In this document: positions 1 through 36,507 of the stretch, piece after piece
Layout: the number at the start of each line of letters is the position of its first letter
How positions within the stretch are numbered: the first letter of the stretch is position 1
DNA from: a virus
Length of the DNA stretch: 36,507 nt
IMG/VR virus record: IMGVR_UViG_3300018080_000077
Location: 1-36,507 of that record
Strand: one strand, 5' to 3'
The notes under the pieces: generated by a model
The model's database searches: none
Told to the model about the DNA's origin: nothing
What the model saw: only the letters and a program-made list of their open reading frames with translations
Position numbers and translations under genes: made by a program

Positions 1-123
1 ATGTGAAGCGGGTGTTTACTGTACAAAGTCTGCTGTTTTAGACTTGGCAAAAAATTTAAGTAAAGAAGGTGTTATTAAATATTACTTAGGAGACTAACCT
101 ACTGTGGCACATTCTTCTTCATC
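1..123. repeat. Terminal direct repeat, copy 1 (identical to 36385..36507)
   Basis: Direct comparison: atgtgaagcgggtgtttactgtacaaag...cattcttcttcatc occurs at both window ends, 123/123 identical. Confidence 0.97.
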
Positions 124-495
124 TGAGAATTTTTTTGAGTAGACCTTAACAACAACGCCCTTTTCTGATTCGTCTGCGGTTTTATATTTATCTTTGTAGT
201 TAGTTTTCAATAAAAACATTGTAAAACCTGGGTGTGTTTTATTAAAAAGGCCACCTTTAACTAAAAAGTTTTCTTGTTTTAATTTAGCTAGTTCAATGGC
301 TTCCGAGAACGGTTCATATTCTTTTGCTATTTTATAAAACGTCTCAAGCCTTAACTTATTATCATAAATAAAGTCGTTGAACCAAATGTGTTTTGGATCT
401 TCCATCCATTTTTTAAACTTCTTTAAAAGTTCTTCTTTTTTTGCGTCTGTCCAATAAACAGGCCTACCTATCTTTGTGTTTTTTTTAGTTTTCAT
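94..495 (-). CDS. Putative small terminase subunit (HTH type)
   Basis: 133 aa from the ATG at 495 with GGGAG SD (track start 501 is TTG). N-terminal KIGRPVYWTD...; central FSEAIELAKLKQENFLVKGGL and FLLKTNYKDKY resemble phage TerS/gp3-like families. Follows a ParB-like nuclease gene. Confidence 0.5.
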   Translation of the reverse strand: MKTKKNTKIGRPVYWTDAKKEELLKKFKKWMEDPKHIWFNDFIYDNKLRLETFYKIAKEYEPFSEAIELAKLKQENFLVKGGLFNKTHPGFTMFLLKTNYKDKYKTADESEKGVVVKVYSKKFSDEEECATVG

Positions 496-1030
496 ATTCA
501 ACTCCCATAAGCCTTATTTTTGCTTTAACTTCTTTTATCAAGTCTTCCATGCTTTTTTTATGCTTTTCCGTAAATTCAATAAGATCAGCTGCATTAGAAA
601 ATTCTATAACAAACTTCGGCTTTGTCTTTCTTTTCCTTGTATTTTCTTCTACCAGAAGGTTTTTTTCTTCGAAACCCCATTCCATCAAGTTACTAAAATC
701 AAACTGATTTGCAAGAATGTCGTCGTCCCACTCTCCTTCTAAAAGATTTGACTTTACACACAACTCCTCGACTTGTTTGTCGCTTAACATTACTGGGGAA
801 ACAAACACGTCTATCTCTTCATATCCAAGCTCCTGTAGTATCCTTGTCCTGACATGTCCTCCAATGATTGTTCCGTCTTGATTTATAAACGGCCTATCTA
901 TAAGTCCATAAGTTTTTATGTTGTTTTTTAATAGTTCGTATTGTTTTTTTCCTATTGTTCTTGGATTTTTGTCGTAGTCTTTTAGTTGCGAAATATGTCT
1001 TTTTTCCAGCTTCCAAGAAATATTATCCAT
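485..1030 (-). CDS. ParB-like nuclease domain protein
   Basis: 181 aa, ATG with GGAG SD. Motif DGTIIGGHVRTRILQELGYEEIDV resembles the ParB/Srx N-terminal fold (DGxHR...A..lG...i.v). Confidence 0.65.
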   Translation of the reverse strand: MDNISWKLEKRHISQLKDYDKNPRTIGKKQYELLKNNIKTYGLIDRPFINQDGTIIGGHVRTRILQELGYEEIDVFVSPVMLSDKQVEELCVKSNLLEGEWDDDILANQFDFSNLMEWGFEEKNLLVEENTRKRKTKPKFVIEFSNAADLIEFTEKHKKSMEDLIKEVKAKIRLMGVEYEN

Positions 1031-1244
1031 TAATGTTCTCCAACATTATTGAAACTGTTTGTTTTACTATTTTTTTTCTTTCTCTTTCAATTTTCTGTAG
1101 ATCTTCTTTTGTTATAGCTTTTTCTGCTTTTTTGTCTATTATGTTCATCCTATTCACTAGTTCTTCTAGTTTGTGTTTTTGTGTTTCTTTATTGATCTCT
1201 TTCTTTTTCTTCTTTTTTTTCTTTTTGTTCTGGTTTATGTTCAA
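1023..1244 (-). CDS. Hypothetical lysine-rich protein, start uncertain
   Basis: Track start is TTG; the first in-frame ATG is at 1148. The 5' part overlaps ORF 1189..1428 in the +1 frame across an A8 run. No clear SD. Confidence 0.3.
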   Translation of the reverse strand: MNINQNKKKKKKKKKEINKETQKHKLEELVNRMNIIDKKAEKAITKEDLQKIERERKKIVKQTVSIMLENING

Positions 1245-1428
1245 CTGCTATTACCCTCATAACTTTAGACATGTTTATCCATGCCGAGTAGTCTTTGTTT
1301 TCACTCCAAAAAACCTTGTTGTTTTTAAGCGATTCCATATATGACTCAAGTAGTGTTTCAGGGACTATCGCTTGGTATGTTTTATCATTTTCATAAAAAA
1401 ATGTAACTACAAAATTTTTCATAATCAT
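1189..1428 (-). CDS. Hypothetical protein
   Basis: 79 aa, ATG preceded by GGAG. Sits in the coupled early operon. Confidence 0.5.
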   Translation of the reverse strand: MIMKNFVVTFFYENDKTYQAIVPETLLESYMESLKNNKVFWSENKDYSAWINMSKVMRVIAVEHKPEQKEKKEEKERDQ

Positions 1429-1432
1429 ACTC

Positions 1433-1603
1433 CTATTTTTTTTTTAGTTTCTTTGCAACGCTTTTTTTACCTGCTTTTTTTGCGCTTTTACGGGCCTGCG
1501 AAAGAGATGCTGCTATAGCCTGCTTTTTTGGATGTCCAGCTTTTATCATCTCAGAGATGTTTTCTCCTATCGTTTTTTTACTATATCCTTTTTTTAGTGG
1601 CAT
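1433..1603 (-). CDS. Small basic protein (56 aa), absent from the ORF track
   Basis: My translation: [56 protein letters not shown]. The ATG at 1603 overlaps the upstream TAA (TAATG). It fills an otherwise empty 170-nt gap. Confidence 0.5.
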
Positions 1604-1911
1604 TATAGTTCTCCATTAAAACTTTCTAAAATTGCTACTTCTATTTTGTCTAGTACGTTCATAATTAAATCTTTAATCTCTAATTCTTTTTCTAAAATTT
1701 TATACATTGGGTGAGAAAGCCATTCTTGTCGTTCTTTTTCTGTTTTTATTTTGCGATTTTCTATAGGAAGTTCTTTTATCTCAGCCAATTTTTTTTCGTT
1801 TTTTTCTTTGTAAATTCTACTTATCTCGTCTTCTTTTGAGTAAACCGCTTTTTGAAGGTTTTCAATTAATTCCAATATACAAGAAAGAACGTGCTCGGCT
1901 TCAGAAGACAT
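1603..1911 (-). CDS. Hypothetical protein (helical, E/K-rich)
   Basis: 102 aa, ATG with GAGG SD, overlaps its neighbours. Confidence 0.55.
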
Positions 1912-2110
1912 TTTCTACCTCTTCTTTGTAATTTTTATATTTCTCAAGTTGAACTAGATATTCAGCAATAGCTTCGACAAGCATGAAATGGTTGTGTTCA
2001 TATCTATAGGGTCTACTTACTTGAATACACTTATTCAACATCACTGTAACATTATGAAATGAGCTTTCAACTTTTTCTTTTAGCCTTTCTAATGATTCTT
2101 CTTCATTCAT
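1901..2110 (-). CDS. Hypothetical protein
   Basis: 69 aa, ATG start, 8-nt overlap with the upstream gene. Confidence 0.5.
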   Translation of the reverse strand: MNEEESLERLKEKVESSFHNVTVMLNKCIQVSRPYRYEHNHFMLVEAIAEYLVQLEKYKNYKEEVENVF

Positions 2111-2399
2111 CTATAAAATCCTTTTTTGGTTCAAAGGCTGAAAACTCGCCTTTTTCTATTTTTTCAAAACAGTGTTTTTCTAATATTTCTTTTTTATCTC
2201 TTTCAAAATAAACAAAAGATATTCTTTTTTTTTCTCCATTTAATTCGTATTGCCTATTTGGCATGTTTAACCATTTTTGACGATCTCCTTTTTTCATTAT
2301 CGCTATACCTTTTATCGTCATTCCCATTTTTGGAAAAATTAAGTCAAATGTTGCTTTTAAACACCCTGAATTTATTTCTTTATAATTTTTAATTTCCAT
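2103..2399 (-). CDS. Hypothetical protein
   Basis: 98 aa, ATG start, overlaps the stop of the RusA-like gene. Confidence 0.5.
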   Translation of the reverse strand: MEIKNYKEINSGCLKATFDLIFPKMGMTIKGIAIMKKGDRQKWLNMPNRQYELNGEKKRISFVYFERDKKEILEKHCFEKIEKGEFSAFEPKKDFIDE

Positions 2400-3051
2400 G
2401 ATTTTTCTCCAGTAGTTTTTTTATAGCCGAGAACTCTTTATTATGATTAGCAAGTTCTTTTAAAACAAGTATTACCCCTTCTATGTTTTCTATGTATTTT
2501 TTTGGATTAATGCCTTTTAAAAGTTCTAGTATAGACTCTACTTTTCTTGGAGAAAATAACCCTAGAATTTTTTTATCTTCTTCACTAAGTCGTTTGTCCA
2601 TTGTAATTACCTCTATTTCTATTTTTGGATTAAAAGAGTATTTTTTCACAAGACCAAGGGATGTTATCATCCTGTCATCCTTCCAAAGTATATCATTTCC
2701 TACGTCTAATATAAATTTTGCAAGATTATCTAAATCTGGTTTGCTTGAGTGATTTGGAATCCACAACAATGCCGTTTTTTTTGAAAGTGACAGGGTTTCT
2801 GGTATTGGCATGAAAAAGGTTAAGGTTACATACAAAGGCCCATTATATGGCAAATTAAAGTCCTTTTCGTCGATCTTGTTATTTTCGTCATATTTCAACA
2901 TCAAAATTTCGTTTCTCAATGATGCTTTGAAAAGTTCTTTTTCAAAAGTTTGCGGATCATAAGAATGTACTGCGTTTCCTTTAACAAACATTCTGTGTCT
3001 TTTTTTTGCAGTTGGTGGATGGTTTATTATTATCTTCACAGAAGGCCCCAT
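2389..3051 (-). CDS. rusA: RusA-like Holliday junction resolvase with a ~60-aa C-terminal extension
   Basis: PPTAKKRHRMF..., GPLYVTLTFFMPIP and SKPDLDNLAKFILDVGNDILWKDDRMI match the RusA pattern (P.pK.RpR / gPv.l.l.f / kPDlDNl.K.ilDal...DD). Confidence 0.65.
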   Translation of the reverse strand: MGPSVKIIINHPPTAKKRHRMFVKGNAVHSYDPQTFEKELFKASLRNEILMLKYDENNKIDEKDFNLPYNGPLYVTLTFFMPIPETLSLSKKTALLWIPNHSSKPDLDNLAKFILDVGNDILWKDDRMITSLGLVKKYSFNPKIEIEVITMDKRLSEEDKKILGLFSPRKVESILELLKGINPKKYIENIEGVILVLKELANHNKEFSAIKKLLEKNHGN

Positions 3052-4064
3052 TTTCTAAGCTCATGATCGAGCAGTGTTTTAAATCCTTTCTCCGAGAATT
3101 TTACTATCGCCATCTTACTAGACGTCGAGTTTTTATACCTGAACAATACCCCCTCTGGGCAAAGCTCTAAGACAACGCCCTTCTCCTTACACCGAACTAC
3201 CATGAAGTTTTCTACAATTTTTTTACCGTGCTCTTCGTTTGTTTCCGCATTTTGAGCGGCCGCTCTTTTTTTCTCTTTCTGTTCGTCTTCTACGACTGCA
3301 TCAATTACCCAACGCAATATCGATCGATAATCACTCTTTTTCCACTTGCTTTTCGGCGTGTCTTCCTTCCAAAGACTAAGTTTTTCATAACATTTGTTTG
3401 TGCGCTCTATACCAAATTTTTTAATAATCTTTTCGTGCTCTTCATCCGAAGTCTTTACGTGTTTTGCTCTTTCTTTCGTTGTAGCAGGAATAGTGATGGT
3501 TTTGTTTTTAGGGGCAATCCTTGTACAGCTGGGTTTTTCTTTGGGTTTTTTTAAAGATTTTTTAAGTGTGGGCGGTGAGTCCGAAGCCGAAGGCTTTGGA
3601 CGAGAGGAACCGTCAGGTTCCGGTTTTTTCTTTGGTATACCTTTAGGTATACTTTCTTTATTGTTATTACTTATATTATTATGGGGACCACTGAGTCCTT
3701 TCGAAGGGACTGTATGGTCCTTTCGAAGGGACCGTATGTTCCCTTCGTAATTAAAATTTGGATATATCTTCCTATCCCAAAGAACTCCGTTTTTCTTTGT
3801 TTCTTTTCTAACATATCCACGATCTTCTAACTTTTTTATTCTTCGTTTAACTTCTCTTGTGCAACATCTTGTCAATTCAGCAAGATATTTGTCTGAGGCG
3901 TAGCAATATCCTTTATTGCTCGAAAGTGACGCTATTCTTCCAAAAAGAATTGCCGTGCTATCATCGATTTCTGGGTCGTCTAAAATATGGCTTGGGATAA
4001 CAACAAAATAATTTGGCGAAATATTTTCATTTTTTTCTTGCTTAATAATTTCATGATTCATCAT
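3036..4064 (-). CDS. Replication initiator / replisome-organiser-like protein (N-terminal winged HTH)
   Basis: 342 aa, ATG with AGGAG SD. N-terminus FVVIPSHILDDPEIDDSTAILFGRIASLS...YCYASDKYLAELTRCCTREVKRRIKKLEDRGYV. Basic linker, then a C-terminal KSDYRSILRWVIDAV motif typical of phage DnaD/O-like organisers. Confidence 0.55.
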   Translation of the reverse strand: MMNHEIIKQEKNENISPNYFVVIPSHILDDPEIDDSTAILFGRIASLSSNKGYCYASDKYLAELTRCCTREVKRRIKKLEDRGYVRKETKKNGVLWDRKIYPNFNYEGNIRSLRKDHTVPSKGLSGPHNNISNNNKESIPKGIPKKKPEPDGSSRPKPSASDSPPTLKKSLKKPKEKPSCTRIAPKNKTITIPATTKERAKHVKTSDEEHEKIIKKFGIERTNKCYEKLSLWKEDTPKSKWKKSDYRSILRWVIDAVVEDEQKEKKRAAAQNAETNEEHGKKIVENFMVVRCKEKGVVLELCPEGVLFRYKNSTSSKMAIVKFSEKGFKTLLDHELRKWGLL

Positions 4065-4145
4065 AATGAAGCTCCTGGTTAATGATTCGTCATAAGGCCG
4101 CGATGGCTTTTCTGTCGTGGCCTGTTTTTTTTAATTCTTGCCATT

Positions 4146-4658
4146 CTAATAATCACAGGCTAAAAGTTTTCTCTTTAAAAAATCTATTGCCTCTTGTTTT
4201 GCAACTACCTTTTTTCTTCCAAAAGAATAAATTTTTATATTTGGATTTCTTTCAAACGGCAGTTCAAATCCTCTAAAAAGCTTTTTTAAATTTGTTATAC
4301 AAATAAAATTCGATTCGATACTTTTGTCTAGGTAATAAATTATTTCTTCTGGTGTGTATGTTTTTGGCCGTTTGCTCTCTTCTTTTATTTTCCACTTTCC
4401 ACTTTCGTTTTTTTCTATGTAATTACATCTTCTAAGGTCATTAAGAATGTTTGATATAGAGTCGATAGAAAGACCTAAAAAATCTTTTAGAGCTTCATAT
4501 GTTGACAAAAGATATCCATGTCTTTTGTATTGATCTATTAAAAGCAAATAAATTGCTTTGTGTCCGTCATGCAATCTTTCGTCTTCTTTTATTTCTTTTG
4601 GAAGTTTTTCGAAAAATGCTTGCGGTAAATTTGTATAAAGAGATAATATCTTACTCAT
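4146..4658 (-). CDS. Winged-helix DNA-binding protein (second initiator or regulator-like)
   Basis: 170 aa, ATG with AGGAG SD. AIYLLLIDQYKRHGYLLSTYEALKDFLGLSIDSISNILNDLRRCNYIEK looks like a wHTH. Confidence 0.45.
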   Translation of the reverse strand: MSKILSLYTNLPQAFFEKLPKEIKEDERLHDGHKAIYLLLIDQYKRHGYLLSTYEALKDFLGLSIDSISNILNDLRRCNYIEKNESGKWKIKEESKRPKTYTPEEIIYYLDKSIESNFICITNLKKLFRGFELPFERNPNIKIYSFGRKKVVAKQEAIDFLKRKLLACDY

Positions 4659-5379
4659 AGGAGCTCCTTTTGCTTTGCCTTTTGCTTTGCCTTTTGCTTT
4701 GCCTTTTGCTTTGCTTTTCGCTTTGCTTTTCGCTTTGCTTTTCGCTTTGCTTTGGCTTTGGCTTTGGTTTATCTTGGTTTTGATTTACCAGTTTACCTTT
4801 GTTTTGGTTGCCTTGGTTTTGATTTACCAGTTTACCTTGGTTTTGGTTTCCTTTAGTTACTTGGCTTCCTTTGGTTTGGCTTCCTTTGGTTGCTTGGTTT
4901 ATTTTTTGTGCTTGGCTTACTTTTGGTGCTTCTTGTTTAGTGCTTATTTTGCTCTCATTATTTGGATTATATTTGTGAGAACACCTAAAAAAACTCCTTT
5001 CACGGAGGCTCATCGTAGTAAGGCTTCTTGTTATAGGACCACTTGTTTTTCTATCGTCTGTTAGATTTATGAGGGTCTGCAAGGTTTCTTTTCCTACTTT
5101 GGTTTTTAGGTTTATAAGCATTTGTAAAGAATGTTTATTCAAGTTTTTTTCTAGTCCTTTAGGGTTTCTTAAATTGTTCATGCTTATCGGGCTAGAAAAT
5201 TTTTTAGCGATGCTGTAAAAGGTGTCGCTTTTTTTTTCTTGCGGCATCTGTGGATAAACCTCTAAATTGTTCATAACTAAAGTGATATCAGTTCTTTTAT
5301 TTTTTTTGCAGCCTTTTTTAGAATTTGCTTGAAAAAAAACGTACTTGCATTTAGAGTTTATTACGTCTGTGTCACACAA
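4651..5379 (-). CDS. Hypothetical protein with a repeat-built, basic, Q/K-rich C-terminal tail; start uncertain
   Basis: Track start is TTG; in-frame ATG at 5274. C-terminus: ...GKLVNQNQGNQNKGKLVNQNQDKPKPKPKQSEKQSEKQSEKQSKRQSKRQSKRQSKR. Confidence 0.5.
   Translation of the reverse strand: MCDTDVINSKCKYVFFQANSKKGCKKNKRTDITLVMNNLEVYPQMPQEKKSDTFYSIAKKFSSPISMNNLRNPKGLEKNLNKHSLQMLINLKTKVGKETLQTLINLTDDRKTSGPITRSLTTMSLRERSFFRCSHKYNPNNESKISTKQEAPKVSQAQKINQATKGSQTKGSQVTKGNQNQGKLVNQNQGNQNKGKLVNQNQDKPKPKPKQSEKQSEKQSEKQSKRQSKRQSKRQSKRSSYE
4666..4890. repeat. Nested tandem repeats inside a CDS
   Basis: (ccttttgctttg)x4 at 4666..4713; (cttttcgctttg)x3 at 4714..4749; (ctttgg)x3 at 4750..4767; a 27-mer at 4773..4799 repeated at 4812..4838; a 15-mer x2 at 4861..4890. 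Confidence 0.9.
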
Positions 5380-5417
5380 CGCCCAATCGTTGTCGTGTTT
5401 GTTTTAAGGAGCTTATA

Positions 5418-5636
5418 TTAGGCTCCTTTTTTTTTCTCTATTTGCTTTATTTTATCTGAAATTTCTTTGTATTCTCCAATTCTTGGAATTATATACGATT
5501 CAAAGCTTTCTGTGCATATATCCGTAATTGATTTTCTTTCAACAATCGCCATTATTTTAAGGCTATCGAAAAGACTCTTTTTTATTCTCATAGAAATGTG
5601 AACTGTTTCTTCTAATGTCTTTCTCTTTCTTCCCAT
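5418..5636 (-). CDS. Ribbon-helix-helix (Arc/CopG-like) transcriptional regulator
   Basis: 72 aa, ATG with GGAGG SD. VHISMRIKKSLFDSLKIMAIVERKSITDICTESFESYI fits a strand-helix-helix layout. First gene of the leftward operon at a divergent promoter region. Confidence 0.55.
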   Translation of the reverse strand: MGRKRKTLEETVHISMRIKKSLFDSLKIMAIVERKSITDICTESFESYIIPRIGEYKEISDKIKQIEKKKGA

Positions 5637-5704
5637 TTAAATCACCTCCTTTCTTTAAGAATACACGACACTTTCTTTTTTTTACAATTTTTTTCTTTTT
5701 TGTT

Positions 5705-5733
5705 TTGCACAAAATCCGCCTTGTGTTATTATA
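5705..5733 (+). promoter_or_regulatory. Putative sigma70-type promoter for the rightward recombination operon, with an embedded palindrome
   Basis: TTGCAC (5705..5710), 17 nt, ATTATA (5728..5733). CACAA-N8-TTGTG inverted repeat at 5708..5725. AAGGAG SD at 5762..5767 before the ATG at 5774. Confidence 0.35.
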
Positions 5734-5773
5734 AAATCATAAAACAAACACAACATACAACAAGGAGTGTGTC

Positions 5774-6397
5774 ATGGACAAACAACAACATAGTAAAAAA
5801 ATAAACGAGCTTGTAGCTGCTCTTTCAAAAGCTCAATCTTCTGTTTTAAAAGCAAAAGAAGATAGTAAGAATCCATTTTTCAAATCTAAATATGCAAACC
5901 TAGAATCTGTTTGGGATGCATGTAGAGATAGTTTGACATCAAACGGAATAGCTGTTTTTCAAACAATTGATCACGAAGACAATAAAATGATTTTAGTTAC
6001 TGTGTTAGCGCATTCTAGTGGCCAGTGGATAAAATCATTTTCACCAATACCAAACATAAAACAAGATCCGCAAAGCATTGGAAGCGCAATTACATATATG
6101 AGGCGTTATTCTCTTGCGGCAATTGTAGGCGTTGCAACTTCTGATGATGACGGAGAAGAGGCTACAAAACCATTTAGAGAAAGTCCTAAGCCAAATAAAA
6201 CAAAGATAAAAGAGCTTAAAAAGCTTCTAGAAAACGACGAAGAGTTTCGCACAAGAATAAATGATTATGTGTCTAGTTCAGGATATAATTCTATCGAAGA
6301 TTTGCCGGAAAAAGTTGTCGACAACGCTATAAAAACACTAAACAGGAAAGTTTCTGATAAAAAGACCGTCAGTCTTCCGATGCAAAAGGAGGCTTAA
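5774..6397 (+). CDS. erf: ERF-family single-strand annealing protein
   Basis: KNPFFKSKYANLESVWDACRDSL...LAHSSGQW...QSIGSAITYMRRYSLAAIVGVATSDDDGEEA matches the ERF signature (kYa.Le.v / H.sGe / GsaiTY.rRY / DDD). Confidence 0.75.
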   Translation: MDKQQHSKKINELVAALSKAQSSVLKAKEDSKNPFFKSKYANLESVWDACRDSLTSNGIAVFQTIDHEDNKMILVTVLAHSSGQWIKSFSPIPNIKQDPQSIGSAITYMRRYSLAAIVGVATSDDDGEEATKPFRESPKPNKTKIKELKKLLENDEEFRTRINDYVSSSGYNSIEDLPEKVVDNAIKTLNRKVSDKKTVSLPMQKEA

Positions 6398-6398
6398 G

Positions 6399-7256
6399 AT
6401 GAATTTACAACAAAACACCAAAGAATGGGAAAATTTTAGACGAATGAAAATAGGAGCATCAGATGCTCCTAGTATAATGGGAGTTGGGTTTCTTACTCCT
6501 TATAAATTGTGGAGGGTAAAGCTTGGCTTTGAAGAAGTAGAAAAAAACTGGGCAATGAAAAAGGGAAAAGAGTTGGAGCCTATTGCTAGAGATGCCTTTA
6601 TTAAAGAAACCGAAATTTTTGTTACCCCAAAAGTTGTTCAGCATAAAGAACTTGAGTGGATGATAGCAAGTTTAGACGGAATTTCTTTTGACGAAAAAAC
6701 AATAGTAGAAATAAAATGTGCAGGTAAGGATGATCATTCAAAGGCATTAAGTGGGATGGTGCCTGAGAAATATTATCCTCAATTACAACATCAAATGTAT
6801 GTTGTTGGACTTCAGTCAATGTATTATTATAGCTTTCACAACAATGAGGGATGTGTTGTGAAGGTTGAGAGGGATGATAAATACATAGACAGACTTTTAG
6901 AAAAAGAAGTTGAGTTTCTAAATTGTATGTTAGATTTTAGTCCTCCTGACATGATAGATAAAGATGTTGCTGTCTCTTATAAAAAAAGAGATGACGCAGA
7001 TTGGACGGATCTTGTTATTAATTACAAGGACTGTATTGAAAGAAAAAAACAAATAGAGAAAGAAGAGTCTTATTTAAAAAACCTTCTTATTAAAAGTGCC
7101 AATGGAGAGAATTGTGTAGGAAATGGGTTGAAATTAGAAAAAATTATTAGAAAAGGATCGGTTGATTATTCAAGCATTCCTGAATTAAATGGCGTTGATA
7201 TAGAAAAATATAGAAAAAAACATACTACATATTGGAAAGTTGGGTTTTTGGATTGA
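6399..7256 (+). CDS. YqaJ/lambda-Exo-like recombination exonuclease
   Basis: N-terminus QNTKEWENFRRMKIGASDAPSIMG, then ASLDG...VEIKC (PD-(D/E)xK type). GGAGG SD, directly downstream of erf. Confidence 0.8.
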   Translation: MNLQQNTKEWENFRRMKIGASDAPSIMGVGFLTPYKLWRVKLGFEEVEKNWAMKKGKELEPIARDAFIKETEIFVTPKVVQHKELEWMIASLDGISFDEKTIVEIKCAGKDDHSKALSGMVPEKYYPQLQHQMYVVGLQSMYYYSFHNNEGCVVKVERDDKYIDRLLEKEVEFLNCMLDFSPPDMIDKDVAVSYKKRDDADWTDLVINYKDCIERKKQIEKEESYLKNLLIKSANGENCVGNGLKLEKIIRKGSVDYSSIPELNGVDIEKYRKKHTTYWKVGFLD

Positions 7257-7333
7257 TGTTGAATTTTTTTTTGTTTTTATGTTAACTGAAGTTAGGAGCA
7301 TAAAATTGTTTATATGAAACTTCAGGAGAGAAT

Positions 7334-7795
7334 ATGTCATATCCAATTAAACAACCAGGTCCAGTAAAACAAGAGCCACCACTAAAAGAAGATTTTTCAA
7401 AAAAAATCTATTTTTCAAAATTATTAGTAGTAGAGCTTATCTCTAAAGTTGTTTTTCCTTTAATTAATGTTTTAGGAATGATTGCTTTATATTGTGTTGC
7501 TCCAACTTTTTTATTTCTTAATTTTACTACAACAGTTATTTTTTTGACAACATCTGTTGTTGCTGGGTTAATTTTTTTACATAATTTAATATATGTAATA
7601 AAAAAAGCAAATGAAATTTTAAAAGAAAAACACATAGACAAAAATAGAAGTAAAATAGAAGATGAAATATTAGAAAAGGTTACGTTTAGACAAGAGATGA
7701 AACAAATAGTTCAAGAAGCTGCAAGAGAATTATTAGATAATCAAATGGACGAAAAAAAAGAAGATACCTCAAAAGAAAGCCTAGAAGAGTGCTAG
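7334..7795 (+). CDS. Membrane protein with one long bilobed hydrophobic region and an acidic coiled C-terminus
   Basis: 153 aa, GGAGA SD. Roughly residues 30-90 are hydrophobic (LLVVELISKVVFPLINVLGMIALYCVAPTFLFLNFTTTVIFLTTSVVAGLIFL), followed by a K/E-rich tail. Confidence 0.6.
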   Translation: MSYPIKQPGPVKQEPPLKEDFSKKIYFSKLLVVELISKVVFPLINVLGMIALYCVAPTFLFLNFTTTVIFLTTSVVAGLIFLHNLIYVIKKANEILKEKHIDKNRSKIEDEILEKVTFRQEMKQIVQEAARELLDNQMDEKKEDTSKESLEEC

Positions 7796-7840
7796 TCAAA
7801 AAAATTAAAAATTATTAGCAGTCTATTTATAAATAGTTTT

Positions 7841-7868
7841 ACCCCCATAAAGCGTTGGGGGTTTTTTT
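7841..7868 (+). terminator. Rho-independent terminator of the rightward operon
   Basis: acCCCCataaagcgttGGGGGttttttt: 5-bp GC stem followed by T7, 46 nt after the stop at 7795. Confidence 0.6.
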
Positions 7869-7880
7869 ACAAGAGAACAG

Positions 7881-8000
7881 AATATGTTAATTTTCTTAGG
7901 TGTAATATTGAAAATATGTTAAATGTTATCATCCAAAAAACATGCATTTACTTACGTGGAATACGAAAATATGTTAAATTCTAAAAAATATCATGTTAAT
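7881..8000. repeat. Four copies of an ATATGTTAA-type direct repeat (protein-binding sites)
   Basis: GAAAATATGTTAAAT is exact at 7910..7924 and 7965..7979 (55-bp spacing). Variants: AATATGTTAATTTT at 7881..7894 and ATATCATGTTAAT at 7988..8000. Confidence 0.6.
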
Positions 8001-8016
8001 TCCTTTCAAATAGAAA

Positions 8017-8039
8017 TTTGCCAAAAATGATTTGGCAAA
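8017..8039. promoter_or_regulatory. Perfect 9-bp inverted repeat (candidate attP core or operator)
   Basis: TTTGCCAAA-aatga-TTTGGCAAA. Confidence 0.5.
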
Positions 8040-8156
8040 AATTCACAAAAGCATAACAACCAAAAACAACACATAAAACAATTTTTAAAGCCGTCTATAA
8101 CCCACTTTTTATATACAGCGTCCCAACTCCGTACCCAACACAACACTAATTTTTTG

Positions 8157-8185
8157 TTGTAAATTTTTTCAATGTTTGTTAAAAT
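8157..8185 (+). promoter_or_regulatory. Putative integrase promoter
   Basis: TTGTAA (8157..8162), 17 nt, TAAAAT (8180..8185), with TG at 8177..8178 (extended -10). It covers the track ATG at 8172, which argues for the ATG at 8217. Confidence 0.4.
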
Positions 8186-8216
8186 TTACCTTAAATTAAA
8201 TATATATAGTTTGGTT

Positions 8217-9212
8217 ATGAGCACATTACAAAAAACAGAATCTAAAAATATACAAACAACAGTATCTAAAAACAGACTCAAGGAAATAATAAGAACATAC
8301 ACTTCACCAAATACAAAAAGAGGGTTTAACTCAGACGTTAAAAATTTCCTTGCTTGGGCTCAAGTAACATATTTACAGGAGATAGAGTTTACTCAAGAAG
8401 TTATTATAAATTACATAATACAAGCCTTCGAAGGATTTCCAAAAGACATAGAGCAAATACTATTAGAACGCGGAGTAAAAAGACAGCCAGGACCAATAAA
8501 AGTTACAACAATAGAAAAAAGACTTAGAAATTTTGGAATATTTCTTGAGCTAAACGGTCGACCAAACCCAGTTAAAACGCCAGAAGTAAGAATGCTTATA
8601 AGAAGACTAAGACAAAACTTTCATGTTGGAAGAAAGAAAAATCCGATAACAAGAGAAATTTTAGATCAAATAATTGAACATAAATTTAAACCTAACGAAA
8701 AAAACATAAGAGATAGGGCAATTTTATTATTTGGATGGGGTTCTGGTGGGAGAAGGTCTCACGAAATATGTGATGTTAAATATGAAAATTTTGAACTACA
8801 ACCAAACGGTAACTATATATGTACTCTAGAAAAAACAAAAACAGGCAGAAATATGCGAGTTCCTGTTGGCGGCAGAGCAGCCAAAGCAATAAAAGACTGG
8901 ATTGCAATTAGAGGAACTAAACCTGGTTACATGTTTTTTCAAATGACATGCAATGGAGAATTAAAGGATAGAAAATTGACACAAGATGGCCTAAGAAATA
9001 TTATCAATAAAAGAATTGCAGCAATTGGACTAGATCCTGAGTACTATTCTCCAATATCAATAAGATCGGGATTTATCACAGAAGCTGGCAGGCAAAACAT
9101 GCCAGTAACAGAAGTTATGCAAATGACTACTCATAAGACAATGAGAGAAATGATGGAATATTATAGACACGGTTCCATGAATAATAATGTTTGCGTAAAT
9201 CTCGTTGGATAA
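8217..9212 (+). CDS. int: Tyrosine recombinase / phage integrase
   Basis: SAM-like N-terminal domain (TKRGFNSDVKNFLAWAQ). Catalytic-domain motifs GWGSGGRRSHEI, ISIRSGFITEA and THKTMREMMEYYRHG (R...R...H...Y). Alternative start at 8172. Confidence 0.85.
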   Translation: MSTLQKTESKNIQTTVSKNRLKEIIRTYTSPNTKRGFNSDVKNFLAWAQVTYLQEIEFTQEVIINYIIQAFEGFPKDIEQILLERGVKRQPGPIKVTTIEKRLRNFGIFLELNGRPNPVKTPEVRMLIRRLRQNFHVGRKKNPITREILDQIIEHKFKPNEKNIRDRAILLFGWGSGGRRSHEICDVKYENFELQPNGNYICTLEKTKTGRNMRVPVGGRAAKAIKDWIAIRGTKPGYMFFQMTCNGELKDRKLTQDGLRNIINKRIAAIGLDPEYYSPISIRSGFITEAGRQNMPVTEVMQMTTHKTMREMMEYYRHGSMNNNVCVNLVG

Positions 9213-9224
9213 AAAGGAGGAAAT

Positions 9225-9476
9225 ATGGAATGGTTTAAAGAGTTTGTCCATGTATTAACTTTTCTGGTGGCTAACTTTACAATTATATGGTGGTTTAGAA
9301 AAGAATCTAGAGAAGATTGGCTTAAAGTAGAAAAAGAATCAAAAGAGAACTGGCTGAGAGTAGAAAGAGAATCTAGAGAAAATAACATAAGAACTCAAAA
9401 CTTGATAGAAGCAATACACAAAGAAATGAAAGACTTTCACGAAAGGCTACTTAAGATAGAAGTGGAGAGAAAATAA
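9225..9476 (+). CDS. Small single-pass membrane protein, paralog of 10127..10312
   Basis: AGGAGG SD. MEWFKEFVHVLTFLVANFTIIWWFRKESREDW...MKDFHERLLKIEVERK. Shares the MEW start, the TM-WFR-ES-R-DW motif and the DFHERLLKIE end with the other copy. Confidence 0.65.
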   Translation: MEWFKEFVHVLTFLVANFTIIWWFRKESREDWLKVEKESKENWLRVERESRENNIRTQNLIEAIHKEMKDFHERLLKIEVERK

Positions 9477-9500
9477 TGGAAAGAAATAAAAAAAGCAGGC

Positions 9501-9743
9501 TCAAAAAGTCTTTGCAACGCTTCCCATTACACCACAAATTCTTCTTACCTCTTCACTTATAATTCTTCCTTCTTTCGTTATGTCGTCATCTATGTGTTTT
9601 AATGATTTATAAACCGCAGTAAAAACTTGTTTATTTGCAAAAAGTCTTACAAGTTTTTGCATTTCATCACTTTCAAATTCAAGCGACTCTTCTGGAATAC
9701 TTTCCAATATTCGACTGCTATATATACCACGAGTATGTTCCAT
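9501..9743 (-). CDS. Hypothetical acidic protein, last gene of the Cys-rich cassette
   Basis: 80 aa from the ATG at 9743 (track start 9752 is TTG). Starts 10 nt after the upstream stop. Confidence 0.45.
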   Translation of the reverse strand: MEHTRGIYSSRILESIPEESLEFESDEMQKLVRLFANKQVFTAVYKSLKHIDDDITKEGRIISEEVRRICGVMGSVAKTF

Positions 9744-9752
9744 TCTTCTCAA

Positions 9753-10130
9753 CTATTTAATTTTAATTATTTCTCTTTCTGTTAACACATCCTCTAAATC
9801 AAGGATTTCGCATCTCGCACATTTTTTGTGACAACAATCAGTTTCTTTATTTACACATTCTAATTCGTTTTCGAAATTCATGTAATGTCCGCAATGACAG
9901 CACTTCCAAAACATAAACTTACATCCTGCAAAGTATTTGTTTTTTGAAAATAATACTAATCTAAGAGGTATTTTTCTTTTATTAAATTTAAAAAAAATAC
10001 CGTTTTTCTTAATATTAATCTTTGATCCAGGAACTTCAACAAGATTGTTTAAGTCTAGATTAGTGTTTCCATTAAATCCAAAACAACTAAAAGACACGAT
10101 TATAAAAAAAACAAAAAGAAGTTTCTTCAT
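9753..10130 (-). CDS. Secreted Cys-rich protein, family member A
   Basis: Signal peptide MKKLLFVFFIIVSFSCFG. C-terminal WKCCHCG-x10-C-x6-CCHKKCARC. The ATG overlaps the upstream TGA (ATGA). Confidence 0.7.
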   Translation of the reverse strand: MKKLLFVFFIIVSFSCFGFNGNTNLDLNNLVEVPGSKINIKKNGIFFKFNKRKIPLRLVLFSKNKYFAGCKFMFWKCCHCGHYMNFENELECVNKETDCCHKKCARCEILDLEDVLTEREIIKIK

Positions 10131-10312
10131 TTTCTGTTCTCCTCTATCTTAAGTAATCTTTCATGAAAATCTCTTGATTCTTGATACCACATTTCTCTAA
10201 ATTGTTTAAATTCTTGGTCGGTCTGTCTCCAGTCGTTTCTTGATTCTGTTCTAAACCAGATAATCAACCCAGCATTAGCTAGAAATAAAAATAATACTTG
10301 CAGCCATTCCAC
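10127..10312 (-). CDS. Small single-pass membrane protein, paralog of 9225..9476
   Basis: GTG start overlaps the upstream TAG (TAGTG). MEWLQVLFLFLANAGLIIWFRTESRNDW...SRDFHERLLKIEENRK. Confidence 0.65.
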   Translation of the reverse strand: MEWLQVLFLFLANAGLIIWFRTESRNDWRQTDQEFKQFREMWYQESRDFHERLLKIEENRK

Positions 10313-10746
10313 TATTTTACCCCAACGTTATAATAATCAGTGCTTTTCCTTCCTTTGTACACCTGTATAAGCTTACAATTTCTACAACATTTGTGAGTAC
10401 ATTGTGTTTCTTGAATATTATCAGGAAGTTCAAATCCATTTTGACAATATTGGTCATAATCAACTTCAGTTAACCACCCACACTGACAACACTCCCAATA
10501 ATAATCAAATTTATTTTTAACACTTTCTAATGGAATTTTATAAAGTTTAGCTAAAAGACCTTCTTCGAAAAAAAATAAAATCCCGTCTTTTGTTTCTTGG
10601 CAGCAGCAAATATCTCCCTCGTCAGATTCTTTAATGAGTAAATTAAATTCATCTACTGTAGAGTTATCAAAGAACATAATTTCTTTTGCCTGAAGAAAGC
10701 AAAAAGAGCTTAAGAAAATGATGAACGATAAAACCAACTTTTTCAT
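10312..10746 (-). CDS. Secreted Cys-rich protein, family member B
   Basis: 144 aa from the ATG at 10746 with GGAGG SD. Signal peptide MKKLVLSFIIFLSSFCFLQA. WECCQCG-x10-C-x14-CTHKCCRNC. Confidence 0.7.
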   Translation of the reverse strand: MKKLVLSFIIFLSSFCFLQAKEIMFFDNSTVDEFNLLIKESDEGDICCCQETKDGILFFFEEGLLAKLYKIPLESVKNKFDYYWECCQCGWLTEVDYDQYCQNGFELPDNIQETQCTHKCCRNCKLIQVYKGRKSTDYYNVGVK

Positions 10747-10781
10747 AAAATAGCCTCCATTTTCAGTAATTATCATTGTTA

Positions 10782-10790
10782 ATTATAACA
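10782..10790 (-). promoter_or_regulatory. Extended -10 promoter element for the Cys-rich cassette
   Basis: The minus strand reads TGtTATAAT about 36 nt upstream of the ATG at 10746. It lies in the only sizeable intergenic gap of this block. Confidence 0.4.
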
Positions 10791-10824
10791 ATCTAGGTAA
10801 AAAAATGGAACTAAAGAAGTTTTT

Positions 10825-11064
10825 TTACTTAGAATCCATCTGTTTTCTACCCCAAACGACTATTCCGTTCATTGTTATTAATAGATATGCGGCGAACAGC
10901 ACTCCCTGGGATATTTCTCCAATAGCTAAATTATATGTTAGAAGGTATGTGTTTGTGATAATCCAAACAAAGAATCCATAAATGTTTTGTTTTGAATTTA
11001 AAAATGCTCCGTATAAAGCTAGAAAAACAACTAGCCAATTACAAATCCAAAAAAACCCGCTCAA
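10825..11064 (-). CDS. 3-TM membrane protein resembling a single PnuC (NMN_transporter) repeat
   Basis: No usable ATG. TTG at 11064 lies 7 nt after AAGGAG (11072..11077). ...SKQNIYGFFVWIITNTYLLTYNL...AAYLLITMNGIVVWGRK aligns by eye to the last three helices of H. influenzae PnuC (RKYVENWLLWVIINVISVV...FIALNGSRMW). Confidence 0.5.
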   Translation of the reverse strand: MSGFFWICNWLVVFLALYGAFLNSKQNIYGFFVWIITNTYLLTYNLAIGEISQGVLFAAYLLITMNGIVVWGRKQMDSK

Positions 11065-11578
11065 AATCAATCTCCTTGTTGAATATTTGTGACGTAAAAA
11101 CTTCTTTGTAGTAATTTACATCTATATGTGAAAAAAAATCTTCAAATAATTTGTCGATGGAGTTTTGGAAAATATCTTCACAATCTCGCACTCCATCTGA
11201 GATTAAAGGCATGTCAGGACGCACAAAAAAGAAATAGTCATAACTTTCAAGCCATTCTTCGGATGCTATTCTAAAATGATTTATTGGATTTTTTTTTAGT
11301 CTGAAAAAATCAGCATAAATAAATGTGTCAAAACAACTTCTATCACAAATAATAGTTGTATAACCCTGTTGTCGTGCTGTTAATTCTTTGTTTATTTGGC
11401 TAGTAAAGGCCCATATCGCTGTGTTTTCACTCATTTCATCATTTATTGGAAAACAAGATTCCCTCACTCTTTCGTGAATCACATATACGTTTTGTGCATT
11501 TCTTTTATAATATTCAGCGATTTGATATGTTAATGTACTTTTTCCGGCGCCATGCGTCCCACAACATGCTATTTTCAT
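11039..11578 (-). CDS. AAA_28-family P-loop protein (NadR-type ribosylnicotinamide kinase-like)
   Basis: Walker A CCGTHGAGKSTL, Walker B-like TTIICDRS, and YDYFFFVRPDMPLISDGVRDCEDIF, matching the AAA_28/NadR kinase pattern (yDlvfll.pd.pwv.DGvR). Confidence 0.7.
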   Translation of the reverse strand: MKIACCGTHGAGKSTLTYQIAEYYKRNAQNVYVIHERVRESCFPINDEMSENTAIWAFTSQINKELTARQQGYTTIICDRSCFDTFIYADFFRLKKNPINHFRIASEEWLESYDYFFFVRPDMPLISDGVRDCEDIFQNSIDKLFEDFFSHIDVNYYKEVFTSQIFNKEIDFERVFLDL

Positions 11579-11715
11579 TTTTTTTGCGCAGTAATGTCTT
11601 GTTGTGTATGAGCCTCTAATTGATATCCATATACGTCAGCCTCTAAGTCGCTATCATAATGGAAGCCACATCCACTTAAAACAGATAAAAGAACTATTAA
11701 ACAAAATTTCTTCAT
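11575..11715 (-). CDS. Mini-lipoprotein (46 aa), absent from the ORF track
   Basis: My translation: MKKFCLIVLLSVLSGCGFHYDSDLEADVYGYQLEAHTQQDITAQKK. Classic lipobox LSGC. The start overlaps the upstream TAA (TAATG) and the stop overlaps the kinase ATG (ATGA). Confidence 0.55.
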   Translation of the reverse strand: MKKFCLIVLLSVLSGCGFHYDSDLEADVYGYQLEAHTQQDITAQKK

Positions 11716-11903
11716 TACCCATACCTCTTATTTTTTTCTGGTGTAGATGGAGTTAAATCAACATCCCATCCAGTTTGGTTTTCTATTTGCTTTTCCAAAA
11801 GCTCCTCAGCAAAGTTGTCGTCTTTTAAACCAAGTTTATTATTTACTAAACTACATCCGCAAAAACAAACTGTAATAAAAAATAATGCTATTAATATTTT
11901 CAT
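11715..11903 (-). CDS. Small lipoprotein (62 aa)
   Basis: Start re-set to the ATG at 11903 with GGAG SD. MKILIALFFITVCFCGCSLVNN... has a signal peptide and a lipobox-like FCGC. The longer track ORF would overlap the upstream gene by 89 nt. Confidence 0.5.
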   Translation of the reverse strand: MKILIALFFITVCFCGCSLVNNKLGLKDDNFAEELLEKQIENQTGWDVDLTPSTPEKNKRYG

Positions 11904-11925
11904 TGCATTTCTCCATAAAAAATTC

Positions 11926-12183
11926 TTAAATGCTTGGTCTTTGTATAGAACAGACCAAAGTTTTTCTTTCGCCTTCATTTTTACACGCATCCCATTCAGA
12001 TATATAACGATCAATCTCTAATTGACAAAAGTCTATCTTAGAGTTGTCATTATCAATGTTTTTTTTCTCTCCAATTTTCTTTGTATATGATTCTGGTTTT
12101 ATATATCTAGTCCATTTGTATATAGAATTAATTGCAGAAATAAAATCATCTCTATTTTTTATCGGATCAAACATTCGAATCAT
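11926..12183 (-). CDS. Hypothetical protein just downstream of a tail-fibre gene (possible fibre chaperone)
   Basis: 85 aa. ATG 2 nt after the fibre stop, with a GGAGG SD inside the fibre 3' end. Confidence 0.5.
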   Translation of the reverse strand: MIRMFDPIKNRDDFISAINSIYKWTRYIKPESYTKKIGEKKNIDNDNSKIDFCQLEIDRYISEWDACKNEGERKTLVCSIQRPSI

Positions 12184-12185
12184 GT

Positions 12186-13994
12186 CTAAGCCTCCGTTCT
12201 TGGTTTATATAAGCCACTTAAACGCCACAACGATTCATTAGCTGTTATATCTGTATTTAACAGCTCTCCAGATGCTCCAGCAACTGCATCTGAATAAACG
12301 AATTTACAGTAATTATTTCCGTTTCCAATATCAACCGTTCCAACATAAATTATTTTATCATTTGCTCCTACATTTGATGCGTTTCCTTCTCCAGATATTG
12401 ATGAGTTAAAAACTCTATATGGGGCGTCATCACTTTCAAATGGAGTGACAAGCTCAGCCTGTACTGCTCCAACTCCGTTTGTAGTGCATGTATCGCTATA
12501 GTAATCTACATACACAGCTCCTGTAGTTGTAACTTGATAATAATAATTTGTATTTGTGAAAATAGGTGCGGTTCCTCCTACTGGCCTCCAGTGTGTATTT
12601 GCTGATGCTCCAAAAATTCCAAGTGGTATTTTAAACATTCTATATTCTTGAAATTGTCCAATCCCATCTTCTTGATCTATTGTCTGTACAGTCCAATCGC
12701 CACCAGCCGTTGTTAGTCTCATTCTAAAAGAACCTATATTTAAGCATGGATTATTATCATAGTCTGTTAACGTTGGATCCGATAATGCAAACATTGAATA
12801 AGAACTGTCTGCGTTTGCAGACCCTGTTTTTCCCATTACAGCTGCTGAACAAGATTTTCTAAGATTACACAGCCTAGATATCATAAAAGAAATGGCATCT
12901 TCAGCATCATTTAAAACTGCATATAAGAAAAACGGAACATCATCAGATGTAGTAGTATCTGCAGCTTGAAAACCAAAAAGATTTCCTATAATCGTACTAG
13001 CTCCACTATCGTCTATAAATGTTTGATTTGCAGTTACTTGAACTGTTACTAATTGACCAGGACTTGCACTACTATAAATTGTTACATATCCAGGACTAGA
13101 CGCAGAAAGAGCTGTTCCATCAGATCCATGCACAGTAAAAGTACTTCCGCTATAAGAAAAACCTATATTTGAAACGCCAACACTATCTCTTGCAGCTATT
13201 GTTATAGATCCTGCTCCATTCGTTATTTCTATTCCATTTCCTTCTGTTAAAGTAGCAGCTGCTGGAGCATTTCCAGTATCTCCAATAACAAGTTGTCCAT
13301 CAGTTAATGGACCAAGCTCATTAACTGTTGTATTTGCTCCTGCACCATATAAAAGAGTATTTGCAGTTGCTTGAACATTTAAAGTAAGTGTATTTGCTAC
13401 AGTTCCGTCAGAAAAAACACTTGTTCCAGTTACATCAATATTTCCAGTTCCATCAGGTGCAACTGGTCCAGCAACATCAGTAGTAAAAGAATCTACAGCC
13501 AATCCACCTCCAGCCAAAGAAACTCTTCCGTTGGCGTCTACTGCAAAATGTGCGTTGTTATAAGAACTAAGGCCGGCATCGTTTATATCAGATGCTCCTG
13601 TTGCTGAAGCAACTTGAATATCTATATCTAAAGTATTAGCTACATCTGCTCTAGTATATAGTGGTTGTGCATGCGTTCCAGAGGCTACAACATTACCGTT
13701 TATATCTATTGTTCCTACATTAGGATATGCAATATTTCCATCCTCAGCTCTTAAATCAGTAATAGTACCAAATCCACCTCCAGTGAACTTTCTCCATTGC
13801 GCATCTCCATTGATAACGTCAACTAAAATCCATTCATCATTAGTAGTATTATCTCTCCAAATAGACTGAATTGGTTGTTTTCTATCCAATATCGTTGGAG
13901 CTCTAGGAGCATCAATTGTTGGAATTACAGCAGTTTTTTGACCAGCATACTCTAGCGGATCTTTTTGTATAGGACGAAGTCCAAACTGTGCCAT
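12186..13994 (-). CDS. Tail fibre protein
   Basis: 602 aa, G/T/A/N-rich beta repeats. Module LTDGQLVIGDTGNAPAAATLTEGNGIEITNGAGSITIA is shared with 14369..16468. The N-terminal P.T..D...W...W.L....W motif is shared with 17340..19925. Confidence 0.75.
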   Translation of the reverse strand: MAQFGLRPIQKDPLEYAGQKTAVIPTIDAPRAPTILDRKQPIQSIWRDNTTNDEWILVDVINGDAQWRKFTGGGFGTITDLRAEDGNIAYPNVGTIDINGNVVASGTHAQPLYTRADVANTLDIDIQVASATGASDINDAGLSSYNNAHFAVDANGRVSLAGGGLAVDSFTTDVAGPVAPDGTGNIDVTGTSVFSDGTVANTLTLNVQATANTLLYGAGANTTVNELGPLTDGQLVIGDTGNAPAAATLTEGNGIEITNGAGSITIAARDSVGVSNIGFSYSGSTFTVHGSDGTALSASSPGYVTIYSSASPGQLVTVQVTANQTFIDDSGASTIIGNLFGFQAADTTTSDDVPFFLYAVLNDAEDAISFMISRLCNLRKSCSAAVMGKTGSANADSSYSMFALSDPTLTDYDNNPCLNIGSFRMRLTTAGGDWTVQTIDQEDGIGQFQEYRMFKIPLGIFGASANTHWRPVGGTAPIFTNTNYYYQVTTTGAVYVDYYSDTCTTNGVGAVQAELVTPFESDDAPYRVFNSSISGEGNASNVGANDKIIYVGTVDIGNGNNYCKFVYSDAVAGASGELLNTDITANESLWRLSGLYKPRTEA

Positions 13995-14024
13995 GTTTTT
14001 CTCTTGTTGTTGTGTTTGTTTTAT

Positions 14025-14375
14025 TTAAATAATAACGGTTGCTTCGTTATATTTTTGTGTTGCTGTTTTATAATTTGGATCTAATTGTATTTGCAATATG
14101 TTTTGATCTGTATTTTCTTTTTTAAATTCTTTTGTTATCGCCTCTCTTCTTCTTTTCTTTTTATTTTCCCAGAGTTCTATGGCTCTTTCTTTCCATGTTT
14201 GATTTTTTCTTGTTTTATATACACTAGCAACTTCTTCTCCTTCATAACATAGGCGACAATTTTCCCATACCCTCTGAGCCCAATCAATTTTATTTTCTAC
14301 TTGATCACAAAGATAGTAATCTAAAGCAATTGCGTCAGTTTCTATGTATTCTAATTCTGTATTTTCTATTAACAT
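14025..14375 (-). CDS. Hypothetical protein downstream of a fibre gene
   Basis: 116 aa, ATG overlapping the upstream stop region, GGGGG SD. Confidence 0.5.
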   Translation of the reverse strand: MLIENTELEYIETDAIALDYYLCDQVENKIDWAQRVWENCRLCYEGEEVASVYKTRKNQTWKERAIELWENKKKRRREAITKEFKKENTDQNILQIQLDPNYKTATQKYNEATVII

Positions 14376-16468
14376 GCTTTATGCCCCCAAAATATAGTAT
14401 TTTCAGCACTTAAATCTGTTTGTTTTGCTCCTCCACTACATGTAAAAGTTACGGTTGATGTGTCGGCAGCATCCATATCTGCTAAAACAGAATCTGTAAA
14501 TTGTGTTTGATCGCTTCCAGGCCATGCACCACTAGACATAAAGCGAGTACTATAGCTTCTATTAGAAGTTACTATTACCATTGCAACAGATGTGCTATTA
14601 GAACCACTTAAATAAATCATATATCCTAACATATATTTTCCATCTACTGGTGCCGTAAAAGTTGAAGTACCATCAAAATCAGAGTTTTGATCAAACCTTT
14701 CATTAGCAAGCACTAAAGTGTAATTAGTGCCGTCTCCAGTAACATTGTCTAGCTGTGAATTGTAAGCAGAAAAACACGATTGCAATGGGTATGACAGGAT
14801 TCCATTAGAATCTATTTCAACAGCATCATTTGTTCCAAGTGCCCCACCAACAGAAATTTTAAAAGCATCTCCATCATCATCGTCTACTCCGATAATAAAC
14901 TCATTTGTAGTGTTTATATCAAATTGAACAAAGCTATCTCCTGAAGCTCCAGGATCAATAGTGAGTTGTTTCATTTCAGGTGTATCAGAAAAATCTAAGG
15001 TAGGATTTCCTGCAACACCATCACCGTTTACTACATCTATTTGATTTGCAGTTCCTGTTATTGTCCTTTCTGTGTAGGTATTAGCAACCGTCCTAGTAAC
15101 TAAACCTGTGCCTGCCAATGCTTCAAGTCCTGATAAGTCGTCAGCTAATGCAAACGTTATGCTTCCAGCTCCTCCTGTAATAGTGATTCCTGCCGCAGGA
15201 GCTGTAAGTGTTGCTAATGCTGGATCAGCCCCAGTTGATCCTATTAAAAGCTGTCCATTTGTAGGCGCGACGGTTGCTGTTATAGCTGCCGTTCCTGATC
15301 CAAGTAATATACCATGATCTGCTAAGGTTGCAGCTCCTGTACCTCCTTGTATGACTTCTATTGCAGTTCCAAGTATTACTTCATAAACTATAGATCCGAC
15401 AACAGTTGTTTTCGCTCCTGTCAAATCATTACAAAATAAATTTAAAGTTGCGCCGTTTGCTACATCGTAAGCAGTTGTGCAATTTATGTTTCCTGCAGAT
15501 ATATTTGCAACTCCAGCATCTATATCTATTCCTATAGAACAACCTTCTATTCTATTTACAATTAAATCAAACTCTCCATCCAAAATAGCTATGCCTGTTC
15601 CGTTTCCTCCGCCTGTATCTTGAATGTGATCGATTCTTCCTACTGTTGTTCCGGCATTTGCTCTTCCTATACCAACTCCTGTTCCAGTTATATAAATATC
15701 TCCGCCATTAACGTGTATATGATTAAGAGCTGAAGACAAATCGCCTATTCCAACTCCATTTAAAACAGTTAATCTTTTCCATTTAATATTTACAAAACCA
15801 GCAGTGCAAATAAGTCCTATTGCATTTCCTTGTAAATTAATATCATCTATTTCAATAAAAGAATATAAGGTTCCAGCGGTTTTAGATATTCCAGTTAATC
15901 CAGTTGCAACATCTTGATGACGAAATTTAACGCTTACATTGTCAACTATAACTATTGTTCCAACTAAAGAAGCGCTTACTGCATCAATATCAACATATTG
16001 TACACACGTAATATTTTCAGTATAAATTCCATCGTCGAAGCATTTAATAACAAATCTATTATTTGCTGTCGGTGTTGCAGCTGTTGCAGCTGTTATGGCC
16101 GCTCCAAATGTTAAAAACGCTTCTTCTATATTTAATCCAGAATTAGCATCGTTTCCATGTTTTCCAACATAAAATATTTGATCTTCATCTACGCCAAATG
16201 TGGAAACTGTAAAGTCTAGTGTTCCTGCTCCACCTGTTATTGTAATAGATCCATCTGAAGAAGTTGGAACTGCAGCAACTGGATCAACTCCTGCAGTATC
16301 TCCAATTAAAATTTGCCCATCTGTTAAAGGGCCTATCATTGTAACTGGATTTGTTCCATCTCCGACTAAAACAGCTCCGTCTGTAAGAGTATTCCTTCCA
16401 GTTCCCCCATTTGGCACTGTTACAGGAGTTGTTAAAGTTGTGTCTGTATCTCTACACGAATGACTCAT
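14369..16468 (-). CDS. Tail fibre/spike with a beta-helix core and a C1q/TNF-like C-terminal domain
   Basis: Start re-set to the ATG at 16468 (ATGA overlap, AAAGGA SD). Two copies of the GGTG...TDGQ(I/L)LIG...ITITGGAGS module. FYVGKHGNDANSGLNIEEAF..GIYTENI is beta-helix-like. The C-terminus is C1q-like. Confidence 0.75.
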   Translation of the reverse strand: MSHSCRDTDTTLTTPVTVPNGGTGRNTLTDGAVLVGDGTNPVTMIGPLTDGQILIGDTAGVDPVAAVPTSSDGSITITGGAGTLDFTVSTFGVDEDQIFYVGKHGNDANSGLNIEEAFLTFGAAITAATAATPTANNRFVIKCFDDGIYTENITCVQYVDIDAVSASLVGTIVIVDNVSVKFRHQDVATGLTGISKTAGTLYSFIEIDDINLQGNAIGLICTAGFVNIKWKRLTVLNGVGIGDLSSALNHIHVNGGDIYITGTGVGIGRANAGTTVGRIDHIQDTGGGNGTGIAILDGEFDLIVNRIEGCSIGIDIDAGVANISAGNINCTTAYDVANGATLNLFCNDLTGAKTTVVGSIVYEVILGTAIEVIQGGTGAATLADHGILLGSGTAAITATVAPTNGQLLIGSTGADPALATLTAPAAGITITGGAGSITFALADDLSGLEALAGTGLVTRTVANTYTERTITGTANQIDVVNGDGVAGNPTLDFSDTPEMKQLTIDPGASGDSFVQFDINTTNEFIIGVDDDDGDAFKISVGGALGTNDAVEIDSNGILSYPLQSCFSAYNSQLDNVTGDGTNYTLVLANERFDQNSDFDGTSTFTAPVDGKYMLGYMIYLSGSNSTSVAMVIVTSNRSYSTRFMSSGAWPGSDQTQFTDSVLADMDAADTSTVTFTCSGGAKQTDLSAENTIFWGHKAC

Positions 16469-16935
16469 GATGTTATCCTTTCTGTCCATCCAATACTAGT
16501 CATAAGCTTTGAAGAGCTTGCTGCTATTCCGCTTACAACAAAAGTATCGCCAGGTGTTAATATAATGTTGTATTCTCTAAGATCAATGTGCCTATCATTA
16601 ACTTGAGCTAAAGTATACCACCCAAGTTGTGTCCCTCCAGCTATTGTTGTGCCAGCAGTATCAAATTGTGAAATTGATCCTCTTGGAACATCAGAAAAAG
16701 ACGGAGTTCCACCAACTGTTGGATTTATATAAATTTTTATTTCAAAACTAACTTGTCCGTTTGTTGCAACATTTATATAATCTATTTTTATGTTGTCAGT
16801 ATTTGGAGTTCCCTTACATTTAATAGTTAAAATATTCACTTCGGTTGTTATTGTTTTTTCATGTGAATAAAATGCTTTTAAATAATCTTGAAGAAGTTGT
16901 TCTTTATTTTGTTCTACTGGACTACTTCCACTCAT
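16465..16935 (-). CDS. Hypothetical virion/tail-associated protein
   Basis: 156 aa from the ATG at 16935 with GGAGG SD. Beta-rich. Lies between fibre genes. Confidence 0.5.
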   Translation of the reverse strand: MSGSSPVEQNKEQLLQDYLKAFYSHEKTITTEVNILTIKCKGTPNTDNIKIDYINVATNGQVSFEIKIYINPTVGGTPSFSDVPRGSISQFDTAGTTIAGGTQLGWYTLAQVNDRHIDLREYNIILTPGDTFVVSGIAASSSKLMTSIGWTERITS

Positions 16936-16945
16936 AATAACCTCC

Positions 16946-17284
16946 TTAACCGTAGAAACATTGTATAATTGCTTCTCCGCTAGTAGGTGCAACTCCTGTA
17001 TGTCTTACTTGAAACTGAACTCCCACTGGAAGGAAAAGCCCTCCCCCGCCTTTTTGATTTGCAGTCATATCTAATGTATCATGTGATCCAGGTGGCAATC
17101 TAAAAACAGTTGTAGCTCCTCCATCCCAGCTAACTTCGATAGTTGTATCGGTTGCATTTTTAACCATAACGACTCGTATTGGATTTTCTGTAACTCCTCC
17201 AATGTCTGCATAGTTTGCACCAATACCACCAAAGGCTAAAGTTCTTACATCTTCAGCCAATGCTCTTATCTCTGGTCCAGGCAT
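16946..17284 (-). CDS. Hypothetical virion/tail-associated protein
   Basis: 112 aa, AGGAGG SD, beta-rich. Confidence 0.5.
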   Translation of the reverse strand: MPGPEIRALAEDVRTLAFGGIGANYADIGGVTENPIRVVMVKNATDTTIEVSWDGGATTVFRLPPGSHDTLDMTANQKGGGGLFLPVGVQFQVRHTGVAPTSGEAIIQCFYG

Positions 17285-17339
17285 ATTTCCTCCTATTTAA
17301 AGCGCTCACCTAAATATTAGATGAGCACTATTGTTAAAA

Positions 17340-19925
17340 TTATTCTAATCCACAAGCTAATGATATTAAATGTATTGCAGCAGGTGTTCCACCAGCAGCA
17401 AACAAATGATGTATAAATGGAATGACTACATCTCCATTGTCGAATGTCATTGCTTGTTCAGCACTCAAGGCAACACCATCATAAAGATAAGAAACTACTC
17501 CTGCATCCGAAACACTTAATCTAACAGTATGTGTTTCACCATCTGCCCAAGCATCAGTAGAGTTAACGTAGTTCCAACCAGTTCCATTTAAGTTTTTACC
17601 AGTAATCACTGTGTCTGCATTGGTTGTCGCGTGTAATCCAATAACTCCTGCATCAGTATAGTTTGTAAAAACAGCATTAGGAGCGCCTTGTTTTCTAAAT
17701 CCCACCCACAATGGATCCGATGTTCCACAATCTGCTACTTTAAACCTAGCCTCAATAAAGAAAGCTGGACTTGTTCCGATTGTAAACAAGAATTTAGAAA
17801 CATTTGTGTGGCCCCAGTAATATTCAGCACCTTCACTAGTCGTTAAATCTAGAGAAATTAATAAACCACTATCTTCTAATCTTGGAGCAATAATTGTTTG
17901 TCCTGCACCCAAAATAAATTGTTCCATTGTATGACCGTCTTGCAGATACATGATGTTATAGTCACCAGTAGCACCAGTTGGAGCAGCTCCAGTATTAGCA
18001 CGAGATTGCAAAATTGGACACACATTTATCGCAGGAATATTAACATTTGTTACATTTATGTTTCTTCCTGTGATATCACCAAGAGAATCTATTGTAGCAA
18101 CAGAAGCACCAGAATTATTTCTTACTTTAAAAGCATTTGCTCCGACATCATCTCCAAGATCAATATAAAAATCATCTCCTGCAACACAATTAACAGTTAC
18201 AGAACTTCCATCAGAAACAACAGTAGATTGATCGAATAACCTAATGTCGGCTTGAGCGTATGCAACACCTGCATCAGATGGAGTTGTATTATAAAGATCA
18301 AGACCATAATCCCAATCCGCTATCGCTTGATTTCCTTGTGCAACGCCAAGACCTGCTCTTCCAGCAGTTCCAGCACCAATACCTAACCTAGTTGCTACAA
18401 CACCGTATCCATAGTTATTTAATGGTGTTGTATATTCTACAACCGAACCAACACCTGCATAAATACCTGTAATAGGAGCGGCAGAAGCATCATCACCAAT
18501 GTAATAACCCTTTACACCAAAAGCATATACTTGAGGAATGTCTGTATTATCTGTTTCGTGGATTAAAATAGATCCTTCAACACCTGCAAACGTACTAGCT
18601 ATAACAGATCCATCTACTTGCGTTCCTGTTCCAAGAACACCAATTGGCATCAATATATTAGAGCCAGCAGAAGCAGTAATAGAACCTTCAACAGCACGAG
18701 GCTCATGTGCACCATCACCACTTGATACTGTTAAGTTTCCTTTGATGCTTCCTAAATAAGAAGCTCCAGAAGCTGTTGCATCATCTCCAAATGCTTGAAT
18801 AATCGATCCATCGGCATTAAAAACGTTTACTCTATATGTGGAGTCTCCCGCCATTATTTTTGTAAGTCTCGTTTCTGCGGTGTGTGTTAGCGTTAATGTT
18901 CCTGCTAAATTAGATCCATCTAAAAAATCAACTCCAGCAAGCATTATTGCTCCCGCTCCTGCTCCATCTATTGCAGGATTATTGCTTGTATCAATCGTTA
19001 CATTGCTAAGATTGATTTGTCCTGTACCACCTTGTGATAAAGCGGGAGTGGCACCAGTTGAAAAAGTACTATTAGAAATATTTCCATTAGCACTTCCACC
19101 AAGTGTCACCGTACCTAAGAAAGAACATCCCATGGTTGCAGAAATGGTTGTCGTTCCTCCTATTGCAGATTGACATACAAGACGACCATTAACCATTGTT
19201 AAAGTTCCATCGTCTAATGTAAAATCTTGCGTAGTTCCAGCACCACAAAGTGACTGCCATATACCAACATCAGCACCACCTGTGTTATTGACAACACCGT
19301 TTGCTGTGCTTGCTTCTGCGCAAGAAACAAATTGAAGATTTCCAGTCCAGTTAGCAAGATTGAACGTATATCCATTCGTGCAATTTACAAGAACATTGAA
19401 AAGAAGCAATCTTCCTGTTCCTGCAGCTGCACTATTAAATATATGAGTTGCACTTGTCATAGTACAATCATAAAAAGTGACATCGCCAGCAGCTGGTGGA
19501 ACATGTACGCCTGTAATAATCGTTTCGAGACCTGCACCTTGGATTACTTGACCAGCATAAAGTGTTAAATCTTCTGTATAAGTTCCTGGTCTTACATAAA
19601 TTACAGCGTCTAATCCTGCAGCGTTTGCAGCAGTAACAGCTGCTTGAATCGTTGTATAGTCACCAGTTCCGTCAGCATCTACTACATACTTTGTCATTGG
19701 AGCATTACCACCTGCTGACTGCGATATTGGTTCCCAGTTTGCTGTATTTGCAGTAACGCTTGTAAGCATCCATACATTGTTTAACGGTTCATTAATCCAT
19801 AGCGTTCCTATGTCATGATTTAAGTCTGCCGTAGTTGGAATTCGTTGCGCCCTTATTAAGTTAGGGGGGTTGGGCGATTTTACCCCCATATAAGATAGGA
19901 CATTTTGTCCAGCTGGAAAAGGCAT
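17340..19925 (-). CDS. Tailspike with a pectin-lyase-fold (depolymerase-like) beta-helix and a ConA/LamG-like C-terminus
   Basis: 861 aa, GGAGG SD. YVVDADGTGDYTTIQAAVTAANAAGLDAVIYVRPGTYTEDLTL matches the pectinesterase/pectate-lyase entry motif (G.G.y.TIq.Av.aa....I.v..G.Y.E). C-terminal GETHTVRLSV...YLYDGVAL is lectin-like. Confidence 0.75.
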   Translation of the reverse strand: MPFPAGQNVLSYMGVKSPNPPNLIRAQRIPTTADLNHDIGTLWINEPLNNVWMLTSVTANTANWEPISQSAGGNAPMTKYVVDADGTGDYTTIQAAVTAANAAGLDAVIYVRPGTYTEDLTLYAGQVIQGAGLETIITGVHVPPAAGDVTFYDCTMTSATHIFNSAAAGTGRLLLFNVLVNCTNGYTFNLANWTGNLQFVSCAEASTANGVVNNTGGADVGIWQSLCGAGTTQDFTLDDGTLTMVNGRLVCQSAIGGTTTISATMGCSFLGTVTLGGSANGNISNSTFSTGATPALSQGGTGQINLSNVTIDTSNNPAIDGAGAGAIMLAGVDFLDGSNLAGTLTLTHTAETRLTKIMAGDSTYRVNVFNADGSIIQAFGDDATASGASYLGSIKGNLTVSSGDGAHEPRAVEGSITASAGSNILMPIGVLGTGTQVDGSVIASTFAGVEGSILIHETDNTDIPQVYAFGVKGYYIGDDASAAPITGIYAGVGSVVEYTTPLNNYGYGVVATRLGIGAGTAGRAGLGVAQGNQAIADWDYGLDLYNTTPSDAGVAYAQADIRLFDQSTVVSDGSSVTVNCVAGDDFYIDLGDDVGANAFKVRNNSGASVATIDSLGDITGRNINVTNVNIPAINVCPILQSRANTGAAPTGATGDYNIMYLQDGHTMEQFILGAGQTIIAPRLEDSGLLISLDLTTSEGAEYYWGHTNVSKFLFTIGTSPAFFIEARFKVADCGTSDPLWVGFRKQGAPNAVFTNYTDAGVIGLHATTNADTVITGKNLNGTGWNYVNSTDAWADGETHTVRLSVSDAGVVSYLYDGVALSAEQAMTFDNGDVVIPFIHHLFAAGGTPAAIHLISLACGLE

Positions 19926-19989
19926 TATTTAACCTCCTGTATAAATTTTCTTTTACTAAAACACGTGTTTAATTTCAGTTATTTGCCCC

Positions 19990-20019
19990 TTTACAAAAAA
20001 TCTCAACCTTTTGTATAAT
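19990..20019 (+). promoter_or_regulatory. Near-consensus sigma70 promoter pointing against the late operon
   Basis: TTTACA (19990..19995), 18 nt, TATAAT (20014..20019). Confidence 0.45.
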
Positions 20020-20050
20020 TTGATTATAAAAAAACAAAGGAAACATAAAT

Positions 20051-20203
20051 ATGTATTACATTTTAATACCTGCACCAATATTATTAATTTGGTTTTGGCT
20101 ATTGCTGCCTGAACGTAAAGGAGTATCGAGTGGATACGATAGTTTTTTCGATGAAATAGAAGTTGAAAGAATGGAAGAAATTGACCACAACAAATATCGT
20201 TAA
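20051..20203 (+). CDS. 50-aa single-pass membrane peptide, absent from the ORF track
   Basis: My translation: MYYILIPAPILLIWFWLLLPERKGVSSGYDSFFDEIEVERMEEIDHNKYR. AAAGGA lies 8-10 nt upstream. The stop interlocks with the stop of the convergent gene 20200..21531 (TTAA). Confidence 0.45.
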   Translation: MYYILIPAPILLIWFWLLLPERKGVSSGYDSFFDEIEVERMEEIDHNKYR

Positions 20204-21531
20204 ATAGGTTCAAAATCAAAATCATATTCTTTGCTTAAATCCATTTTATTAAGTTCGTCATCTAACTTCTTTAAATTATTTATCATCGCCCCTGAATTTC
20301 TTTTAGCGGCATTTTCTAAAACTCCTACATAATATTTTCTTAGCTCTTTGTTTTTTGTTATTCTACTAAATAGCTTATAACTTTGAGCAGCTCCATAAGC
20401 TGCTCCTGCTGCACCTAACGCTGCTGGAGTAAACAAACCCATATGTCCAAAAAGCATTAGTGTATGAGGTGTAAATTGGTTGGGATCTACTTTTCTTGAA
20501 ATATATCTAGCAATTTTTCCAGTTTGTTTAACTCCAGCATAGGCTGTTAAAGCCTTTTTATATTGATTCATAAATTGCGGATTTTGTTTTCCATATTCAA
20601 ATAAAGTTTCATTTAATACATCATCGAATCTATCTAAATAATAACTTCCTCTTTCTTTTAATTCTTTTCCAAATCTATAGTCATTAATACTTGCTCTATA
20701 AGCAGGTAATTCTTCTACTGGGAGCATCCCTCTGTTTTTTTTAATAGTTTGTTGTAATTGCTTTGAAAGTTGATATGCTGGAGCTTTTTGAGGACTAATT
20801 CCTCCTTTTTGTAATTCACTTGTAAATTTAGCTAATTTTTTTTCTATAATTCTTGGAGCAACTACAGCTTCTTGTGGAATCATATCTATAGCTTTTTTAT
20901 ATTCTTGGCTTGCAAAATTTCTAGCAGAACCAGAATTTATTAATCCAGTAGATAACATTAGTCCAAGCTTTGTTGCAGTCTGTCCTTTTTCTCCAACACC
21001 CATTTCTTTTACAGCCTCTTTACCAAGTGTTCCTATAACACTCATTCCAATAGACTTTGATAATGGTATTTTTCCACCTATTGGAAACATTAAACTTGCA
21101 ACATCTTCTACTATTTCATCAGCAATTTCCTCTCCATAACTCTGAGGCTCTAATTTATCTCCTGTTAATGCTTGTGATAGCTTCCTAAGATCTTGCGTAG
21201 TTGGAAGCTTTCCTGGTTTTATTTCCATTCCAGCTATCTCTATCCGTTTTTCAAAAGGATCTTCTTGCATTGCTGTTTTAGCTATATTTTCTCCAAAGGC
21301 CCAACCTATTAACCTGTTAACACCAGTTTCTACTAAAGATTGTATATTTCCAGGAATTCCAACTACAGCCTCTCCAGCTCTCGACAATGATCTTACCAAG
21401 TGTCTTCCTGCCTCTTTACCTGCTTTATGATAAGGGCTCATTTCTTCTTCTTCAGCAACTTTAAATTCTCGTTGTTTATCTGTTTCAACTTGGTCTTCTG
21501 GTATAAAGGTAAAATCATACTCAGTATTCAT
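20200..21531 (-). CDS. Internal virion / ejection-type protein (by position)
   Basis: 443 aa, ATGA-coupled. Position between tail genes and fibres as in P22/epsilon15-like podoviruses. No enzymatic motif seen. Confidence 0.5.
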   Translation of the reverse strand: MNTEYDFTFIPEDQVETDKQREFKVAEEEEMSPYHKAGKEAGRHLVRSLSRAGEAVVGIPGNIQSLVETGVNRLIGWAFGENIAKTAMQEDPFEKRIEIAGMEIKPGKLPTTQDLRKLSQALTGDKLEPQSYGEEIADEIVEDVASLMFPIGGKIPLSKSIGMSVIGTLGKEAVKEMGVGEKGQTATKLGLMLSTGLINSGSARNFASQEYKKAIDMIPQEAVVAPRIIEKKLAKFTSELQKGGISPQKAPAYQLSKQLQQTIKKNRGMLPVEELPAYRASINDYRFGKELKERGSYYLDRFDDVLNETLFEYGKQNPQFMNQYKKALTAYAGVKQTGKIARYISRKVDPNQFTPHTLMLFGHMGLFTPAALGAAGAAYGAAQSYKLFSRITKNKELRKYYVGVLENAAKRNSGAMINNLKKLDDELNKMDLSKEYDFDFEPI

Positions 21532-22733
21532 AAGCGTTTTGCCCCTGCTCTTAATGCCTTATCTAATTGATTTTGTGGCACATATCCTCGTTTTCCATTA
21601 ATTTCAACAAGAACTCTTTCTTCGTCTGCTAATTCTTGATTTAAAACTATTGAGTTGTAATCATCTATTAATCTTTTTTCATCATTTTCTCTTAATTTTT
21701 CAGCTATTAAATCAGCTTGTGCTGCATCTATATTTCCAATACCATAATGCTGGTATACCTTTTTTAAACTATCATGATAAAGTTCGTTTAATTTATTAAT
21801 TGTCTGCATTTGTTTAATTATTAATTCTCGGCCTTCTTCCGTGTTTGCTAATGTTGGTAATCTCTGCATAAATCTTTGTAATTCAAAATTAGTAACTCTC
21901 GCTCCAAACGTATCTTTTGCTTTTACTGTAAAGTCATTAACTGTTTTTACAAAAAGTTGTGTTTCTTTATTTGCTAACGCTGGAACCCTTAATTCTCCAG
22001 TTTTCCAATTTACGTTTATTCTCTGCGCTCCTTTTGGAAGTTTTCCTGTCTTATTTAAATTTTCTAGTTGTTTGAGGGATCTTCCTTCATCTTGAGCACC
22101 TTTTAACTTCTCTTTAGCTTGATCATAAGAAGGACGATTTTCTTTTCTTAAAGTACTTTTTGCTTGAACTATCTCTTTAGGAGTCATTCCTTCAAACTGT
22201 TTTGGAGCTTCTGGAAAATTATACTGTCTCATATCGCTTTTAGAAATTTCGGAAAAAGGTTTTTGTTCTTCTGTCGTTGGTATTGGCGATTCAAAATCAG
22301 ATTTAGACAAACCACCTAGTTGCCCTCTTTGTATTTTATCAAAAAGAATATCGGCAAATTTTGTCTTTCCACCTACAGTTAGTTTGCTATAAAGATCAGC
22401 CATGTTATCAGCCTCTTCCTGCTGCATTCCGAATCTTTTAAGTAATCCAGACAATTCTCTTGGATCTTCTGGGAGCAAGCCTTTTTGTTGCATACCCTCT
22501 GCTTGCATAACAGTTCTTCCAATATCTTCACCAAATAAAGTAGAAGTAAGAGACGCTTTCTGAGCCAAAGGCATATTTTCATACTCAGGAGAAGACATAA
22601 ATCTTTTAATAGCTTCAGCTTTTTGTTGTTGTTTTCTTTTATCTACCAAGCCTCTTAATTCTGTTCCAGCATATGCCCCAAGAGCTCTTCCAAGGATACT
22701 TCCTAATCCATCTTCTTTCGGTAGTATATTCAT
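21528..22733 (-). CDS. Internal virion / ejection-type protein (by position)
   Basis: 401 aa from the ATG at 22733 with GGAGG SD (the track start lies further upstream). Confidence 0.5.
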   Translation of the reverse strand: MNILPKEDGLGSILGRALGAYAGTELRGLVDKRKQQQKAEAIKRFMSSPEYENMPLAQKASLTSTLFGEDIGRTVMQAEGMQQKGLLPEDPRELSGLLKRFGMQQEEADNMADLYSKLTVGGKTKFADILFDKIQRGQLGGLSKSDFESPIPTTEEQKPFSEISKSDMRQYNFPEAPKQFEGMTPKEIVQAKSTLRKENRPSYDQAKEKLKGAQDEGRSLKQLENLNKTGKLPKGAQRINVNWKTGELRVPALANKETQLFVKTVNDFTVKAKDTFGARVTNFELQRFMQRLPTLANTEEGRELIIKQMQTINKLNELYHDSLKKVYQHYGIGNIDAAQADLIAEKLRENDEKRLIDDYNSIVLNQELADEERVLVEINGKRGYVPQNQLDKALRAGAKRL

Positions 22734-22734
22734 A

Positions 22735-23241
22735 TTAAAAAAGACCTCCAGCAAAACCACTAGCTGCACCGCTCAACAATCCACCGAGCATTCCTTGTGA
22801 ACCAGGTCTATAATATTGAGTATATGGACTTAATCCCAATCCACTAGCCATACCAGCATAAGGAGCTTGAGCATATCCTAATGCCTGCCCAAGCGCACTT
22901 TGCATAAGACCTGCTCTTTGAGCTCCTAATTGAGTAGATAATCCCTTTGCTGCCTGTGCTAATGCTTGATTTAAACCACTAGAGCTTCCAGCTCCCATCC
23001 CAGCAAATCTTTCTGCAATACCCGGTGCTATTTCTTGTTCAAACTGGTCTAATAAAGGTTGTTCAAATGCTGAAAAATCACCACTAAATAAATTCTTTAA
23101 ATAGTCTCCGCCAAGACCATAAAGCTCATCTTCAGTAATTCCGCCTTGTAAAAGCTTATTCCAAGCTTCTTCTGCTTCAGGAGAGAGGGCCTTCTTCTTC
23201 ATCTTTCCTTTTTTACCAAATAAAAAATCTGTAAATCCCAT
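22735..23241 (-). CDS. Gly/Ala/Gln-rich internal virion protein with a glycine-zipper C-terminus
   Basis: 168 aa, ending ...GMLGGLLSGAASGFAGGLF. Confidence 0.5.
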   Translation of the reverse strand: MGFTDFLFGKKGKMKKKALSPEAEEAWNKLLQGGITEDELYGLGGDYLKNLFSGDFSAFEQPLLDQFEQEIAPGIAERFAGMGAGSSSGLNQALAQAAKGLSTQLGAQRAGLMQSALGQALGYAQAPYAGMASGLGLSPYTQYYRPGSQGMLGGLLSGAASGFAGGLF

Positions 23242-23249
23242 AATTTCCC

Positions 23250-23735
23250 CTACGTTTTTATATATTCCACTACTGCAATACCGCTTGTTATAGGAGGCGC
23301 GGCTGCACCATTAATAATAACAATATTTGCAGCAGTAACATTCATTTCTATCTGCTGATTTGTAGCTGCAACAGACACATATGGTATTGGCCTATTATCA
23401 GGAACATTCGTAATGCAAGTTCCATAAATCCTCGTATAAAGCGCTATCCCTACTAAGCCATGCGCTATATTTAAAGTGGCCCCTGCTGCTATTGCGCCAA
23501 ATTCAAAACACCTTCTATATGTATATCTTTTTGTTTGATTATTACCTGTTGTAAACCACTGTTGTCCTGTTAAAAGCTCCCTATCCTCATATTGAGCATT
23601 TTCTTTTAAATTAACAACCCCTGCTATTTGTCTATGACGTTCTGCAAAAAGGCTATTTACTTCGTTTTGTTCTTTAGGTAATTGTATTTCTATAGGAAGT
23701 GAATTAATCCATGTATTAACTGGTCCATACGTCAT
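23250..23735 (-). CDS. Hypothetical tail structural protein
   Basis: 161 aa, ATGA-coupled to the large tail protein gene. Confidence 0.5.
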   Translation of the reverse strand: MTYGPVNTWINSLPIEIQLPKEQNEVNSLFAERHRQIAGVVNLKENAQYEDRELLTGQQWFTTGNNQTKRYTYRRCFEFGAIAAGATLNIAHGLVGIALYTRIYGTCITNVPDNRPIPYVSVAATNQQIEMNVTAANIVIINGAAAPPITSGIAVVEYIKT

Positions 23736-25930
23736 AACAACTTGCCTCTAGTTCTATTAGACGGTTTTGTCCAAATAACCATTCCTTGCAATTCAAAACC
23801 AGCCCTTCCCTTTAAATCGTCTACTAATTGAGAATTAGAAAGCGTTAGTCTAATCTGATGAAATCTACCGTCTATACCAGAATAAACTCTAAAATAATTA
23901 GACTCTTCTCCTGGATTAGAAACCGTTATAGTTCTTGTTGTTACAGGAATAGTGTCGTTATTATCTACATAATGCTCAAATGTAATTTCAGCATTATTTA
24001 CGACTTCTCCGTTAGCAGTGTATGCAGTATATGTAGTGGTGTCTTCGTTAATATCAAAGTTTGTATTGTTAATAACAGTTACTGTAAACTTTCTATTATT
24101 AAGTTCTATCATTCCATTTATATCTCTTAATAAAATCTCCGTTCCAGTTGCTAACCCGTGATTCGCAGCAGTTGTTATTCTTCCGGGATTATTTTGAGTT
24201 ATATTTGTAATTTGAATAACATTTTGCGTAGTAGATGTAACATATATATCTACATATTCTAAACGGCAGTCTCTTCCTGCGCTTATATAGGGATTGAATC
24301 GTTTTGTTTGTACATCAAAATTAAAGTTCGTTCCAGCATCAGATCCATCAGATACGTCTTCAAAAACTCTATATACATATCCGTTAAGATGTCCGCCAGT
24401 TACAATTGGAGCGTTATCTTGAAGAAATGGATTTACCCAATAATTTTCAGTTTGATTCTCCCACTCATCTCGTTCTGCAGTTGCAAACATCGCCCATGTT
24501 CTATCATCAAATTCTTTATATTGACCAAAAACACGAAAAGACATGTTAAATATCGACCAGCTACCATCTTCTAAACTATAAGAAATAATTCTATTTGGAG
24601 TTTCAGCGTTTGTATCGGCAGAAGGAACTGACCAATACAACATATCTCTATAATAATCTCTTGTCGCCGACACAATGTTTAAATTTTCTGTTGCGTCTCC
24701 AGTTTCTATTTCAAAAGATCTATCAGGAATCTTTCTATCGATTCTTCTAGTATTATTAGAGTCAGATCCAACTATTCCTCTTCTTGAAACAGTATATGCA
24801 ACATCATCGTATGTTACAGTTCCAAAAGTAGCTTCAGATCCATAATTTGTATTTATTCTCTCCCATATAAATGGCAGTATTTGATTTCCAGTATATCTAA
24901 GTCTCCAGGTACTAAATTGAAAGAAGACCACCAATGTGTCATTAACTATTGCAGCAGAAATTATCCTCTCTGAGGTGTCAGCATCGATGTATCCACCTCT
25001 TCCAGGTAAATCGTCTCTCCAAGCGTTTGCTGTTGCTGTTCCAACCCATCTTCCTGGTTCTACAACTGCTGGATCTGCTCCAGTTGCAGGAACATACGGA
25101 GTACCAATTTGTGACCACCTAGCTCTTTGATGATAGTTTACGCCTGCCTCTGTTGTGTCGAGAATAACTAATCTTCCATAATAAGGGATTATTATCCTTG
25201 CTCTTGTAACGAGATCTGGAACGGCATTTATGGTAAATCTTTGATTATTCCACCCCTGCACTAAGTTTCCATTATAAAATCTTATTGGATCAACGTTATT
25301 TGTTACCCATAAAGAATCAGCATAGTTTACTCCCCAAAAATATCCATTCAAAGTTCCTGCCCACGATAGGGCAGCTCCAGTAGTTTGAAAAAAACTTGTG
25401 TCATTAAATAATTGAGTGGCTGTACTAAAGATAGAAGCTTTATATCTAGTAAATGCTATTAACTGTTCATCCTCTGAGCCAAGAACAAGAAAATTTGCAA
25501 GACCATTAACAGGAAGATGGACAGTCCCTCCAAGCGCGTAAGCAGTAAAGGTTGTAGAATTAAAGTTAGTCCCATCAAGATTATGGAGATCGAAGGTATT
25601 TCCGACAATATTAGCAATAACAACTGTTTGTTCATTTATTTCCACCATTCCCGTTACATTTCTTATAGTAATTATATCGCCATTTTGTAAGTTTCCAATT
25701 GCAGCAACTGTAACATTTGCAGGATTAGCTTGGGTTATATTTGTAATTGCAGCTTCAGAAGGAACATACGCCAATTCATTATATCCCTCTCTCTTTCTAA
25801 TTTTTCCACGATATGGATAAGCATCCTCTAAAACAGCAAACGCGGCATCTCCAATCAGCCACGGCCTAAAGTATTCCTGTAATCCAGTGTCTCCAGAATA
25901 AGGAGCTATAAGTCGTGCTTCATATGACAT
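23732..25930 (-). CDS. Large tail hub/nozzle-like structural protein carrying two E1-FCCH-like barrel insertions
   Basis: 732 aa from the ATG at 25930 (TAATG overlap; track start 25954 is TTG). Size and position fit a podovirus tail tubular-B-like protein. FCCH-like segments at 25526..25744 and 24002..24211. Confidence 0.5.
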   Translation of the reverse strand: MSYEARLIAPYSGDTGLQEYFRPWLIGDAAFAVLEDAYPYRGKIRKREGYNELAYVPSEAAITNITQANPANVTVAAIGNLQNGDIITIRNVTGMVEINEQTVVIANIVGNTFDLHNLDGTNFNSTTFTAYALGGTVHLPVNGLANFLVLGSEDEQLIAFTRYKASIFSTATQLFNDTSFFQTTGAALSWAGTLNGYFWGVNYADSLWVTNNVDPIRFYNGNLVQGWNNQRFTINAVPDLVTRARIIIPYYGRLVILDTTEAGVNYHQRARWSQIGTPYVPATGADPAVVEPGRWVGTATANAWRDDLPGRGGYIDADTSERIISAAIVNDTLVVFFQFSTWRLRYTGNQILPFIWERINTNYGSEATFGTVTYDDVAYTVSRRGIVGSDSNNTRRIDRKIPDRSFEIETGDATENLNIVSATRDYYRDMLYWSVPSADTNAETPNRIISYSLEDGSWSIFNMSFRVFGQYKEFDDRTWAMFATAERDEWENQTENYWVNPFLQDNAPIVTGGHLNGYVYRVFEDVSDGSDAGTNFNFDVQTKRFNPYISAGRDCRLEYVDIYVTSTTQNVIQITNITQNNPGRITTAANHGLATGTEILLRDINGMIELNNRKFTVTVINNTNFDINEDTTTYTAYTANGEVVNNAEITFEHYVDNNDTIPVTTRTITVSNPGEESNYFRVYSGIDGRFHQIRLTLSNSQLVDDLKGRAGFELQGMVIWTKPSNRTRGKLL

Positions 25931-26496
25931 TAAGCAGGTCCTATTGCTATCCAATATAAAAACGCGCTGCCGCCCGAAGAAGACAGATATTGAAATGCAT
26001 TTGCTGTTGGAGCTGGAGCATCATCAACAGTTACAGACTGATTACCACTATCTCTTTCTAAAGATACTTGAATTGAATAAGGAGCGGCCGAAAAAGCCGT
26101 TGGAAAATTTACAGTACCTGAATTTCCAGGAGTTGTTTTTTTCCCCCATTGAATCAAAATATTTCCTTGAATAAATGTGTAACCATTAGTTGCTCTAAGA
26201 GGGTCAATTCCCGTCATCTTTATTTCTGTTCCATTACTTTCTTGTCTGTAATAAAGAGCGGGTCTTGTTCCATCATCTTTTGTATACAAAGCACCCTCAT
26301 CGGCAGCTGTCGCAATAGCGGCCGCTTCTGGTAAAACTACACTTTTATGTTTTCCTCTATTAGCAACTGTCGCATTATTAAACTCGTAATGATCTACGGC
26401 AATTATTGTGTTTATTTGAGAGAAGTTTGTTTGAATATCACCCTGAGAAACACTTAAAAGATCATTGGCCGCTGGTATATTGGAATCAAACGTCAT
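25930..26496 (-). CDS. Tail-fibre-like protein with a gp53-like C-terminal domain
   Basis: 188 aa. N-terminal S.SQGDIQTNF..I......DH motif. C-terminus NGYTFIQGNILIQWGKK...VNFPTAFSAAPYSIQVSL...LYWIAIG resembles the gp53-like tail-fibre C-terminal domain. Confidence 0.5.
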   Translation of the reverse strand: MTFDSNIPAANDLLSVSQGDIQTNFSQINTIIAVDHYEFNNATVANRGKHKSVVLPEAAAIATAADEGALYTKDDGTRPALYYRQESNGTEIKMTGIDPLRATNGYTFIQGNILIQWGKKTTPGNSGTVNFPTAFSAAPYSIQVSLERDSGNQSVTVDDAPAPTANAFQYLSSSGGSAFLYWIAIGPA

Positions 26497-26675
26497 TTTT
26501 TCCTCGCTATTTTACGTAATGTTTTTGCCAACGTTGCTCTTTTTCCTGTAACACCCTTCTTTTTAGCAGCTGTAGCTAATTTTTTTGCAGGAATAGGCTT
26601 TCCCTTTTTTGCTCCAAGAGTTTTTCTCAAAGACCCTTTCTTAGAAATAGCCTTTTGAATCCATTTTTCATCCAT
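26493..26675 (-). CDS. Small lysine-rich protein
   Basis: 60 aa, GGGAG SD: KKGSLRKTLGAKKGKPIPAKKLATAAKKKGVTGKRATLAKTLRKIARKK. Confidence 0.5.
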   Translation of the reverse strand: MDEKWIQKAISKKGSLRKTLGAKKGKPIPAKKLATAAKKKGVTGKRATLAKTLRKIARKK

Positions 26676-26687
26676 AATTTAATCTCC

Positions 26688-27602
26688 CTAATAGAATGGA
26701 TAAATTGTCCAGCTTCCTCTGCCACAATCTGATCCATCACTATAATTTGTTTGTACTCTTTGATTAGACAACTGTTTTAATGCTCTTCTTTGGGCTAAGT
26801 TCTTTTGTTCCATAAAAATTCGATACAGATTTCCGTATTCGTCCCAGTCACCTTTTTCTATAAATATTTTTAATGCAGCTCCATATGCAATAAGATTGCA
26901 CCATTCTACAAATTCAGGAGATGCACCTGCTGCTGCCATTTGAGTTGGTCTTCTTAGTGTCAAAACGCGAACTTCATAAGAAATATCAGGAACAGGCCTT
27001 AATTCAAAAGTTTGATCAAAAAATAAAATATCTCTCGGTCTCGATGCAACATATGGGTAATATTGTCCATAAATAGATTCCCCCGCAGTTACACCAATTG
27101 CAAAATTTACAGTCACTACACCGGTAATATAGTTTACCGTTCCATTACCACCACCAGATCCAGTTAAAACTCCGGCTCCATTATCTGTAAAATATTCAGT
27201 GTCATCTGAAATTAAAACTGTATTTTGGAGAACTGGAAGATTGGTCAAAGTAAATGTGTATGCTATTCCTCCATCTCCAGTCGCAACAGTTTCTTTAAAC
27301 CTGGTATCTGGCCAAATAGAAAAAAAACTTTCAGGAGATTGATGCCAACCAACCTCATAACCAGCAACAAACGCAGGAGGCTTAACAACAATATACTGCT
27401 CGTTTAAAGCATAAGAAGAAACGTTAGGAGAAGTATAAAATCTATAGTATTCTTCTAAATTTGTTGTTTTCAACCGTTCGGGAAAATCGTACAGATAAAA
27501 ATCATCTATATAATCATCTAACCTTGCATCTGTTATCTGATTAACATCTTGCATCCCTGTGATATTTCTTACTGTTCTTCTTATATCTGCAAGCATTGTC
27601 AT
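26688..27602 (-). CDS. Putative head-tail adaptor/connector protein (by position only)
   Basis: 304 aa, TAATG-coupled. Lies between the head genes and the tail genes. Confidence 0.4.
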   Translation of the reverse strand: MTMLADIRRTVRNITGMQDVNQITDARLDDYIDDFYLYDFPERLKTTNLEEYYRFYTSPNVSSYALNEQYIVVKPPAFVAGYEVGWHQSPESFFSIWPDTRFKETVATGDGGIAYTFTLTNLPVLQNTVLISDDTEYFTDNGAGVLTGSGGGNGTVNYITGVVTVNFAIGVTAGESIYGQYYPYVASRPRDILFFDQTFELRPVPDISYEVRVLTLRRPTQMAAAGASPEFVEWCNLIAYGAALKIFIEKGDWDEYGNLYRIFMEQKNLAQRRALKQLSNQRVQTNYSDGSDCGRGSWTIYPFY

Positions 27603-27973
27603 TACATAAACTCTCTAGAAATAAATTGATATCTTTGCACCATTCTTCCTGTTCCTTTGACGTGATTTCCTTTCTCGTCAAGTAGATATCCATGAACAGG
27701 ATACTGAGTATTTTGATTAATATGGCGAGCTACTGACAAAGGAATTTCTGCTTCTTCTCCATCCATAAACCACTTTGAAAAAAGAGGTTGGCCCTTATAA
27801 AGTTTACAAGCAATATAAGCATCCTGGCCTGGATTTTCTAAATTTTTAAAAACCCCTTTTACCATCCTGTCATCTTCTTTTTTCATTGCTTCTATTGACT
27901 CTTTATTTACAGGTTTTTTTGAAAAATTACCTATATATAAAGCTGCCCTAGGAGCTTGTTTTAATGTATTCAT
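27602..27973 (-). CDS. Hypothetical head/neck protein
   Basis: 123 aa from the ATG at 27973 with AGGAGG SD (the track ORF extends upstream through hairpin DNA). Confidence 0.5.
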   Translation of the reverse strand: MNTLKQAPRAALYIGNFSKKPVNKESIEAMKKEDDRMVKGVFKNLENPGQDAYIACKLYKGQPLFSKWFMDGEEAEIPLSVARHINQNTQYPVHGYLLDEKGNHVKGTGRMVQRYQFISREFM

Positions 27974-27989
27974 CGTTCCTCCTATTGCT

Positions 27990-28055
27990 CCCTTGTACAA
28001 AGGGATTGGATGCGAAAGGAGCACTCGCATCCGCACCCAATGGCATAAATGCCAT
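27990..28055 (-). terminator. Cluster of three hairpins after the capsid/decoration genes (attenuator or partial terminator)
   Basis: CCCTT-gtaca-AAGGG at 27990..28004. GGATGCGA-N9-TCGCATCC at 28008..28032. ATGGCAT-aa-ATGCCAT at 28040..28055. Confidence 0.35.
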
Positions 28056-28068
28056 CATTAAATACTAA

Positions 28069-29013
28069 TTAAATAGTAACTCCTCTTGTTGCCCTCCAAC
28101 GAATAACGTCAGTGTTTGCTCCGCAAACAAGGGCTCCAATATGGATTCCTCTATAAGAATTATTATTCATTGCAGCACTTAGATCTTGACCAGTATCACC
28201 TACAGGTATTACTTGTGGTCTAAGAACGCCAGCAGCAGCTTGCGCAGACGTTGGCCATGCAAAAGCAGTATATGCTGTTGTATCAACACCAATACTAAAA
28301 GTTGTCGCTGTCAAATAAGTTACAGTTACAATTTGTTGATCTAACTCAACCATTCCAGAAATCGGCGGAATTATAATTCGGACACGATCTCCAGTTTGAT
28401 AACCATGGTTAATATTAGTGGTTATTACCCCAGGATTTGCAGCTGTAATATTAGTAATAATCCTTCTTCCTGGTTCGAATGCCCTAGGAGTAAATATTCT
28501 TTGAGATGTAATAGCAGTAGCGGCAGCAGCAAAACCAGCTCCAGGAATTGTTCCAAGAGTAAAGTTATTTGCTCCACCAACAGCAGTAATTACAAAATCA
28601 AGACCTGCAACTTGCAGCATTGCAGTTGTCGTATAAATACGAACAACATCACCAACAGCATAACCGTGCGCCACACTAGTAGCAACGGCAGGTGTTGCAG
28701 CTGTTAGGGCAGTACCAACTTGTGCGGCGTCTAAAACTTCTTCTACGCCAGCATAAGTTCTAAATCCTCCAGCAGCAATTAATTGGTGTTCATCTGTTGC
28801 TGCACCAGCAGTATTTCTAATAGTGTAAGCGCTATTTGCAGCAAGACCATTTAAATACCAGCATTCTTTATTTACAGAAGGGTTTGCAACAGAATTTTGT
28901 TGCGATTCATTCCATGTGTGGAATTCGTGGGGAACAAACCCCAAATCAATGTTTCTAGCAGCACCATCAGAGGTGTAACTGCCATAAACTACGTTTTGTT
29001 CAGCAGTAGGCAT
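28069..29013 (-). CDS. Capsid decoration-type protein with two E1-FCCH-like domains
   Basis: 314 aa, GGGGG SD, directly after the capsid gene. HGYAVGDVVRIY...FTLG and HGYQTGDRVRII..ISGMVELDQQIVTVTYLTATTFSIGVDTTAYTAF. Confidence 0.6.
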   Translation of the reverse strand: MPTAEQNVVYGSYTSDGAARNIDLGFVPHEFHTWNESQQNSVANPSVNKECWYLNGLAANSAYTIRNTAGAATDEHQLIAAGGFRTYAGVEEVLDAAQVGTALTAATPAVATSVAHGYAVGDVVRIYTTTAMLQVAGLDFVITAVGGANNFTLGTIPGAGFAAAATAITSQRIFTPRAFEPGRRIITNITAANPGVITTNINHGYQTGDRVRIIIPPISGMVELDQQIVTVTYLTATTFSIGVDTTAYTAFAWPTSAQAAAGVLRPQVIPVGDTGQDLSAAMNNNSYRGIHIGALVCGANTDVIRWRATRGVTI

Positions 29014-29024
29014 AGTTTACCCCC

Positions 29025-29975
29025 TTATGAGTGTGTTGCACGCAGATTAAATATCCACGCATCATTTAATATTCTAGGTACTTGTGCAAACTTATATGCA
29101 CCAAGTTGTAATCTTCTTAACGGGTCTGTAGGTCCTCCAGGTGGAGTATATATAAACTCCGCAGATGACCCAGTAAGGTTAATTAAGGCATATGCCTCTT
29201 GTCCTGTAACAAAGGTGTTGTACACTGTGTTACCATTTAAAGAAGCAGCTGCAGTAGAAGATCCTAATGAGCTATATAAGAAACGAACGTTTCCTACGGA
29301 ACCCCATTCAGCTCTAAGAGCATTCATGTTATTTGGATACTGAGCTTGACTAATAAATCCTACACAACCTTCAAGATCATCTAGAATCGCTGTACTCATC
29401 ATACCCCAGAATGCTTCGCGCACAGGAGTAGTTCCAAACTTATTCTCACCCTCAATGTCATCTGTAATAAACATTGCATTATTGTTAAGTAGTGTTTGTA
29501 CTACTACATCAATATCCGCACGTGTTATCTCTGTCGGATTATCTCCGTTGACACCATTAGTGCAGTTTACAGCAGCAGCCGTTGCAGCGAGCATATTACG
29601 AGCAAGCTCGTCTTCTGTCTCGCGCATAGACTGTGCTAGTAGACTCACAGTTTGGTTGAGGACTGGGTCCTCATTTATGGCCATTACTTGGTCTGTAATT
29701 GTACAATAAGTTCCATACCAATCAATCGTCGCGTCGATATCCGTAGCATTGAGAACCTGCCCTGGAGGCGTTAAACCTGAATCGGGCAAAGGTACTGTTG
29801 CTGTGGCCAAGTTGGTATATCGACGATATCTTACAGTTCTACCGTTCCTGTCTGGCAATTCTTTCTTCATAGCCATCTTGGTATGAATAAGATTTGGCAT
29901 TGGTCTCGAAAGAAGCACATTGTCAAACCATTGCTGAACAGGTGGTGGAAGCACTGTTGTTGTCGTAATTGTCAT
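29025..29975 (-). CDS. Major capsid protein, N4-gp56-like (HK97 fold)
   Basis: 316 aa, GGAGG SD. WFDNVLLSRPMPNLIHTKMAMKKELPDRNGRTVRYRRY..L....PL.....P...L....I.ATIDWYGTYCTITDQV matches the N4-gp56 family N-terminal pattern. Follows the scaffold gene. Confidence 0.85.
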   Translation of the reverse strand: MTITTTTVLPPPVQQWFDNVLLSRPMPNLIHTKMAMKKELPDRNGRTVRYRRYTNLATATVPLPDSGLTPPGQVLNATDIDATIDWYGTYCTITDQVMAINEDPVLNQTVSLLAQSMRETEDELARNMLAATAAAVNCTNGVNGDNPTEITRADIDVVVQTLLNNNAMFITDDIEGENKFGTTPVREAFWGMMSTAILDDLEGCVGFISQAQYPNNMNALRAEWGSVGNVRFLYSSLGSSTAAASLNGNTVYNTFVTGQEAYALINLTGSSAEFIYTPPGGPTDPLRRLQLGAYKFAQVPRILNDAWIFNLRATHS

Positions 29976-30000
29976 TTAGTCCTCCATTGGAGAACCCTCT

Positions 30001-30768
30001 TTAGCAAGCTTTTCTAGCGTACTCTTTTGCTTTCTTCCAAACATCCTCTGGAGATAGAGTAGAAAATTGTTCAACCTGGCTTTTTAGAGAAGATCCAGCA
30101 GCCGTTGAAGATAAAGGTCTTTCATTATTATGAAGTACCTTTTCTATCTCTGGCTGTACCCTGGCTTGCTGTCTCTTAGACATCTCTGCCTCGTATTCCG
30201 GTGACGATTTTGCAAATCTATAGGCTAGCTCAGCCCAGTTTGGAGAAGACTTGATTGCATTTGCTAATTGTGGGTTCTGCTCAATCATCGGAATGGCAAA
30301 ATTTTCAATCACATAATCATAATCTGAAAACTTAGAGCGTGCTTTTTCTTCTAGACGCTCACCTTCAACAACTTGAAGCTTTTCGTCGACTATTCTTGAA
30401 GCTATTTCTTGGGCTCTTAGTTCTGCCTTTTTCTCAGCTAAGCGCTGTGCTTGTTCAAAAGTTATATAGTCGTCTTTATCTATACCCTCAAACTCGTCTT
30501 TTGGCGGATTTCTCATGCCAGCAATTTCTTTTTTTAAATTAGAAATTTCGGCATGCTGCGCCTTCATGATTTCTCGAGCTTTCTTCCAGTTTATGTCTGC
30601 CGTTTCCTTTGGCTTTTCTTGCTGCCCTTGAGGTTCGGCTTGTGTTTGAGCTTCTACCTGCTGATTTTGTGAAACAGGCTGATTTTCGTTTTGTGAAACA
30701 GGCTGTGTCACATTATGAGCAACAGGCTCTTGCACAATTTCCGATGTTGTTTTTGTTTCCTCTGTCAT
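30001..30768 (-). CDS. Scaffolding protein
   Basis: 255 aa from the ATG at 30768 with GGAG SD. Q/E/K-rich helical sequence between the portal and capsid genes. Confidence 0.6.
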   Translation of the reverse strand: MTEETKTTSEIVQEPVAHNVTQPVSQNENQPVSQNQQVEAQTQAEPQGQQEKPKETADINWKKAREIMKAQHAEISNLKKEIAGMRNPPKDEFEGIDKDDYITFEQAQRLAEKKAELRAQEIASRIVDEKLQVVEGERLEEKARSKFSDYDYVIENFAIPMIEQNPQLANAIKSSPNWAELAYRFAKSSPEYEAEMSKRQQARVQPEIEKVLHNNERPLSSTAAGSSLKSQVEQFSTLSPEDVWKKAKEYARKAC

Positions 30769-30837
30769 TATTTCTCCTTTATATTGGCGAGATATAGTTA
30801 CAGCCAAAAAAACGCCCGATTCGCCGGCGACGCTCCT

Positions 30838-31218
30838 TTAAGCAGACTCTTTTTCAAAGAATCTGTTTGTCATTTTTAATTTAATAACCCTGTCTAAACG
30901 ATTGTAGCTAGCAATTGTTTCAGGAACAGGTTCTTTCTGATCTACAGCTAAAACAGGCCAATCCCCAGGAAGAGCCCAAAGTAATTTTAACGATCCTTTG
31001 CGGTTATCAACTTCAAATAGCATACAAGAAAGCATCATCGACGGTTTGCGATCTATTATCACATACTTCATCTTGATTACATTAGGCTGATTTGGAAATG
31101 GCTTGCCGTGAACTAAGATATAATATTTTTCTCTTGGCGTCTCATTAATGATCTTCTCGATCCTTTTCATGAGATCACGCGCCATTTGTTCACGTGTTTC
31201 TCCGAGCTGTTGTGTCAT
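30838..31218 (-). CDS. Hypothetical protein in the head module
   Basis: 126 aa, ATG start, no clear SD. Confidence 0.45.
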   Translation of the reverse strand: MTQQLGETREQMARDLMKRIEKIINETPREKYYILVHGKPFPNQPNVIKMKYVIIDRKPSMMLSCMLFEVDNRKGSLKLLWALPGDWPVLAVDQKEPVPETIASYNRLDRVIKLKMTNRFFEKESA

Positions 31219-31245
31219 GTGTTTGTCTTGTTTGTTTTGTTTACT

Positions 31246-31416
31246 TTAATATTTTACGCATTTTTGTCTGTTAAGCTTAGACTTATCAGAACTTTCTACC
31301 GAATCTTTAAGCGAATTATAGTTATTTCCTCTATAGTCAGACTTGCTTGATCCAGAAGACTGTCCTTTGTATCCTTTATCGTATTTAAGTTTTCCTGATT
31401 CTTTTCCTGTTTTCAT
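31246..31416 (-). CDS. Small hydrophilic protein (56 aa), absent from the ORF track
   Basis: My translation: MKTGKESGKLKYDKGYKGQSSGSSKSDYRGNNYNSLKDSVESSDKSKLNRQKCVKY. GGAG SD lies 4 nt before the ATG. Confidence 0.4.
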   Translation of the reverse strand: MKTGKESGKLKYDKGYKGQSSGSSKSDYRGNNYNSLKDSVESSDKSKLNRQKCVKY

Positions 31417-31475
31417 AAAATCTCCTATAATTTAAAGGATTTACTCAAGTTGTTTATATAATTTTTAAAACAAAT

Positions 31476-33587
31476 TTATTGATTTACTGCAATACCCTCT
31501 TGATTTTCTTCCATTTGCTGTAGCTGTTCTTTTTGCTGCACTTGTGGAAGTTCTGTTTTTTTATTTGCATCGTTTACCTCTGTACCAAGTATATCTGCAG
31601 TTTGAATGCCTTTATAATCAATGTTCATTGGCTGCGCTAGCTGTTCTTTTTGTAACTCTAAAATAAATCTTGCTAGCTGCATAAGTCTGTCGTCTTCAAG
31701 TTTAGATATTTCAGCCATCGCTTTCGCATTATCGAGTGAGGCCGAAGCCATATTTTTAACTTGCTCAGACTCTCTTTCAGCATACAAACCGATGTTTGAA
31801 ATTGTTCTACCTTGACGCTCTTGTGCCGCAGCAAAATCATTTTGAGCCTTGGCTTCAACAGACCTTGTAAGAAGAGCTTGATGCTCCATTTGTTGTTGTA
31901 ATTGCATTTGTTGCACTTGAGCCTGCTGCTTTTCTTGCTCTTGAATAGACTCAATAAGTTGATTTTTATTTTGTAAAGTCGACACCTCAAGCAATAAGTT
32001 TGTTGGTACAGGTATTCCAAGAGACTTAAGGTGTAGTAATTGTGTAAATTGTAGATTGCGCTGAGTGCTAGTAAGTAGACCCTCCTCAACAACGCAATCA
32101 TATTTTTGGAAATTTTGATCTTCGAACTCTTTAGTTGGTTCTTCATTCAAAACCCTCCTAACTTTTCCAGAAGAAAAATTAGCCTGCATCATTTCGATAA
32201 AAACTTCTCCAAGTAATCTTTGAGAAAGTCTCAGTTTATCGAAAATTGGCTGTAACGCCACAAGCCCAGCACCCATACGAAGTTGAACCATCAATCCAGA
32301 TGTATCGCTTCCATCCACTTCCCCAAATAATTCTTCGGAAACTCCTGCAATGGACATGATTTCGTCATCAAGAATCTTTTGGAGTTCAAACGTTCCAGCG
32401 GGTAACTGTGGTGGAGGAATTTTTTGTACGTCTGTTATTTGGGCAGAGTCTTTCACAAACAATGCGCGACCCTGACCACCCATAAACGCATCTTCTGGAT
32501 CAACCAAAGCATCTTCTTTAACTATTAATCCAGAATTTATTTGACTATCTAAAATGTCTAACATTTTATTTCGTCTTCTGTTTAATTCAATCTGGCTATC
32601 ACGGATATTTCTAATAACTCCTTGATATCTAAATGAATAATCAGAAGACTCTGGGTAGTGATAACACAAGAACGGTACATAAGGAAAACGATCTATGCCA
32701 TATGGAGCCTCTTCTTCATAAATTAAATTGTTGTTTACTAATACATAGAGACGGGTTGTCGGTTTTTTTACCTTTATTATCTTTACTTCTGGATTCATTT
32801 TTAAGAAAAACTGTAGCTTCTCTTTATCCATTTTTTTTGGAATATCTGTAATGTCTCCAGTCTTCGAATCTAAAAGTTTTTCTACAGTTTTTGTGTCTTT
32901 TTTCCAATATTCGTCATAAGCAAAAAAATCCATGTTATACATTTGACGGTTTTCAGGCATATATAAAAAACGTCCATCAACAGACTGGTTAGTTTTTTTC
33001 ATAGAGTCTAAGTCGTTGTCATACTTACCTGGCAAAATTGATTTTAACGTGCTTTTATCCATGTACGTTCTTTGCCAAATCCAATTACAATCAGAAAGAT
33101 CATGCTCTCTCCAGTATGGATCCATGATAAATTGATTGTAATGTACCCTAGATGTTTTGATATCTCCATTTTTTGCGTCGTCTCTAAAATCCATCCATAC
33201 ACGCAAAAGATTTAATCCAGTAATTAAAGCTCCTTCAAAGCAGTCTGATATCTTTTCGTAAGTATCATCTTGTCCCATCGACCAATAAAGAAGCCCAGTT
33301 AGTTGGTCTGCTGTTTTCTGATCTGAATTTTCCCTTGGGCTAGCTAAAGTTACGTGGCGTCCTTTTCTTTGGTGTCCACCTATTAAATTAATTATACGCT
33401 GACACTTATTGAATTGTAAAAGTCGCTGATTTCTATAATTTGAACCAGTAAGATTATTCCAATAATCCTGCTGTCCAATGGACATCTTTAAATCAAGATC
33501 CGACTCATACCAGAATTGTTGAAAAAGCGACTGAGATTCTCGATAATGAGATGTAAGCTCCTCTTTTATTTCATTTTCTTTAGTCAT
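31476..33587 (-). CDS. Portal protein with a long Q-rich helical C-terminal region
   Basis: About 703 aa from the ATG at 33587 (track start 33623 is TTG and overlaps terL). Immediately downstream of terL. The C-terminal 150 aa are coiled (QEQEKQQAQVQQMQLQQQ...), reminiscent of a P22-type portal barrel. Confidence 0.75.
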   Translation of the reverse strand: MTKENEIKEELTSHYRESQSLFQQFWYESDLDLKMSIGQQDYWNNLTGSNYRNQRLLQFNKCQRIINLIGGHQRKGRHVTLASPRENSDQKTADQLTGLLYWSMGQDDTYEKISDCFEGALITGLNLLRVWMDFRDDAKNGDIKTSRVHYNQFIMDPYWREHDLSDCNWIWQRTYMDKSTLKSILPGKYDNDLDSMKKTNQSVDGRFLYMPENRQMYNMDFFAYDEYWKKDTKTVEKLLDSKTGDITDIPKKMDKEKLQFFLKMNPEVKIIKVKKPTTRLYVLVNNNLIYEEEAPYGIDRFPYVPFLCYHYPESSDYSFRYQGVIRNIRDSQIELNRRRNKMLDILDSQINSGLIVKEDALVDPEDAFMGGQGRALFVKDSAQITDVQKIPPPQLPAGTFELQKILDDEIMSIAGVSEELFGEVDGSDTSGLMVQLRMGAGLVALQPIFDKLRLSQRLLGEVFIEMMQANFSSGKVRRVLNEEPTKEFEDQNFQKYDCVVEEGLLTSTQRNLQFTQLLHLKSLGIPVPTNLLLEVSTLQNKNQLIESIQEQEKQQAQVQQMQLQQQMEHQALLTRSVEAKAQNDFAAAQERQGRTISNIGLYAERESEQVKNMASASLDNAKAMAEISKLEDDRLMQLARFILELQKEQLAQPMNIDYKGIQTADILGTEVNDANKKTELPQVQQKEQLQQMEENQEGIAVNQ

Positions 33588-33616
33588 GTTGTGTCCTGTT
33601 TGTTTTATATAAAAAT

Positions 33617-34924
33617 TTAGCAAATATACCTTTGCCTCATATCTTTTATCATAGCAGGTGTTAATTTGTTTTTTTGGCTATAGTTGTTTCTATAAGCAAC
33701 CGATAAATATCTAAATGAATCAGCTGCATGAGATGACCAGTCGTGAAGAGGTAAGTTGCTATAACACTGCATTTTTTCATTATATTTTTTATGATAGTGC
33801 TCTAAGCATTTAATAAGTCGTTCGCATTTTTTTTTATCAAACCAACACATTGGAAAAATAGACCTAGCGCACTCAATACCATATTCAACAGATTGTCTCG
33901 GAATAACTTCGAAGTTAATACCTAGTTCTTTTGCATAGCTTCTGAGGCTTCGTCCAAGTGACAAGCTTCCTGCTTCGACGTCGTGTGGGGCAAAATGGTT
34001 TCCGTATGTATAGCACTTACTTTGCAATTCTTTTGCATAGTGTTGTAAAGACTCTCCTGAGTTTTCGTAGTAGTCGATGATGTGAATTTCCTTTCCAACC
34101 ATCTGGCTAAATATAATGCTAGTAGAATCACCAAAGCCAAGATCCCAAAAAGTATCAACAACAACAGCGGGATCAAAATCAACAGTCCCGATACGCCCAT
34201 TTCTAATACTCTCATCAATAAATTTACCATAATAAGAACCCTCCACTCCTTTTTCAAACGAACAATAAAACTCTTGAAACGCCGTTTCTTCCGACATTCC
34301 CTCTCTTATTTCTTTTTCTACATCTTCTTTTGTTATAAAGCTAGAGTCATCAATTGTAATTTTTTGAGTGAACCACTCTTTATTTTTTAAAGCCATATTC
34401 CATAAATCATAGAAATGGTTCTTTCCACGAGGAGTAGAAATAAAGAGTGACCAACCCTTGTTAGCTGTAAGAATCGGCCTTATATACTCATAAGCCTTTG
34501 GATTTTGAAGCGCGTACTCTGAGAAAATAACGCCTTTTGGGTTTGTTCCCATTAAAGTGTCATAATTATCGCTACCAACCAGTTGAAATAAAGACCCGTT
34601 AATCATCCTTATCTTCATCTCGCTATTATTTATGCTTTCTATCAAAACCTTTGGAAAATAGTCTAAAATTCTCCTACCGTCATTAGTGGCGCTATCCCAA
34701 ATTACCTTTCTAGCTTGATTATATGTAGGAAAAATATAAAAATATACTCCAGGATTATCGAACATTTGAGAAATGGTGATGTTCAATGCTGTAAGATCTT
34801 TCCCGCTTCTCCTATGCCAGAGTGCAATAGCACGTTTTTTTCCTTGTTCGATAGCTTGAAATAATGGAATCTGATATTTTCTCGGATTAAAGTTATACGG
34901 AAGCTCAACGTTTTGTGTTGTCAC
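33617..34924 (-). CDS. terL: Terminase large subunit
   Basis: 435 aa, GTG start overlapping the upstream TAG. Walker A-like ALWHRRSGKDLT, Walker B GVIFSEYA. C-terminal nuclease region WDLGFGDSTSI...HDW..H..D. Confidence 0.88.
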   Translation of the reverse strand: MTTQNVELPYNFNPRKYQIPLFQAIEQGKKRAIALWHRRSGKDLTALNITISQMFDNPGVYFYIFPTYNQARKVIWDSATNDGRRILDYFPKVLIESINNSEMKIRMINGSLFQLVGSDNYDTLMGTNPKGVIFSEYALQNPKAYEYIRPILTANKGWSLFISTPRGKNHFYDLWNMALKNKEWFTQKITIDDSSFITKEDVEKEIREGMSEETAFQEFYCSFEKGVEGSYYGKFIDESIRNGRIGTVDFDPAVVVDTFWDLGFGDSTSIIFSQMVGKEIHIIDYYENSGESLQHYAKELQSKCYTYGNHFAPHDVEAGSLSLGRSLRSYAKELGINFEVIPRQSVEYGIECARSIFPMCWFDKKKCERLIKCLEHYHKKYNEKMQCYSNLPLHDWSSHAADSFRYLSVAYRNNYSQKNKLTPAMIKDMRQRYIC

Positions 34925-35244
34925 TACGCCGCTCTTTCCAGTTTTTTCAAATAATCGATAAGGTTCTTCCCTTCTAATACAACAGGATCGGCATCCTCAT
35001 TCATAGGAGGAAACATTTTTCTATAATAAGGACAAGCCTTTGTATCTATTTTAAGTAGCACAAAAGAGTTTTCTTTATACTCTTCTTCATCAAATACAGG
35101 GAGCAGATTTCCCTTCTTATCTAAAGGACCTCTTCTTTCTAACATTTTGTAAAAGCTCTGCAACCCAAACAAGCTGTTAAAATATATTTTAATCCTTCGA
35201 AAGTTAGAATTAATACTCATTAAATAATATTTTTCTCTAGACAT
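34924..35244 (-). CDS. Hypothetical protein upstream of terL
   Basis: 106 aa from the ATG at 35244 with AAGGAG SD. The track ORF extends into promoter DNA. Confidence 0.45.
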   Translation of the reverse strand: MSREKYYLMSINSNFRRIKIYFNSLFGLQSFYKMLERRGPLDKKGNLLPVFDEEEYKENSFVLLKIDTKACPYYRKMFPPMNEDADPVVLEGKNLIDYLKKLERAA

Positions 35245-35328
35245 TTTGGCTCCTTTTAAAGAATGTTGTTCATACACTTTTTTATATATATAAAAGTTGT
35301 TTTTTTTCACAGTACTTACGCATTTTTC

Positions 35329-35357
35329 TTGAGAAAAAACACACACACGGTTAAAAT
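35329..35357 (+). promoter_or_regulatory. Putative promoter for Cys-rich family member C
   Basis: TTGAGA (35329..35334), 17 nt, TAAAAT (35352..35357). GGAGG SD before the ATG at 35393. Confidence 0.35.
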
Positions 35358-35392
35358 GACATTCTTAAATAATAAAAATTGGAGGATTTATT

Positions 35393-35719
35393 ATGAAAAA
35401 ACTACTTTCTTCTCATTTGTTTCTTTTATTAGCGTTGTTTTTTAGTTTTTCAACACTATATGGTGTGTGTAATACTTGTGAATCCAGTTCACACGCGTGT
35501 TTAAAAGACGCACTTACAGTAGAAACAGAAAGCGGTACAATAAAAATAAACGCAAATGCAGTTATAAATGGACGCGTTATACAGTATTTCTGGGTATGCT
35601 GTAGATGTGGATTTTACAATAGATACTTCGACCAACCATGTGCTAGACGATTAGAAGAAAATCCTGGATATTGCGATCATAGAATTTGCAATTACTGCGT
35701 TATAAAAAGCATACAATAG
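35393..35719 (+). CDS. Secreted Cys-rich protein, family member C
   Basis: Signal peptide MKKLLSSHLFLLLALFFSFSTLYG. WVCCRCG-x9-C-x10-CDHRICNYC. Confidence 0.7.
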   Translation: MKKLLSSHLFLLLALFFSFSTLYGVCNTCESSSHACLKDALTVETESGTIKINANAVINGRVIQYFWVCCRCGFYNRYFDQPCARRLEENPGYCDHRICNYCVIKSIQ

Positions 35720-35745
35720 GATTTATACATTGAAATAAATAAATT

Positions 35746-35816
35746 AGCGTCTGATCAGAATAGAACCGACACTAATAGCTTGGAAGGCTATTGTTCTACC
35801 ATTAAACTACAGGTGC
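35746..35816 (-). tRNA. tRNA-Gly (anticodon UCC), no encoded CCA, two acceptor-stem mismatches
   Basis: Minus strand: GCACCTG-TA-GTTT-AATGGTA-GAAC-A-ATAGC-CTTCCAA-GCTAT-TAGT-GTCGG-TTCTATT-CTGAT-CAGACGC-T. Invariants T8, A14, G18G19, A21, T33, A37, G53, T54T55C56, A58 and C61 are present. 3:70 is A.C and 4:69 is C.A. Confidence 0.7.
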
Positions 35817-35827
35817 AAATAAGCTTG

Positions 35828-36037
35828 TTAAAATATATCTGGATATTTTGATGTTAAAATAATAACTTTAATTATATAAAATATATTTTCCGAAGTTTCC
35901 CGTATTCTTTCTTCAAGCATTGGGTTTGTGATCCTCTCTGAAAAAAGCGGATTTCTAGTTTTGTGTATTTCTTTTAATGGTGGTGGAACCAACTCTTCAT
36001 CGCAAATTACTACTGACGGTATTCTTTTTGGAATCAT
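35828..36037 (-). CDS. Hypothetical protein upstream of the tRNA
   Basis: 69 aa, ATG, weak SD. Confidence 0.3.
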   Translation of the reverse strand: MIPKRIPSVVICDEELVPPPLKEIHKTRNPLFSERITNPMLEERIRETSENIFYIIKVIILTSKYPDIF

Positions 36038-36082
36038 ATGACATACATCCTTTTTACAAAGAGTTATTATAAATACACGCTC

Positions 36083-36175
36083 TTAATCCTGCGCGTCGCA
36101 TTCTCGCATCCTGGTGTAATATCCTATCAATAAACCTGCAATAAATGCAAGCCAAATCCAAAACAAAGTACCCAC
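36083..36175 (-). CDS. Possible 30-aa hydrophobic peptide
   Basis: GTG start 5 nt after a perfect AAGGAGG (36181..36187). MGTLFWIWLAFIAGLLIGYYTRMRECDAQD. Confidence 0.25.
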   Translation of the reverse strand: MGTLFWIWLAFIAGLLIGYYTRMRECDAQD

Positions 36176-36277
36176 AAAAACCTCCTTTATTTTTATGGTT
36201 TTTTTTATTGTAACACAAATAGCAATTATGATACCATAATTATGTCTAAACAAAATAGGTCTAGTGGAGGTTATAAG

Positions 36278-36481
36278 ATGAAAACATTTTTAATATATAT
36301 ATTAATAGTCTTTTCAGGATTTCAATATTATAAAACAAAGAACTATAGCGAAAGGATACGGCAGCTTGAGGAAAGAGCCTATCAATGTGAAGCGGGTGTT
36401 TACTGTACAAAGTCTGCTGTTTTAGACTTGGCAAAAAATTTAAGTAAAGAAGGTGTTATTAAATATTACTTAGGAGACTAA
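36278..36481 (+). CDS. Small signal-anchor/secreted protein
   Basis: 67 aa from the ATG at 36278 with GGAGG SD at 7-nt spacing: MKTFLIYILIVFSGFQYYKTKNY... The 3' end lies inside the terminal repeat and interlocks with the terS stop. Confidence 0.55.
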   Translation: MKTFLIYILIVFSGFQYYKTKNYSERIRQLEERAYQCEAGVYCTKSAVLDLAKNLSKEGVIKYYLGD

Positions 36482-36507
36482 CCTACTGTGGCACATTCTT
36501 CTTCATC
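36385..36507. repeat. Terminal direct repeat, copy 2 (identical to 1..123)
   Basis: 123/123 identity with the window start. Confidence 0.97.

Follow-up and report, generated by a model that had tools for sequence, protein, structure and literature searches.

The window analysed here, 36,507 nucleotides and the whole of IMG/VR record IMGVR_UViG_3300018080_000077, comes from a circular source assembly. Positions 1-123 recur as 36385-36507, so that the genome size is 36,384 bp. The phage was recovered from lake-sediment metagenomes, a setting that we take to be anoxic hypersaline sediment, and is probably temperate. Four closely packed genes on the minus strand (9501-10746) encode two Cys-rich proteins (B and A), a small membrane protein (TM1) and an 80-aa protein. 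This cassette closes the late structural operon at its distal end, where it follows the tail fiber genes and those of two small lipoproteins and adjoins a recombinase gene. A third Cys-rich gene (C) is solitary and is located between the terminase genes and a tRNA-Gly gene on the strand opposite to its neighbours. The features are as follows.

10782..10790, minus strand: TGTTATAAT, candidate motif of extended -10 type, inside the 78-nt gap that precedes B
10312..10746, minus strand: Cys-rich B, 144 aa, with GGAGG at 10754-10758, 7 nt upstream
10375-10497: Cys7His motif in B
10127..10312, minus strand: TM1, 61 aa, with a GTG start that has one base in common with the TAG of B (TAGTG)
9753..10130, minus strand: Cys-rich A, 125 aa, with an ATGA overlap with TM1 and GAGGAG 8 nt upstream
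10003..10009, no strand assigned: recurrent contig end inside A (codons K41-N43), at the border of its variable and conserved halves
9810-9908: Cys7His motif in A
9501..9743, minus strand: 80-aa protein, beginning after a 9-nt gap 3' of A
9225..9476, plus strand: TM2, 83 aa, a TM1 paralog, convergent with the cassette, that follows the tyrosine recombinase gene after 12 nt
35393..35719, plus strand: Cys-rich C, 108 aa, with GGAGG at 35381-35385, 7 nt upstream
35591-35698: Cys7His motif in C

The open reading frames, the TAGTG and ATGA overlaps and the 9-nt gap were all as an earlier note on this DNA had described them. B, TM1 and A are translationally coupled through the two overlaps, which could point to a genuine functional connection to the TM protein. 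The start that gives B its 144 residues was also chosen by gene callers, which likewise predicted the 80-aa gene in every contig that has it. The 80-aa protein, which the note had called acidic, is so but mildly (pI 5.7); it lacks a signal peptide, and none of the loci fetched contains a relative. GC content is lowest in A (26.5%) among the set. A 61-nt inverted repeat (9421-9481 and 10122-10182) corresponds to the 3' ends of the two TM genes. An Rfam scan of the genome returned tRNA only.

The earlier note had credited the cassette with an independent promoter. The TGtTATAAT motif is present and well placed, but it is not statistical evidence of a promoter: TGNTATAAT has 1 match in the window, where chance alone would give 2.9. 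It also has a poor -35 region, and the -10 consensus may not correspond to the promoter type of the host. An independent promoter is thus not demonstrated. A search for an intrinsic terminator 3' of the cassette found none (z = -0.75). For C, orientation is the only sign of a separate unit.

B, A and C all carry the pattern W-x-CC-x-CG-x(9,10)-C-x(6,14)-C-x-H-[KR]-x-C-x-x-C, which is invariant among them, in agreement with what had been claimed. Applied as a regular expression to a six-frame translation of the window, the pattern gave exactly three matches, in B, A and C. BLASTP aligned B and A over the full length (2e-8) and B with C at 3e-4, and at the sequence level the paralogy of the three proteins is real. 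An HMM of the family was then scanned exhaustively against 1.84 billion representatives, a search that the note had proposed, and P0005 was the sole addition. P0005, an independently found fourth member, keeps the exact pattern. Its closest relative is B (4e-12, full length), and it also matches C (1e-9). The gene is solitary and chromosomal, next to SelU and an IS607-like element. Another protein from the HMM scan, P0004 (662 aa, nine matched stretches), was rejected as repetitive, non-homologous sequence.

Scans of viral, genome and metagenome contigs revealed no members beyond P0005, and no Cys-rich relatives were found in GenBank phages, IMG/VR contigs or 185k species genomes (GTDB). None of the cassette proteins, C or P0005 matched Pfam, PHROG, NCBIfam or PADLOC, and no match of the module to a known, characterised domain family was found. 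Altogether, 5.8 billion clusters and 1.84 billion representatives yielded no more than four members of the family. It is a near-orphan, previously undescribed and extremely rare, and the description of it as new-looking stands. A syntenic relative (L017) contains, in this order, the fiber gene, an 86-aa gene, a homologous lipoprotein gene (55% identity) and a TM chain, and has neither B nor A nor any other Cys-rich gene. The Cys-rich genes, missing from this otherwise syntenic locus, are accessory.

All four family members have signal-peptide-like N-termini and are predicted to be Sec-exported. The sequences begin with MKK (MKAHK in P0005), followed by an uncharged run of 15-18 residues; such a basic tip and hydrophobic run agree with the Sec-type signals that had been predicted for B, A and C, and extend the prediction to P0005. 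In B, LQA|KE is a plausible site for signal peptidase I, and VSFSC16 in A, read off the sequence, fits the PROSITE PS51257 lipobox rule, making A a putative lipoprotein. Cleavage sites are less clear in C and P0005. The regions that follow the signals differ from one another. The mature part of A is basic, and the N-terminal part of B contains a CCC triplet and then predicted β-strands. Extra Cys/His clusters are present in the N-terminal parts of C (C-x2-C-x4-H-x-C) and P0005.

The conserved C-terminal knot is about 40 residues long and has eight invariant ligand-type residues, seven cysteines and one histidine, including two CxxC-type knuckles (CCxCG and the terminal CxxC). AlphaFold2 modelling of a sequence trimmed to the C domain gave a pLDDT of 72, with only one of five models moderately confident; this model shows a β-meander whose Cys loops come after strand 4 and before the final strand. 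A model of full-length B (pLDDT 50.7) was useless. Foldseek comparison of the C-domain model, a check that the earlier note had put forward, gave no match with E < 2.8 in PDB or BFVD, and no known fold was matched.

The note had also pointed to the first six ligand positions of the RING/treble-clef consensus. RING ligands (C3HC4/C3H2C3 cross-brace) are ordered C-x2-C-x(9-39)-C-x(1-3)-H-x(2-3)-C-x2-C-x(4-48)-C-x2-C. As in the RING of TRAF6, the knot has C-x-H-[KR]-x-C-x-x-C followed by hydrophobic residues, and its upstream C-x2-C is at a permitted distance, so that positions 1-6 of C3HC4 can be mapped. In hmmsearch against PDB, TRAF6 RINGs were matched with E values of 0.05-0.4, covering only CxHxxCxxC. 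Hhalign against six RINGs entered by hand gave 29% over 21 columns spanning the same segment. Ligands 7 and 8 are absent: C ends six residues past the sixth position, and B, A and P0005 have no conserved cysteine later. Conversely, the second cysteine of CC and the mid-loop cysteine are invariant extras in the knot. Pfam RING models had no match even at E <= 10. The agreement at the first six positions stood, the profile searches gave nothing significant, and the RING/treble-clef likeness of these sequences is at the motif level only. RINGs function in a cytoplasmic E3 context, whereas the knot is placed behind a signal peptide and after a β-meander. The Cys-rich proteins might nevertheless be cytoplasmic or membrane-anchored RING-like zinc fingers, with the N-terminus as the anchor, or RING-type effectors delivered onward. 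We regard this as highly improbable given the missing ligands and the lack of a fold match; moreover, the positively charged tip before the hydrophobic segment places the C-terminus outside according to the positive-inside rule.

The other half of the knot resembles rubredoxins and zinc ribbons. Its W-x-C-x-x-C-G-aromatic stretch at a strand end is like the second rubredoxin knuckle (WVCPxCG), and the terminal C-x-x-C could supply the other knuckle. Three more invariant cysteines and the histidine stand in between in the knot, and the proteins are predicted to be exported, both differing from the known domains. Hhalign against rubredoxin gave 40% over 13 columns, covering the WxCxxCG knuckle only; PDB sequence matches were confined to RINGs and to rubredoxin and rubrerythrin, the latter two with E values of 0.6-4, and the rubredoxin and zinc-ribbon Pfam models had no match. 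A doubtful but specific possibility is that the knot is a new Sec-exported binuclear metal-binding module in which a rubredoxin-type knuckle is fused to a RING-type C-x-H-x2-C-x2-C half. Folding of such a module around a pair of metal ions would take place in an anaerobe, beyond its cytoplasm, and its three copies in the phage would have arisen by triplication to provide scaffolds for proteins that target the envelope. Metal sites of the Cys4 type are unusual in extracytoplasmic proteins. The mature proteins contain 11, 9-10, 10 and 10 cysteines across the four members, so that an all-disulfide knot is also allowed.

Metal binding could also be the function itself, the module holding Zn, Fe or Cu in the periplasm for sequestration, delivery or redox. 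The exactly eight invariant ligand-type residues with a single histidine, the resemblance to rubredoxin and RING metal knuckles, the additional N-terminal Cys/His clusters of C and P0005 and the sediment origin of the samples are in line with such a role. We consider it quite unlikely, since every motif match is statistically insignificant, a Tat signal, expected for a cofactor-loaded exported protein, is missing, and the divergence of the N-terminal parts suits target recognition rather than conserved chemistry.

TM1 carries a single TM segment near its N-terminus, followed by a helical, charged tail (..WFRxESRxDW..DFHERLLKIE..). TM2 is 52% identical to it in a MAFFT alignment (BLASTP E 7e-8). 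The two belong to a family of small phage membrane proteins with at least 133 clusters, found on many phage contigs and often in tandem arrays; some copies are placed among early genes. A Pfam match to PspB (E 0.0026) was discarded because it occurred in only one of 56 family members. Throughout the family the tip is acidic and Arg/Lys residues follow the TM segment, predicting by the positive-inside rule an N-out, C-in topology with a cytoplasmic tail of about 40 residues. The Cys pattern was absent from all nine other TM-family loci examined (L011-L019, L025-L027). For the Cys-rich proteins, the TM protein and the product of the 80-aa gene are probably neighbours that are co-transcribed, and not obligate partners. 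The cassette of the earlier note holds as a gene layout; its reading as a single system is weakened by the independence of the TM family, by the second TM copy outside the cassette, by the syntenic relative without B and A and by the solitary occurrence of C and P0005.

Endolysin, holin and spanin are unrecognisable anywhere else in the genome, and the genes for lysis must therefore be hidden among those without an assigned function. The cassette could then be a lysis module, with TM1 as a holin or i-spanin-like inner-membrane protein, A as its outer-membrane lipoprotein partner and B as an antiholin-like periplasmic regulator, the three jointly governing how the envelope is disrupted when infection ends. 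The position at the end of the late operon fits this, and the ATGA overlap of TM1 with the lipobox-containing A resembles the arrangement of lambda Rz/Rz1, where the lipoprotein gene begins within the gene for the inner-membrane protein; cysteine in the lipoprotein is a further likeness. The i-spanin is N-in, C-out with a long periplasmic coiled coil, whereas the topology predicted for TM1 is the opposite, and A is large and Cys-knotted instead of short and proline-rich. Neither holin nor endolysin is adjacent. T4 RI antiholins are likewise small, exported to the periplasm, as predicted here for the Cys-rich proteins, and encoded near a small membrane protein; they show no similarity to the present proteins, and TM1 has essentially no periplasmic domain to bind. 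The distribution of the genes points the same way: TM-family genes had no recognisable endolysin within 6-7 kb in six distinct phage contexts, the family occurs in tandem arrays without lipoproteins and among early genes, syntenic relatives keep the TM chain without the Cys-rich genes, and C and P0005 are solitary, the latter chromosomal. With the endolysin unrecognisable both in this genome and beside the TM genes of other phages, a lysis role gains no support and appears unlikely.

The same gene order may be viewed as toxins with immunity proteins, a small gene for a non-exported product following each of B and A. The Cys-rich proteins would be secreted bacteriocin-like toxins or inter-bacterial effectors, with TM1 giving immunity to B and the 80-aa protein to A. 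Small size, predicted Sec dependence, cysteine richness, divergence among paralogs and the location of P0005 next to a mobile element in a chromosome agree with this model. We find it improbable: the TM family is widespread without a Cys-rich partner, no candidate immunity gene lies downstream of C or P0005, and Pfam, PHROG, NCBIfam and PADLOC gave no similarity to a known toxin or bacteriocin family.

Comparison of the phage population revealed contigs that are 99.95-100% identical, with the cassette free of differences. Four contigs stop at position 10003, and one of the assemblies concerned contains a further contig with its start at 10009. Either a gap in the coverage of one read set or recombination at this point could account for the break inside A. 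In the latter case, A might carry a site-specific recombination junction at 10003-10009, the gene being split or re-assorted on integration. A second copy of the junction sequence, as would serve an inversion, was not found at <=3 mismatches over 21 nt, and two 13-mer near-matches on the plus strand were rejected as they gave no sensible gene fusions. No contig with the recombinase or B has host flanks, and none is longer than the genome.

The host was sought through the phage proteins. The portal protein had no match in the genome collection; among GenBank phages the best identity was 24%, to podoviruses of Proteobacteria. The TM protein and B had no match in GenBank phages, nor did megablast of 11 kb against phages yield any. 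The strong GGAGG ribosome-binding sites argue against a Bacteroidota host.

We favour, with a probability of roughly 0.4, the reading that B, A, C and P0005 constitute a new, rare exported family whose phage copies are accessory and act at the envelope. The proposed architecture comprises a Sec-type signal (of lipoprotein type in A), a divergent segment of 30-60 residues, a short predicted β-meander and the knot. The proteins would be exported unfolded through Sec, and the C-terminal knot would fold outside the cytoplasm into a compact, stable scaffold, held by two tetrahedral metal sites, plausible for a host in anoxic sediment, or by disulfides. This scaffold may present the variable N-terminal part to an envelope target. 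The genes would be moron-type genes of a probably temperate phage, outside its conserved backbone, whose expression would come from late-operon read-through and possibly from promoters of their own. The proteins would work on the envelope of a cell that is infected or lysogenic, most likely by masking or modifying a surface or periplasmic component, leading to superinfection exclusion or lysogenic conversion, with different paralogs directed at different targets.

Morons in general are the comparison class for such genes (PMC3594210, PMC3952083). T5 Llp, phi80/N15 Cor and Ltp of S. thermophilus TP-J34 are likewise small phage-encoded proteins that are exported or lipidated. Like the Cys-rich genes, the genes of exclusion and conversion proteins are accessory, are missing from close relatives and lie at module borders near the lysogeny region, and they may share the possession of their own transcription signals. 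Llp, Cor and Ltp show no sequence relationship to the present proteins and offer no parallel to the Cys7His knot or to three paralogs in one genome; PADLOC and the PHROG profiles for Sie, Llp, Cor and Ltp had no match with B, TM1, A, the 80-aa protein, C, TM2 or P0005.

The present value of the family is descriptive, and the TM family, widespread and uncharacterised, merits a study of its own. Exported phage accessory proteins are a main route by which prophages alter host surfaces, resistance and virulence, and they are mostly orphans. The Cys-rich family is unusual in having eight perfectly conserved ligand-type residues and three copies in a 36-kb genome, and about 15 billion public proteins include a single further member. 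Held by disulfides, the knot would simply be a small and stable fold of a new kind; as a metal-binding knot outside the cytoplasm, it would represent a rare extracytoplasmic Cys-based site and a compact new scaffold.

B, A and C, the three Cys-rich proteins of the phage, share a conserved C-terminal Cys pattern and signal-peptide-like N-termini, both of which the earlier note had claimed. The genes for B and A lie in a cassette at the distal end of the minus-strand late array, together with a membrane protein gene (TM) and an 80-aa ORF; their layout, including the overlaps and the 9-nt gap, is exactly as claimed there, and the same four genes were predicted by independent gene callers in every public contig carrying them.

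10746..10312, minus strand: B, 144 aa, GGAGG 7 nt upstream
10312..10127, minus strand: TM, 61 aa, GTG start in a TAGTG overlap
10130..9753, minus strand: A, 125 aa, ATGA overlap, GAGGAG upstream
9743..9501, minus strand: 80-aa ORF, after a 9-nt gap behind A
35393..35719, plus strand: C, solitary, GGAGG upstream

Gene C runs the opposite way to the terminase genes and converges on tRNA-Gly; by orientation alone, it is an independent transcription unit. The small genes downstream of B and A would suit secreted toxins with immunity proteins, a reading that we consider quite unlikely.

The mature parts of B, A and C align, with W-x-C-C-x-C-G, a single C and C-x-H-[KR]-x-C-x-x-C invariant and separated by x(9,10) and x(6,14). 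Used as a regular expression, this pattern matched only B, A and C in the six-frame translation of the window. BLASTP gave E values of 2e-8 for B and A (full length) and 3e-4 for B and C (partial). All three N-termini consist of MKK and an uncharged segment of 15-18 residues, and from this positive N-tip the C-terminal part is predicted to lie outside the cytoplasm. B has a good predicted signal-peptidase I site (LQA↓KE); in A, VSFS-C16 satisfies the PROSITE lipobox rule, as judged by eye. The phage's host uses lipoboxes, since two small canonical lipoproteins (mature length ~30 and ~45 aa) are encoded just upstream of the cassette.

11575-11715 and 11715-11903, minus strand: small lipoprotein genes directly after the tail-fiber genes, lipoboxes LSGC and FCGC

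Invariant residues of ligand type in the C-terminal module, or knot, number exactly eight (7 Cys, 1 His). Two tetrahedral sites could be built from these and both ends resemble metal knuckles, which argues for a metal knot; a disulfide knot would be just as compatible with the signal peptides and with the mature Cys counts (11, 9-10, 10 and 10). Metal handling as the function of these proteins, favored by the eight residues, appears unlikely. The formal fit to the RING pattern proposed earlier stands, but the likeness ends there: a RING requires ligands 7 and 8, whereas C stops 6 residues after 'C6'. Against PDB sequences, the family profile gave insignificant matches to the TRAF6 and RING2 RINGs over C-x-H-x2-C-x2-C (E 0.05-6) and to rubrerythrin and rubredoxin over W-x-C-x-x-C-G (E 0.6-4). 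Comparison by hhalign with small alignments entered by hand gave 29% over 21 columns for RING and 40% over 13 columns for rubredoxin. For the trimmed C domain, AF2 predicts a four-strand meander followed by Cys loops and a last strand after the final CxxC (pLDDT 72 for the best of five models, the others being poor), and Foldseek found no relative of this model in PDB or BFVD. RING membership was rejected on ligands 7 and 8, profile similarity and context. The analogy is superficial, and a cytoplasmic RING-like finger, which has the formal pattern fit in its favor, is highly improbable.

That the family is new, as the earlier note suspected, was confirmed, and it proved to be very rare. It had no match in Pfam, PHROGs, NCBIfam or PADLOC, and a word-indexed search of 5.8 billion clusters returned nothing besides the three proteins themselves. 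An exhaustive HMM scan of 1.84 billion representatives yielded one true additional member, P0005 (135 aa; E 5e-8 with a profile from which it had been left out); the second match was repetitive sequence, a false positive. P0005 has the exact Cys pattern, which independently confirms that this pattern defines a family, and a signal-peptide-like N-terminus. Its closest relative is B, over the whole length (E 4e-12). No further member was found in IMG/VR contigs, 185k species genomes, JGI metagenome contigs or GenBank phages. The 4.4-kb contig encoding P0005 (L008, ~40% GC) comes from the same sediment sampling project as the phage; its metagenome, 3300017963, is credited to D. Valentine and belongs to what we take to be the Salton Sea hypersaline sediment project. 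P0005 stands in a chromosomal context, between an IS607-like pair and SelU with a NIF3-like gene, and no TM-type or other partner gene lies beside it on this contig.

L008, 439-2443 and 2781-3188: P0005, beside an IS607-type element (serine recombinase and TnpB) and SelU

P0005 is the only non-phage member; it might be a marker of the host lineage, or of where the phage copies came from.

The claim that the four genes form one system was not borne out, because the TM family occurs elsewhere without Cys-rich genes and the cassette is composite. TM has a paralog, TM2, in the window, and searches with both brought the family to at least 133 clusters of uncharacterized phage membrane proteins, 55-97 aa long and sharing an invariant W..R.E.R.D...F-H.R-L signature. 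Many of these are on phage-sized contigs (33-40 kb), often in several tandem or convergent copies.

8172..9212: Xer-like tyrosine recombinase gene
9225..9476, plus strand: TM2, 83 aa, 12 nt after the recombinase gene, convergent with the cassette
L013, 5711-7097: four TM-family copies
L015, 5995-6407: two copies
L017, 64-288 and 6965-7377: three copies
10825-11070, minus strand: 81-aa ORF with three TM segments
11039-11578, minus strand: NadR-like AAA_28 kinase gene, 3' end overlapped by the 81-aa ORF

The setting of TM-family genes varies: some lie amid tail genes, others amid early genes or where the late operon ends. In the other contigs fetched, none adjoins a recognizable endolysin or Cys-pattern protein. 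A PspB-like assignment of TM was discarded as a chance match of a single family member. L017 is syntenic with the window (fiber, 86-aa gene, small lipoprotein, TM chain), and its lipoprotein, just upstream of the TM chain, is 55% identical to that at 11715..11903; L017 has no B, A, NadR-like kinase or PnuC-like ORF. We infer from these contexts and from L017 that TM is a backbone or independent family around which B and A were inserted as accessory genes. For the 80-aa protein, Pfam, PHROGs, NCBIfam, PADLOC and the fetched loci yielded no relative. Similarity of the 81-aa ORF to the NMN transporter PnuC is confined to the final third of PnuC (Pfam E 0.03; PHROG 35408 E 3e-4); the ORF could form a 'half-PnuC'/NAD-salvage accessory pair with the kinase. 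A 61-nt inverted repeat (9421-9481 / 10122-10182, 75% complementary) comprises the 3' ends of the convergent TM genes and brackets A and the 80-aa gene. Segments of the 602-aa fiber (12186-13994) are 32-44% identical to fibers of L025, L015 and L017; this likeness suggests that TM-family phages may be a group on related hosts exchanging fiber modules.

An independent cassette promoter, as claimed previously, did not gain support. The motif TGTTATAAT is present at 10790..10782 and well placed, within a 78-nt gap and ~35 nt ahead of the start codon, yet it is no commoner than expected by chance (one match in the window versus 2.9 expected); its -35 region is poor, and the consensus may not be that of the host. 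There is no terminator-like structure between the cassette and the upstream genes or after the cassette, so late-operon read-through is at least as likely as independent expression.

Four contigs (JGI 3300017992, JGI 3300028895, ENA ERZ27256790 and Logan SRR6963491) end exactly at 10003 within gene A, and a second contig of JGI 3300017992 begins at 10009. The resulting 7-nt overlap (10003-10009, minus strand AGAAAAA) covers codons K41-N43 of A at the border of its variable and conserved halves, ~800 bp from the recombinase gene, and could be a site-specific recombination core, perhaps attP. Other assemblies are continuous here, and no contig carries host flanks. A coverage gap is no less likely an explanation, since the stretch is very AT-rich and all four assemblies may go back to a single read set. 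Three assemblies share a similar end at 7047, inside the YqaJ gene; such ends could mark a recombination junction, a physical end, a mosaic boundary or a shared coverage gap.

Bases 1-123 are 100% identical to 36385-36507 over 123 nt, which makes the window a complete phage genome of 36,384 bp, either circular or terminally redundant. The phage is tailed, with recognizable genes for portal, major head protein, large terminase, tail and fiber proteins, and nearly all its late genes lie on the minus strand from ~35346 down to 9501. It also encodes ERF and YqaJ recombination proteins, a RusA-like resolvase, DnaD/O-like replication proteins and a ParB-like nuclease.

3695-3738: two tandem copies of a 22-nt unit in the replication-initiator gene (3036..4064), possible origin iterons
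4654-4778: 12-nt repeat array at the start of ORF 4651..5379

No endolysin, holin or spanin was recognizable anywhere in this genome by PHROGs and Pfam among ORFs of at least 90 aa, as would be expected if the cassette served lysis; such a role is nevertheless doubtful, being contradicted by the predicted topology of TM, by the contexts of its family elsewhere and by the solitary copies of the Cys-rich gene. The accessory distribution, the export signals, the divergent N-terminal parts on a conserved scaffold, the position at the late-operon/lysogeny border and the solitary chromosomal and phage copies point instead to moron-type envelope proteins. We tentatively favor this reading, at a probability of roughly 0.4; proteins of this type are known for superinfection exclusion and lysogenic conversion (PMC3594210, PMC3952083).

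Follow-up and report, generated by a model that had tools for sequence, protein, structure and literature searches.

Does a phage encode a membrane protein of the Pnu family reduced to a single three-helix repeat, and does it act together with the kinase whose gene overlaps its own? The question arises from two genes in a 36,507-nt stretch of DNA (the window), which a sequence-only reading had interpreted as a NadR-type kinase coupled to a one-repeat PnuC for nicotinamide riboside (NR) salvage. The host of this module is a temperate phage. Reading the ORFs of the window, we reproduced all that had been described of the layout: the positions of both ORFs, their minus-strand orientation, the TTG start and AAGGAG site of the 79-aa protein, and the 26-nt overlap (Table 1). 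The kinase gene comes first and the transporter-like gene second. The small ORF could start at either of two in-frame TTG codons, 11070 for 81 aa or 11064 for 79 aa. The shorter form is preferred because AAGGAG is spaced 7 nt from the TTG at 11064 and only 1 nt from that at 11070; the JGI gene call is the identical 79-aa gene (P0001). Translational coupling is implied by the overlap. In a scan for promoters and terminators, none of the latter was seen inside the module and shuffled controls had more promoter-like sites than the real sequence; the base composition of the region is unremarkable. The module directly follows tail-fibre genes, and small lipoproteins and a 61-aa single-TM protein adjoin it. 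About 40 ORFs of the window were scanned against PHROGs, eight of these also against Pfam. An NMNAT domain was found neither in the kinase nor among these scanned ORFs; the product of the module would be NMN at most.

Table 1. Features of the kinase/semi-Pnu module, in window coordinates.
Feature	Position	Strand	Basis
P-loop small-molecule kinase, Pfam AAA_28 (NadR-RNK/Ttd14 family)	11039..11578	-	ORF, ATG start, 179 aa
Walker A / P-loop G7-T-H-G-A-G-K-S-T15	11534..11560	-	Translation
C78-D79-R80-S81 motif after strand 3 (Walker-B Asp + Arg)	11336..11347	-	D79 and R80 invariant in 20 kinases
LID-type motif D128-G-V-R131	11186..11197	-	D128 and R131 invariant in 20 kinases
Shine-Dalgarno AAGGAG	11072..11077	-	Within the 3' end of the kinase gene; read from the sequence
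Kinase/semi-Pnu gene overlap, 26 nt	11039..11064	-	ORF coordinates
Semi-Pnu, three-TM protein	10825..11064	-	ORF, TTG start, 79 aa; stop codon 10825-10827
Pnu ligand-binding motif F31-x-x-W34-x-x-x-N38, helix 2	10951..10974	-	Alignment of 124 family members
Helix-3 residues Y60 ... G67 ... W71	10852..10887	-	Alignment with MYVMYLCNSVYGYINW of 4QTN

To the small protein, the answer comes from its family. A word-indexed homology search with the 79-aa protein returned no match but itself, and tblastn with it found none. Weak matches only (E≥6e-3) were obtained by tblastn with the consensus of the family, and megablast of the module region against GenBank phages found no match. An exhaustive phmmer search of 1.84 billion proteins matched at least 284 cluster representatives at E≤1e-3. 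Semi-Pnu proteins, as we call the members of this family, are mostly 69-100 aa long, and 111 of the best 150 phmmer matches listed have 60-99 aa. The recurrence of the family is far beyond chance and the small ORF is a real gene. Gene callers skip the small overlapping ORF in several relatives.

The sequence-only reading had aligned the protein by eye to the last repeat of PnuC and predicted three TM helices, and both held. With hhalign, the family aligned to three full-length PnuCs over 75 columns corresponding to TM5-7 (probability 96.9%, E 2e-10), which places it on residues 160-234 of E. coli PnuC. The sole match of the family profile in the PDB was PnuC 4QTN (E 3.7e-6), on both PnuC repeats. 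The AF2 model of the 79-aa protein has helices at 3-24, 29-47 and 51-78 (pLDDT 95.4) and superposes on one repeat of the predicted phiM12 PnuC (TMq 0.82, rmsd 1.0 Å, probability 1.0) and on one repeat of the predicted VanLee phage PnuC (TMq 0.69, probability 1.0). In Foldseek against the PDB, PnuC was not in the top 50, which held generic helical bundles only, a search that is uninformative for three helices. The profile search that had been proposed as a check gave a divided result: the kinase reached 54.2 bits with AAA_28 and 114 of 124 family members matched NMN_transporter at E≤0.01 (best E 1.2e-13), but the 79-aa protein alone stayed below threshold with 14.7 bits (GA 27.3, E 0.031). The seven-TM Pnu core, two three-helix bundles plus TM4, is not present, as there are three helices and they align with TM5-7 only. 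By these alignments the 79-aa protein is a true homologue of a single PnuC repeat, the C-terminal bundle of three helices. One relative, P0137, is a natural 4+4 tandem duplicate of the unit in one polypeptide and shows that two such units can work within a single chain; a search for further tandem-duplicated relatives of P0137 found none.

The residues that are retained are those of the Pnu ligand site and gates. A ligand motif WxxW(x)3D/N and gate residues were defined experimentally for PnuC and PnuT (PMC5749112). In the semi-Pnu family the motif takes the form [F/Y]xxW(x)3[N/D]: W34 is found in 124 of 124 members, F31 in 107 (Tyr in 13 more) and N38 in 112 (Asp in 10 more). It aligns with QWALWIVVN of PnuC 4QTN. 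The first Trp of the Pnu motif is thus Phe or Tyr in this family. In PnuT, binding was kept when this Trp was replaced by Phe, and the last position is Asp or Asn among Pnu proteins overall, Asp in PnuT (PMC5749112). In helix 3, Y60 is present in 96 of the 124 proteins (Phe in 18 more), G67 in 122 and W71 in 102. Y60 and W71 align with their PnuC counterparts in each of the two repeats and are equivalents of the Tyr of the external gate and of the Trp that forms the internal gate at the cytoplasmic end of TM3/TM7. The ligand-motif and gate columns are the most conserved columns among the 124 family members.

Like the small protein, the kinase was largely as described. The 179-aa protein has the segments GTHGAGKST, TIICDRS and SDGVRDCEDIF and matches AAA_28 (PF13521) with E 2.6e-14 and 54.2 bits, twice the GA of 27. 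AAA_28 is also the best Pfam match in 20 of 20 members of the kinase subfamily, well above Thymidylate_kin, matched by seven, and dNK, matched by two. G7, H9, G12, K13 and T15 are invariant in these 20 kinases. IICDRS had been taken for a hallmark of NadR. This did not stand, as NadR-like enzymes have FVDTN, VSDTE or IHDTD at that position, that is DT(D/N/E), and the motif aligns with IIFDRT of dAK 2JAS and VILDRF of TMPK 2PBR. In its sequence the invariant D-R resembles the dNK/TMPK-type motif (dNK 'ERS', TMPK 'DRY') where NadR RNK has D-T. The DGxR of the LID motif is common to NadR RNK domains (DDGLR and QDGTR in alignments with 9X6F and phage NadR-like proteins).

Against the PDB, the subfamily profile scored 33.8 bits with dAK 2JAS, 29.4 with TMPK 2PBR and 27.2, 19.2 and 17.9 with NadR-type structures. 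Foldseek with the AF2 model of the kinase (pLDDT 86.7) ranked TMPKs first, then dAK, with NadR at ranks 43-48. The best single-sequence PDB match was the RNK domain of the NARP3 enzyme 9X6F (residues 174-313, E 9e-4). TIGR01526 gave 26 bits with a cut-off of 341 and covered profile positions 165-305 only. By the PDB profile, Foldseek, TIGR01526 and the D-R pair, NadR RNK is not closer to this kinase than other nucleoside/nucleotide kinases are. The kinase stands at about the same distance from dNK, TMPK and NadR-RNK structures, is not specifically NadR-like, and has a modelled fold of the TMPK/dNK/RNK type. NR is a candidate substrate that cannot be inferred from the kinase because dNK and TMPK are at least as close as NadR in profile and Foldseek comparisons.

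How common it is for the two genes to occur together was surveyed at related IMG/VR loci found by kinase alignment. A semi-Pnu gene lies on the same strand within ~1.3 kb of the kinase gene in 15 of 18 loci, whose kinases are 27-45% identical. It overlaps or directly follows the kinase gene in all seven close relatives (L001-L006, L012). The two genes overlap by 4-32 nt or are separated by short gaps in L001-L006, L012, L016, L018, L020 and L021, and in L013 the semi-Pnu gene is two genes upstream of the kinase. The linkage was found again at L035 starting from the small protein, and the partner of semi-Pnu is a kinase in more than 20 loci. Many semi-Pnu genes have no neighbouring kinase and are found amid nucleotide-metabolism or replication genes. 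One of them, gp70 of phage FortCran, is encoded between dCMP deaminase/SSB and ThyX with no adjacent kinase; the semi-Pnu gene of L007 is near a dNMP kinase. Neighbours of related kinases and semi-Pnus include dCMP deaminase, a DUF4406/nucleoside-deoxyribosyltransferase-like protein, dNMP kinase, ThyX and SSB. Among cultured phages, relatives of the kinase occur in the Campylobacter CP220 group and in Bacillus phage G (gp293), in neither case near a semi-Pnu gene. A scan of GTDB genomes with the kinase found distant MAG relatives only, none with a semi-Pnu gene, and no host can be assigned for this reason. Pairs of full-length phage pnuC and nadR with overlapping genes also occur. That the pairing is a classical one, as had been claimed, agrees with the metabolic-trapping arrangement in which Pnu genes are typically co-localised with a kinase that traps their substrate (PMC5749112).

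The closest characterised system is NARP3, a phage PnuC and NadR counter-defence published in 2026 that restores NAD+ against Sir2-HerA (PMC13464706). It is formed by Bas30_86/87, a NadR-like NMNAT+RNK enzyme and a PnuC-type NR transporter (PMC13464706). Like NARP3, the window module consists of adjacent co-oriented phage genes for a Pnu-family membrane protein and an AAA_28/RNK-type kinase. The NARP3 transporter, encoded next to its enzyme, is a full-length PnuC-type protein of ~24 kDa, multi-helix and trimeric; in the window the adjacent, overlapping Pnu gene encodes 79 aa and a single three-TM repeat. The order of the genes, kinase first and transporter second, also sets the window module apart. 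The NARP3 enzyme is bifunctional, NMNAT+RNK; that of the window is kinase-only, 179 aa without NMNAT or HTH, and has D-R in place of the NadR D-T. What the sequence-only reading proposed, a phage Pnu protein and NadR-type kinase that top up NAD+, is no longer new as a concept, since NARP3 has been published (PMC13464706).

The Pnu transporters PnuC, PnuT and PnuX (TC 4.B.1, PF04973, 4QTN) share with the window protein the TM5-7 homology, the ligand motif, the gate Tyr and Trp, and the pairing with a kinase. Unlike them, it has neither the second bundle nor the TM4 that joins the bundles, and it could therefore work only as a homodimer, in which the identical ligand motif would be present twice. 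SemiSWEET, the three-TM half of bacterial SWEET uniporters, follows the same logic of a lone triple-helix bundle that forms a parallel dimer and has 3+1+3 relatives. Its pocket also contains Trp/Asn pairs. We detected no sequence relationship between the two: the PDB profile search found PnuC only, there was no MtN3/PQ-loop Pfam match, and Foldseek against SemiSWEET 4RNG and 4X5N was not significant (E 2.8-3.2). In the account given in PMC7162841, which cites Jaehme et al. 2015, a semiPnu appears as a hypothetical three-TM PnuC protodomain that would explain the PnuC-SWEET relationship. That semiPnu is a thought construct; the present family is extant, mostly viral and of semiPnu architecture. 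It could equally derive by reduction from full-length PnuC as be ancestral.

A half-size PnuC had been put forward as novel in itself, which is true in part. In UniProt/BFVD, SEA-PHAGES genomes and IMG the label PnuC or PnuC-like has already been given to ORFs of 71-101 aa, including those of the Gordonia phages FortCran and Avazak, Mycobacterium phage Shrimp and uncultured Caudovirales as well as IMG gene names. They are of the same size class and fold as the window protein, and they are labels only. We found no paper characterising any short PnuC-like ORF and, in the searchable literature, no description of a conserved coupling of semi-Pnu to a kinase.

From the homologies of both proteins, the conservation of their motifs and the linkage of their genes we infer dimerisation, transport, a kinase substrate and a physiological role as follows. 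The semi-Pnu would likely have its N-terminus out and its C-terminus in, and two copies would probably pair in parallel into a six-helix bundle like that of PnuC TM1-3 and TM5-7. An [F]xxW(x)3N ligand motif and the two gate residues, Tyr and Trp, would come from each protomer. Through the dimer an unphosphorylated molecule of the riboside type could pass by diffusion along its gradient, and the co-translated AAA_28 kinase would phosphorylate it in the cytoplasm, preventing its exit. Binding mode and substrate may differ from those of PnuC because a symmetric dimer carries two ligand motifs rather than one. The leading candidate substrate is NR, which would be converted to NMN and by host enzymes to NAD+; such a supply may help the phage when NAD+ is limiting or depleted by defence systems. 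The main alternative is a (deoxy)nucleoside. That the two genes form a translationally coupled accessory module acting by uptake and trapping is the reading we favour, by a modest measure. Within that reading NR as the substrate takes the larger share, about a third of our confidence overall, and is proposed tentatively.

Which molecule is trapped divides this reading from within. The same semi-Pnu and kinase might take up a (deoxy)nucleoside or another vitamin, scavenging DNA precursors, a variant of uptake and trapping that takes the smaller share of our confidence and that we hold to be rather unlikely. The profile of the kinase subfamily matches deoxyadenosine/deoxyguanosine kinase and TMPK slightly better than NadR, TMPKs and dAK stand above NadR in Foldseek, and the best PHROG of the kinase is annotated 'thymidylate kinase'. 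In dNKs a catalytic Glu and a base-binding Gln precede the ERS motif, and the invariant E36...Q61...D79-R80-S of the kinases seems to resemble this layout. The dCMP deaminase, dNMP kinase and ThyX genes beside related kinases and semi-Pnus point the same way. Pulling towards a NadR-like activity are the membership of all 20 kinases in AAA_28, well above the two competing families, and the DGxR of the LID motif; the last position of the ligand motif is mostly Asn, as in PnuC 4QTN (the sole PnuC aligned residue by residue), and the substrates of characterised Pnu transporters are NR, thiamine and riboflavin, with no nucleoside among them (PMC5749112).

The remaining explanations do without uptake and trapping. 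The small protein may not be a transporter but a class-I-type holin or lysis protein, an anchor or regulator of the kinase, or a decoy acting to poison Pnu or other membrane proteins of the host, for instance as a means of superinfection exclusion. Class I holins have three TMs, the N-terminus out and the C-terminus in, and a basic C-terminal tail, to which the 79-aa protein with its three TMs, likely topology and basic tail would conform. The module is just past the tail-fibre genes and beside the small lipoproteins and the single-TM protein, and the window ORFs scanned against PHROGs and Pfam yielded neither an endolysin nor a holin. At L015, L016 and L030 a Phage_lysozyme gene (E 3.7e-37) is directly upstream of the kinase gene, which thus lies between it and semi-Pnu, but this adjacency is confined to one lineage and the conserved partner in the >20 loci is the kinase, not an endolysin. 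The 79-aa protein is also homologous to a transporter repeat and has kept precisely those of its residues that make up the ligand motif and the gates; in lytic actinophages its homologues are encoded in early or nucleotide-metabolism regions, and it has no holin match in PHROGs or Pfam. We regard a role other than transport as improbable. Much less probable still is that the kinase is a polynucleotide 5'-kinase or other nucleic-acid P-loop enzyme of RNA repair, linked only incidentally to semi-Pnu in an anti-defence island. RNA ligases of two families directly follow distant members of the kinase family (PF09414 in L024-L027, PF09511 in L029), and Metallophos and HAD_PNKP genes are downstream in L012. 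However, no RNA ligase or phosphatase was found among the scanned window ORFs, and AAA_28 is a far better match than AAA_33 (E 0.045), the family to which we take T4-Pnk-type polynucleotide kinases to belong. Overlapping frames kept with semi-Pnu over deep divergence argue for a joint function. Least credible, to the point of being negligible, is that the small ORF is what is left of a full-length pnuC after decay and is not translated. The TTG start and the oversight of the ORF by gene callers in several relatives would suit a remnant, but the family has at least 284 equally short members with conserved functional residues, the SD is good and well spaced, and amino-acid identity across relatives is 50-59% despite diverged DNA. 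Upstream there is no trace of a first repeat; the kinase gene fills that sequence, and, short length being the norm of the family, the small ORF is not a fragment.

The module is a new, minimal variant of an already published idea, the phage Pnu protein with its kinase. In the boldest reading, a functional homodimeric semi-Pnu joined with an RNK-only kinase would be a minimal NARP3-like module, smaller than any uptake-and-trap system known so far. Such modules would be widespread in uncultured temperate phages and would raise the supply of NAD+ or nucleotide precursors against the NAD+-depleting immunity of the host. We offer this as a doubtful proposal. If true, the logic of NARP3, import and conversion of an NAD+ precursor, would extend to a far smaller, kinase-only module occurring in many uncultured temperate phages; alternatively, these phages would carry a nucleoside-scavenging variant. 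Being compact, a 79-aa transporter with a 179-aa kinase would suit the engineering of vitamin or nucleoside uptake. For the Pnu family, the proposed origin of full-length PnuC is the duplication of a unit with three or four TMs, and its common ancestry with SWEET/SemiSWEET is disputed (PMC7162841, PMC7176098). An abundant, natural, free-standing Pnu repeat makes the question of PnuC ancestry testable, and the structure of its homodimer would reveal how the helices of a lone Pnu protodomain are arranged.

Both open reading frames described in the sequence-only reading are present in the window, and all the motifs it listed (GAGKST, IICDRS, DGVRDCEDIF, WIITNT and TMNGIVVW) were found in their translations. 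The small ORF overlaps the kinase gene by its first 26 nt and has two TTG codons in frame, at 11064 and 11070. An AAGGAG at 11077-11072 is 7 nt from the former and only 1 nt from the latter, and the 79-aa form is therefore favoured. JGI calls the same 79-aa gene (P0001).

Features of the module and its surroundings
Feature	Position	Strand	Remarks
Cys-rich signal-peptide protein, CC.CG...C..C...HK.C.R.C	9753-10130	-	paralogue of the next Cys-rich protein; between module and integrase
Single-TM protein	10127-10312		61 aa; between the two Cys-rich paralogue genes
Cys-rich signal-peptide protein, same pattern	10312-10776	-	between module and integrase
Small ORF (semi-Pnu, or mini-Pnu)	10825-11064	-	79 aa; 3' of kinase; favoured TTG start at 11064
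Kinase	11039-11578	-	179 aa; ATG start
Lipoprotein, LSGC lipobox	11575-11715	-	46 aa; overlaps kinase start by 4 nt
Lipoprotein-like small ORF	11715-12014	-	upstream of the 46-aa lipoprotein
tRNA-Gly, anticodon TCC	35746-35816	-	only one; near terminase end of window

By itself, the 79-aa protein matches Pfam NMN_transporter weakly (E 0.031, 14.7 bits versus GA 27.3), over the final 62 model positions and exactly where it had been aligned to PnuC by eye. A word-indexed homology search found no match except itself. When phmmer was run exhaustively over 1.84 billion representatives, it found 284 clusters of the mini-Pnu family at E<=1e-3, nearly all matches listed being 69-100 aa long. An alignment of 124 members was used for profile, Pfam and hhalign comparisons. 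Among all PDB sequences the sole significant match of its profile was PnuC 4QTN (E 3.7e-6), with both internal repeats recognized (155-236 at 24 bits, 40-123 at 11 bits). Individually, 114 of the 124 members match NMN_transporter (best E 1.2e-13). Against three full-length PnuCs, from E. coli and two phages, hhalign gave a probability of 96.9% (E 2e-10) over 75 columns equivalent to E. coli PnuC 160-234. The AF2 model of the 79-aa protein has three helices (pLDDT 95.4). As three-helix bundles are generic, Foldseek against the PDB was uninformative. Two groups of predicted viral structures matched at probability 1.0: other phage proteins of 68-100 aa, and a single repeat of full-length phage PnuCs such as that of phiM12 (TMq 0.82, rmsd 1.0 A). 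The 79-aa ORF is a genuine free-standing single Pnu transporter repeat, not a remnant.

The most conserved columns among the 124 members are W34 (124/124), G19 and G67 (122/124 each), N38 (112/124, with Asp in 10), F31 (107/124, with Tyr in 13), W71 (102/124) and Y60 (96/124, with Phe in 18). In alignment with 4QTN, these columns coincide with three elements described in PnuC and PnuT (PMC5749112): the WxxW(x)3D/N ligand motif, the Trp of the internal gate and the Tyr of the external gate. The 79-aa protein has a Lys in loop 1, a Glu in loop 2 and an RK-rich C-terminal tail, a charge distribution consistent with an N-out/C-in topology. The PnuC repeat probably has this orientation too.

The strongest new result is the pairing of the kinase with mini-Pnu. 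In all close relatives of the kinase (loci L001-L006, 54-99% identity) the mini ORF overlaps the 3' end of the kinase gene, and likewise in L012, where the kinase is 37% identical. Scanning IMG/VR with the kinase alignment yielded 18 loci with kinases of 27-45% identity; 15 have a same-strand mini-Pnu ORF downstream, usually overlapping or at most about 100 nt away. Small ORFs or an RNA ligase separate the two genes in two lineages, and in L013 the mini gene is two genes upstream of the kinase. No partner was found beside more distant kinases of cultured phages (phage G, CP220 group) and MAGs. Sampled from the mini proteins, one of five contexts (L035) has a kinase immediately upstream and the other four have none. 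Given the counts from both sides, members of the kinase subfamily nearly always have a semi-Pnu partner, and semi-Pnu genes also occur alone. The source gene callers skipped the overlapping ORF in L002, L003, L004, L005/L006 and L012 (for example L012:3546-3749). These uncalled ORFs match the family HMM at E 1e-28 to 1e-35; the family is systematically under-annotated.

Distant kinases of the same family adjoin RNA ligases of two Pfam families, PF09414 (L024:3542-4252) and PF09511 (L029:3503-4558). Others (L028:3597-4049, L013:728-1102) neighbor a dCMP deaminase and a DUF4406/nucleoside-deoxyribosyltransferase-like protein. These neighbors hint at nucleotide or RNA-repair contexts. At L016:2528-2968, and also in L015 and L030, a Phage_lysozyme endolysin gene (E 3.7e-37) is immediately upstream of the pair.

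Other mini-Pnu forms were encountered. P0137 (L008:3001-3627; also L009-L011), a singleton cluster of 208 aa, consists of a four-TM unit duplicated in tandem, each copy made up of a short TM and the three-TM mini-Pnu unit, and the mini-Pnu HMM matches both halves. It resembles an independent fusion from semi to full size, in the 4+4 layout that has been proposed for how PnuC originated; its neighbors are a helicase and a PAS histidine kinase/response regulator. Some mini-Pnu units (P0024, P0044, P0087 and L033:3480-4259, Arthrobacter phage CastorTray gp68) are extended at the C-terminus by a soluble part of 80-190 aa. BFVD also contains structurally similar small three-helix proteins of large eukaryotic DNA viruses, Q9EN45 (entomopoxvirus AMV001, 80 aa) and W8W1N3 (iridovirus IIV30, 101 aa), one of which is named NMN transporter.

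The window is the near-complete genome of a temperate phage, with genes for terminase, portal, major head, tail and tail-fibre proteins, an integrase, Erf and RecE-like recombination proteins, RusA, a ParB-like protein and replication initiators; no lysis genes were recognized among the ORFs scanned. Neither GenBank phages nor GTDB genomes contained a close relative. The module, at 31% GC in a window where GC content ranges from 30 to 43%, sits in an accessory region with tail fibres on one side and the integrase on the other. Its neighbors are small lipoproteins and the two secreted Cys-rich paralogues, which have no Pfam or PHROG match. Relatives at L005 have two lipoproteins of 47-48 aa at the equivalent place. 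A superinfection exclusion or spanin-like role is possible for the lipoproteins upstream of the kinase.

The kinase had been read as NadR-type. Its best Pfam family is clearly AAA_28, the NadR/Ttd14 P-loop family (54 bits versus GA 27), as for 20/20 subfamily members; it shares the LID-type DGxR motif with NadR-like enzymes, and its single-sequence PDB match is the RNK domain of the NARP3 enzyme Bas30_86 (9X6F, E 9e-4). However, it is not specifically NadR-like. On a profile of 20 sequences, M. mycoides deoxyadenosine/deoxyguanosine kinase (33.8 bits) and A. aeolicus TMPK (29.4) come out above Bas30_86 (27.2) and the NadRs of L. lactis (19.2) and H. influenzae (17.9). In a Foldseek search with the AF2 model (pLDDT 86.7), TMPKs lead the list (E 7.8e-7, TMq 0.73), followed by dAK, and NadR entries are at ranks 43-48 with similar TM-scores. 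The invariant C-D-R-S that follows strand 3 aligns to the DR(T/F) of dAK and TMPK, whereas NadR-type RNK domains have DTN, DTE or DTD at this position. An NMNAT domain is absent from the kinase and was not found among the window ORFs scanned. With these mixed affinities, it is a small-molecule kinase of the TMPK/dNK/RNK fold whose substrate is not readable from sequence.

The best-supported mechanism, given the homology, motif conservation and linkage, is a semi-Pnu dimer coupled to kinase trapping. Two protomers would pair in parallel into a six-helix bundle, as PnuC TM1-3 and TM5-7 do, and the dimer would provide a uniport path. The co-translated kinase would then phosphorylate, and so trap, the imported molecule, uptake and trapping by phosphorylation being established for Pnu transporters (PMC5749112). 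Nicotinamide riboside (NR), the substrate proposed in the sequence-only reading, is the leading candidate because of the Pnu and AAA_28 assignments, the N-type ligand motif and NARP3, in which a phage PnuC and NadR restore NAD+ against Sir2-HerA (PMC13464706). The dNK/TMPK-like features of the kinase and the nucleotide-metabolism neighbors of related genes make a (deoxy)nucleoside a serious alternative, and the evidence supports the NR-specific interpretation only in part. Three further readings are less likely: a polynucleotide kinase working with RNA ligases, a small protein with a holin-like or another membrane function unrelated to transport, and a dead remnant. The lysozyme neighbor is the only hint tying the module to lysis.

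Phage pnuC genes and pnuC-nadR pairs are already known, and short ORFs labeled PnuC or "PnuC-like" are already in UniProt/BFVD, SEA-PHAGES genomes and IMG. Full-text literature searches found no paper describing a kinase-semi-Pnu module or characterizing a half-size Pnu protein. The searchable literature uses "semiPnu" for a hypothetical ancestor only, and natural half-size members are not mentioned in the accessible part of the Saier-lab PnuC-repeat analysis. The kinase-semi-Pnu module is thus a minimal form of a known type of system, new as a variant rather than as a category.
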